A DNA stretch of 63,783 nt, counting the filler, from Basidiobolus ranarum (taxonomy: Eukaryota): assembly GCA_040143965.1 (NCBI GenBank). It is 21 parts of 21 records of this genome, joined end to end, with 100 filler letters (N's around TTAATTAATTAA, not from the genome) between each part and the next. Parts side by side here need not be neighbours in the genome. Positions count along the whole stretch, not along the records: positions 33,521 to 36,460 come from JASJQH010009721.1; positions 36,561 to 39,500 come from JASJQH010009722.1; 19 more parts are not named here. One strand, 5' to 3'. The position numbers and the translations under genes are program-made. This document shows, piece by piece, positions 1-63,783 of this stretch; the stretch's first letter is position 1; every line of letters begins with the position of its first letter. The notes below the pieces were generated by a model. That model saw only the letters and a list, made by a program, of their open reading frames with translations, searched no databases and was not told where the DNA came from.

Positions 1-215
1 TAGAAGGTCTTGGCAGAATCACACTAAGTGAGGGATGACATGATTGGTTAGGTTTCATGCAATGTTCCAAAGAACATGACTTCCATATAAGGTAATCTGG
101 ATGAACTGACACCAGATTGCCAAGAAGTGATGGCACAGCAGATATGATGTCATAATCTAATAATAGAGGTGTTCTATTTGTAGTGGATCAGTATGTTGAG
201 ATCAGAATCATGACA
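1..215 (-). mobile_element. Gypsy (chromovirus) LTR, partial
   Basis: Matches 59845-60057, 33300-33420 and 57820-57894. Ends ...AGAATCATGACA, which is the TGTCATGA LTR start on the minus strand, as defined by the PPT at 60058. Confidence 0.8.
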
Positions 216-249
216 GGTTTTGGCAATGCAAATCTGATCATTATTTATT

Positions 250-818
250 TAGAAGTTCTCAGATTTATCTACTTTCAAACTGTGCTGGAAACCCCAAACT
301 TTGAGCACAGCTTGCTGCAATTGTCCTTATGTTAGAGTATTTGGGATCCTATTGGAAGTTGTTTGGAGAATTAGAGAAATTGGTGGTTTTCAATTATTGA
401 TTTATTGAGTTGAAAATTAACATTTATAGTTTTGTCAAAATGTAAGCAACCTAACATGAAGAATATGTTAAGAAAAGGCTCTAGGAACATGTGTACAAAG
501 TTTGGGGCTTGTAGCACAAGTTTGAAATATCCATATACCTGAGAACTTCTAAGTTAAATATTCTATGTAAACTCCAATTGAGAATATTGGGTAATATCTT
601 AGTGAAATATGAGATAACTAAATACTAAGCTATATATTATTATATAGGTGTTTAGGCAAAGCTAATTTCAATACCTTAATGCATTCTGCATATTTTTTTG
701 CTTTTCTTCTGACAAAATTATCAATGTCAACTTTCTACTTAATAAATTCATAATTGAAAGTCACCAACTTTTCTGTCTCTCCAAACTACTTTCAATAAAC
801 TCCCAAAATGCTTCAACA
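250..818 (+). mobile_element. Older diverged Copia family-A solo LTR remnant, interrupted by a second LTR
   Basis: 250-329 and 674-818 are collinear with LTR 29373-29711 (tagaagttctcaga...ccccaaacttt; gacaaaa.tatcaatgtcaactttctact...ctccca...aaca). Confidence 0.7.
330..673 (-). mobile_element. Copia family-A solo LTR with 5-bp TSD CCTTA
   Basis: TGTTAG...TTTCAATA flanked by CCTTA at 325-329 and 674-678. Homologous to 4026-4371 and 46074-46420. Confidence 0.85.
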
Positions 819-2953
819 ATATTAAGGCTGAGTTTAATTCTAGAAAATTATTAATTAAGATATCAATTATAACACCCTGACTCAAATGTTTGTGCAAGCT
901 TATATACAACCTACTTCTCAACTAGTTATAGCTTTGTTTTTTAGGAAATTCTTGGCTATCCAACATATACCAGGGATACTGAAAGAGTATTAGTTGTAGT
1001 AAGGATGCTATTTGTGAACACTGCCATTTGATTTTCACGCATCAGAAATAAATTATTAGCTATTCAAGTTAAAAATTTCATATAAGCTTAACTAGAAATA
1101 ACAAGCATGCACTCTGATAGATGGTACATTACGTGGATGTGGTTCTTCTTAATGGTTTATTGAAATTTACTTAATACCTATATGTAAATCAAAGCTACTT
1201 GGGTTATCTGAGAAAGCAAAATGGAAAGCATTGTTTCGCTTCGAGTTTGATTTATTATATAAGCTCTTGGCTCAATCATCAGGTACCGATACTTTAGGAC
1301 TATATGCTAGTATCCAAACAGACAGACCTATGGAGTGGCTTGAATGGGTGAATCACACGGGGTTGGAAATTTCCTGTACATATTGGATCCAGAAAATCGA
1401 CTGAACAACATAAAAGAGAAGTTGATTGTTTTACTCTCCACTTTCCAAAGACGTTACCATTACTTCATCACAACAGAAGTGATCAAGCGTATCCAAATGG
1501 AGTTAAAAACAATGAGTGACTAGTTAAGTAGGCTATATTGGGAATATTAATTATCAAAATTCCCCAGTGTTTTGGGAAATACCGAGGCAACACCGCATGC
1601 CAATACAATACAAGATATATTAGTATCATCTATTAAGTGAGAAATTACCAAGCCATACGCTGGTAGACAGTTCACCTGGGTGATATTTTACAATGCAACT
1701 GGATCTGTACAATACACATGTCCCTACAACAAAGACTAGCTAGAAACGAACGACGCTCAAGTCCATTCCTCGATAGAAAAAGAGTTATGTATATCAGTGA
1801 GTTTTCTGGGTTTAACCTATAATTAGTAATCTATGATAAGAGGCATATTTGCCATTCGACCGACGCTACTCATATACAAGCTTTATAGAACACACTATTA
1901 CTAAAGTTTGCTCCTAAACTTTGCCTCTACAAACAGTGCAGCTACTTGTGATCAATTTGGGTGGGATTTCTGTTGATGATTGTATTTACTGTTGGTCCTA
2001 ATTTGGGCCGCACCAATTGAAATGGTTGGTCATACAACATTTTGGAGTACAACACAGTGCAACCGCGATGCCAATCCCTTTCCAAAGAATCATTTGGAAG
2101 AATCGTGTATTCAATAGAAAGTTCGAATCCCATCGAGTATTTTTCATGCCTCATCAATCAGTAGAAGCTCAGACTGAGCACATTCTTTCTCGCTAGAAGA
2201 ATATCTCCTGTATATGGATGTAGGATCTTCTCTAACCAATTATATGCCTTATTGGATATTAACTCACCTATCACAATGCTGCCCCTTGAGCACTGTCAAG
2301 CTAACTGCAACGGTGATAGCTTATCTTGTGCCAATTGTTGTCAGATAGCGACTTGGCTGCCGAGTTGAGGTAAGGTTTTGAGTTGGTTATCTTGTATCAG
2401 TTGAGATATCAAACCACGAGGACTATCACCAAGAGAGGCACTTGCCCCCACAGTATCTAAAGTGACACCGGTTCGTACGAATCGAGGGTAGCGTATAGGT
2501 TTCACTCCTCTATATCAAGGGGATGCTTTCTCACCATTACTAATCCCCCACCTTCACCCCAACACAACTCCTTCGTTAGTAGCAGCTGATTATCCCTTTT
2601 CTTTTATTGGAATTTTCTGGATTCGTTCGTGATATATATTCACATCCAAGATCAGATACTTGGTTTTGTAACTTCATTTCTTGCCGAAAATACCAGATAT
2701 TTCGGATTTTAGTGACTTTGGAGATTTTTTTGGTAGTACATCACAACCGAACTGAATGCTACTGAGTATATGTTGGGCTCATCATCAATTCCAAGAATCT
2801 GGCCTACGTGCCTTCAAGTTACATAGTCTTCTCCCTCCAACCACAAGCATTCAATGAAGACGTCTAGACCATCTTGTGCAAGGTCAATGTCAAATATTCT
2901 GTAGAGTTAAGTCTATCTGTTGTAATCAATTGGCCATTTAGGTAACTTCCGCT

Positions 2954-3053
2954 NNNNNNNNNNNNNNNNNNNNNNNNNNNNNNNNNNNNNNNNNNNNTTA
3001 ATTAATTAANNNNNNNNNNNNNNNNNNNNNNNNNNNNNNNNNNNNNNNNNNNN
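2954..3053. other. Artificial contig spacer (first of 20)
   Basis: 100 nt of N with a central TTAATTAATTAA all-frame stop linker, recurring about every 3.04 kb through the window. Confidence 0.98.
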
Positions 3054-3622
3054 TTTGGCAAGAATCACTGATAAAGGCGACCCAGCTACTAAACTGCCAC
3101 CACGAAGGATGGGGTATCTTTACCATCCAGATGAGATATACATTGGATATGACAATACCACAGTAAGCTGTCAGGGTATAGATGATCAGGCAAGGGTAAG
3201 GATGAAAAGACGAGGTCTAGGGGTATAAAAAGAGAGCAGGTATCTGGGGGATGCAATTACCCATACACACTCTCCTCACACTCTATATCCAAGTTACTAG
3301 TATATTGGAAGAATTGGGCTTGCCCAAATTGAGTTAAGTGAGGAAGACAAACTGTTGGTGTTGTTACCAAGTGCTTTCCAACTCGTATAGCTCTTGCCAA
3401 TTTGTTGACATTTCTCAATTATTGAATCTTTGTTAATATTTTATTTCTGTTTTAATTGATATATATCTTATTAGTAACACTACCACCTATGCCTAGCTGC
3501 TCTGTTGGTACAAGTACAGAATCTTAGTGATATGATTGGCCAAAATGGGCTAGGTTTATGTTGTTACCATTTAGTGTGCATATTTCCTTCTGCTTATACT
3601 GCTACTTATGTCAGGCTGTTCT

Positions 3623-3728
3623 TGTTGAAATTAGCTTTGCCAAAACACCTATATAGTCATATACGGATCAGTGCTTAGTTATCTTGAAGTTCACTAAGAT
3701 ATTACCCATTTTTCTCAAGACAAATTTA
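3623..3728 (+). mobile_element. Truncated Copia family-A LTR (5' part)
   Basis: TGTTGAAATTAGC...CACCTATATAGTCATAT, same as the start of 27134-27335. Confidence 0.75.
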
Positions 3729-6005
3729 GATAGAAGTTGCCCAATATATGGAATTTTCAAACTTTTTGACATAAACAATGCATCCAAAGATCCTCAAATG
3801 TTTTAAATCAGGTTTAACTCCAAACCAAGCTTGATATACTCTAGAGTTAGACAGACTTCTAGTAAAACTCCAATTCTTCAGATATACAGCTGTAGCAATA
3901 GATTCTGCCCAAATTTTATGAGATACATTTTGTGCATTTATCATAGATCTTGCCATTTCTATTATAGTCCTGTTAACTCTTTCAGCAACTCCATTTTGTT
4001 GGGGTTAATAGGGGGCAGTAGTTTCTGTTAAAATATTTGGGAACCTGTTGGAAGTGGTTTGGAGAATTAGAGGAATTGGTGATTTCACTTGTTGATTTAT
4101 TGAGTAGAACATTGACATTTATAGTTTTGTCAGGATGCAAACAAACTAATGTGTAGAATGTGTTAAGAAAGGGTCCAGGAACATGTGTGCAAAGTTTGGG
4201 GCTTCTAGCACAAATTTGAAAAATCTATATAACTGAGAACTTCTGAGTTAGTAAAAATATTCAAAGTAAATTCCAATTAAGAATAATGGTTAATATCTAG
4301 TTAATTATATGATAACTAAATACTAAGCTATTTATGACTATGTAGGTATTTAGAGAATGCTAATTTCAACAGTTTCTTGCTTAATTCCAATGACTTTGCA
4401 ACAGTACTTAAATAGTGTTGAAGTATATTCTCCACCATTATGAATATGTATATTCTTAATTTCAGTTCCAGTTTTGGTCTCCACAAGTGTTTTAAAGTCT
4501 CTAAAGGTAGAGAGAGCCTCTTCTTTTCTTTCCATAAAGTAGACGCATATATATCTTGCATAATCATCAATCAATGTGATTAAATATATATTTCTATCAA
4601 AAGATAAATTTTGCATAGGCCCACACAAATCTCAATGAATTAGATCCAATTTTTTGACAGATTTGGTTAAACCAGAGATCTTGAATGGCTACTTGGCTTG
4701 CTTTCCATATATACAACCCTCACAAATTTATATTTTGGTTGGGAGGTTAATTTGAAATCCTGATATTAGGTGATTATTGATCATTTTGCTCAAATAATCA
4801 AATCCAATATGGTCAAATATATTATGCCATAATTGAATAGTTTCTTGATTAGAGTGGCTTATATTTATATATAAACCTCTTGGACTATATGTAAGTTTTT
4901 AGAAGTTCTCATGCATATCTCCTGAAGCTAATTGAATCCCTTTTGATCAATTATGGTGCATTCTAGCATATCAAAATTAAATCTTAGCCCTTCTGAGGTG
5001 GCCTTGCATAAAGATATTAAATTCTTGGCAATATCTGGCATATGCAGTACATCCTTTAAAGTATACACTCTCTTGTCAGAAGCTCCAGTTAAATTGACTT
5101 GAATTGTTACCTGTCTAGTGGCATCCAATGAGTGGCCATCTCCCATGAAACCTTTCTAATTGGGATTTCTTCATAATCCACAGACCAATGGTTTTCAATT
5201 GTGAAATGTTGGGAGGCTCCAGAATTAATATATCATGTCTAAGGATCCTTGTTGATAAGCATAGATAGAGGAGATATAAATAAGTGATCTTCTGTTGTAA
5301 CCACTTTCCAGATTCAGTATGTTTTTCATCTTTTGCAATTCTTTTAAAGCAATCTTTGCTTAAATGGCCAGTTCATTTACAGTAATCACAGAATATGTTA
5401 CTTCTATTCTTAAGGTACTTTTGACCCTTCTGGAAGGTTTCCCATAGCCTATTAAGGCATTTTATCCATTCTTATGATTGGATCCCAATTTGTGTTAATC
5501 TTTATCCAGAAGTCTGCCAATTATATAATTTCAGGTCAAATTTTCAGTTCTTTATTCTGGAGCCATTACTAGGCTCTGAAAGTCATGTGGCAGGCTATTC
5601 AGGACTGTAACTATGATATCTTGAACAGTAGTAGGTATCCCAATGCATTCCATTTCAATCACTAAAATAGTGAATCTATTAATTAGTGATTTAATGTCTT
5701 ATCCTAGCTCCATTTCTAGGTTCAAGAATTGTCATCTTAGAGATATCTTTTTGGTGGCAAAACTTGCTTGGTAGGTGTCTTCCAAAGCTTTCCATACCTT
5801 CTTGGCAGTATTAGCTGTTGAACATTGAATCAGCACTTTATCTTCAACATTAAGAATTATTGTGTTAGAGGCACTTTTTGCTTTTTTAACCTGAAGTAAA
5901 ACTTTAGTTGCAGATAGTTTTCCATTGCTTTCTTCTTTTACAAGAGTGTCCCAAAGTTCTTTTTCTTGCAGCAGCATTTTCATTTTATTTTTCTAAACTT
6001 GATAA
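3726..6005 (-). mobile_element. Degenerate Ty1/Copia gag-protease-integrase
   Basis: Gag (MLLQEKELWD), CCHC knuckle near 5360-5395, protease (INSGASQH), integrase (DLCGPM, LIDDYAR, NGGEY, PQQNGVAER, MARSMI...WAESIATAVY). Many stops and frameshifts. Confidence 0.9.
4026..4371 (-). mobile_element. Copia family-A solo LTR with 5-bp TSD GTTTC
   Basis: TGTTAAAA...TTTCAACA flanked by GTTTC at 4021-4025 and 4372-4376. It splits the integrase between GIKQET and TAP.NPQQNG. Confidence 0.92.
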
Positions 6006-6399
6006 NNNNNNNNNNNNNNNNNNNNNNNNNNNNNNNNNNNNNNNNNNNNTTAATTAATTAANNNNNNNNNNNNNNNNNNNNNNNNNNNNNNNNNNNNNNN
6101 NNNNNCTTATAGAGTAGAAAGGTAAATATATTGTTTGAGATATTCCGGAGTTTGTGTAATAAGATATAATAGATAAGTGGGGGTAATAAGACATACTTGT
6201 TATATAGATATAGAGATATTCCTATTTAGAATATAGGGGCTATGGATACATTGCTTTCTGTTTCTGTTATATGTATCAAAAAAAAAAGTGCAGTCATTAT
6301 TTCTAAGTCCATACCTCTCTTGGCATAAGAATAGAATGCCATCAGAGATCCCACTGAGTTTTTTTACCACTTCACAAATGTCTGAATTGCTCACCAACT

Positions 6400-8040
6400 A
6401 GATACAGACACCAACTGCGCAAGACTACTACCACTTTGTCTCACCCAGCAAGATATAGACTGCATAGAACACAACATACTAGATACCAGTTCCTGGTGAG
6501 ATGCTCAAGACCTCTTTTGCAAGCACTTTAATGAACCACCCAAAAAAGCTTACTTACACTGTGATCTTTGGAGAATTTGAGGGCTAAAGGGAGAAACTGT
6601 CCAACACTTCTGCAACTGGTTCCACAGACTTATGCAAGAAGCTAGATTGCAAGAGTCTGATCCTTCACTCACTGCCTACTTTCTCTCTAACTTTGATACC
6701 ACTTTGCAGAATAACACAGAAATTATATAATGCTGCAAATCCAACACATAGCTATGAAAAGTCTCAGAAGTTGATTCCATATCAATCAGCATGCTTGCTA
6801 CTAAAAGTAATACTATTTACTCAGCTCACTGTTAACTTTACCAATCAAGTTCCTAAACCATCAACTCTACCAAGAATACTCCAAGTCCAAAGTACTACAG
6901 ACTTCTTGGGAAAGGTTCCCACACTGCCAATGATTAATGAGCTTTAGCCAATAAAGACACCAAGACAAACTCAACCTCTGGCTAGTCAAATCAACCAATC
7001 ACCAAGACAGAAAATCCCAATGCTGATGACCACCTTTTTAAATGCAATGAACTGGGTCATGGAGCACATGCCTGTCAACAGAACAAAGCACCTACTGCTA
7101 AATTCTCCCAAGTTGCTGAGGATTTAATGTCACAACCAGAAGATACTCCTGAACAAGCTATCACAAGTTTGACAAAGCCTATCAAGGATATATGGTACGA
7201 GTTTACCAAAATCCCTTTTACTGTGCAGCCAAAATTGCCACTGTCAAAGACAAGAAGCAATCAACTAAGCACCTCAAAGGTAATTAAGTATCCTTAGTAC
7301 TTAATAGTAACCAATATATATCACTATTGGATACTAGAGCTACCAACTCTAATTTCTCACCCAGAGTCATTGCAGACCTCAATTTAGAAATAGAAGAGCA
7401 ATCTGGAAACATTATTCTTGCTGCCAAAGATGTTTCTGCCCCAAGAATAGAAGTCACCAACTCTATAAATATTCAATGTGGAAATTCTCAATTTATGCAC
7501 CTCAAAAAAGTCTTGAATATTCATGATGGACCATTGGTTGTTATTGGTCTAAATATATTCACCCAACTTGGCTTCAAGCTTGGAGGACTACATGTCTCTT
7601 GTCCTAGATTCAGCTAATCTCTACTGCCAGTTTCTTTTCATGAACCATGTGTAATTGCAGTAACTCCAGGACAAGAAGAACTATCATGTTACTTTCAAGC
7701 ATATGCCAACTTTGTCAAATTAACCACTGAACCTGTGATTGAAAGAAGCCAGAAGATCCCAAAGAACAGTTTCTGCATCATACAAGAGTCTCTTGTTGCC
7801 TTGGACACACCACCTGGAGAAACAACTTGGAGAAGACAATATTCAATTCCACATACTCAACAATCTCTAGTTAATAAAGTAGTACAGAAATGGCTGATAA
7901 TGGCATTATAACTCAAGCACCTTTCAACACTACCTTCAATAGCCCTCTGACTTAAGAACCATACAAGGATTCAGAAGGAAGTCTTATGCTAAAAAGAATT
8001 TGTTTAGACCCAAGACCTCTAAACAAGCTACTATAGGATT
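6400..8040 (+). mobile_element. Degenerate Ty3/Gypsy gag-protease-RT start
   Basis: Knuckle FKCNELGHGAHAC (~7037-7075), protease-like LLDT(R)AT (~7325), RT-start motifs WRRQYSIP and RICLDPRPLNKL (~7995-8030). Confidence 0.75.
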
Positions 8041-8099
8041 AAGGTTAATATACTCTTGAGTCTCCTAAACCCATTGAACTACATACATAACTGATTTTG

Positions 8100-9056
8100 C
8101 TGATACATTGTTAATCAGATTAGCATATGATATTACTGGCAATTTTCATGGAACATGATTTCACCACAGATATGCTCCATGGGGAACTCCCAGAATGTAT
8201 AGCAAGGGCCTATAATCTCAAAGCATTGTGAAAGATGTAGCAGGAAATGTATTGAATACTAGCATAGGTTCATTCTAGCTTCTTTAAACCTGTAATACAG
8301 TTTCTCATATCATATTACAAAATCTTTGTACAGTTGCTGTATCAGCCTGAGACCCACCAAAGAGAGTTGATGCCATAAGAATATAGTAACAATATTCACA
8401 AACAACTCCCAATGTTGCCAACATTTATCAGGCAGAAATCCTTTCTAGATTGCACTTGAATATATACACAAATCCATTACTTCTGGTATGTTCACTAGAA
8501 CATAGGCATAGATGAGTTGATATTGATGGGAATACTAGTACAATATGATGTTATCTGGATGTTTTCCAGCATTCTCCCAGTTGCTTTAAACTTTGATCCT
8601 ATCTCAAATGGCTTAATTGTATCAACTTTTCCACTGCCAAGCTGAGTAGGTAGCATTTGAATGTATTTAAATAGCAACTGCATAGGGCCTAATGGGAAGC
8701 TCTGGCTTTAGCTGCTCCTCTTAAGTAATATAATATTAGGATTATGGCTAATCCCAAGTCTGATGTTAGACTAACTATTTGGTGAATTGATATCAATGAG
8801 TATGTAGAAATCTGACCAGGCTCCTGATGGCAAAATCACAGAGTTTGATGTTGTATTTAAATAGTAGTAATATGTATGGCTGCTAGAGTAAACTCCATTG
8901 ATTTGACAAAATCTATGGCAAGATAGTGAATTATACCTATGAAAATCTCCATGCTTACAGATGGCCGGAGTGTCACCAATACATTCATTGATAGTAGTAT
9001 TAAAAAAATATTCACCCATCTCAAGACCATTAGATAACCAGTCAAATTCTGCAATC
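8100..9056 (-). mobile_element. Degenerate CACTA/EnSpm (Tnp2-like) transposase fragment
   Basis: GDTPAICK..F..YN....CHRFCQINGVY motif (ORF 8771-9019), and further down the minus strand GPCYTFWEFPMEHICG (~8165-8215). Confidence 0.7.
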
Positions 9057-9156
9057 NNNNNNNNNNNNNNNNNNNNNNNNNNNNNNNNNNNNNNNNNNNN
9101 TTAATTAATTAANNNNNNNNNNNNNNNNNNNNNNNNNNNNNNNNNNNNNNNNNNNN

Positions 9157-10097
9157 ATCTACCTATTGAGCAAAGCTCTCTTCTTGAGAAAATCAAGCGT
9201 ATTGATTTTATCGGGACTCTACTACTGTTGGGCTTCATTATCACACTTCTACTACCCACTCAGTGGGGAGGTAGTACATATCCATGGAACTCGCCAGAAA
9301 TCATTTCTCTTTACTGTGTCTCAGGGGCATTTTTGATCGCTTTAATTCTTGTAGAGCATCGTTTCGCCGATGAGCCGGTTATTCCTTGCCAATTGTTTAA
9401 AATACGTACACTAGTATTCAACTTTCTTGTCAGATTTTTCTATGGAATGTGTTGGCTCGGTTTGGTTTACTATATTCCATTATATTATCAAATTGTTCGC
9501 GGAAAATCTGCCATCACTTCTGGACTTGAGATGCTACCAATGATACTTTCAGTATCTTCCTTTAGTATCACTACTGGATTTATGATCTCAAAAACTGGTT
9601 ACACTATAATCTGGTGTTGGGTAGGCTTAGCTGTTATGACGGTTGGAGCAGGATTACTTATCATGTTCGATGTTACTATTAGTACCAGCAAACAAATCGG
9701 ATTCCTGTTTCTCTTGGGATCAGGAGCCGGTTGTTGTCCACAAGCTTTAATCTTGTCGGTGCAAGCGGCAGTTGCACGTAAAGATGTGAGTATGGTAACT
9801 GCTTTATCTGCATTTTCACGGTCGATTGGTGGTGTACTCGGGATCGCAATCTTTGGCTCGTTATTCAACAACAAAGTTGCTCGTGGTTTAGAGAGTTTGT
9901 CATTTCATATACCGGTCAAGGATGCTTCAGAAGGATTACAATTTATTGACGCCCTCCAATTGAATGAACGGGAAGAAGTGATAGGTGTATATGTTCATGC
10001 TTTTCAAACTGTCTTTATGGTAGCTACCTGTATGGCAGGAGTGGCATTTCTATTTTCTTTGGGAGTGCAATCGGTCAAACTTGAGAAGACCAAGTAA
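9157..10097 (+). CDS. MFS DHA2 (14-TMS) drug:H+ antiporter, 3' part
   Basis: KRIDFIG, QWGGSTYPWNS, EPVIP..LF, YYIPLYYQIVRG.SA..SG, FSRSIGGVLGIAI motifs. Truncated by the contig start. Confidence 0.9.
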
Positions 10098-11312
10098 TTC
10101 ATTTTATGACATAGCATATATAATATAGAAATACCTTCAATCATTACATTTGACATTAATTAAAACATTCCCATTAAACCCTGAGTCATTCATGACCATC
10201 ATAAATGTTGTTCTCTTATCTTAACGTATCAGAGAGTTCGGTTGCGCTAAACCGATTTAGTGATCTACCATTGAGGAAAAAATGGTTTAGGACAATTAGA
10301 AGAAGATGATGATGATCATGGCACATGTTATGTTTGCTATTCAAGGGTTAGGGTTAGTATTTTTTACGTGCGGAGTAGGATAAACTATTAATCCCAACTA
10401 GAGGCAGAAGTGATCTCATACTCAGGAAACAAATCAGAACATAATTGGCGCTTATTTATCCATATTATTAAGACATTGTTGTTGAACAGGAATTCTCATG
10501 CCAAGATACTATAAACCTTGAGTGAAACCGGGATTACAATCCTAGTAAATACGGCATGGTAAGCATCCCAATACTTGGGTCAAGTTTCAAAGTTTCTTCA
10601 CCGAGATTATGAACTTCAGGATCAATGGACAGCACCTGATTAGCATTGGGCCTAACTTTTCCAAAGAACACCATCATAATATAACTGATGTGGATTGATC
10701 AAAGTAAAGTATGAGATTGTTTCTTAACGCTTCTATTCGTAAATGCCACCATTAACATGATATCTCTTGGTGAACATCAATTAAATGGCAATATGGATAT
10801 TCTAACTAGTATAAAATACAGTAATAGAATTGAAGAGGTCAATTTTTTCTATACCCTTTTTGTATCGGTTGTTGTGGTCTAGGACGGAAAATAAGTTGAA
10901 AACCACTGAATTCGAACGACCATAAATGCTAATTCGCATCAATAGCCACCCCATATCCATTTGTGATTGTCCTGTTTGGACGGAGAATCAAATACAACCT
11001 CATGGTTTGAGTTATATAATTGTAATGGCTGGGGATCTCGGTAAAATGTCGGAATTTTCCAAAATAGTCGTTATTCACAGTCAGAAGGTTACTAGACTAA
11101 ATATTATGGCCATTTTAGTATATTGGAGTTGTGGGATAACTCAGCAAATTATTGTTATCGTACTATTTTGTCATTGCTAGTATTCCTACTATAGGCTAGA
11201 TCACATGTATCTACACGGAAGAACCCGACAACTCAATCCGATCTATATATAAAAGTAACAGTGACACTCGGAACGTCCGTGTACATTCTTACAGTTCAAA
11301 ATCTAGATAGCC

Positions 11313-12106
11313 ATGTCAGAAAAACAAACATCAATTAGTGAAACCACACCTGGTGACACTACCGAACCAATCGATTGTTCGAAACATAATGATTTGGAGA
11401 AGGCTAAAGTTATACCTGCCGACGCCCCTACTACATATTACAAACTCCCATTGTCTCAGTTAATATTGGTCTTCTTAAGTCTTGCGCTAGCCATGATGCT
11501 AGCTGTGCTAGATCGAACCATCGTGGCTACTGCTCTGCCAAGAATCGCAACTGATTTCGGTGCATTTGATCAAATTACTTGGGTGGCTACTGCATATATG
11601 TTGACTGCTACAGCTTGTCAGCCTCTCTATGGAAAGGTAACACTTTAATGATCGAGGATTGAATTATTATAAATGTTAATCAGTCCCTTTAGTTTTCGGA
11701 TATCTTTGGCTGTAAGCCTACTTTCCTAACCGCCATTATCATCTTCGAAATTGGAAGTGCTTTGTCTGGAGCTTCACAATCCATGACTATGCTAATCGTG
11801 GCTAGAGCCATTGGTGGTATTGGTGGAGGTGGAGGTAAATATTTTTCTGCACCATATTACATATACATGTACTCGATGTTCATCCCGTTATAGTTCAGGG
11901 AATGATTTTCATCATCATAAGTAAGATTATTCCGATCAGAGAGCGTGGAAAATATCAAGGGGTTATTAGTTCAACAGTAAGTCAGCATTCATAGATTTTG
12001 AATACTCGCTCTTAAGGTATTACTCTCGTTTCTAATCAATTTTATTTGATCTGTTGGCATTTTCTTCTGTTCTATGTCCCCTGTTGGGTTGCGTCTTTAC
12101 TGTTGT
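11313..12106 (+). CDS. MFS DHA2 antiporter, 5' part with introns (paralogue of the upstream gene)
   Basis: LDRTIVATALPRI, WVATAYML...QPLYGK, intron 11637-11692, then FSDIFG.KP, ARAIGGIGGGG and RERGKYQG. Further GT donors near 11835 and 11977. Confidence 0.85.
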
Positions 12107-12206
12107 NNNNNNNNNNNNNNNNNNNNNNNNNNNNNNNNNNNNNNNNNNNNTTAATTAATTAANNNNNNNNNNNNNNNNNNNNNNNNNNNNNNNNNNNNNN
12201 NNNNNN

Positions 12207-15155
12207 CGCTACCCGCCTTTTGGCTTCTCGTTCTACCTTCGCTTTGAAGTCTCTCTCAACCCCTTTAGTCGTTAGAGCTCTTCCTAAGCCTACCTTTACC
12301 CCTCGCTTCGCTACTAGACTGGTACACACTGCTAAGCCCCCTGCCAAAGATGTTTTCACTCCCTTGGACACCTTCGTCCGTCGTCACAACGGCTCAGGTG
12401 AACAAGCAATGGGTGAAATGCTCAAGACCGTTGGCGTCAAATCAGTGGATGATCTTATTGCCAAGACCGTTCCATCCTCTATCCGTGCCGCCAAGGCTTT
12501 GGCTTTAGATAACGGATATCCTGAGAGAGAACTCCTCAAACGTTTGAAGGAAATCGCTTCCAAGAACAAGGTTTATCGCTCCTACCTCGGTATGGGTTAC
12601 GCCGATACCGTCGTTCCCAATGTGATTCTCAGAAACATCATGGAGAACCCAGGATGGTACACCCAATATACTCCATACCAAGCTGAGATTGCTCAAGGTC
12701 GTCTTGAGTCATTACTTAACTATCAAACCATGGTCACCGATTTGACTGGCATGGAGATTGCCAACGCCTCATTGCTCGATGAGGGTACCGCCGCTGGTGA
12801 AGCCATGGTGATGTGCTACACCGCTAGCAGAAACAAGAAGAAGACCTTCTTTGTTGATGAGAACTGCCACCCTCAAACCATCGAGGTCTTGAGAACCCGT
12901 GCTGAAGGTTTCGGCATCAACGTTGTCGTCGGAAACTACAAGACCTTCGACTTTGAGGCTGCTCAAAAGGATATCTCCGGTGTTCTTATTCAATACCCAG
13001 CCAACGATGGTATTGTCATTGACTACCAAGAGTTCACCGACAGAATCCACAAACTCGGTGGACAAGTTGTCTGTGCCACTGAACTCCTTGCCTTGACTAT
13101 GCTCAAGCCCCCTGGTGAGTTCGGAGCTGACATCGTGTTGGGTAACAGTCAACGTTTCGGTGTCCCTCTTGGTTATGGTGGCCCACATGCTGCCTTCTTT
13201 GCCTGTACCAAGGACAACGCTAGAAGAATGCCCGGAAGAATTGTCGGTGTATCAAAGGATGCTGCCGGTAAGAAGGCTCTTCGTTTAGCTCTTCAAACTC
13301 GTGAGCAACACATTCGTCGTGAAAAGGCCACTTCCAACATCTGTACCGCTCAGGCTTTGTTGGCTAACATGGCAGCCATGTACGCTGTTTACCACGGTCC
13401 TGAGGGAGTTAAGCAAATTGCCCAAAGAATCCACAACCTCACTTCCATCCTCGCTGAGGGTGTTCGTCGTGCTGGTCACACCGTCAAGAATGAATCATTC
13501 TTCGACACTCTCACCATCAAGGTCAACGGAGGTTCTGAGTCAACCATCAAGAAGGCTGTTGAGAATGGCATCAATCTTCGTCGTATCGATGAGACCACTG
13601 TTGGAGTCACTCTTGATGAAACTGTCACCCGCAAGGATCTCGAGGATCTTCTCAAGGCCTTCTCTGCTGATGGATCAGTCCCTGATGTCTCAGCACTCGC
13701 TGCCGAGGTTGGTGTGAGTGAGAGCAAGCCAGCTCAAAACTTCCCCAGCAACCTTGTTCGTACCTCCAAGTATTTGGAACACGAGATCTTCAACAGCTAT
13801 CACTCTGAGACGGATATGCTTCGTTACATTCACCACTTGCAATCCAAGGATCTCTCCCTTACCCACTCCATGATCCCTCTTGGTTCCTGCACCATGAAGC
13901 TCAATGCCACCACTGAAATGATCCCAGTCACCTGGCCTGAATTTGGCAGCATCCATCCATTCGCACCTGCTGACCAAGTTGAGGGATACAAGATCATGCT
14001 CGATGAGCTTGCCGAAGATCTCGCTGTGATCACCGGCTTTGATGAAGTCTCCCTTCAACCCAACAGTGGTGCTCAAGGAGAGTATGCCGGTCTTCGTACC
14101 ATCAAGGCTTTCCACGAATCCCGTGGTGAAGGCAAGCGTGATGTTTGCTTGATTCCTATCTCTGCTCACGGTACCAACCCTGCTTCCGCCGCCATGGCTG
14201 GTATGAAGGTGGTGATTGTCAACTGCAAGCCTAACGGTAACTTGGATCTTGATGATCTCAAGGCCAAGGCTGAGAAGAACAAGGACAAACTTGCCGCTGT
14301 CATGGTTACCTACCCCTCCACCTATGGTGTATTCGAGGATGGTATCAAGGACTTGTGCGACATCGTACACAACAACGGAGGTCAAGTCTATATGGATGGA
14401 GCTAACATGAACGCTCAGATCGGTCTCTGCTCACCTGGAGAGATTGGTGCTGATGTGTGCCATTTGAACTTGCACAAGACCTTCTGTATTCCTCACGGTG
14501 GTGGTGGCCCAGGTATGGGACCCATCGGTGTCAAGTCTCACTTGGCTCCTTTCTTGCCCGGTCATCCATTGGTTCAGACTGGTGGAGAGAAGGCTATTGG
14601 CCCTATTTCTGCAGCTCCATTCGGTTCATCCAGTATTCTTCCCATCTCTTGGGCATACATCAAGTTGATGGGTGCCAAGGGTATCACTGAAGCTACTGAA
14701 CAAGCCATCCTCAACGCCAACTACATGAGAAGCCGTCTCGAGAACCACTACAAGGTTCTCTTCACCAATGAGAATGGTATGTGTGCTCACGAGTTCATCC
14801 TTGATATTCGTCCATTCGGAGAGACTGCCGGAGTTGAGGCCATCGATGTTGCCAAGCGTCTTCAAGATTATGGTTTCCACTCTCCCACCATGTCATGGCC
14901 TGTTGCCAACACTTTGATGATTGAGCCCACCGAGTCTGAGTCCAAGGCTGAACTTGATCGTTTCTGTGATGCTATGATCTCCATCCGTGAGGAAATCCGT
15001 GCCGTTGAGGAAGGACAACAACCCAAGGATAACAATGTTCTCAAGAACTCACCTCACCCTCTCGATCGTCTTATGGCCAACGAGTGGACTCACCCTTACT
15101 CTCGTGAACAAGCAGCCTATCCTAAGTCATGGTTGAAGGAACGCAAGTTCTGGCC
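12207..15155 (+). CDS. GCV2: Glycine cleavage system P protein (glycine dehydrogenase), both ends truncated
   Basis: [46 protein letters not shown] and the PLP motif HLNLHKTF. Arg/Ser-rich mitochondrial presequence; intronless here. Confidence 0.98.
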
Positions 15156-15255
15156 NNNNNNNNNNNNNNNNNNNNNNNNNNNNNNNNNNNNNNNNNNNNT
15201 TAATTAATTAANNNNNNNNNNNNNNNNNNNNNNNNNNNNNNNNNNNNNNNNNNNN

Positions 15256-16544
15256 TGCGTCAATTTCAGTTCCGTGTAGGTCCCGCAAATTTCGCATTGA
15301 TCCATGTTTCTCTAATCCCGGTTGTTGGATCCGTTGGTGAGCAGAAAACCAAACCTACCCAAGCTAGTATCCGGGATTTACGTGGTTTGGGTCTGAACCC
15401 AGATTTAATAGCCTGCCGTAGCTCGAAGCATCTGGATGAAGGAATTCGTGACAAAATTTCCATGTTTTGTCATGTTAGCCCCGAATGTGTCCTCAATGTT
15501 CGTGATGTTTCTTCCATTTACCACGTTCCTTTATTGCTTCAACAACAAGGTGCACTGGATACTATCCGTAAGAGACTCAATTTGGATTCCATCAGTGTCT
15601 CATCTACCATGATTCGTAAAGGCCATGAATTATGGAGAAAATGGAGACAGATTGCTCTCAGACATGACCATCCTCAAAATGAGGTCAATATTGCATTAGT
15701 CGGAAAATATACATATTTACACGACTCGTACTGCTCCGTAGTCAAGGCATTAGAGCATGCTTCCCTCTCCGTAAACACCAAACTCAATATCAAATGGGTT
15801 GAAGGCTCTGATCTTGAACCAGAATCCCAACAGAAGGATCCTGTTAAATATGCTGATTCTTGGCAATTGGTTACCTCTGCTGATGGTATATTGGTTCCTG
15901 GTGGCTTCGGTATCCGTGGAACCGAGGGTAAAATACTGGCCATCAAATGGGCACGTGAGAACAATATCCCATATCTCGGTATCTGTTTGGGTCTCCAGTT
16001 AGCTGCGATTGAATTTGCACGTAACGTGTGTGGTATAAAGGACGGTCACTCTGAGGAGTTCGTAGAAGATGCTCCTCATTCTATTGCTATATACATGCCC
16101 GAGATTTCTAAAACTCATCTTGGAGGTACTATGCGTTTAGGTGCTCGTCCAACTATATTCCAAGAGGGGTCTGAAAGCAGCAAGATCCGTAGATTGTATA
16201 ATGGAGAAAGGTCTATCGATGAGCGTCATCGTCATAGATATGAGATTAACCCTGCATACATCAAGACGTTAGAATCTCAGGGTCTTAAGTTTGTTGGACA
16301 CGATGAAAGTGGAGAGAGAATGATTATTTTGGAAAAGGAGGATCACCCTTATTTCGTAGCTTCACAATTCCATCCGGAATATATTACTCGTCCTTTAAAA
16401 CCGTCGCCTCCTTTCGTTGGACTGATTCTGGCTGCTGCTGGATTATTAGACCAATATTTGGAATCGAACAGCTTTGCCCTATATGATCCGGACTTGGAAT
16501 CAGACGCACTCTCTGTGGATAAAATTTTGAATGAAACAAATTGA
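15256..16544 (+). CDS. URA7: CTP synthase, C-terminal part
   Basis: GEQKTKPTQ, IALVGKY, VPGGFG.RG, GICLGLQ, GGTMRLG, ERHRHRYEIN, QFHPE. Confidence 0.96.
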
Positions 16545-17868
16545 ATGTAACGTGGAATAATACATACAGTGGGATTCTTGATTGCCAATTTCTTGTAATA
16601 TCCGAACAATAAATTATCGAGCTACTAAGCACTATACAACATACTTTCTGAATATCTATTTTAATGAATGAAGCTTACAGTTTGCCTTCAATCGGGTGCT
16701 TTGTTTACAATGAGAAAGTATCCTAAATAGCCTTGCTTGGTAGGTGATTGCTGTGATGAATCCTGTTTTATTTGCCCTTGTTTACCCCCCCCCCAACATC
16801 CCCACTTTAAACTTTCTTCTTAATTCAAACTGAGGCTCCTGTAAAATCCCAATAAGTATCGTAACAACTTGTCTATGAGAAGCAAGATCATCAGCTGGAT
16901 CCACTGAACCTATTATCTAAAAGATTTCTATTGGGTAGAGAAAACATTAGCTTGATCTACTGGCCAAGCGGTAATCAGCCAAATCAAAGAGTTATCACCA
17001 CGATTTAGCTCCGTCATAGTACTCACAAAATTTGAGTTTCTTAGCAGTAAGTACTCAGTGATTAGGTTGACGGCAATTGGCTCCCGGTATAGAGTTGTCG
17101 AAATAGACGTGATTGATGAGTTTAAACAGTTGGTCTAGAACACGTCATGTATATATCATATGAGCATCGAAGTATGACTGCGTTTGTTTGCCACTTAACA
17201 ACCACCTTGCGTTACGAATAGCAATCCATGATGAATTCATCCAAAGTGGTGTCCAAATACGTAAGCTACAGAGGACTGTCTACATCGCTGATTTCTTGTC
17301 TACATGGCCATTGTTTGTATTAAATCCCAGTAGCCATCGGAGTCTGTGATGTGGAAGGATGTAGAAGCTACTCAAAATGGGAACACAAGAACGAAACGTT
17401 GATGCTACCCCGTTATGACTGCGATGATGACGTGAACTAAAAACCTCATTGTCGAATGAATGGGGATCGAAAGAATCTAATATATGACTTTTAATTGGAA
17501 TAGGGTAAAGGAATCGTAGATCCGGTTGTCCTTGTTTCGGGAAAGTTGTGATGAAAAATAAACTTAATCAGTAGAGCGTATTCATGTTGACCTCTCTGCC
17601 CCTATTAAAGGTCATAGACTGACACATAATCTTCATGCTCATGCGGCAAATATCCGCTCCAATAATATAGAATTATAGCATGCATTGAATAGCTTCGATA
17701 TATATATCAGCACTATTGAATACTAAAAATCGATCTTTACAACTGGTCAAATGATATCAAATGATTTTATTTGTGGTTACTTTTTACCATCTCAATGGTC
17801 GAGTATATATCATCTTAATGACATAAAATTGAACAGAGTGTGCACCTGTAACTCATCAATTTATAAAC

Positions 17869-18091
17869 ATGAGTCAGTTGAAAGAAGAGGTTTCGCTAGA
17901 TATCTCCAGGGAGACTCGGGTTTCTCACTCAAAGCCTATACAGCTAGTCTTTAGTAATCTAAGTTACACTGTGGGAGTGAAGGATCCACATCAAAAAGCA
18001 TCCTTGTTCAAGAGAACGAAATCCATCAAAAAAACCATCCTAGACAATTTGACAGGAACTTTCCAACCGGGACGCGTTACTGCTATCTTGG
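17869..18091 (+). pseudogene. ABCG-type transporter N-terminus, cut just before Walker A
   Basis: LVFSNLSYTV...KTILDNLTGTFQPGRVTAIL. The expected G.SG.GK(S/T) is absent. Confidence 0.7.
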
Positions 18092-18195
18092 ATCGACGTC
18101 GAGGAAGAAAGATTGGCCCAATTCAAATCGATCATCAGTCAACTGCCCAAGGCCAACTACGATACTTTGAAATATTTGATCATGCATCTGATTCG
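18092..18195 (+). other. RhoGAP-domain exon fragment
   Basis: The shifted frame reads IDVEEERLAQFKSIISQLPKANYDTLKYLIMHLIR, the LP..NY.TL.YL..HL.R RhoGAP signature, followed by a possible donor GTAAC. Confidence 0.7.
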
Positions 18196-18427
18196 GTAAC
18201 TANNNNNNNNNNNNNNNNNNNNNNNNNNNNNNNNNNNNNNNNNNNNTTAATTAATTAANNNNNNNNNNNNNNNNNNNNNNNNNNNNNNNNNNNNNNNNNN
18301 NNAAACTTAGACCCAATAGTTCAATTATTTTACTGTAACAGTCAGACCACTATATCCACCAATATCATACGTATATTGTTGAGTTTCTGTTTTAACTCTT
18401 CTTTAGTTAGTCACTGCCTTACCTGTT

Positions 18428-21096
18428 ATGTCGAGGACTTGCTCTGATGGAAGTGCGGACGATTCTTCTCTTGTTTCGAGCTCAAGTGGTGATCCAACCA
18501 AGGCAGTCATTTACAACCGAAATGGTACGAAATGCATCACGATTGTAAAGACCCAAGTCTCCCCATCACAACCCGAAGAAGGGTGCGTGAATTTAGAACT
18601 ACCAAGTGGCCATACCACTTCAACGACTAAAAAGAAAAAGAGAAAAAACAAAAAGTCCCTCGACTATTCTGAAGAAGAATCCCTGGTCGCAAATTCGTAC
18701 TCTGGCGGGGATGAAATCCTCCTGGAAACTCATTCAACAACATCACTTCCACAAGAACGGAACTCTCTATCTTGCTCTGATAAACAGTCTGGTGGCTATA
18801 GTCAAACAACTGCACCCAAAGTTAAGCCGCCTGCTCAACATAAGAACGCCGGGAAAAAAGACGATGGTATCTGGAGTATTGACATTGAGGAAGAGCGAAA
18901 GCGTATACGTACATTTTGGTTACAGCTGTCCGAAGAAGAACGTAAGACTCTAGTCAAGGTAGAAAGGAATACTGTGTTGAAAAAAATGCGTGAGCAAAAG
19001 AACAGAGTTTGTCCTTGCTCTATATGTGGTAAAAGGAGGTGGGTTTTGTTTGACAAATTTCGAATTGCTCCACAGCACCATTTGAATATCCAGTCCAAGC
19101 ATATAACTGATAAACCTCCAAAACTATAGAAAAAAAGCTCAGGAAGCTAGAGGAGCCTCGATAGACGTCAGGTATAACAGGGATTCAGGTGATAATCATC
19201 AGGACCCAACAGCTAAATCACTTGAGACAGATGAGTACTCCGATGAAGAGGAGGCGATGGTATATCCACCTCCAAATGTGTATCTAGATCTCGAAAATGA
19301 TCTGAAAATAGGTAAGAGGAATCAGAGTTACTAGATCGAATGTATAGGCCTAGCTCTTATATTTGCTTTATCTAACACAAGAAGAGGATGGTATGGTGAC
19401 CGTAGCAGATGACCTAATCAAGAACGATGGAGAGAAATTCCTGGTAATGATGGAAAAGCTAGCTGAGCAGCAAGTTGAACTTAAGGAACCCGAGTGTGAA
19501 ACAAATGGCTGCTGCGAGGAACATGGTCCCAAAGAAACCGGATTATATGATGAAGAGGAAGAAAAGTTGGATATGACGACAAAGGGATCAATTGAAGAGG
19601 TTAACTCTAGTATATCCACAATTAATTGAATACTCGTCACTAAATAAGCCATTTTCTGTCCCAAAGACATGTACCGGCCAGTCCTCTCCTGAAGATCAAA
19701 GATTAGAGGATCGTCATATATTCCAAGTGCTTATCGCTAGACTCTTCGAACAACAAGTGTTACAGGCCTATCGGGAAAAAGTACACATAAACCACCTGAA
19801 TTTTCGAATGTTTTTGTGTATTCATTATTATATTCGTTAAAGGTTGCAAATGAACGTCAACAGAGATTACTTGGAGAAATTGAAGAGGAGATTAGGCTGA
19901 AGCGTGAAAAAGAAGAGATTAGGTTAAAGAAAAAGGAGAAGAAGAAGGATAAAAAAAGGTCAGTATTTTACTCAACTATTCAGCAATATTAGTATATTAA
20001 AATTTGCTATTACAGACTCTCTAAGGAGCGCAAGGAGCAACTAAGATTGAAAAATGAGAGTGAGCAATTGGCTAGGGCAGAGAGTGCTAAGGCCCAAAAA
20101 GAAGAAGAAAAGAAAAAAAAGGATGAGGAGCAGCAACGAAGGATAAAGGAAAAACTCCAGAAAGAGCAAGAGCGAGTCCAACAAGAAGAAGTAACCCGGG
20201 AAATCCTCAAAGTAAAAGAAATTGCACGTCTGAAAATGGCTTTACAGGAGAAACTCAAAGACGAAACAAATCAACATAAAGAATCGGAAAAGCGTGACAC
20301 TCACTTTGATTTGGATGAATTAACCTCACAAGCGTGTTTGCAAGCTAGCACGCGAAACTCATCACCCGAAACTACCAATCAAGTAGGTAATGGTAATAGC
20401 CTTTGCAAAAATGCCGCAGAGACCTCACTTCCTACTAGCAATTCCATTAACAACAATGGAGAAGTACCTCACTATCCAGTCGTTGATGCATTGGATAATT
20501 CAGCGACTGACGAACTACCTCAAGTGGCAGCTTCACCTTGTATTCGGCCGTTTTATCAACAGACCGCACAGTCAAGCTCCTCAACAATTGGCATAAGTGA
20601 TTTTAATAAAGCAACTCTACATCAATTCCCAATTTCCCGTGGAGTACCATTCGAAACGAGCGATCCTTTTATACATGCTAAAAATGAAGCTAGTCAGATT
20701 GGCGTTGCACTTGGTGGTGGCCAGGGACTTGGGTTTGGCTTATTAACAAATGGAAGCAATGATCATGCCTATCCCGGTTTTAGTCTGCCAACTTGGAATT
20801 CTAACGCTGGAGTCGATACAAAAGTAATTCGGCCTCCAAAGTCCAAGGCTGTTTCTCGTCCTGCATCAAGTCGAAAGTTTAGTCATGATCTAGGAAGTGC
20901 CGAACCAACATCAAGAGATTTCAATGCATTGTCGTCAACTACGAGTTCTTTTTCCTTGGCACACATATGGGATTCTCCTTCAAAAGATGACTCGAGCTCT
21001 CCTTCGCAACTCTCATCCGCCTCACCTGTACAGGAATCATCCTTCTTTACTGACCATCTCTTTACTGGTACCGTCTATTATATTCTTCGGCTATGA
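18428..21096 (+). CDS. NST1: Nst1-like stress response protein, multi-exon, divergent
   Basis: IW...EEERKRIRTFWLQLSEEERKTLVKVE...VLKKMREQ...CPCSICGKR; VTVADDLIKNDGEKFLVMMEKLAE; ARLFEQQVLQAYREKVA; coiled coil. The 3' end is uncertain. Confidence 0.85.
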
Positions 21097-21347
21097 TCTA
21101 TACTTGCAACTAAACAATGAGATATCAGTAATACCATCAGCTTTACGGTGAGTACTTCGGTATTGGATCAATGATCTATATTTGGGTGATTTCATCAAAA
21201 CTTTAAGACGGGGAATCAACGGTATGTAAGCCAAATATGAACGATATNNNNNNNNNNNNNNNNNNNNNNNNNNNNNNNNNNNNNNNNNNNNTTAATTAAT
21301 TAANNNNNNNNNNNNNNNNNNNNNNNNNNNNNNNNNNNNNNNNNNNN

Positions 21348-23494
21348 CGGATGAATCTGCCTGGAATGCTTATATTAAATTGGAAAAAAGATACCAGGAA
21401 ATTGAGCGGGCTAGAGAAATTTATGAAAGATTTGTCCACGTTCATCCAGAACCAAAGAACTGGACTAAATGGGCGAAATTTGAGGAAGATCAAAATAACA
21501 TTGGTAAATTTGGTTGTTTCCTTTTTCTTACACTTACCGAATTCTAATTCTTCCGATTCTTAAGACAAGGTTAGAGAGATCTTCTCGGAAGCTATTGAAT
21601 ACCTCGGTGATGATCATATTGATCAACGAATTTTCATCACCTTTGCAAAATTCGAAACTAGACTTAAAGAGGTAATTGAAACGTGAAGACAGCATGCATT
21701 AATATCCATGAAATCTAACATTTATTGCTCAGTTTGAACGCGCCAGAGTGATATACAAGTATGCATTAGACAGAATGCCTCGACACAAATCCGAGACATT
21801 ATATAAGCAGTATACTCAGTTCGAGAAGCAATACGGAGATAAGGAGGATATTGAAGATGTGGTTATTGGAAAGAGAAGAACTCAGTATGAAGAGGTTAGT
21901 TTGAATCACTCAAGCTCAGATGATATTACTAGGGATCGAAATTTACAAGAAACATTCTAGGAAATCAAAAATAACCCCAAGAACTACGATGTCTGGTTTG
22001 ATTATGCAAGACTCGAAGAGGACAATGGGGATGTTACCAGAACAAGAGAAGTTTATGAACGAGCCATTGCTGAGGTCCCACCGGTTCAAGTAAGAATCGC
22101 TTTTCTTTCTGTAAATAGATTAATTTCTTTCTCACCCTTGAGCCATAAACCCCTTAGGAAAAGCGATTCTGGAAAAGATACATCTATCTGTGGATCAAGT
22201 ACGCGTTGTTTGAAGAGTTAGAAACTAAGGTGAATAGTGCGTACATACATCATTGAAAGCTCACTTTCTAACCTGGATGGGATTTGATTAGGACTATGAA
22301 CGTGCACGTCAAGTATACTCCGAATGCATCAAATTGATACCCCACAAAAAATTCACCTTCGCAAAGATCTGGCTATTCTATGCGTACTTCGAAATCCGAC
22401 GATTGAACTTGGATGCTGCTAGAAAGACTCTTGGCACCTCTATTGGTATGTTCTAAATATAATATTTGCCGTTCATTTGCCAATACAGCTACTTACGTCA
22501 ATGTAGGTATGTGCCCCAAAGATAAGCTGTTCAAAGGATACATTGAGCTTGAGATTCAACTACTCGACTTTGACCGCGTACGCAAATTGTATGAGAAGCA
22601 CATGGAATACAACCCAGCCAATTGCTATGCTTGGATTAAATTTGCTGAGGTTGAGAAAGAACTTGAGGATTATGATCGTTGCAGAGCCATATTCGAATTG
22701 GCTATACAACAACCAGTACTCGACATGCCTGAAGTCCTTTGGAAAGCATATATCGGTATGATTACTTGATAATTCCCAGTAGACATGTTGTCTCATGCTA
22801 ATCGTGTCTATCAGATTTCGAAATGGAGCAAGAAGAGTACGATAAAGCTCGCATGCTATATGAACGTCTTCTCGAGCGTACTCAACACGTCAAAGTATGG
22901 ATCAGTTTCGCACAATTTGAACTTCAAGCACCCAACATCGACTCTGAGGATTCAGGCGAGAAGGCCGCACGGGCTAGACAGATATTCGATCGTGCTTATA
23001 AGAGCATGAAGGAGCGCGAGCTTAAAGAAGAGGTAAGCAATGGAAATATGAGGAAGATTGCCTTTACCTCCAATCCGAAAATGAAAATGCTCAACCCTTT
23101 TTCTTTAGCGTGTTCTTATTTTGGAAGCTTGGCGTGAATTTGAAACACAGTATGGAACCAGCGAAACATTGGAATCTGTCACCTCTAAAATGCCTAAAGT
23201 GGTCAAAAAGAGACGTCAAGTGGAAGATGAGGTTTCTGGAACATCGTGGGAGGAATATTATGATTACATCTTCCCTGATGATGTTACACAAAAACCCAAC
23301 CTTAAATTCCTCGCTATGGCTTATCAATGGAGTGTAAGCAATGATTTTCTAGTGGATTCCTCAATAATTTACTGACTTTACGTTCTCAATAGCAATCAAG
23401 ACAAGGAGAAGCTAATAACGAATCGGAGGTCAAAGAAGAAGTTAAACAGGAGACCACAGAGGAGGTTAAAGAGCCAGTTACAGAACAGGAGTAA
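21348..23494 (+). CDS. CLF1: Crooked-neck/HAT-repeat splicing factor, 5' truncated, about 9 short introns
   Basis: [79 protein letters not shown] introns of ~55-80 nt; stop at 23492-23494. Confidence 0.95.
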
Positions 23495-24182
23495 AAATGG
23501 ATCAGTCACTTTTTCATATATGTGGGATTCACGTGAATTTCCAGTGGTCTCTAAGATTAACTATAGTACTACATCACTTATCGTTACTCCTCTGCTTTTA
23601 ATGATTAGAAGGTTATCGGTTGAAATGCAACGGATATTTTTGTCATGTGTGGTTACTTTCCATTTGTTAATGTAAATTTCTTTCATAAATCTACCACATG
23701 ATCCATATTCTATCGTTAAATTTACAAATAGACTTCCAAACTTTTCTCATTCTTTTACCTAACTTTTGATCGGTGTAATTGAAATATAAAGTCTCGTATT
23801 TGAATGAATAATTACATCTACTTTGAAAGTTATTACAGTACGTTACCAGTCGTGGTTCTTTTCCTGTTGGTAAATATTCCATTAGAATATTTAAATTCCT
23901 TCTTGACTAATACAGTTCAATCATTATTGCAGGCGATCATCTACAATATTCAAACATGGCTAGGCCTATGTCATAGTGCTGAATCGTGTAGTTGGTTACT
24001 TATATACCATGGCAAATCTTCTTATTGCTGACAAAGTATCTAGAACTCACAAGCTTTGTGACAATGTTTTTTGACCGTTTTCTCTTCATATAAGATGTAA
24101 CTCTAAAGAAACATATATGGTAAGTTATTCATGCTTTGGACAGTATTTGCAACACTTTGGATAAAAATGGCATTTTATTTTG

Positions 24183-24291
24183 TGTTAAAGTATTTGGGAG
24201 CCTGTTGGAAGTGGTTTGGAGAATTAGAGGAATTGGTGGTTTTCACTTATTGATTTATTGAGTAGAAAGTTGACATTTATAGTTTTGTCAA
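24183..24291 (-). mobile_element. Copia family-A LTR, partial
   Basis: TGTTAAAGTATTTGGGAGCCTGTTGGAAGTGG..., cut by the contig end. Confidence 0.85.
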
Positions 24292-27133
24292 NNNNNNNNN
24301 NNNNNNNNNNNNNNNNNNNNNNNNNNNNNNNNNNNTTAATTAATTAANNNNNNNNNNNNNNNNNNNNNNNNNNNNNNNNNNNNNNNNNNNNTTTGGCTAT
24401 AGTTGACCATGGTGGCAGCAACTTTCACGTGCACAGGCACATTCAAAGCCCCTCGCTGAATAGCCAAGGAATTGTTGACTAGTCCAGCTTATGACATGAA
24501 TAGTTCCAAGAAATGAACCCAATTAAGGGACTGGATGCATCTACAGCCACTGCGAGATTTGTTGTTTAAGATCGGGATTTGTATTTCAAGAGAGGAGTGG
24601 CCTCTGGATGATTCCGCCCAACTAACAGCATCTTTCGATGGATTAGTGTGTTCAAGATGTAGCCGTATGGGAAAGGATGGGCCACATAATCAACTGTGCT
24701 ACTGTTTCTCCTTCAGCCAAGGTTTCATCCTTGGACGTAAGCGCTTCTTCGCTAGGATTACCATTCTCCCTGTGTGAACACAATCTAGTACTGAGAAATG
24801 ATGCCCTTCTCACACTTTCATTCACCCCAATCTCCTCAAACTCTGAGTAGGACGTAGTTAGTCTAAGTCAGTAATGTAGACCATCTCCAACCATATACCA
24901 AACCTGGCCCAACCGTGATGTCAAACCAAGTGTGGCACTCAATCTTACGTATTTCTGACCATCACTTGGCACTCACCGCTCTTGAATCGGAGTACTGTTT
25001 GTATCAAGCCACTGGTGGTACATCGTAGGATACGTCATTGATCAAAGTCTATCTGGGTCATTGTCTAATCAGAAAATGGCCGGGAACTTAATCTAAACAA
25101 TCAGTCTCCGTGCTTTGATATGATGTCACATCCGTCAATCAAGAAATGCATTGGAAAAGGGAGACGTTTGATTAGGCCAATTTGGTATGCATTGTTTTCA
25201 TACCATAGAGTGTTTCACCTTGGCCAGTCCAGCGATTGAGTGGCCGTATTAGCCACAACCATCAAGCATACTCTCAAGTTCTACTATCAACCATTCAAGG
25301 CATTGCCAACATCCTGATTGGCCTTGGCCACATCGCCTGACAAAAGACGAGGAGGTTGGGCATACTGGTTAACTGAAACAGTGTGTTATTGGAGACTCTC
25401 ATAGGGTTAAAGTCTCCTTGATAGGCTAGATGGGTTTAGTGAATTTACGTCAAGTTCAGATCTTTTCAGAGCTGTAACTCAACATCCAGCCGGTTGCCAG
25501 GCTGTATGAGTGATACTGAAGTCATCCCGTATCAGCAACCCACAACTGGATTTTGAGTGGGAGAACTGGCTCCTTCTATACTGCGGAAGACTAGCCAGCT
25601 TGATGAAATGCCCTATGAGCATTGTGACACCATTCGCTTGCATCATCTAGAGTCAACTTCGCCTGGGAATCCTTGTCAGAAGCAGTGATTGGGAACTAGA
25701 GATCTAAAAACATCTGGAAAATTCGATATCATGTCGATATACGCCCATTTTCTTTCTCTTTCTCACTGTACACCGTCATTGTCATGTATATATCAATGGC
25801 TCAGTAACATATATCAAAGACGTATTCTCGTTAACTGTACTCATATATGACATTATCCTTGTTCTCGTACTCTCAATTGAATAATATATACTTTGTTTTC
25901 TTTCATCACTATCGAGTATTCCCTTTTACCTTCGATTCAAAAACACGCTGTACTCCTTGATTATCACCAAATATAGAGTAATTCCAAATGCTGAAGAACT
26001 CTGAACTACTGCATTTTAAAGACTTTAGCGACTTTATTATTTATGTTTGAATAATCAACATATTAGTTCAGTCATCCTGATTATAGCGTTCTTGTTTCTC
26101 TCAAGGTAACACCGATTAAGTAATACTCAATAGACAGATGGTCTTTCCCAACTCTTAGCATTTCTATTACCCTTAATTGGGAGAAGTAATGGTGCAAATA
26201 GAGTGAAAGGAAATATTCCAATGTAGCGTTGCTCAAATCTCTTTTATTCACTACATGAGATTGAACTGCTGCCACAATATCGGTTATTATGTATAACAAA
26301 ACGGTTACACAAAACACTAGAATTTAGAAGACTAGCCATATTATGTATTGAAGGAAGAGGTTAATATATCTTGGAAGTATCAAGCGAAAGCTATGAGATT
26401 GTATGCTAGGGTAAATTCTACTTTAGAATTTTATCTTTTCTCCAATAATGCAATTGATGTTGATATTCAATCCAAGCTTTATAATAAACTATCTCCAAAT
26501 ATATCAGGAATGAGTCCAACTAAATCGTAACTGGTGTAGATCACTTCAGATATCTTTTTACAGTTAGTAAAAGGAACTAAATCCTAAACTCGAAAGTCTG
26601 GATATTGATTAGAATTGAATGTTCAACTGGGTATTTTTGGAATCAACAATGTGATGATATTTGTAAGCAATTCCACTAAACTAGCATAGGGATAATAAGG
26701 TTGGTAATGGCGCCTAGGCAAAATTTTCTCAGGAAGGTTGGCTAGTTTTGATACCACCGCTTTATCTTAGGGATATATTTGAATTATATATAATATGCAT
26801 CAATAGTGTTGGGTGGATAGATAATTCACCGTGACTCTCCGCAGGGTGCTACTCATGCTTTGTCAAGCTGCATTAAGGCTCATCTACTCCTCAAACAATT
26901 TGATATTTCTCCAAATAGGGCACAAGTTAAATTTAATGTTTGTTTGAGTTATAATGTATGCCTTTATACTCACCTAACTACATGATTGGAAAGTATTTGA
27001 GATGCAAAGAAATGGTTTGTTTTGTGTAAATAAGCTGTGCACAAACTTTATGTAGCACCATTGTGTTTTCATATGTGGTAAAGTTCAAATAAGGATTGGT
27101 TACCTTAACTAGAGTTTATAAACAACATAAGTA

Positions 27134-27335
27134 TGTTGAAATTAGCATTGCCTAAACACCTATATAGTCATATATAGCTTAGTACTTAGTTATCTTATAA
27201 TTCACTAAGATATTATAAATTATCCTCAATCGGAATTTACTTAGAATATTTTTACCAACTTAGAAGTTCTCAGATATATAGATTTTTCAAACTTGTGCTA
27301 GAAGCCCCAAACTTTGCACACATGTTCCTGGGACC
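27134..27335 (+). mobile_element. Copia family-A LTR, partial
   Basis: TGTTGAAATTAGCATTGCC..., collinear with 29373-29711. Confidence 0.85.
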
Positions 27336-27435
27336 NNNNNNNNNNNNNNNNNNNNNNNNNNNNNNNNNNNNNNNNNNNNTTAATTAATTAANNNNNNNNN
27401 NNNNNNNNNNNNNNNNNNNNNNNNNNNNNNNNNNN

Positions 27436-28252
27436 ATATTTCACCGGGCACGTGGATTGTAAGTGGTTCACTACTTTGACCTATGGGCGGCTGATAGTCC
27501 TTGGGCCTTCTTATCTTGAGCGATTGGCCTTGAAAACTAATCCCATCGAATGCCATGGCGGCAGTGGCTTCTTCGACCGCTTTGAACTCAACAAAAGCAT
27601 AATTTTTATCATGAATGATCTGTACAGCAACAACAGGCTTATCAGTGCCGACTGTAATATTAAGCTCTAGCATTGCAGCGTTGAAAAAATCAGCTATACT
27701 TTCTTCGTTTATACCGTACGGAATATTACCAACATATAACCTTCGAGATTGACGAGCTAAACTAGCATTTTGTGCGGCCGGTCCAGCAGCTCCCTGACTT
27801 AATTTTGAAGGATCCATTGAACTAATGGCAGCCTGTTGAGCTATTAAACCAAACGGATGAGCACTAGGACCTCCAAGCCCTGTTGTGTGACCAGGCAAAG
27901 GGAAATGTCCGGTAGCTTTGACTTCCTCGGCAGACATGCCCTCATAACCAGGAGGTGGTACATCCCAGTTGTGGAGGCTCCGGGGTCTCAAATGAAGTGG
28001 AATGACTGAAGGACTTCTTTGTCTAGACCGTGACCTACTGCGACGTGATCTTCGATTCTCTCTTTCTTCGGGCTTTCTTCTTCTATCTCGTTCATGAGAT
28101 CTACCACTTGAGCGTTCTTGCTCTCTTCTGCTACTACGACGATCCCTTTCTCTATCTTTTTCTCGTTCACGACGATCATCTCGAGAACGATGCTCTCTCT
28201 CTCGTGAGCGATAATGCTCATCATGGTCTCGATGGGCAAGAGCAGTTTCCAT
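27436..28252 (-). CDS. U2AF2: U2AF large subunit, 5' part
   Basis: RS domain, WDVPPPGYE ULM, RRM1 RQSRRLYVGNIP...KNYAFVEF...AFDGI...LKIRRPKDY. Confidence 0.95.
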
Positions 28253-29372
28253 TTGTTAGTGAGCGTTGCCTGATGTATTTAAGTATTGATATAAGCTAGA
28301 TACCATAAACACAGGACAAATCAAATTATAAAAAAGAATAGATATAATAAGAGAAATAAAAACAATAACTCAGTTAAAATAGAGATTGAGCCGAAATATA
28401 GGCTAAAGAATGAAGGGGGACTGATCATATGAGAGCCTGCATGTTTGCATTGATCGCCTGGTTGACAAAAAAGAAAAAGGATATTTGTAATCAAGTTCAG
28501 GTGATTAGATGTCTTAATTAGCAGGAGCCACTTTACGCATCTCAGTACAGTTTTGTTATATACCTGTGGAGTAGTGAATTCAAAGGCTATTCATAACTAA
28601 ATCCGAATTATATGGTCCTGTATTTACTATATATATGCTTAAGTGACTTGTGTATCAAGATAATTAGGATTTCGATAACAAATTGCTCTCATTGAATAAC
28701 GCCTTGGTATATTATATATTGGTACATACTGCCATATATGGTGGACCTATCAATGTTCTTGTCCCAACAAGATAAAATCAGAGCCATATAAACAAATATT
28801 TAGAAATGAAATGCTATATATTTAGGCAATATTCACTCAATGAATGAAACAGTATAGCTGAACTCTTAACAATAACCCCATAACCAACAAGTATCACAGG
28901 AAACATAATTACATAACTGAACCAGACTTTGTAGAGAAATTTCTACAAAATATTCATAGCTAATCAATACACCGCTTTATTGAGAGAATTTAGTAAAAAA
29001 ATGCCTCTATGGTTTTATGTTTAAAATCTTGCCCCCCATCTGCATCACTGAACCCAGCTAGACCTTCCTCTGCAAAATAAATTTTTTATCTTAGTTTCAT
29101 ATTGATGGTCCACTTCAAATAACTGAAAAGTAATAAAATACAGCCATAATATGCTGATCCCGGATTTTGCACATGTTAATATTGAAAAGAGTCCCACCAA
29201 TAATAAGAATAAGCTCTATAATTAGTGCAAATTTTTGTAAAGTATTCAGCCACAATATCCCTTACTTATAATCAACAAATGCCCTACTACTAGTGGAAGT
29301 TTCACTACTTGAATATATTGTGCTATGACTAAAAAAAAGCATCACATATCTTCATCTATCTCACCAAGGAGT

Positions 29373-29711
29373 TATTGAAATTAGCATTGCATAAACACCT
29401 ATGCAGTCATATATAGCTAAGCACTTAGTTAACCTATATTTCACTAAAATATTATCCATTATTCTCAAATGGAATTTACTTGGAATATTTTTACCAACTT
29501 AGAAATTCTCAGATATATAGATTTGTCCAAGAAGTCCCAAGCTTTGCACACATGTTCCTCAGACCTTCCTTAACCCATTCTACATGCTATCTTGCTTACA
29601 TCTTGACAAAACTATCAATGTCAACTTTCTACTCAATAAATCAATAAGTGGAAACCATCAATATCTCGAATTATCCAAACCACTTTCAACAGGCTCCCAA
29701 ATACTTTAACA
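29373..29711 (+). mobile_element. Copia family-A 5' LTR
   Basis: T(A)TTGAAA...TTTAACA, immediately followed by the PBS and gag. Confidence 0.9.
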
Positions 29712-29723
29712 GGCTATGAGCCC
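29712..29723 (+). promoter_or_regulatory. Primer binding site for the tRNAiMet anticodon half
   Basis: GGCTATGAGCCC, one mismatch from GGTTATGAGCCC (Ty5/copia-type PBS), directly after the LTR-terminal CA. Confidence 0.8.
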
Positions 29724-29742
29724 CAAGTTTGCACTCTCTGTA

Positions 29743-30378
29743 ATGTCTACTTCTCAAATTTACGATACTTTTCCCTCTTCTGAAAAATTGGATGGAACCA
29801 ATTATCAAGTTTGGAATATTATAATGAAATGCTGCTGCAAGAAGAAGGACTTTGGGACACTGTTGCAGGAGAAGAAAACAATGCAAAACTATCTGAAATC
29901 AAAGATTTACTCCAGGTTAAAAAAGAACAAAGTGCCTTTAAAACAATTTGTCTCAATGCTAAAGACAAATTGCTAATTCAATGTTCAAGAGCCATAACTG
30001 TCAAGAAGGTATGGAAAGCCTTGGAAGGCACCTACCAAACAAGTTCTGCTGTCATCAAGATGTTTCTAAGAAAACAATTCTTTAACTTAAAGATGAAGCC
30101 AGGAGTTGACAGTAAATCACTAATTAATATAGTCACTATTTTAGTGGATGAAATGGAATGCATTAAAGAACCTACTACTGATCAGGATATCATAGTTACC
30201 ATCCTGAATAGCCTGCCACACAAGTTTCAGAACCTATTAATGGCTCTGGAATCAAGAACTGAAAATCTGACCTTAAATTATGTATTTGGCAGACTTCTGG
30301 ATGAAGATTTACACAAATTAGGATCCAACCAAAAGAATGAAGAAAATGCTTTAATAGGCTATGTGAAACATTTTTATA
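29743..30378 (+). mobile_element. Copia gag (frameshifted)
   Basis: EKLDGTNYQVW then MLLQEEGLWD...VWKALE...ILNSLP. Same family as the gag at 5400-6005. Confidence 0.88.
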
Positions 30379-30478
30379 NNNNNNNNNNNNNNNNNNNNNN
30401 NNNNNNNNNNNNNNNNNNNNNNTTAATTAATTAANNNNNNNNNNNNNNNNNNNNNNNNNNNNNNNNNNNNNNNNNNNN

Positions 30479-31069
30479 ATTTGTTCACTGCAAGTTGGGG
30501 ATATTTTGGCTGAATTCTGTAGAGAAATTTGCAAAAATAAAAGAGCTTATTATCATTGTGAACAATAAAAAGAGGAAGCTATGTGCCAAGTGTGAGGGCT
30601 ATTCAAAATTTCAGATGTTTAGCAATTTTTCCACCATTAGTTTACTGGTAAAGCATATTGATGTTGTTGAGTTATGTCTGATCAGTCAAGTATGTGCATA
30701 TGTAGAGACTAAACATAACAAAATTCTTATATTGTTTGATTCTTATTATGGCTGAAATTCAAAGCCTGAAATATCTAAAAAATGGCATGCATATTAACTC
30801 AAATTTCTACAGCGGTAAACCCAGTAATTTGCCATTTGAAAATAAAGATTTTTTCAAAAATTGCCAGATCTTGAATAATGCATGCCAAATTTGAGGATTA
30901 ATATTTTAACAGGCATGAATACCATCAAAATAGCATCAAGAAACCATTGTCACAACATCAAGTTCCCTGGCAGAATGCAAGCCACTGATATTGTGAAGGT
31001 TTTCTGATGGTTTTGCAATTCAGGAGGGTGCATCTGCTCCAGATCAAATTGATTTTAATTTTCTTAGGG
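30479..31069 (+). repeat. Unclassified repeat, copy 1 (inverted relative to 32166-32755)
   Basis: Aligns along its length to the reverse complement of 32166-32755. Both share ...FSTISLLVKHIDV.ELCLISQVC.YVETKHNKILI.FDSYYG in the ORF track. Confidence 0.85.
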
Positions 31070-32165
31070 CGATTTTAGCAATTTCAGCTAAAATCAGTTT
31101 ATTATACATTAAATGGATGTTAAATCTGCTTTTTTGAATGGTGAGCTTGCTGAGGAGATCTATATGGACCAGCCAGATGGATTTGTGGACCCTGAAAACC
31201 CTAAAAAAGCTTGTAGACTCCTGAAAACACTCCATGGCTCAAAACAATCTCCAAGAGCTTGGAATAGCAAGATAGATGCTCTTTTGGCAACACTCAAATT
31301 CCAAAAGAATACTGTTGACTATATTATCTACTTCATGCCAGATAAGACAAACCCAGTTTTATTAGCCTAATGTAAAGATGACCTGATTATAGCAACAAAT
31401 AACTTGAAGACTTTGGAGAAATCCAAATCCAGCCTATCTGTCAAATACAAAATGACTGATCTTGGTAAACTGATGTAGTATCTGGGAGTCCACATTAAGA
31501 CCAATAGAGCTACCAAAGCAATAACTTCAAACCAGTCTAAGTATATCCTGAATATACTAAAGAAGTTGAAAATGGAAGAATGTAATAAAGTGTTTACCCC
31601 AATGCGGACAAATCTTAACTTGACCAAAAATGCCTCAAATCAGATATTCTTGGATTCAAATGAAAGCCAGAAATTTTCTTATCAAACAATGGCTGGTAGC
31701 TTGATATATATCAAGGTTGGAACACAGCCAAATATTGCCTATGATGTAGGAGTTATGGTCCAATATCTTCAAAATTAAGGATCTGATCAAATCCTAGCAG
31801 TTCAGTGGTTTGCAGATATTTGAAAGGTATAGTGGATCAACGCTTAAAATACACATAATCTGGATCAAACTTTGATCCAATGGGATATTCAGTTGCAAAT
31901 TGGGAAAGTGATAATGAGGACAGGAGATCTACAACAGGATACTTATTTTGATGCTGTAACAGTGCCATTTCTTGTAATACAAAGAAACACCCTACCATAG
32001 CACTTTCAACAACTAAAGCTGAATACATGGCTGCCTGTGAAGCAACAAAAGAAGCAGTTTGGCTAGGAAAACTTTGAACATGTATGGATTATTTTCAAGA
32101 TTCACAAACTACAACATTTCAAGATAGTCAAAGTTGTATCAAATTGGCTAAGAATCCCACATTTA
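31070..32165 (+). mobile_element. Degenerate Copia RT-RNase H fragment
   Basis: [48 protein letters not shown]. Confidence 0.9.
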
Positions 32166-32755
32166 ACCTAACAACAATAAAATCAATCTAATCCAGATTG
32201 GATCAACCCTTTGTAATAGCAAAACTGTCAGTGAACCATCACAATATTGGTGGCTTGTATTCTGCAAGGGATTTTGATAATGTGATGGCAGTTTATTGAT
32301 GGTATTTTGATGGTATACATACATGTTAAATTGTTAATCCGCAAATTTGGCATGCTTTATTCAATATCTGGCAATTTTTGCAAAAATCCAATTTTTGAAT
32401 GGCAAATTACTAGGTTTGCTGCTGTAGGAATTTGAATTAAGATGCATGCCTTTTTTAAGATGTTTGGGCTTTGTATTCCAGCCATAATAAGAATCAAAAA
32501 ATATTAGAATTTTGTTGTGTTTAGTCTCTACATATGGACATACTTGACTGATCAGACATAACTCAGCAACATCAATATGCTTTACCAGCAAACTAATGGT
32601 GGAAAAATTGGTAAACATCAGAAAATTTCAACAGCACTAACGCTTGGCAAATAGCTGACACTTGTCACCATTCACAATGAGAATAAGTTCTTGGATTTTG
32701 GCAAATTTCTGTGAAGAATTCAGCCAATATATCCCCAACTTGCAGTCAACAAATA
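32166..32755 (-). repeat. Unclassified repeat, copy 2
   Basis: Inverted diverged copy of 30479-31069; may extend further right. Confidence 0.85.
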
Positions 32756-32985
32756 TCCCGCCACAAGTAGATGTGTCATTGCTTGAATGGATTACCCCAT
32801 GGCTAAAACAATGATACTGTGTATCTTGATATATCTCACCCAGAGGTCGGTTGTGCAGCTTTCCTAAAAATAACATCACATTATTACACCAACAAATTAG
32901 TCCAAGATATAGAGGTACTTACTCTGTGTCCATGGATTGTGCTTTGTTGCTGTTATTGTGCTCAAATAATGAAAAAACTCATGAG

Positions 32986-33420
32986 TGTCACAATAAGGAA
33001 CTGGACAAGGACTGGAAACAACAACAAGAGGCTAGAAGGCAGGAGAGTACTTGGGTGTAGACCACAAGACAAGACAAGACTGGACAGGAAGATACTTTGG
33101 CAAGAATCTTGATTGATAACTGGCATTGATCAGATGGAGGTCTGATCAAGGAATACATGGGGCTTATTTAGATATTGCAAGGTGAAACATAATATACTGA
33201 ATAGGGAATATACTGTGGCAAGTTCAAGAGTTGGGGTGTTAGGGACTATAAGGACCAATACAAAGAGGGATGATGTAAGGATGATCAGGTGACCTTCCAT
33301 GGAAGGTCTTGGCGGAAATACACTATGTGTGGGATGACATTATTGATCAAGCTTCATGGAATGTTCCAAAGAACATGATTTCCATATAAGGTAATCTGGA
33401 TGAACTGACACCAGGTTGCC
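32986..33420 (-). mobile_element. Gypsy LTR, partial
   Basis: Begins TGTCACA; 33220-33420 is homologous to 59760-59965 and to 1-120. Confidence 0.7.
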
Positions 33421-33520
33421 NNNNNNNNNNNNNNNNNNNNNNNNNNNNNNNNNNNNNNNNNNNNTTAATTAATTAANNNNNNNNNNNNNNNNNNNNNNNN
33501 NNNNNNNNNNNNNNNNNNNN

Positions 33521-34119
33521 ATGGAGGGGAATATACCTCAAAACTCTTCTCTAACTTCTGTTCAACACATGGGATAAAGCAGCAGACTACAGTGCCATAT
33601 TCTCCACAGCAGAATGGAGTAGCAGAATGTGGAAACAGATGAATAATGGAAAAGGCAAGATCAATGCTTCATGATCAAGATTTACCAAAACAGTTTTGGG
33701 CTGAATTGGTTGCAACTGCAGTATATATTAGGAAGAGATGTCCTTCTGGGTCCCTATTGGCTATGACACCTTATCGAGCTTGTTTTGGAAGTAAACCTGA
33801 TGTGGCTAATCTCAGAGTTTTTTGAAGTACCACATATGCAATGATTCCAGACCAGAAGAAATCAAAATTAGAACAAAAAAGCCAGAAATGTCTTTTTTTG
33901 GGATATTGTGATGGAACAAAAGGGCACAGGCTATATTGCACTGAAAATAAGAGGCTAATCAAGTCAAGAAACATGGAATTTGCTGAAGAAGAAAAATTTT
34001 CAATAAAAACAATCCAGGATCAAGAAACACAACCAAACATTGATGAAAATTCTACTTTCTCTCACCAGATCCTGATCAGTGAGAAAAACCTTGAAAATTC
34101 TTCACCTGCAGTCTCCTAA
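33521..34119 (+). mobile_element. Copia integrase fragment
   Basis: GGEY, PYSPQQNGVAE, KARSML, FWAELVATAVY, KCLFLGY. Confidence 0.9.
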
Positions 34120-34399
34120 ACTAAGACTGAAGTGGTTTCATTGCCTAAAGTGGTACCAGAAGTTGTAGTGACAATTTCCTATCATAGGAGAACCAATTAG
34201 ATGAGGTCTCCACTTGATTACTACTCTCACATTAGCAAAAGGAACCTGGTGCTAATTTGCTTTTTCAGATGAGCAAGAAAATTCTTTGGACTTGTATTAT
34301 CTGCCATTGTTGCTTCTTATTACACTGATATCTTGTGCTGTTTCTTCCTCTACCATTGCCTACCAGTGCTTGAATGTACTTAAAGCTTGAAATTTGGAA

Positions 34400-35914
34400 A
34401 TGTGGAAGAAGACCCAAGTATATCTTGTTTTGTCACCAGGAAAGGTCATAAAGTACCTTTTGCCATCTAGTGGGATGTGTTTCATGGGTGCACTTGAATT
34501 AGAATGAATCAGGACAAAATTATGAGTGGATTTGATCCTTCAAGAGCTTGAGAAAAGTTGTTTGGATGTTTTCCCTATATGCAACCTTCACATAGAGCCA
34601 ATTTGGCAATTTTTGCAATTTACAAGCCTGAAATAAGTTGGTTTTGGATTATTTGGGTTGTTTTTTGTTCGCCAATGTGTCCTAGACTTCCATAACATGT
34701 TTGACAACTTATTTAACCAGTTTTGGCCAAGTTTGCTTACTCAGAATGCAATTTGTTTGTTTCTAGCTTGAATAAGTTTTAAGTTTAAATCCCAGTAGCC
34801 AATTTGGTATTTTTTTGATCAGTAACAGTCCGTTTAGCCTTGCTCAGCACAGAAACTAGTCCTTGAGGTGTTGCTTAACTTAATGAGAAGAGATTATTGA
34901 CTATATTGGCAAATACAGTACATGCTTTAATTTTGCAGATGGTGTGGCTGAGTTGGAGTCCAAGTTGAGCACAACAGTACCCTTACTAACTGCATTCAGT
35001 GCATAGTCATCTCCTAACAAGACTTTCCATGGTTAGATGGGTCTTAATTTGGAAAACCAATCTTTTTTGTTTGATATATGCTGAGATGCTCCTAAATCAA
35101 TGTACCACATTTCTGAATCTCCCTTAGTGGGTACTGATACAACAGACACAAATAGATGATCCTATCAGTGCTTGCTTGATTTGCTTCTTCTGATTTTAGC
35201 TTTTTGCCAAAAATCCTTTTTCTGCAATCTTTAATTAAATGGCCTGATTTCTTAAAATACATGCAGATGATTGATTTCCTTCTAGAGGCATTATGATTGA
35301 CGCATGTTGGACATTTTACAGCTACATGAAAAGCCTGAGCTGCAATATTTTGCTGAGGGTTAGATCTCCTTAATTTCTCATTTAACATTCAAGTACTAAA
35401 ATATTACATTGTCAATGCTTTTGATTTTGATTCAAGGGCAGCTTTGAGATTCCAAAACTTGTCTGGCATGCTCCCAAGAAGTGTTGTCACTAAGTCATCT
35501 TCAACTTATGGTGCCTTAATAGATGAGAGCTGATCAGCCATAGTTTCTGTCAAGTTTATATGATTAGCCAAAGCATTATCATAATTCATCTGAATTAAGA
35601 ATTATTATAATATAAGATATAGCCTATTAGCCAGAATTTTAGTTTGACATAGTTCCTCAAATGTTTCCCAAGCATTTTTGGGTGTTTTTGGTTATGTGTA
35701 TGTGTCTCAATGGACAGTCTCTGAGATGTAGAAAAGTATAGAGAGTGATTTCCTCTGCTTCTTGCAAAATGGGCTCTATATGCTCAGCTGTAACAAACTC
35801 CCAAAGGTCCTTGTCTTCTAGCACCATTTGCATTGTGAACTTCCAAAGTTGAAAGTCATTGCCATCAAACTTCTCTGTGAATGCAAAAACATTAGTATTA
35901 GTGTAGGTATGCAT
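34400..35914 (-). mobile_element. Degenerate Copia (family B) gag-protease-integrase start
   Basis: EKFDGNDFQLWKF.MQMVLEDKDLW, knuckle C.YFKKSGHLIKDC, W.IDLGASQH. Confidence 0.85.
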
Positions 35915-35944
35915 TCCTTCAGCAGCTAGCTTAGGGTTTATAAT

Positions 35945-36294
35945 CTGATAGAAGTTTTTAGGATTTTGGACACATTTTTGACAAGATCTGACCTTGTGAA
36001 TTTAACACTTAAGTCTTATTGTATTGAGGATGTCCTAATAATAGTTTACTATAAACTAAGATCATTGGACATGTTCAGACTATAATTGACATGCCTGTAA
36101 GGCATGGGTGGAAATTTGAGGTGATATGAAAAGCTTTGAGAGAGTGGCAAAAATTGGTACAAGAGTTTTATTAATATTTCAATCAATTAAAGCAATAAAC
36201 ACATGTTTTTGAATAGCAAAATTTGGTGCTTAATAATCTGAATATGAATAAAGTAACTGCTAATTAATGAGTTACTATTTACCCAATGTTAACC
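35945..36294 (-). mobile_element. Copia family-B 5' LTR with decayed PBS
   Basis: Homologous to 41770-42036. Followed on the minus strand by GATTATAAACCC (G>A-decayed GGTTATGAGCCC) and then gag. Confidence 0.7.
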
Positions 36295-36562
36295 AATATG
36301 TTATCAATCTAAAAAAATGAAGAAAATGAAATAAGTGCACAATTATGCACAATTTAGACCAAAATTCAGCTATGCCATCTGCAAAATTGGATGAAGTACT
36401 GTATGTACCAAATATAGCCAGGAACCCACTCTCAGTAATCCAAGCAACAGCTCAAGGACTNNNNNNNNNNNNNNNNNNNNNNNNNNNNNNNNNNNNNNNN
36501 NNNNTTAATTAATTAANNNNNNNNNNNNNNNNNNNNNNNNNNNNNNNNNNNNNNNNNNNNTT

Positions 36563-36862
36563 TCCTCTGACGACAACCTGACTCTAGAGACCATTTTCCC
36601 AGAGAATAAAATAAATCTGGAAACTATTTTTTCCGATGGCGAATTAACTTTGGAAACTGTTTCCCCCCATGGCAATATTCAAAATTTGGAAACTTTTTCT
36701 TCGGATAATAAAGTTTTAAACTGGGAAATCAAGAGAACGCCAGTTGCGCATTTAGAAGCTGCAGAAACAGAATTAGGGAAAATGTATAATAAGGCTGGGG
36801 GAGTAGTTCCGTTAATTGCATATGTACTAATACCATATGCCTGGAATAAGGTTTGGGGATAA
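36563..36862 (+). CDS. Hypothetical protein C-terminus with 11-12 aa LET[IVF] repeats and a hydrophobic tail
   Basis: Open from the contig start: ...LETIFPENKIN LETIFSDGELT LETVSPHGNIQN LETFSSDNK...VVPLIAYVLIPYAW. Confidence 0.6.
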   Translation, partial: SSDDNLTLETIFPENKINLETIFSDGELTLETVSPHGNIQNLETFSSDNKVLNWEIKRTPVAHLEAAETELGKMYNKAGGVVPLIAYVLIPYAWNKVWG

Positions 36863-36941
36863 ACGTAGTTTATATAACAATAACCAGATTGGTGTCCGGC
36901 GTTCCCTGCCAACGTAGACCATAACTTGTGTACTTATCTAA

Positions 36942-37020
36942 TAACCTTAACCATAACCCAATAACTCTAACCCCCCTTAACCCTACCCCATTAACTTTAA
37001 ACCCTTACCGTAACCTAACA
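36942..37020 (+). repeat. Degenerate (TAACCC)-like tract
   Basis: taacct taacca taaccca taactc taacccccct taaccc taccccat...taccg taacc taac. Confidence 0.7.
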
Positions 37021-38215
37021 ACTTTCAAACGTGAAACAAACCCTCCGACAAAACTTTTTTTCCGAGTTTTAACTTCAGGCGTCTGGGTATCCAAGTTGCC
37101 ATTTAGTGATAGCCAAAAGATCTAAACGCTCTGACAAAACTTTTTTAAAATATATTATTATTTTTAAATAATTTATTGTTATATAGTAACGTTTAAATTA
37201 GGAACACTCCGATTAAACTTTTTAATATTAATTTGGTTTCCAGAGTTAAGATTCTAAGTTGGCCAGTTGTTTAAACTATATATTATCACATTTAATAATT
37301 TAAATTCCGAATCATCCTAAAATTTTTTTATTTGGGTTATTAAATGGTTAAAATTAATGTTAACTCATAGTTGTCTAAACCGTGTTCCTTTAAGATTTTT
37401 TTAACCCTCCAACTAATATTTTTATTTCCAAAAGTTAGATTTGGGTTGGACACTAGTTGCCGCAATTAGACTATTTTAGATTTAATAATTTAGATTTCCA
37501 AACCCTCTGAAAATATTTTTTAACTTAAGATTCGAATTTGGTTTCTAGAAGTTAAAATCTAAGTTAACATGGATGTTATTACAATTAATAATTTAAATCC
37601 CAAATCATCCGAGAAAACTTTTTTTAAAATAATTTTATTTCCAGAAGTTAAATTTAGGTTGGACCTTAGTTGTTGAATATATATATTGTAATAATTACCA
37701 AATTAAAATTCCAAAACCCTCTGAGAAAATATTTTTTTAACTAATATTTGAATTTGGTTTTAAAAAATTAAACTTTAAGTTGAACTATAGTTATTGTAAT
37801 CCGATCAACCCATATTTAATAATTTAAGTTTACAAACTCTCCGATTTAAATTTTTAAAACTTTATTTTGTTCCAAGAGTTTGATTTGAGACCAAACCATA
37901 GTTGTAAAAATTAGATTATACCATATTTAATAATTTAAACTTTTTCAAACTCTCCGGAAAACCTTTTTTAAAACTATTTTTATTTCCAAAATTTGCGTTG
38001 GACCTTAACCTTAGTCGGTGTAATTAGAGTTGATATCATATTTAATAATTTAAACTTCCAATTATCCGAAAAATATTTTTTTATTTCCAAAAGTTAAACT
38101 CTAGTTGTCACAATTGGGTTTTATTATAATTAATGTCCACAAATTTCCAATCATCCAAGAAATATTTTTTTAATTTGGTTTGAATTTGGTTTCCAGAAGT
38201 TAAACTCGAATGTTC
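37021..38215 (+). repeat. AT-rich array of ~12 degenerate 80-120-bp units
   Basis: Recurring TTTAATAATTTAAA..TTCCAAA..CTCCGAAAA.TTTTTT..ATTTCCA(G/A)AAGTTAAA..AAGTTG..TAGTTG. Cores near 37043, 37128, 37207, 37314, 37407, 37504, 37607, 37719, 37839, 37951, 38064 and 38152. Confidence 0.8.
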
Positions 38216-38402
38216 TCACCGTAACCCTAGCTGTTAAATCTATGTTGCATCCAATAAGAATTTTAGATAATGAGTTTTAGATCGCAAAAATATGACGTGT
38301 AACGTTTTATAGATGTTTAATCTAGATTAATAACTTTTTAAAAAGTTTTATTTGGGCAATTAAGTTTAGATTTTAAAACAAAAAGTATACGCATAAACAA
38401 TG

Positions 38403-38848
38403 TTAGTATAGAATTACTGCCATTATAATGCCAAACATTATGCCATATATATTTATATAATTTAAATTCGCAGAAGATGGGGCGGTTTGTGTAACAATAG
38501 AAATGGATATTTTACTACCAGTAGGTTTGGTAGTCATTGGAAGTTGGGTCGACGAGATAGTTGAAGTTGGTGTAGGTAAACCAATGCTGTTTACGGTACC
38601 AGTAGAAAACCCAAGGATTGCATATCCTGCTGATAATTCAGAGCCATCTGATCCAATGATTATAAGATGCAAATATATGTTTGTTTGCGTTTGATTACAT
38701 CCTTTGCACAACCCATATTTTGATATTTTTGAACCCCGCAAATTAGTTTGCGAGGATAACAAATCTGTTTGTTGTATATATTTTCCAGTTGTGCATGAAT
38801 ATGTTCCAAAAGTAAAATAATTAACTTTTGTTTTATCATATTACACAT
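38403..38848 (-). pseudogene. Putative secreted/membrane-anchored Ser/Thr-rich protein split by one frameshift
   Basis: ORF 38660-38848 has a signal-peptide-like start (MIKQKLIILLL..IHAQ). The overlapping ORF 38403-38762 has an S/T/P-rich stalk and a hydrophobic C-terminus. Confidence 0.5.
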
Positions 38849-38851
38849 TTA

Positions 38852-38901
38852 TATTCAAGATAAATTTTTATATATTTTTTAAAAATAGTTTATCTTGAAT
38901 A
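38852..38901. terminator. Intergenic hairpin, 13-bp perfect stem
   Basis: TATTCAAGATAAA (38852-38864) and TTTATCTTGAATA (38889-38901), 12 nt past the stop of ORF 38914-39495. Confidence 0.55.
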
Positions 38902-38913
38902 ATAATCATGTTA

Positions 38914-39500
38914 TTAAGCTTTGTTCATCAGCACGTTTTCATCTTTGACATCCAAAAATATTCTAAATAATTCACTTGAGTTTTGGACTTGTCCATCCAT
39001 TCCTACTACCAATTTTGGATTGGGTGCTTCCTTGACTAACATTTGTCCATAACCCCAAGGTCTGAGTTTAGACATGCCAAATAATATTACCCATAAAACA
39101 ATTAAAGTCCCAGTAAAAAAATTTATTATGTCCATAATTGCGGAAGACCAGTTGTGACTTTTGTATTCTTTGGATGCTTTATAAGTATGGGGTATAATTT
39201 TTACAAGTCCATCACCAGTTTTATCAACCCCAATGTATAGCAAATCTGCATCAGAATAACTGATAACTTGTGTGTCCCAGTTTGTTACGAAAAAATATTC
39301 TTTCTTGTTGTTAAGTGATACTGTTTCAGAGATATCGTATCTAATTACTGGTATTTTGTTGTTGTCACAGGTAACATAACGTCCTCCTGCTTCATAATTA
39401 ACATAATAATACAGGTCACTTAGGGGGCATGAAAAGCACCAGATGGTGTAGACTTTATTTAGCTTAAATACTAATCTAAACAAAGTGACAATCAAGACAT
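38914..39500 (-). CDS. Membrane protein with C-terminal TM and LFG...L.PWG..Q motif, 5' truncated
   Basis: 193-aa intronless ORF with TM segment IINFFTGTLIVLWVILFG followed by MSKLRPWGYGQ. Confidence 0.7.
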
Positions 39501-39617
39501 NNNNNNNNNNNNNNNNNNNNNNNNNNNNNNNNNNNNNNNNNNNNTTAATTAATTAANNNNNNNNNNNNNNNNNNNNNNNNNNNNNNNNNNNNNNNNNNNN
39601 GGAAATTTGGTGCAATG

Positions 39618-40040
39618 TCATATTGCCACACATGTGTGCACTGTTAGCAATACACCAATATGAACAAAATTTATGGCCATATATACAATTGCCAAAACAG
39701 TTTCGAAACATTTGAGAACGTTAGATATAGCAATGTTAAGGTTGGTTAACTCGTCATCATTGAGAATAAGAGAATATGTTACAGAGGGTCCAAAAAGTGT
39801 ATAGGGAACAACTAAAAATGGTAGACTGAGTGGCGTTAATTCAGAAATACCCTTAACTATATGTAACAGACTTAATATAGCAACTGGCCCGAATATATAA
39901 ATAATAGTTGAATATCCATAAAGACCTATATTAAAATAACCAACCTCGTCTTGAAGCCATGAATTAATAATACATGCCCCGGTGCCAAGAATTGCAAATC
40001 TAAGAATGCAAAAAAATACAAATTTTAATTTTAGCAACAT
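39618..40040 (-). CDS. Hypothetical multi-pass membrane protein (140 aa)
   Basis: Complete ATG-to-stop intronless ORF with 3-4 hydrophobic segments; start context AATAAATG. Confidence 0.6.
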   Translation of the reverse strand: MLLKLKFVFFCILRFAILGTGACIINSWLQDEVGYFNIGLYGYSTIIYIFGPVAILSLLHIVKGISELTPLSLPFLVVPYTLFGPSVTYSLILNDDELTNLNIAISNVLKCFETVLAIVYMAINFVHIGVLLTVHTCVAI

Positions 40041-40229
40041 TTATTTGTTAAGTAACTAATAAGTTGTTGGTATGTAATATTTCATTAATAGTTATGATAA
40101 TAGGGGCCAATCAGATAGTTAAATGCCGAATTGGATTAATAACTAATAACATGCAAAATTTTTAATTAAATTAGTTTCATCCCGAAAAAAAATAAATCCA
40201 ACAGTTTCATCTCGAATAAATTTTTTTCT

Positions 40230-40362
40230 AAAACTATATTTTAATTTCGAGCAAACCATTTGGTTTAAATTTTTTAAAAACTATATTTTAACTTCGAGCA
40301 AACCATTTGGTTTAAATTTTTTAAAAAACTATATTTTAACTTCGAACAAACCATCTGGTTTA
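40230..40362. repeat. Three tandem 47-48-bp repeats with an internal palindrome
   Basis: AAAACTATATTTTAA(C/T)TTCGA(G/A)CAAACCAT(T/C)TGGTTTA at 40230, 40277 and 40325. Confidence 0.92.
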
Positions 40363-40365
40363 CCA

Positions 40366-41520
40366 TTACCAGAAAGTTGGAGAATAGTATGAAATCCAAG
40401 CCAAAATGTTTTGTGTTAGGGCTTCACCATTAAAAGTGTTATACCAGTTCCCAGGCTTTTTGCTCCTTTGGGATGAACTTCTATGTCCTGAATCATCCTC
40501 TGATGCAATTGGGGCTGAGATTTTGGTCAAACAGGGCTCAGACACAGCTGGAATTTGGTCAGGTACTTTGGGAATAGTGCTAATGGTGTTTTCTGGGTCA
40601 AGAACTGTGATGTAAAATAGAAAATATGCTCTCACTTCAAACCCACATTTCTGCACTTGATTAACTTCTGTTTTTTGGTATCAAATAATCTGTAGGCCTT
40701 AGATCCATCATAGTAGCTAAGAAATATGCACTTACTACTTTTTTGTTGCTATTTAGAGCTTACAACTAGCCTTCTGAATTTAGCTTATATATCATTGATG
40801 TAGCTGCTCCAATTTCTCTTGATAGTCTTGACAGTTCTTTTTGAAGCAAGTTCAATTCTAAGACATAGTTATATTTCCAAGAGATCTGTCATCTCAAATT
40901 GTGTGGAGAATTCCTTTCTAGTAGCTTTCACTTTCTTCTGATTGCTTGATACTAGGTTCAGATCATTCACCCATAAGGCAATGATCAAGCTGTAGTCTTA
41001 TGTGAACAAAGCTTAAAAACCTTAATTGGTTTTGCTATTTGCAACATTCTGTCTTACTGATATTGCTTTAATCTTTTTAAATCAACTTGCTGGTACTTGT
41101 TTCAATCTATGTGGAGATTTCTTTATTGGGTGTTTTAACTCAGGTTGCTTCTCATATCCAGGAGGTTGGACCATCTAAATCTCTTTGTGCAAGCAACTAT
41201 TCCCCCAATGCTGTCTCTTTATTCATTTGATATATATCCCAGTCATCTGAAGCTTCAATGGGTATTGGAAATCTGTTGAAAATATGTATTTCAATAGGCT
41301 CATAGATCCAATTAAAATCAGTGACTACAACTATAATTATTTTTTGGTAACAAGTCTTACCTTGTACTGGCTGGATGTTATATTTACATCTTGCTTAGTC
41401 TGAAACACCCATCAGCATCCAACAGTTTTTGGCCAGCAGGCAATTGAACCAAGTCCCAAGTTCCATGTAAGATTGCTATAATTCTGAAGTAGCTAAGAAT
41501 TACACATGGCTCAGTAAGCT
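40366..41520 (-). mobile_element. Rearranged degenerate Copia pol fragments (integrase tail, RT)
   Basis: SSKCIFLSYYDGSKAYRLFD (~40680-40740). RT remnants GTWDLVQLPAG, QYKVRLV, MVQPPGYE, FEMTDL. Confidence 0.75.
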
Positions 41521-41739
41521 AATATGGTATTTGTTAAAACTGCTAGATCAGATAACGCCTTATCCACTGATTACCAATCCAAGTATTGTATTAGAATCTA
41601 ACTTCTTAATAAAGGTATGGCATGGTCCATGGCAAAGACATGCTCAGGTGGAACAGTCAATATGATCATGTGACCCAATAGGAGGGAAGGGATAGGTTCA
41701 TGATGATAAATGTGTTTGAAACAAGATTTGGATTTGCGA

Positions 41740-42036
41740 ATTAGACACTCATGTTTTATTGAATTGAATATGTCCTATTTCTAGTTTACTATGAAATAGG
41801 ACTATTGGATGTGCTTAGATTATAACAAACATGCCTATTAAGCATGGATGAAGATTTGAGGTGATTTGGAGAAGTTTTGAGGAAATAGTGAAAATTGGCA
41901 AAAGTGATCTAATTGATATTTCTATCAAATAGAGCAATAAACTCATGCTTTTGAATGATAGAATAGAGTGCTACCTAGTCAGAATATGAATAAACTAACA
42001 ACTAAATCATGAGTTGCAATTTACCTAATTTCAACA
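41740..42036 (-). mobile_element. Copia family-B 3' LTR
   Basis: Minus-strand PPT-like TTGAGTAGGAA then TGTTGAAA at 42036; homologous to 36020-36294. Left boundary approximate. Confidence 0.75.
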
Positions 42037-42539
42037 TTCCTACTCAACTTATTATTTTGTATTTTTCTTAACCCTATCTTATGTCTTAATTTTTCAAATT
42101 GATCTTTAGCTAAAGGCTTGGTTAAGATATCAGCTATTATTCCTTTAATAGGGCAATGGACAAGTTGAATTTTATTATTCGCTATTGCTTGTCTAACAAA
42201 ATGATGCTTAATATTTATATGTTTTTTTCTAGCATGAAATGTAGGGTTTTTAGCTAATGAAATAGAACTTTGAATATCTTTAAATACAATAATAGCACGT
42301 TTTTGCATGTATCCTAAGTCTGTGAATAACTTCCTTAACCACATAGCTTCTTGTGTAGTAGCAATGGCTGCCATATACTCTGCTTCTGTAGTGGAAAGTG
42401 CTATGGGTGGTTGTTTCTTACCAATTCAGATTATGGCTCCATTACCATAGAGAAAAGTGTACCCAGTTGTTGATCTTCTATCATCAAGGTTTCTTCCCCA
42501 GTCTGCATCACTGTAGCCTTCAAGATTTTGTGCATCAGG
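42037..42539 (-). mobile_element. Copia RNase H C-terminus
   Basis: YSDADW, DDRRSTTGY, ALSTTEAEY, NPTFHAR.KHI.IKHHFVR, ADILTKPL. Confidence 0.92.
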
Positions 42540-43116
42540 NNNNNNNNNNNNNNNNNNNNNNNNNNNNNNNNNNNNNNNNNNNNTTAATTAATTAANNNNN
42601 NNNNNNNNNNNNNNNNNNNNNNNNNNNNNNNNNNNNNNNAAGTGTATACAAGACTACCGCTTGTCTGGATGAAAAGAAAGTGGCTGCGAGCATGTATACA
42701 CAATCTGGCATGAGGGAAGATCGGATGCTGGATTTACCTCTTGGGTTTGTCGCCCTACTGGTGCTGATGATACGACATCGTCTCCGAATAAGAACCTTCC
42801 ATTTGAAAGTATTACATAAAAATTTCAATTTATCTCAAACTAAACATAGCTCGGTAAAATTTGGGTAAAATCTCATGCCAATTTTTTGGGACCCAATTCT
42901 GAGCCCATAATTGTCAGACCTTATCGCTGACATTCCCGAACTTCTTAGTTGTGACGTAAATTCACTTTGGGCCAAAAACGTAACATTGTGCAAAAATCAT
43001 GCTTCAATAAAGATTCCGCTTTGTGAACTCGATGTTCCTATCTATGGAAATTGTGGTTGAGAATCCCGTAATTTTGGGACAGTTGGAAGGTACGAAGTCA
43101 TTGGCTCCGGCAATAA

Positions 43117-43806
<690 letters not shown>

Positions 43807-46073
43807 ATCACCCCTGTGCACTAACCCACCTCGCTCGCATTCAAGAATCTTCCTTGCATTCATGATCATCCATCGCAGTATACGATAGCAAAGATATGCT
43901 AGCGAAACTTGACAACCTGTAGTTGACCTCTATGCTAGCACTAATTGCGCATATCGTCTAGTTGAATATCCATCGCTAGAGTTCTATCCACTCAGAAGGA
44001 GATTCCATGCCTGTACATATTTCCTATTTCAGCCACTAGTCAACTTTGTTTAGATTCATTTGAAAATCCAGCCCTTTGTTACAATTACATATGGAATAAA
44101 TCCGTCACTCCTATATCACCCCATGTATCACGAACACCATCACCGCTCAGTTGCCCATGATATTCTTGAAAAAGCTAAACATGTATAAAGTATATAAGTC
44201 CTACTGATATCTGGGCCAACTAATAAATTAAAATGAATACGTTAAGACTATTTAGTATCTCGGCACAGAATGGGATTTCTGAGGGATTCAGTCTGGAACG
44301 TCTGAGATAAACACAAGTATAACATATGGGGAGCTCCAGTAGTAAACTCCCGTCGAGCCTATCGGAGGGCAGATCGCTTACTCCTCACCCAATTGCTACC
44401 CCGTGTTGATTGGCGGGATGGATCGGTTTGAAAATCAAACTTGGCTGCTTTCATATGACAGGTTTGACCAACGGATCTGAAACACAAGAAGAGTACTATC
44501 GGATGGCGCTCGTTATGGAAGGTGTGTTGTAGTATCTGTATGCTTTATTGCGATGGATACCCCGACAAGTTATTGAGACATTTCTCCAAATCCATGGTTA
44601 GGCTCAAAATAGATTTGTCAAGCCAAACACAGAGCAGATGGCGGTGCCTCGCCGCTTAACACGACTGTTCTACAGTTTTATCATTTAGATGGGTTGCATG
44701 CTTATTGTAACAGCATCAGACCGTGAATCCCAATCTCCTGGTAATCTGGAGATCAGCCGATTCAGGCAGAGCATCCATAGGAGTAGTCCCATCCATCGCT
44801 GCATAAGGGAATTCCTGGTGAGATACGGCTATCAAGCAGCACTTTCCACGTACACCAGATCCATCGAACATTCAGTAGCATCGAGGAAAAAGACCATCTG
44901 TTGCGAGCGGATTATCACCTGAAAATGGAGGGGTGTACTACGTTCCGATGAATGCTGTGATCTGTCCCTGGATGAACAAAATGAAAGCACATTAGAAATT
45001 GGGGTTTGTTTACCTTTGCTTGATCCTAGGCAGATAGTGATATGTCAGGTCTGAGCCTCCTCACTCATCAACAAGCGATGCAAACCATATCACTCGACGT
45101 GGATAATGTAGCATGACATGGTGTTGTCGAAGCGATTGAACTTCTGATGTACTTCGGCTGGAAGCGTCAATAACCCGCTGCTATTAGAGGATGCGCCATG
45201 AACATCTACTGCGTTTGGAAATTCACCAGCTGTTACCAAACCTCTGCAGACCCTAATGGCCGTTGAGGTTGTATCACGTTTACTAGTTCCGTTTTTATCA
45301 AAATCAGAGAGGTCCATTCGGCAAAAAACCTGATCTGATCAAGACTATCGGTAGACCGCTATTCCACCAAAGCAATTGTCAAAGAAAAAAAGGATCGGGG
45401 TGCATTCTTTACTGGAAAATGAATTTGATATCAATTAGGTGCTTTCAAATCCAATTCCTAGGTAATGCTGAATCCCGCCAACGTACGAACAACCGTTAGC
45501 CATCGTACATGATCGTATACAAGCATGTTTGATTGGTAATGCTCATTATAAATCTGTCATTAGTGGAGGGTGGTTGGNNNNNNNNNNNNNNNNNNNNNNN
45601 NNNNNNNNNNNNNNNNNNNNNTTAATTAATTAANNNNNNNNNNNNNNNNNNNNNNNNNNNNNNNNNNNNNNNNNNNNTTGTGTCAAATTTTCTGGTTCAG
45701 AAAAGACTACATGTAAGGCTATATTCCACCCTTTTTCACAATTGAATCTATGGATTTCATGCTCCAATTTAAGACATCTAAAGTCCTTGGTAAAAAGGTC
45801 AGATATTTCACTTAAAGGATGTTTCTAATTTTCACTCATTACAATTTCTGAGTCCAAATTATCTGAATTTTGAGATTGATGAAATACTTGTGATTGATTG
45901 CATACTTCCAATACTTTATTACATCCAATATCAGTCATATTAAGAGTAGGATATTGCTTGGATACAAGACTGGTCATAAATTATTGCCTTGTTTCTGAGC
46001 CCAACTTCCCAATTCCTTATTGGCTTGACAGGTATCCTTTTTCTAATTGAGTCAAGTATAGCAAGCTGGAGGC

Positions 46074-46420
46074 TGTTAAAGTATTTGGGAGCTAGTTGGA
46101 AGTGGTTTGGACAATTTGAGAAATTGGTAGTTTTCACTTGTTGATTTATTGAGTAGAAAGTTGACATTGTCAGTTTTGTCAGGATGTAAGCAAAAAAATG
46201 TGTAGAATGTATTAAGTAAGGTCCCAGCAACATATGTATGAAGATTGGGGCTTCCAGCACAAGTTTGAAAATCTATATATCTGAGAACTTCTAGGTTAGT
46301 AGAAGTTTTCCAAGTAAACTCCAATTGACAATAATGGATAAGATCTTAGTGAAATATAAGATAACTAAGTACTAAGCTATATATGACTATACAGGTGTTT
46401 AGGCAATGCTAAATGCATCA
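46074..46420 (-). mobile_element. Copia family-A solo LTR
   Basis: Full-length match to 4026-4371; no TSD recognisable. Confidence 0.88.
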
Positions 46421-46699
46421 CTGATCACCATATGTTTCATGGGCAGAGAGAATATGCCAATTTGCAGAAGCTGGTTCTAAATAATTGATATCTTCAGATT
46501 AAGTATCAGGTTTCCTGATACAAATTGGTGCATTTCCAATATTGGCTAATGCTTCACTACTTGTTTAGCTGCTTGATTCCAGAATAGCATATCATAGTTT
46601 ATTATTCTTGGTTTTAGTACTTGTAGTGAAGTCTGAGACAGGATGATTGCTAGTTGGTTTTTTGCTAGGAATATTCACAATGGGATGGGTAATGATTTG

Positions 46700-48220
46700 A
46701 GCTTGATCATATATTCATATATCTGGAGTTGATGATTTGATTTGTGCCAGCAATTAGGAGACAATAGCCTTTATTCTAATATCCTATAGGACACACTTAT
46801 TCATCTTTTTATCTAATTTCGTATGCTGAGACTTAGGAATACAAGCATATATAGTTGATCCAAATATTTTGAGAGGAATCAGAGTAGGCCTGTTTCCAGT
46901 CCAGATTTCAATAGGAGTTTTAGAGTCATATTTGCTATGTGTAGGACCTCTATTTTGGAGATATGTAACTCTTAAAGTATCTTCACTCCAATAGGTCTTA
47001 AGCAGATCTGAATCAATCAGCATTGTACATGCTTTCTCCACTAAAGTCCTATTCATCCTTTTGGCAACTATATTTTGTTCTGCACTATTTGGAATAGTAA
47101 GTTGCTGCTGAATTTTCATTTCTAGACAATAGCTAGACATGGCTCCATTGGTAAATTCTATTCCATTATCATTAGATTTTTAATTTTTCTTCCTGTTACA
47201 GCTGTGACCATTGCTTCATATATGTTAAAATAATGAAACACTTCTCCTTTGCATGACAGAAGATAGGAAACTGTGAAGTGTAATTTATCATGAACAAAGA
47301 GGCATAAATATTGTTGCTGACTTGGTGCTAGAGTTTGAATTAGGCCACATAAGTCTGTATGAAATCAGTTCCAATAAGTCCTTGGTTCTGCTAGTAACTT
47401 CTTATGCAAATGGTTTTCTGGCATTTTCCCTTGAATAAAGTTTGCACATTTGGTATATATGAGGGCTTGAGATCCATTCTAGTACATAAGATATTTTAAA
47501 TAATAGTTTGACACTATTGTTGTTCAGATGGCCCAAGCACTGATGCCAAGCCATCAAGTTTCCACAAGTACCTGTTGCAAAATTAAAAGAGTCTTAGTTG
47601 TTGGTGCAATATCCAGGCAACAAAGATTGTCATTTCTTGTTCCAGTTGCTACTATCAAGTCCTTTGATATGTATATGGTTGCTTTTCCTTGGCTGAATTT
47701 GAAATAGTGTTTCTTTACAATTGCTCCAATTGGAAAAGGTTTGTTGTAAGTAATGGAATATATACAACAACTTCCCAAGTCACCCTCAAACTTTTGGTTT
47801 TATTTATTTGTACATCAAGTGTCACCTTGCCCATTCCATTTGCAACCAGCTTGCTTCCTCCAGCTACAGTAATGTCCAGAGGCTCTATTTCTTTATAGTA
47901 ATGCATCATGTTTCCATTGTGAATCAGGCAAACACTTGCACTAGAATCCAGAATCTGTATATCAGCCAAGTAAATTCCAAATGTAGAGGTTGCCATAAGA
48001 TCAATGTGCTCATTTCCTCTCTTAGTAGTGTTATAAGCTTCCTGTTTCTTTGGAAACCTGATAACATGCTACATCTTCCGGTTTTGATATTTGTAGCATT
48101 TCATAGTGCTCCTCTCTGGTTGACTATTTCAGAATGAAATTCTTGTGTAGTTTGTATCTCATCTGTGGGCTGACCTTGGTCTTTCCTTACAAATTCTTCT
48201 TGACATTAACAAGTAATCAC
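46700..48220 (-). mobile_element. Degenerate Copia protease-integrase
   Basis: ILDSSAS, WHQCLGH, HTDLCG, P.S.EQN.VA.RMNRTLVEKA..ML, KIFGS..YA.IPK. Confidence 0.85.
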
Positions 48221-48845
48221 ATCAGGTAAATATAATAAATTTTTGAATATTTTGAAAAAATATAAATGATGAATCATAGGTAGAGCTCAAATCTGTTACA
48301 TGCTCTCTTAGTCATATTGCTTCTTTTTTTGCTTCACCAACATCAATCATTCTGCTTCTGATGAAGAAAGTGCTAGCATAGGCTGTTACTTCAAATTCCA
48401 TGAAATTGCTCCATTGCGGCAAAGAAATAAGTATTCTGTTGGAAACCCTCCATCTTCAATATCTCCAAGTTGCATCTGAATTTCCCATTAGATTGAAGTT
48501 TGGTCTGGGATACATGTGTTTTAAGCACATATCTATGGTATCTTGTAAATATCTCAAAATCTAGTAAACTGATATGAATCAATCAGATCCATAACTTTTT
48601 CAGATATTAACACANNNNNNNNNNNNNNNNNNNNNNNNNNNNNNNNNNNNNNNNNNNNTTAATTAATTAANNNNNNNNNNNNNNNNNNNNNNNNNNNNNN
48701 NNNNNNNNNNNNNNGCTTCTATCTAGAACCTGAGGCGTCTATACTGCCCCATATCAACTGACAAATATTGACAAACTCAATGCGCATGTATGTGCACTTA
48801 GTAACTATATGCTTTGTAATTTGAAATCCAGTCGTGGAGCAAAAA

Positions 48846-48918
48846 CGAGGCGCATGGGACTCGAACCCACAATCCCCAGATCCGAAGTCTGATGCCTTAT
48901 CCATTAGGCCAACGCCCC
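48846..48918 (-). tRNA. tRNA-Arg (anticodon UCG)
   Basis: GGGGCGT acceptor stem, D-loop TAATGGATAA, anticodon loop CT-TCG-GA, GGTTCGAGTCC T-loop, followed by a T5 Pol III terminator. Confidence 0.95.
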
Positions 48919-50239
48919 AAGTACAATCTAATGAGTCTGGTTCCTGGCGTGAGTGCAATTTCGGGACTTGATTCGCTGATATATTGACTGATTAACTTTA
49001 TTTCGATTGTGCTATTTTTATAGGGTTGATCAGGGGAAAATGGAGTGCCATTCCTGCCGGATTTGGGAGTGTGCTAATTTCGAAACATGTATGCCTGACA
49101 ATTTAGTCTCCGCTGTCGGTTCGTGCTGAAATCGATACCTAGATTAGAATAATAGTAGGGAGGTATCTCCCTAAAGTTTAGTAATGACTCGTCCAGTAGT
49201 TCTCGAGATATATGGATTTCTTTTTTTTGTTTCGGTGATTGCGAGGCGTGTGGGAAAGGTGTGAACATGAAACTTGGTTGAGGTCGAGGTTTGTTTATGC
49301 ACTATATGTGTGCAAAAATATTGAGCTGATTGAGACATTATGTTGTCTTTGAAATTGCCATCGCTTTTTGTCTGAAAATCCAATTTCGTAACAAATCTTT
49401 AAAGCTAGGTTTCTAAGGTGTAGGATTCTCTGATAAATGGATTGATTAACTTTATTTCAATATAGTTCATTTGCTAGTATTTACAACCATAATTTCAGTG
49501 ACTGTTGACTACTTTGTGGTTGTCACTTTTGATTTCAAACTTATATATCACCCAGAAGCTTAGCAGATGGTAAAGAGCAGCATGATAACTCCAAAGCATT
49601 GTAAGCAATAACATGATCGAGTTATATTTACAAGATACTTTAATGTTTGTCAAATTATGCAACGAATGATCGAAATTAAGCCAGTGGCTTGGTCAATGTG
49701 TGCATAAATTTTGTTTACATGTATCAAGTAATACAATGATCCCTTATTCATTTTCTCAAAGTTTTGTAGAATAGTACTGTTTGTCATTTTTGGGAACAAG
49801 TATCAGAGTAAGATAGGAATTTGTATGGTATATCTTACATTTTGAATCCGGTTTATGGCAGGACTATAGTAAATTAGCGCTTTGAATAGATTTGTTGGTC
49901 TGCTCTACAACGACTCTGGCAAGAGATCACTCATTTATACTAATAATTATACTCGTTCAATCCTTACTTGTGATCATAATCAGAGCTATAGTAGTATGGT
50001 AGCTTGTTTATGTCACAAATCTCCCCTGTACATTCGTTTCTGTACTAGCGAGCAGTTCACTTCACTTGGTAAACATTAGTGAGCTACTAAGTAATAATGC
50101 ATTTGATAGCGATGCCCGAATCTGTGAATTGGTTTTTTGTGTACCAAGAGACTCAGTAAAAGGGCTTACAAACGATAATTGTGTTTGTACTTGTGTGACT
50201 ACATGAGATAAACTATAAAAACAGTTATAGAAGCAAAAA

Positions 50240-50312
50240 CGAGGCGCATGGGACTCGAACCCACAATCCCCAGATCCGAAGTCTGATGCCTTATCCATTA
50301 GGCCAACGCCCC
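50240..50312 (-). tRNA. tRNA-Arg (anticodon UCG), identical second copy
   Basis: Same 73 nt as 48846-48918, with a T5 terminator. Confidence 0.95.
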
Positions 50313-51750
50313 AATTACAATCATTATAATAATAATTGATGTGACATGCCACGTTACCCAGAGAGGGATCTTGCTATCATCGTCTCCGCATTGCTAAATG
50401 TATCCTACTGTGGAGCTGAATGCAATCGTTAAAGTCACTTTAATACTGCTACTGTTTATTTGATGACTTACTACAACTCCTATGTAGCCGACAGTTTTTC
50501 AAATTTCGAAAGTCATAAGGATAATACGGAGGATTAAAAAGAGACTTATGTTGCTCGAGAAGTGTTAAATAATTATGAGGGACTTGTGAGTAGGTTGTAT
50601 ATAATGTCATACTCGTACTTTCGATATTCTCATGATTTTAAAGCATCATTATATAACCTATCCATACTGCTGGCACGAAACTATAATAATACGATGAATT
50701 TGCATTGAGAATGAATCTAGAGAGCCAAGTATAATGCCTCATGATAAGAGTGTTTGTGGTGACTGTTTGAATCATATTCCTAATTTTTTATAGTATGTTT
50801 TCAATTCACATTCAATATGGACTATGCTCGTAGCATTCATTGATATACACCATTCGTCTCATACATACCCCAGAAAAAATAAATAATGTACCTTTAGTAT
50901 AGAGAACAGGATGTTTAAAAACGGCAAGTGAGTAAAGTAAGTTGTCAACAGGGTTCAATATGTCCATAGAATCCTTAACAACCAACATGACATAGTTTTT
51001 CTCAGGTGAAAGTAATATCAATTATGATATGATGAAAAGGAATCGTCTAAGAATAGCGAAATTCACCTCTGTAGGTGAAATACATTCAAAACTGAAACAT
51101 CACTTTAGGAAAATATGGTAGATGAAACAGGCTCCGCTCACGTAAGATTCATAGTCAAATAATTTGATAAATTACATCTAACTCCATTGCAATCTGTTAG
51201 ATCTGGATCATTGTTTCCGATTATAGCAATAATGATCCAAATACAGGAGAACACAATACAAGTATTTTCTCATATCCGGTTTATGGAACAATAATTGAGT
51301 AACGGACTGCAACTTATATTGATCCTCTTCTCAAGGTATTGTGATATAAATAGTTTATGTTCAAAGCACGTTGCACCTACAAAGGGATCAGTAAATTCTT
51401 AAGTAATCGATGTCAACTGACAAAGTTGCCCTCAATGAGGTTACAACTTAATATCAGATACGAATCTCTCAGATCTTTGACTGCAGCAATTAGTGCTCAT
51501 TTGATGCGTTTATTCCTCATCCAGAGGTGTGCCTCACCTTTTGGGGAAATCATTGAAAATATTCCGATACTAACCGAAGTTACTTGGTAGCAGGTTTAAT
51601 GATAGAATATTTATTGAAATAAATTAGTTTTCTAAAAAGTGGTCATTAGANNNNNNNNNNNNNNNNNNNNNNNNNNNNNNNNNNNNNNNNNNNNTTAATT
51701 AATTAANNNNNNNNNNNNNNNNNNNNNNNNNNNNNNNNNNNNNNNNNNNN

Positions 51751-52287
51751 CTTTTGGTTATACTGATCAGCAGCCATGGGTGAAACCAAAGGCTTGATAC
51801 CACCAGTACCCAAACCGATGATGAAAAGTGAGACGATGTAGCCGGGATAACCAGCAGTGAACATGATAGAAGGAATAGCGGTAACTGTCAAAACGAGCCA
51901 TCCGAGTAAATAAATAGAAGAGAAAATTAAGATGGCCTTGTATTTTCCAAGATACTGATCAGCAACAACAGCACCAATCAAAGGAGTCAAGTAACAGAAA
52001 AAGGTGAAGAACTGCTTCCAGGCAGTAGAAGTAGCTTGGCCCATATTAAGAGCACCAGCTTGTTTAGGGTCTCCAGCAGGAAACTGAATGTAGTTGGTGA
52101 AAGGGGCAGAACCACCATAGTAGGCGAAACGCTCACAGAATTCGTTGACGACAACGAACCAAGCAGCTAGAGGAATCTTTCCGGCTACTCTGCGTAAGCC
52201 ATCCATATCGGCATCACTGGCTGTGCGGATATCGCCTTCTTCATGGCCTATATCCCGGGAATCTGTTTTGATCTCTTTGTCGAGCAT
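51751..52287 (-). CDS. PTR2: POT/PTR family peptide transporter, 5' part
   Basis: EFCERFAYYG (ExxERFxYYG), P..GA.VADQYLGKY, IGLGTGGIKP.VSP..ADQ. Confidence 0.93.
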
Positions 52288-54785
52288 GAAGAAATGGTGA
52301 TTGTTGTGAAGATGCAATACCTCCTACAATGTCTCTCCTCTCCATTTTATACTAAATTCGTAAATAGTTGGCCATAGTTTCAAAGCAATTAATTGGATCT
52401 ACGATTTACCTTCGACTATAATGAAAAGGCGTGGATATTTGGGTTGCTTCCAATCCGAACACTCACCTCTCAGTTTTGGCAGCAGTGATTGGTGCACCTT
52501 AAAGACTGATTTAGTAATGATTCTAAAGATCTGTTGAAGATCCGCCAGTAACAATGATCGTTGCCTCGAATACATCGCAGAATATCCATTGAGATTTCTA
52601 TGTTACATGAGTCTATGTTATACGACGAATATTCCCACTACCGCAACGAATCCTCAAATCTCGCAGCTAGACGATATAGAAATGGACATCATGGTGAATC
52701 TCATGACCAAGGCCATGAGTAGCAACGAAACCATAGTACTCACGTGTGTTAGATTAGTAAAGGTATTTCCCTTGGCCATAAAAGGCAGCAGGTAACTCGA
52801 AAAGTATCATTGGTGTAGATTTTCGATATAAATATACATCAACTCTGATAACGAACACCTGAGACACTGACATGCCTCATTCTGGCCATAAGTGGCATAG
52901 GTATATATCGCGATTACCAGTCTTGGGTTTAATTCCTCTATATAATTTAATTTTGGAGAAAATCCTATTGTTTTGATCAAATTGCGAATGACACACAACC
53001 ATGCTTTTTCACAGGCCCTTGTTTATTCAAATAGCGCAATGTCTGAACTCCCCCACATATTCTGGCAGCGCAATGTACTATTTTTCCAAATCGAAACTGT
53101 CTTGTGTGAAAGATCCCCTGTAGAGTACAGCGAGAAATGAATACAAATAAATATGTGGCAATTACGGGAGCTCTGTACGAGCCCGCATCCCAATTGATGT
53201 AGAGTCAGGAAGCTAGATCCAAATAAATGTGCCATGCTCTCAATTCCATAACAGCTGGATGACTCTTTGCCAACTACATATGCTATAAGCGTACCAGAAT
53301 CACTTCCCCATATGGTGTACCACATTGCAGAAATTCTCTAGTAACCTTTGAACATTACATTACCATTGCTGATCCCCCTCTGATTGCATGGCTTTCTTGT
53401 GACAAGTTGCTAACACTGAAATCCACTTATGTAGGTGGTATTTGGTGAAAGACCTATTTGGAACATTACTTTACAACATACGTGAGAAAGTAATTCGTAA
53501 TATCGGATGCGTATGGTCACTAGCTGTGCCATTACAACCCGAGAGATTAGAAACCAGTTTTCAACCAGATACTTCATGTGTGTGCTGAATACTATAGGGT
53601 GGCCAGCAAAGACCTCAGAATCGAGATTCTACTAATCTGAGCTCTATTGCATCCTCATGCCACTAAGCCATTTTTTCGGAAAGTATATCGCAGTATTTCT
53701 GGCAATATGTCTATCACCTATGTTCTAGAATTGATCACTTGGACTCTGTACCGTCCAAACTTACCATAATCCATATTAGGCTCGTAGTAAGTCCAGAGGC
53801 CAAATACACGGGTGTTAGACTGTGGTAATTTACCTTTTGAGCAGATTTAAGAAAACCCCAAGTACAAAATGGATTAATACTACCAAGAATAATACCCGAT
53901 AAAGTAAAATCAATTTCATTGGCAATAAATAAATGCTAGTGCTGTATGCAATCAAACAACTTTAAGTTGAATAAACTTCCATTCCACAGGCTATTGCGAA
54001 CGCCAAGTTTCATCATCACCGATTCTAGATAGAGTTCCATTCCTGTATTTAGGTCTTATGCGTACTAACTGAGCGTGGCACACACTTCAGCATGAGGACT
54101 ATATTAAATTATTCGCATATTTGGAAGTTCCATATACCATCACGTCATTCTGACTTCTAGGGGGACCTATTCTTGCCATTAAGACCCGCTAAGTTGGTAT
54201 GCCAACATGGAAGCATCCTCAATCCCTGTTTGAGATATGAGCAATACGAATACGTGAAGGAGCTCCTGCTGAAGAGAGAATAGATAGTGTTCGCTAACGA
54301 CGACTTAGACGCATCCAATCCAATGAAGTCATGATAGAGTCCTTCAGCGGTGCGATCTCCCCTTGTAATTCTCATGTGTACAATGTAACAGTCAAGACTT
54401 GATACTAGAAGAAACAATGGGGCCTGTCAAACTACCTTAAGCATCCGACCTTGAAGCGAGGACAGCATCTGATACAGTTCGTGAGTCATACTAGCCACTA
54501 AAGTAGCGATGGTTCTCGAATAATGTGCCTTAGATCAATTTGGAACTGTCAGACATCCTATTTCGAGGATACCCGACTAGTGATCAATTCATCCATTTAC
54601 TCCACTAGTGATTTTTGTCTACAAAATGTACTTGTCGTCCCGGTATTTCGATTCCATACAGTAGCCAAAACTTGATTAAACTCCTNNNNNNNNNNNNNNN
54701 NNNNNNNNNNNNNNNNNNNNNNNNNNNNNTTAATTAATTAANNNNNNNNNNNNNNNNNNNNNNNNNNNNNNNNNNNNNNNNNNNN

Positions 54786-57719
54786 CAGATACTGAAAAAG
54801 CATGGCTAAGTCTATGGGTATCAGTCTTGGGACTAGCACCGGAATTTATAGGAAGAACCGATTCATTCTTCAGTGTGGGTGGAGATTCGATTATGGCAAT
54901 CAAGTTGGTGGCAGTGGCTCGCAAACATAACTATCGCATTACTGTCCAGAAGTTATTTGAATGGCCAACTATCGCAAAGTTAGCACAACGATGTACGGCT
55001 GTAGAAAATGAGAAAGCATTAATTGAGGAGATTGAACGTTACTCTTTACTTCGTCTAAACCCAGATGAAATAGACCAGTTATTATATGATGAAATTGAGA
55101 AAAACGGTATCGCACCATCTGAAGTCGACGATATGTATCCTTGTGCACCACTGCAAGAGGCGTTGTTCGCTATTGGTCTGAGAACAAAATCAGATTATTT
55201 AGCTCAACAAGTATTTATCTGTGGTGACGCATTGAACATTGATCGACTCAAGGCTGCTTGGTTGCTGGTGATTGAGGCTAATCCTATTCTCCGTACTACC
55301 ATCATGTTTACAAACTCAGGTCATTCACATTTGAGCGGATTGCAAGTAGTTCTTGGAAAAGAGAGTATCGACTGGAGACAAGTGAATGTTGAGAAGAATG
55401 AGAGCATGGATGAGGCACTTTCGAAGGTGTTAGAAGATGACCGGGAGCGTGGTATTGAAGCTGGGAAGCTGTTGACGAGATTTACTGTATTGACAAGTGA
55501 AGATGGAGTCTTATATTTTATATGGACAATTCATCACACACTGTACGACGGGTGGTCAATGGATCTCATTCTCAATGATCTTGTGACAGCTTATCAAGGC
55601 CAAGAAGTAGCCGCTAGGCCATCATACTCTCATTTCATCAATTATAATCTACAGCTTAGTAGAGAGGAATCAATTAACTACTGGTCTAATGTACTTAACG
55701 GGGTTACAAATACATGTATATCGAAAGCTTCATCGCTATCTCAAAAAGTAGAAGCACCCAAGGTAATGACATCGCGGATTCCTATCGACTTTGCAGAAAT
55801 CACCACCAAACACAACATCACCTTGGCCACTATCATAAACTTGGCCTGGGCAATCGTGTTAAAATATCATACTGGGAACTCAGATGTGGTCTTTGGAACG
55901 GTCAACTCTGGACGAAATGTTCCTGTGGATGGAATTGATCAAATTTGTGGACCTTGCTTAACAACACTACCAGTCAGAGTTAAACTTGAGGAAGACCTGA
56001 CAATTGCAGAAGTTATGTCTGGTATGCATGTCGAGCAGTTGGAACAATATCGCTATCAAAACATTGGCCTGCAAGATATTCAAAAGGAGTGCATCAATGT
56101 CCAAAATGCCAATCTATTTGATTCTCTCATTGTTGTGCAGAATCTTGGTATGAATAATATCGATGCCTTGATGAGTTCTGTTGGATTAGTGGCGATCAAA
56201 TCAGTAATGATACCAGATTTTCCACTGGTGGTGGAAATATTGATTGGCACTAATAATCATGAGATAACAATACATTATGATGAACGTAGAGTGCCGCTTG
56301 ACGAAGTCAATTCACTGTTGGGCCATTTTAGAACTGCACTAGTAAATATTGAAGCTAATGCTTCCACTCTAGTGAATGATTTCAGTATTATATCCCAATC
56401 AGAGTACCAACTACTGGACATGTGGGGAAGTGCATTGATAGATAACATCAATCATGGGTGCATTCATACTCTTTTTGAAGAACAGGTGTTGCGTACTCCC
56501 AACAACATTGCTGTGCAATTCGAGAAGAGTGAATATGTGACATATTCAGAGTTGAACAGAAGAGCAAATAGACTGGCATATTTTCTCATAGAATCAGGGG
56601 TTGGAGTTGAGTCGCTTGTACCATTGTGTTTCGACAAATCGATTGACATGGTCGTGGCAATGCTTGCTGTCCTCAAGGCTGGAGGTGCGTACGTACCGAT
56701 GGATCCTTCAAATCCTGATGAGCGCAATCATTTTATCATCCAAGAGACCCAAGCTCGAATTGTTGTGACAACAGGCAATTTCATCGCCAAGTTTGCTGAA
56801 ATGGATGTCACGACTATTGATACCCGTGCTCGATTGTTGTCCAGTCAGTCGGTCGACAATCCAGTTCTTCCAGGACTTAATAGCAGGAACCTGTGCTATG
56901 TAATTTATACATCTGGGTCTACTGGAACTCCAAAGGGTGTTATGCTCGAGCATGCTTCAGTGGTAAACTTTATCACAGGCTTGAACACAATATGGAATCA
57001 AGGATGGGATGATAATATATTGCAGTTTGCTAGTTACACATTCGATGCTTCCGTTGTTACAATATTTGCCACACTACTCACTGGAGCTCGCATATGTATG
57101 GCTAGTAAAGAATCATTGTTGTCAAATTTGGGTGGCATAATCGAGTCGATGAACATCACTTGCGCAGAGCTCACTCCTACCGTTGCAAGTCAAATTCAGC
57201 CACTAGAATGCCCCAGTCTTAAGAAGTTAATTCTGGGTGGTGAAATGGTAACAAATTCTATTCGAGATACATGGGCACCGCATGTTCAGCTAAGTAATGG
57301 ATATGGACCAACTGAAGCCGCAGTTGGAGTTACGATCAATCACTCCGTATCCGAAAGCACACAATGCAGAAATGTTGGAATGCCATTGCCGAACAACAAG
57401 ATCTTCATACTTGATTCCAATCTTCGAATTGTGCCACTGGGAGTGGTTGGTGAGTTGTGCATTTCTGGTATTCAACTTGCTCGAGGCTACCTGAATAGAC
57501 CGGACTTGACAGCAAAAACCTTTGTCGAAAATCCCTTCACTCCTGGAGAAAGAATGTACCTCACTGGTGACTTAGCGAAGTTCAGTTATGATGGCTCCAT
57601 CGAGATAGTTGGAAGAAAGGATAATCAAATCAAGCTTCATGGTCTAAGAATCGAATTGGAGGAGATAGAGCACATCATTCATCAACAAACAAGTGTTGCC
57701 AATACCTGTGTCCTTCCAG
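54786..57719 (+). CDS. Non-ribosomal peptide synthetase internal fragment (T-C-A)
   Basis: PCP FFSVGGDSI; C domain YPCAPLQE and HHTLYDGWS; A domain TYSELNRRAN, YVIYTSGSTGTPKG, FDAS, NGYGPTE, GEL...G..LARGYL, YLTGD, GRKDNQIKLHGLRIEL. Confidence 0.97.
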
Positions 57720-57819
57720 NNNNNNNNNNNNNNNNNNNNNNNNNNNNNNNNNNNNNNNNNNNNTTAATTAATTAANNNNNNNNNNNNNNNNNNNNNNNNN
57801 NNNNNNNNNNNNNNNNNNN

Positions 57820-57894
57820 GATATGATGTCTTAATCTAATAATCGAGGAGTTCTATTTGTAGTGGATCAGTATGCTGAGATTAGAATTATGACA
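57820..57894 (-). mobile_element. Gypsy LTR terminus
   Basis: Matches 141-215 and 59983-60057; ends ATGACA. Confidence 0.8.
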
Positions 57895-59100
57895 CACACT
57901 GTGTTTCTCCGTTAAACTTGTTGGTGTTCCATTACTACACACTCTGTGCCTAACAATTAGAACCTATTTCTAGTAATCTCAAGCATATATCTACTAGAAC
58001 ACTCTTTTTTCATAATGAATCAATAGGAATTCCATCTATACTGACTCTGTGTTAAACATTTAGAGCCCAATTTTGGAAATATCATGCTCAGGTACATTGT
58101 GACTCAACCATTTCTTTTGAATATGTCAGGACTTAGATATAACTGACTCTGAACCAGCAGGTAGAGCCCATTTTGGATCATATCATGCTTAAATCTTGTA
58201 GAACACACTGTTTCCCCGTTGAATTTACGGAATTTCATTTGTACAGACTCTGCACCAAACAATCAAAACCTCTCTCTTGTAATTTGATACCTATATCAAC
58301 TGAAACAATGTCTTTTCTTGTTGAATTAATGGAAATTCCATTAGTTCCAATTCTGTCACATAATATTTGAGCTTCTTTCTAAATATTTCATGCAGATAAC
58401 AACTAGAGCACTAGTGTTTCTTGTTGAAATATTAGAATACCTTTGGTACTAATTCTGAGCAAATAATTAGATCCCATTTCATATCATTTCATACCTAGAT
58501 CTATTAGAAAAACTCTTACCCATTGAAGTTGTAACTAGTCCATTACTACATACTCTGTGCCACAGAATTAGAGCCTATTTGTTTTAATTTTTTGGTTATC
58601 TGGACTGGAGAGCAATCCTTTCTTGTTAAATTAGTAGCACTATTTGTACTGATTCAGCTCCAGAAAATTGAAGGCCATCTCTGATTATTTCAAGCCTAAA
58701 TATATTAAAACACAGTCTATCTCATTGAATTTGAATGAATTCCATTAGTACTGATTCAGTGCCAAACAATTAGAGGCTATTTCTGGAAATCATGGACAAA
58801 TCCTTTTGAACACACTCTGTTGACTTTGATTTTTAAATAATCCTTTAGAACTGACTCTGTGCTTGGGAATTGGATCTTGTTTTTGATCAGTTAATGTTTA
58901 ATTCAATTGAACACAATTTGTCTCATTTGATTGGAAAGAATTGCATTAATACTGAGTCTGTTCCTGGAAATACAGCTCATTTCAAATCATTTCACACTTG
59001 ACTCCATTAGAACACTCTGTTTTGGCTCTGTATTTGAAACAAATTCCACAAACCTGACTCTTCACCAAACAATAACAGCCCATATATGATAGCTTTCATG
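57895..59100. repeat. Diverged tandem array, ~12 units of 100-103 bp
   Basis: Anchor (CTG)ACTCTG or variants at 57941, 58044, 58146, 58247, 58350, 58452, 58552, 58652, 58754, 58854, 58955 and 59057. Consensus TTCCATTAGTACTGACTCTGTGCCAAACAATTAGAGCC.ATTT...AGAACAC...TTGAAT. Confidence 0.85.
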
Positions 59101-59278
59101 ATCAATTAATGTCATTCTGTTGGACTGCACTTTTACCACTTTGTTTAGCCTTCTTTGTCTTCGTTCCTAGTCTTTTAGTAGCTTTTGATTTTCTTTCCTA
59201 ACCCGACCTCCCACCCGGGGGGCCCCCCTGTGCTTCCCCCTCAACCAAAGCAGCAAAGACGGGGGCCTCCCCCCAATC

Positions 59279-60057
59279 TGTTACTATGATGCTCAGGGCA
59301 AGTGAGATACAAATGCAACTCTAAATGTTTATACACTTCAAGAATCCACTCAACAATAACTAATATCTACAGCTATTGATAACCACCACTTAACAACCAC
59401 CCCCCCATGTATAATATATCCAATTGCTTCCATCTAATAAGATTTAATGCAACCAGAACATAGTACATAGTCTATAAAGGAAGGTAGAATCCACTCTAAA
59501 TAGTATCTATCTATGTTATAAACAAAGCCTAAGAGAAACATAAGTAAATGCTGCCATAGATACAAATTAACCAATACTCCATTGTAGAGATACCCTAACT
59601 ATCACAGAGATGAAATGCAACCAGTGTAATGAACATATTACAACAAAGAACAAATCTCTTCTGATGATTGGTCAGCAAGTGTAGAGGCTCAACAAAGTAT
59701 TTGCCACCATTACCAGATATGAAAAGTGAAACATACATACTGAATAGACAATATACTGTTGCAAGGTCAAGGGTTTGGATGTTGGGTACTACAAGGACCA
59801 ATTCCAAGAGGGATGCTGTAGGTATGATAAAGTGACCTTACATGGAAGGTTGTGGCAGCAATACATTATGAGTGGGGTGACATGAATGTTTAGGTTTCAT
59901 GGTATGTTCCAAACAACATGATTTTAGTATAAGGTAACATGGATGAGCTAACATAAGATTGCCAAGAAGGGATGGCACTGTAGATATGATGTCATAATCT
60001 AATGATAGAAGAGTTCTATTTGCAGTGGTTCAGTATGCTGAGATCAGAATCATGACA
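59279..60057 (-). mobile_element. Chromovirus 3' LTR (~780 bp)
   Basis: Minus strand TGTCATGA...GTAACA, preceded by PPT AAAGAAGGGGATAC (60058-60071). Confidence 0.75.
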
Positions 60058-60074
60058 GTATCCCCTTCTTTAAT

Positions 60075-60752
60075 GATGGCTTCCAGCCATCATAGGGCCA
60101 GGTTTTTCTGGGTAGGCTTCATGAAACTCCTGGCAAAGTTCCTTAGAATTGGGAAGATTTGTTGCTGGCTCCAATGATTGATCATTTGTTGGGTATCCCT
60201 TCCAGCCCACTAAAGATTGCAATTTATGTCAATAAATTCTGGAATCTTGAATTTTGCTAACTTTGTATTCAGGGTGTACATCCACTTGGATTGCTGGGAT
60301 TAGGTCAATGGATCAGCCCTGGATGGTGTTTCTGCCATGTGGCTCTAAGATAGACACATGGAATATCTTGTGGACTTTGAAATGGGCTTGGAGATCAAGG
60401 TGAAAGGTTATGGAATTGATTTGCTTAATAGTCTTAAAAGACCCTAGTCTTTTATGATCAAGTTTATCACAAGGTCTAGTGGTTTTGATTTTTTTTCAGA
60501 GTAGCCAAACATAATTTTCTGGCTTGAGATCTGGGTTTAGCTTTCTTTTCTTAACAGCAATGCTGTTGTATTTGGATTGGCATGCTCCAACTTGGATATT
60601 GATTGTGTATGGATGTCCTCAAGGAAAGTGGCATTGTCTGTGGCAGCAGGGCAAGGTAGATTGGATGGTGGGTGAATTGTGAAACAAGGATGGAATCTAT
60701 AATTTGCAAAGAAGGGAGTTTGTTTTGTTGAGGTATGATAAGAGTTGTTGTA
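60075..60752 (-). mobile_element. Ty3/Gypsy integrase C-terminus with chromodomain, degenerate
   Basis: TKQTPFFANY, KLDHKRLG.F, EYKVSKIQDSR...LVGWKGYP..DQSLEP..NL....EFH..YPEKPGP. Confidence 0.88.
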
Positions 60753-61299
60753 NNNNNNNNNNNNNNNNNNNNNNNNNNNNNNNNNNNNNNNNNNNNTTAA
60801 TTAATTAANNNNNNNNNNNNNNNNNNNNNNNNNNNNNNNNNNNNNNNNNNNNAGTGTTTCATAAACACATAGACAACTTTAATCTAACTAAAGCAATTTA
60901 TGCTATATTTAACTGCGATCCATATTGATTTTGCATGATGTGCTAAACAGTAAAGATGGGATAGTGTAAGTATTAACAAGAGAATTCAGCAGTTGCCTAG
61001 GTTTGAAGCAGTACATGCAAATTTGCTTCTGTTACTTTTATTATCTCTTTGTTATTTCCATGGAAGGAACATTGCTTGAGCCACTGTGCTGAGTTGGCCA
61101 GTTCAATCCTGCTGAAGTTCCTCTACCTTGGCCAGCATGAGTTGTGGCTTAAGGTCAATGTGCTGTGGTATGTATTGGCTTGTCTGTTCTAGTTTGCAGA
61201 TTGTGGGTATCTACAGTCACTTCTTCAGATGTGGAGCCTTCACCTAATGGGTCAACCAGCCACTGCTGCTTGTGTGCAGCTCTACACATTGACCCAGAA

Positions 61300-61660
61300 T
61301 GTCTCACTTGAGGTTTGTGCTCTATAGTTATTGCTTCTTCAACCACAGTAGAAGCTTCATCTCTTTTGACTGGCCATGGCCAAGGTTGCATGACAGTATG
61401 TGTTGGAGCAAGTTGTCTACCTTTGGGTTCATACTTGACAGTTATTGCTTCTTCAATCATGGTGGAATGTTCATCTCTTTTGACTGGCTGTGATCATGGT
61501 TGCATAGCAGTATGCATTGGGGCAAGTTATCTACATTGAGGTTTGTGTTTGGCAGTTCTAGCCTCTTCAACCATAGTAGAAATTTCATCTCTTTTGACTG
61601 GTCATCATGACCTTTGTTGCATGGCAGAGTGCATTGGATAAATTATCTACCTTAAGATTT
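61300..61660 (-). repeat. Three 114-bp (38-codon) tandem repeats in a decayed minus-strand ORF
   Basis: CATCTCTTTTGACTGG at 61358, 61472 and 61586; peptide ...QPWP.PVKRDE.ST.VEEAIT..HKPQ.R... Confidence 0.8.
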
Positions 61661-62273
61661 GTGTTTGACTGATGTTTGTTGCTGTTGCATGGTAGTATGT
61701 GTTAAGCCGGTATGTCATTCTGGTGGCATGCTCCTTAAAGCTGACTCTTCTCCAGATGTAAAATGCTCATGGGATGGTTTGGTTGAAGCAGGTAAATTGT
61801 ATACCATGATGCATGAGAATGTGGGCAATCCTCTTTATGGTTCTTCATCAATTGCCTGCTCTTCATCAAAAACAGGAGAAACACCATGGACTCTTACAGG
61901 CTGGCATTGCTGTCAATGTGTACAACTAGCTGATGAACCGACTTTTTGGGCTCTTGCCCTTGCTAGAGGTGTTATCTCAATTCTAGTGAAGAGTTGTGTA
62001 GATTCTTCTTATGAATAGATACCAGGTTAGAAGTCTATGTGATTTGAAGTGATCTAGTACATCTGTGCAATGGTCTTGACTGCTCAAATTGGCCTTTGGG
62101 AATATCTTCTGATTCAATAAATTGTCTTGGTTTTCCCTTTACACCCCTGTTGATTACTCTTGCCATAGTTTACTGAAATGTTATTTCAAACTCTGCAACC
62201 TCCATCAAAAGTTGCTGAAAAGTCTCATTGAGTAGCAATAGATAGACTTGTTCCATTTTATTGAGCCAGATCA

Positions 62274-63400
62274 GGCCAGCTAAAAAGTATGCCGGCACAA
62301 ATTGGCATGATTGGGCACTATCCGGCATGATGTTATTTACTGCTTTGGAAACAGTCTATTTTACTTATGTGATATAATTGAGAAATGTATCATTAGACAT
62401 TATTGCAAATTCAAAGATGAAGAAAGCTTTATTCATAGTTTCTTAAGTCTAGAGCTATCAATGGATATCTTTGAGTATGAATGTATTGAGAATTAATCAA
62501 GATTTTGACTGCTTTGCCTAACTTTGATTGAGGCCCATAAAATAAATTTCCTCTATAATTTCCTGCCACAATGCTATATCTCTTTAGGAAATCAAAGCTA
62601 TGTTCTACTCTTGCTCTAAAAAGGGAAAAGATGTCATTATAAAGCTTTTGCCTCTCTGTGAGTATCCTTCCACTGGGCCCCTTATTAGCAGTGACACAGC
62701 CTAGCCTTCTGCATTCTTCCCCAACATAAGCCAAATCAGCCATAGTCTTCTCATATTGTACAAATGGTGCATGCCTCTCAACCCAAAGCCTTTTGTCATG
62801 GTGTCTCCATGAATGTGACCCACTAAACCAAAGGATGTTTCCTTCCAAATCTGTTAACGCCTGGAACTTTACACAGTGGGCTTTGTACTTGAAAGAATAG
62901 AATAGCTTTTGGTTGCTTTTGGGCCTGTTAAATCTAACTGTAAATGTTTCAAGAATACTTCTGATATGAACTCTATTGGGAAATACTCCTGGATTTGGAA
63001 GGCAATTAGAGTCTCTAAATCTTTTGTCCCAGGCACCTTCAACATCATTCATCACTAAAGCTAGATTATTTTCAGTTACCTGAAGCCTTGTATGGAAGCT
63101 TCTCCAACTTTTGCTACCATTAATAGTGCACTAAAATCTGATTGAACAATAGTTTTTGTAGTAACAAAACAAATAGACCAGCTGCTTTCTGGTAGGTATT
63201 GGAGTATATGAGCCACAGTATTTCTCAAGTATAGCTTCTATGGTGGTGATAGGAAAGCCAGTAGTTGCTTTTGGATTAATCAGGAATGACCATTTAGAGT
63301 AGATTAAGAGCATGATATTAATCTTGTGTAGAGGTGGCACAATACTGCTCAATCTGGCATGTGTAGGTTATTTATCTAAGAATTTCAATTACTATGGTAA
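62274..63400 (-). mobile_element. PIF/Harbinger-type (DDE_Tnp_4-like) transposase, disrupted, with candidate TIR
   Basis: YSFKYKAHCVKFQ, H.W..HDK, MADLAY, YN..FS..RARVEHSF..LK. N-terminal part in ORF 63131-63352. GGCCAGCTAAA at 62274 is a candidate terminus. Confidence 0.82.
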
Positions 63401-63783
63401 AGTTCCCCACAGTCTGTTCAATAAAATTTATGTTTGTATTTATTATCCTTATTATTTCAATTATGTGTAATTGCATGGAAATTATATTATAAACTGCATC
63501 AGCAAAGTTAAGCATAGTTTGATCTAAATCAGTTTATTTAGTGTACATATCAAAATGGCTCAAGGTGGACTGCATCATGCTTGATCACACTACTGGCAAT
63601 TAACTTTGATATTTTAACCAATAATATAAAAAGATTCCTGCTTCTGATTGAAACCAATAAAGTCTAACATCATAGATATATATGGTAGTTACATATCATG
63701 TCAAAACAGATTCTTCCTGATTCACAACCTACTCTGGTACAGGAAACCACCACTTCCAAAACTTTGTGTGCGCAGTTGAGGGA

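Follow-up and report, generated by a model that had tools for sequence, protein, structure and literature searches.

Fundsalphaviruses are endogenous NCLDV-like elements of early-diverging fungi that lie close to Pithovirus and have been reported, in the part of the study available to us, in Basidiobolus meristosporus and B. heterosporus (Gong, Zhang and Han, 2020, PMC7017919). In the Pithoviridae, the available text of Rigou et al. (2023, PMC10664404) describes the M1 and M2 regions, in which non-coding repeats lie between genes, as hotspots of gene capture and rearrangement enriched in GTP-binding genes, and pithovirus-like genomes are presented elsewhere, again in an excerpt, as being without a packaging ATPase (PMC6401483). 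Mycodnaviridae of zoosporic fungi occur both integrated and in high-coverage states, the latter about 50-fold in one Allomyces strain, and the accessible portion of the same study found no MCP in 40 genomes of non-zoosporic fungi (Myers et al., 2026, PMC13533422).

The window analyzed here is a stretch of 63,783 nt in which 21 unrelated contigs of about 2.94 kb each, drawn from a fungal assembly of 65 Mb in 13,754 contigs (Basidiobolus ranarum), are joined by N/TTAATTAATTAA linkers. The feature under study is exactly one unplaced 2,940-base contig, G000:C9722 (hereafter C9722), and the other 20 contigs are unrelated to it. An initial annotation had read it as a candidate endogenous segment of an undescribed large DNA virus or virus-like element. 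We consider, with a probability of about 0.58, that C9722 holds a damaged version of a gene cluster and that the intact, deeply sequenced version of this cluster is likely an accessory region of fundsalphavirus type (pithovirus-like) and probably still replicates. The lineage is probably a described one, most likely falling among the fundsalphaviruses, known from two other Basidiobolus species in the available text of PMC7017919. What is new is the contrast in depth, the accessory cluster and the channel-like fold.

Table 1. Features of contig C9722, in positions of the window.
Feature	Position	Strand	Basis or remark
ORF1 (99 aa), 3′ portion of a gene truncated at the contig start	36563..36862	+	open frame
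Degenerate TAACCC-like tract	36945..37031	+	period 30, 2 copies, 83%
Head-to-tail array of about 12 diverged AT-rich units	37037..38254	+	profile from units of other contigs
15-nt motif shared with the other array type	38215..38229	-	weak link, picked after inspection
5′-truncated remnant of a gene for a secreted, putatively GPI-type protein	38403..38840	-	paralog comparison; homology from near 38822
Hairpin at deletion scar, beside out-of-frame TAAATG	~38847..38906	.	z -5.4; 0/200 shuffles as stable
3′ part of a two-transmembrane protein gene	38914..39416	-	intact paralog on C11626
3′ tail of an abundant host LINE, ending in CCCCCTAA stub	39417..39500	-	inserted into membrane-protein gene

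The assembly holds three versions of the gene cluster. The first is carried by C11626 and C10735, which overlap by 111 identical bases and whose open frames encode an AIG1-like GTPase (Pfam E 2e-4, below the cut-off), a secreted protein, a membrane protein and a GPI-type secreted protein. The second, C1634, keeps the gene order and bears a premature TAG, a frameshift, two arrays of the C9722 family and one further gene. The third is C9722 itself; its two minus-strand genes are also found, in unchanged order, on C11626 and C1634. On C12486, the first 99 bases are 98% identical to 37206–37304 and are followed by array units of its own, beyond which lies a gene matching the further gene of C1634 at 99%. 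This array-flanked gene has no Pfam match and a homolog in a Racocetra assembly, and we presume a likeness to restriction-endonuclease-fold proteins; a protein near-identical to one encoded on C12486 bears the source label Basidiobolus ranarum. Five host contigs end in tips of 35–111 bases that are 99–100% identical to the intact contigs, as would be expected of chimeras with abundant DNA.

Two of the three genes of C9722 are broken, the GPI-type gene lacking its 5′ part and the membrane-protein gene being cut by the LINE tail, and a Pfam search with six frames of the contig and eight paralog frames returned nothing above cut-off. The remnant has a Ser/Thr linker and a hydrophobic tail, and its probable GPI type is read from the hydrophobic ends and the linker. 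Its frame (38840–38403) has no start and lacks 235 bases present in the intact paralog (97 against 332, counted from the upstream stop); at the deletion site, record 11 of run X2, from another study, has 343 letters against 102 in C9722. The initial annotation had also described intronless ORFs, a short intergenic gap, a TAAATG start and an intergenic hairpin. The gap is as described, with 65 nt separating the stop (38914) and the ATG (38848). The lack of introns went unconfirmed, being suggested by the long open frames of paralogs (300 and 224 codons). The TAAATG opens a 62-aa frame with no Pfam match, out of frame with the conserved gene, and the hairpin, although real, is missing from the spacer of the intact paralog (z 0.06). 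Both thus mark a deletion scar and not viral gene control, and were rejected as viral signals. At the right-hand end of the contig, the long minus-strand ORF opens with 27 codons (39500–39417) that come from the host LINE tail: 148 of the at least 151 matches listed are to this tail, nearly all at residues 1–35. The assignment to a LINE relies on a reverse transcriptase (RVT_1, E 1.7e-10) found upstream in the same sense on C12853 and on copies that end at one stub, for which reasons an LTR was rejected. The junction between LINE and membrane-protein gene is bridged by record 8 of run X1.

The plus strand bears ORF1, the telomere-like tract and the array. ORF1 carries three repeats of 33–36 nt at 36613–36706, and its C-terminal 38 aa match the C-terminus of an ORF that adjoins a virus-type RPB5 on C2679 (39%, pairwise E 1e-7), with a score reached by none of 2000 shuffles. 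The telomere-like tract that had been noted is present, degenerate and internal, and its length differs between sequencing runs. The 1.2-kb repeat array is real as well: a profile made exclusively from the units of two other contigs gave 12 matches in C9722 (nine with E<1e-5, up to 52 bits), against one match of 3.8 bits in 50 locally shuffled copies. The units measure 80–120 nt (about 110), and the full-length core units are mostly 60–72% alike. Arrays of this family also sit between genes on C1634 and C12486. A simple fusion of the C12486 and C1634 arrays, considered as the origin of the long array, is unsupported, as 99 bases match C12486 at 98% and the remainder at 66–84%. The 15-nt motif, a weak link, recurs in a different array beside a virus-type RPB2 on C4868 and at the tip of C1622; it has five matches in the genome, one of them (C8003) in unrelated host DNA, and its reversed control has none. 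The different array, borne by C2679 (RPB5) and C4868 (end of RPB2), is unmatched by the C9722-array model R1, so that more than one virus or element may be present.

The intact membrane protein of C11626 yields a structure model (pLDDT 60) with a predicted ENaC/ASIC/PAC-like fold, in which, at modest confidence, two transmembrane helices flank a β-sheet ectodomain. The ENaC/ASIC/DEG and PAC families occupy the top ranks in two fold searches, and all 18 rows listed among Foldseek ranks 1–20 are PAC/ASOR (best E 3.7e-5); sequence identity to these families is 5–12%, with no Pfam match. Two word-index protein searches found no relatives of the membrane protein, and a profile search matched three proteins, which come without context. 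ESM Atlas, queried with two proteins, gave no usable match, and BFVD gave none at E<=0.001; the best match there, to a Catovirus protein (E 0.029), is no more than a lead. The literature searched, which took in few subscription papers, holds no report of this channel class in viruses, and nothing relevant for Basidiobolus with Nucleocytoviricota or for Pimascovirales in fungi.

Depth was read from the assembled contigs of public runs X1, X2, X3 and X5, four of the five listed, contig depth being a crude figure; X1 is probably the source sample and hence not independent of the assembly, and X2, X3 and X5 belong to one other study. In X1, the alleles of C9722 itself have depths of 10.3 and 5.4, against 1,737–2,061 for five listed contigs that fall on ORF1, the tract, the array start and the membrane gene. 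These deep contigs show no difference from C9722 at 36577–36671, 36703–36788 and 37171–37273 (ORF1 itself, depth 1,737–1,825, has none), two differences at 36992–37102 and ten at 39035–39145. The ten represent the C11626 allele (the count equals that of record 7, and seven of seven checked sites agree), just as a contig of depth 14.4 with 24 differences represents the C1634 allele (count equal to record 6, four of four checked sites). Depth follows intactness, from about 2,000 (C11626) to 14 (C1634) and 5–10 (C9722), and the intact version is about 150–200 times deeper than the broken ones, a ratio within X1 that has no single-copy nuclear control. The left 700 or so bases of C9722 (36561 to about 37300) match the deep version, and the contig's low-depth X1 record has 18 differences from the assembly. 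The endogenous state first proposed accordingly fits the right-hand two thirds of the contig and not its left end, which matches a version some 200-fold deeper; the assembler may have joined this deep end to a low-depth insertion through the shared array. In X2, X3 and X5, ORF1 and the membrane gene recur at 88–96% identity with unequal depths (33.8 versus 22.9, 394 versus 49 and 24.5 versus 8.5, respectively), which argues against both always sharing one molecule.

These depths could also be explained if the sequences were viral in origin and all copies were integrated fossils, the excess being an artefact of library or amplification or the product of a recent tandem amplification in the chromosome. 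This explanation, unlikely in our judgment, gains from the depth figures being based on an unspecified library type with no nuclear control, from the lack of a capsid gene by Pfam (a model that matched none of 14 controls) and from earlier work, which in the available text describes such elements only as endogenous (PMC7017919). It fits poorly with an X1 depth that is even over five pieces, with intact alleles that are deep where broken ones are shallow, and with the recovery of both ORF1 and the membrane gene from three runs of another study. Moreover, intact contigs keep CpG and the broken RPB2 loci and the LINE have lost it, so that a long-resident nuclear repeat of 200 copies is unlikely. 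That the intact form actively replicates is plausible, though unproven.

Neither C9722 nor any contig overlapping it carries a core viral gene. Relatives of the array-flanked gene of C12486 and C1634 were found at nine metagenomic loci. All three loci above 10 kb are gene-dense and have virus-type RNA polymerase genes (RPB2 or RPB1); they also variously hold RPB5, capping enzyme, helicases, ligase, MutS-HNH, DUF5757 and DUF5906, two of the three having capping, helicase, MutS-HNH or primase-type genes in addition to the polymerase. The remaining six, at 1.3–3.5 kb, are too short to tell, and the membrane, secreted and GTPase genes were matched at none of the nine. In the genome itself, RPB2, RPB5 and a piece of RPB1 sit elsewhere. 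The compact RPB5 of C2679 matches that of two metagenomic NCLDV-type contigs (E 8e-15 and 2e-12), and five RPB2 copies form a group with two viral RPB2 from metagenomes (100/100), outside which six host-type rows fall, in a tree with long branches, four rows under half filled, no named viral reference and host rows labelled Pol I–III from their sequence. A viral origin is likely, and the large-DNA-virus claim is supported in part and indirectly, by homology to contigs with virus-type core genes, in the genome and in metagenomes, without the TAAATG and hairpin that had been offered for it; the core genes of this genome are tied to C9722 through ORF1 homology and the array.

PolB, MCP and A32 had been among the search targets suggested at the outset. 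A compact, uninterrupted frame for a family B polymerase (PolB) is present in the same genome, on C12581 and not on C9722; four IMG/VR scans, including one for a PolB relative, gave no match. The MCP model (PF04451) had no match in the fragmented assembly and none in 14 controls either, so that its blank result is no evidence of absence, and the absence of matches to the A32 packaging ATPase (PF04665) is expected if pithovirus-like genomes are without this gene, as the available text of PMC6401483 indicates. These blanks would also suit a high-copy capsid-less replicon or giant mobile element separate from the core-gene virus, with genes swapped between the two, a reading that we hold to be rather improbable. 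It would account for two array families and for accessory genes not being found beside core genes, and it agrees with the lack of MCP in 40 non-zoosporic fungal genomes (PMC13533422, in part). However, the short motif and the ORF1 family are common to both array types, a packaging ATPase is missing from pithovirus-like genomes anyway, the MCP search is uninformative, and the five element contigs showed neither a transposase nor a recombinase.

Composition bears on whether the cluster belongs to the host. The extreme AT-richness claimed for C9722 is real, its GC content of 0.299 being the lowest among the 21 contigs of the window (0.33–0.50 in the others). The claim that its composition is unlike both host genes and transposable elements holds for half: its CpG observed/expected ratio is 0.75, against 0.03–0.10 in seven of the 21 contigs, but nine of the other 20 reach 0.65–0.84, so that CpG retention divides C9722 from host repeats and not from host genes. 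The ratio is 0.78–1.29 on intact element contigs (0.77–1.39 with the core-gene contigs added), 0.03 and 0.12 at two broken viral-type RPB2 loci, and 0.02 at the LINE. In a codon test, all nine element genes scored as viral (+0.085 to +0.16 per codon), and 10 of the 12 host genes scored as host; as both of two transposon genes were also positive, this score mostly follows AT content.

It is improbable that the cluster is a multi-copy host repeat family, e.g., a subtelomeric one, with telomere-like tracts, satellites and cell-surface genes. B. ranarum has a large genome with many chromosomes, which would accommodate such a family, and the TAACCC-like tract, the host-like paralog of the GPI-type genes on C3090 (GC 0.46) and two array-like units on C7719 in host surroundings all point that way. 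Host repeats are, however, stripped of CpG (0.02–0.10) where the element keeps it; GC3 is 0.23–0.33 in the element versus 0.30–0.53 in 12 host genes; and homology links the cluster to viral contigs, the tract being internal and degenerate. Contaminating DNA from another cellular organism, suggested by short, unplaced contigs of odd composition, is very improbable given that the gene abuts an exact host LINE 3′ end, a junction spanned by a run contig, that decayed copies occur in the same assembly and that the element recurs in a second study.

Under the preferred reading, that of a broken copy of a fundsalphavirus-type accessory region, the two low-depth versions (C9722 and C1634) would be chromosomal insertions left by earlier infections, and the deep version would stay extrachromosomal and so be spared the CpG loss suffered by host repeats and old viral insertions. 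Pieces would integrate now and then and decay by deletion, LINE insertion and CpG loss, C9722 holding one such piece. The arrays would be viral intergenic repeats that promote recombination and may serve as origins; the predicted ENaC/PAC-like channel would alter ion balance in an infected cell, whose surface the secreted proteins would remodel. A more ambitious version, in which a living, high-copy pithovirus-like replicon, possibly capsid-less, gives rise to integrated copies of different ages and carries an ENaC/PAC-fold channel and cell-surface proteins, is possible but doubtful as a whole. Active giant-virus infection in fungi has so far been shown for a different family and in zoosporic hosts. 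If depth reflects replication, fundsalphaviruses would move from fossils to a culturable infection of a non-zoosporic fungus, and existing Basidiobolus cultures could test whether this pithovirus-like lineage still lives and makes particles, and by what route it spreads with no evident capsid. With an ENaC/PAC-like protein borne by a virus, this channel fold would reach large DNA viruses, and the protein would be a candidate for host alteration. Should the depth prove artefactual, what is left is a set of new accessory genes from an endogenous element of a known kind.

Among known systems, fundsalphaviruses share with the present case the host genus, a genome with virus-type PolB, RPB1, RPB2 and RPB5, and broken copies near retroelements. 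Endogenous copies with stops or frameshifts near retroelements were found here too, the marks of decay being the LINE tail and deletion of C9722, the premature TAG of C1634 and the CpG-depleted broken RPB2 copies. On the other hand, fundsalphaviruses were found by polymerase probes and described as fossils; their six shared genes (RPB1, RPB2, RPB5, D5, SNF2 helicase and SAM methyltransferase) are absent from C9722, and the available text mentions no high-copy intact form, intergenic arrays or channel-like and secreted accessory genes (PMC7017919). The predicted membrane protein resembles ENaC/ASIC/DEG and PAC (TMEM206) channels in having two terminal helices around a β-rich ectodomain, a likeness known here from the model, and differs from them in sequence. 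As described in the available part of PMC10664404, the M1 and M2 regions of the Pithoviridae likewise have clustered intergenic repeats of similar size and GTPase-enriched variable regions; by this comparison of descriptions, theirs are palindromic and bear terminal inverted repeats, whereas C9722 units run head-to-tail and those of its family fold no better than shuffles (five of five, four from C9722, z between -1.9 and +1.7). Mycodnaviridae, for their part, belong to a different family near Imitervirales/Algavirales and have a recognizable MCP and zoosporic hosts, in contrast to the non-zoosporic host and the MCP undetected here (with a model matching 0/14 controls); they are, from the accessible portion of PMC13533422, the nearest precedent for a virus found in both integrated and high-coverage states.

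Within the genome of Basidiobolus ranarum, virus-type RNA polymerase copies that carry stops and show graded CpG loss are found on contigs C7085 (L057), C644 (L071), C4434 (L061) and C718 (L081), with CpG o/e of 0.03-0.39 across the first three. These copies are older insertions and constitute a natural age series. The intact element (C11626 plus C10735) also matches, at 99-100% identity, end tips of 35-111 bases on G000:C428, C4028, C4393, C8232 and C1643, which are otherwise unrelated host contigs; these tips are probably chimeric.

The paralog of the GPI-type gene on C3090 (see table) sits downstream of a LINE tail, and could be either a donor or a domesticated copy. On C10735, the AIG1-like GTPase begins MG-C, a start that we take to be a possible lipid anchor.

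Coordinates of accessory-gene relatives, other arrays and other window genes (putative gene names are our assumption from translation)
Sequence	Positions	Feature
G000:C3090 (L017)	1565-2221	GPI-type paralog, host-like, GC 0.46
G000:C10735 (L088)	900-1775	AIG1-like GTPase
G000:C10735 (L088)	1850-2050	Start of second P-loop protein
Window	12409-15207	Putative glycine dehydrogenase
Window	15462-16544	Putative CTP synthase
Window	39618-40040	ORF, 140 aa, hydrophobic
Window	40217-40362	AT-rich tandem array, three 47-nt copies, contains CpG
Window	54893-57775	Putative NRPS fragment
Window	62429-63052	Putative DDE transposase
G000:C2679 (L108)	1-920	Second AT-rich array family
G000:C4868 (L064)	560-1547	Second AT-rich array family
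G000:C7719 (L024)	3730-3924	Two weak array-like units (E 0.002, 0.07)

The putatively named window genes are ordinary-looking and lie on contigs other than C9722, the contig under study. The 47-nt array, located with the hydrophobic ORF on the contig after C9722, a contig unrelated to C9722, borders a CpG-depleted retroelement and gave no match to the C9722 array model. Beyond its array-like units, C7719 is host-like. The second array family, distinct from that of C9722, is represented on C1622 by a 90-base piece joined to a Copia, and adjoins the virus-type RPB5 on C2679 and the end of RPB2 on C4868.
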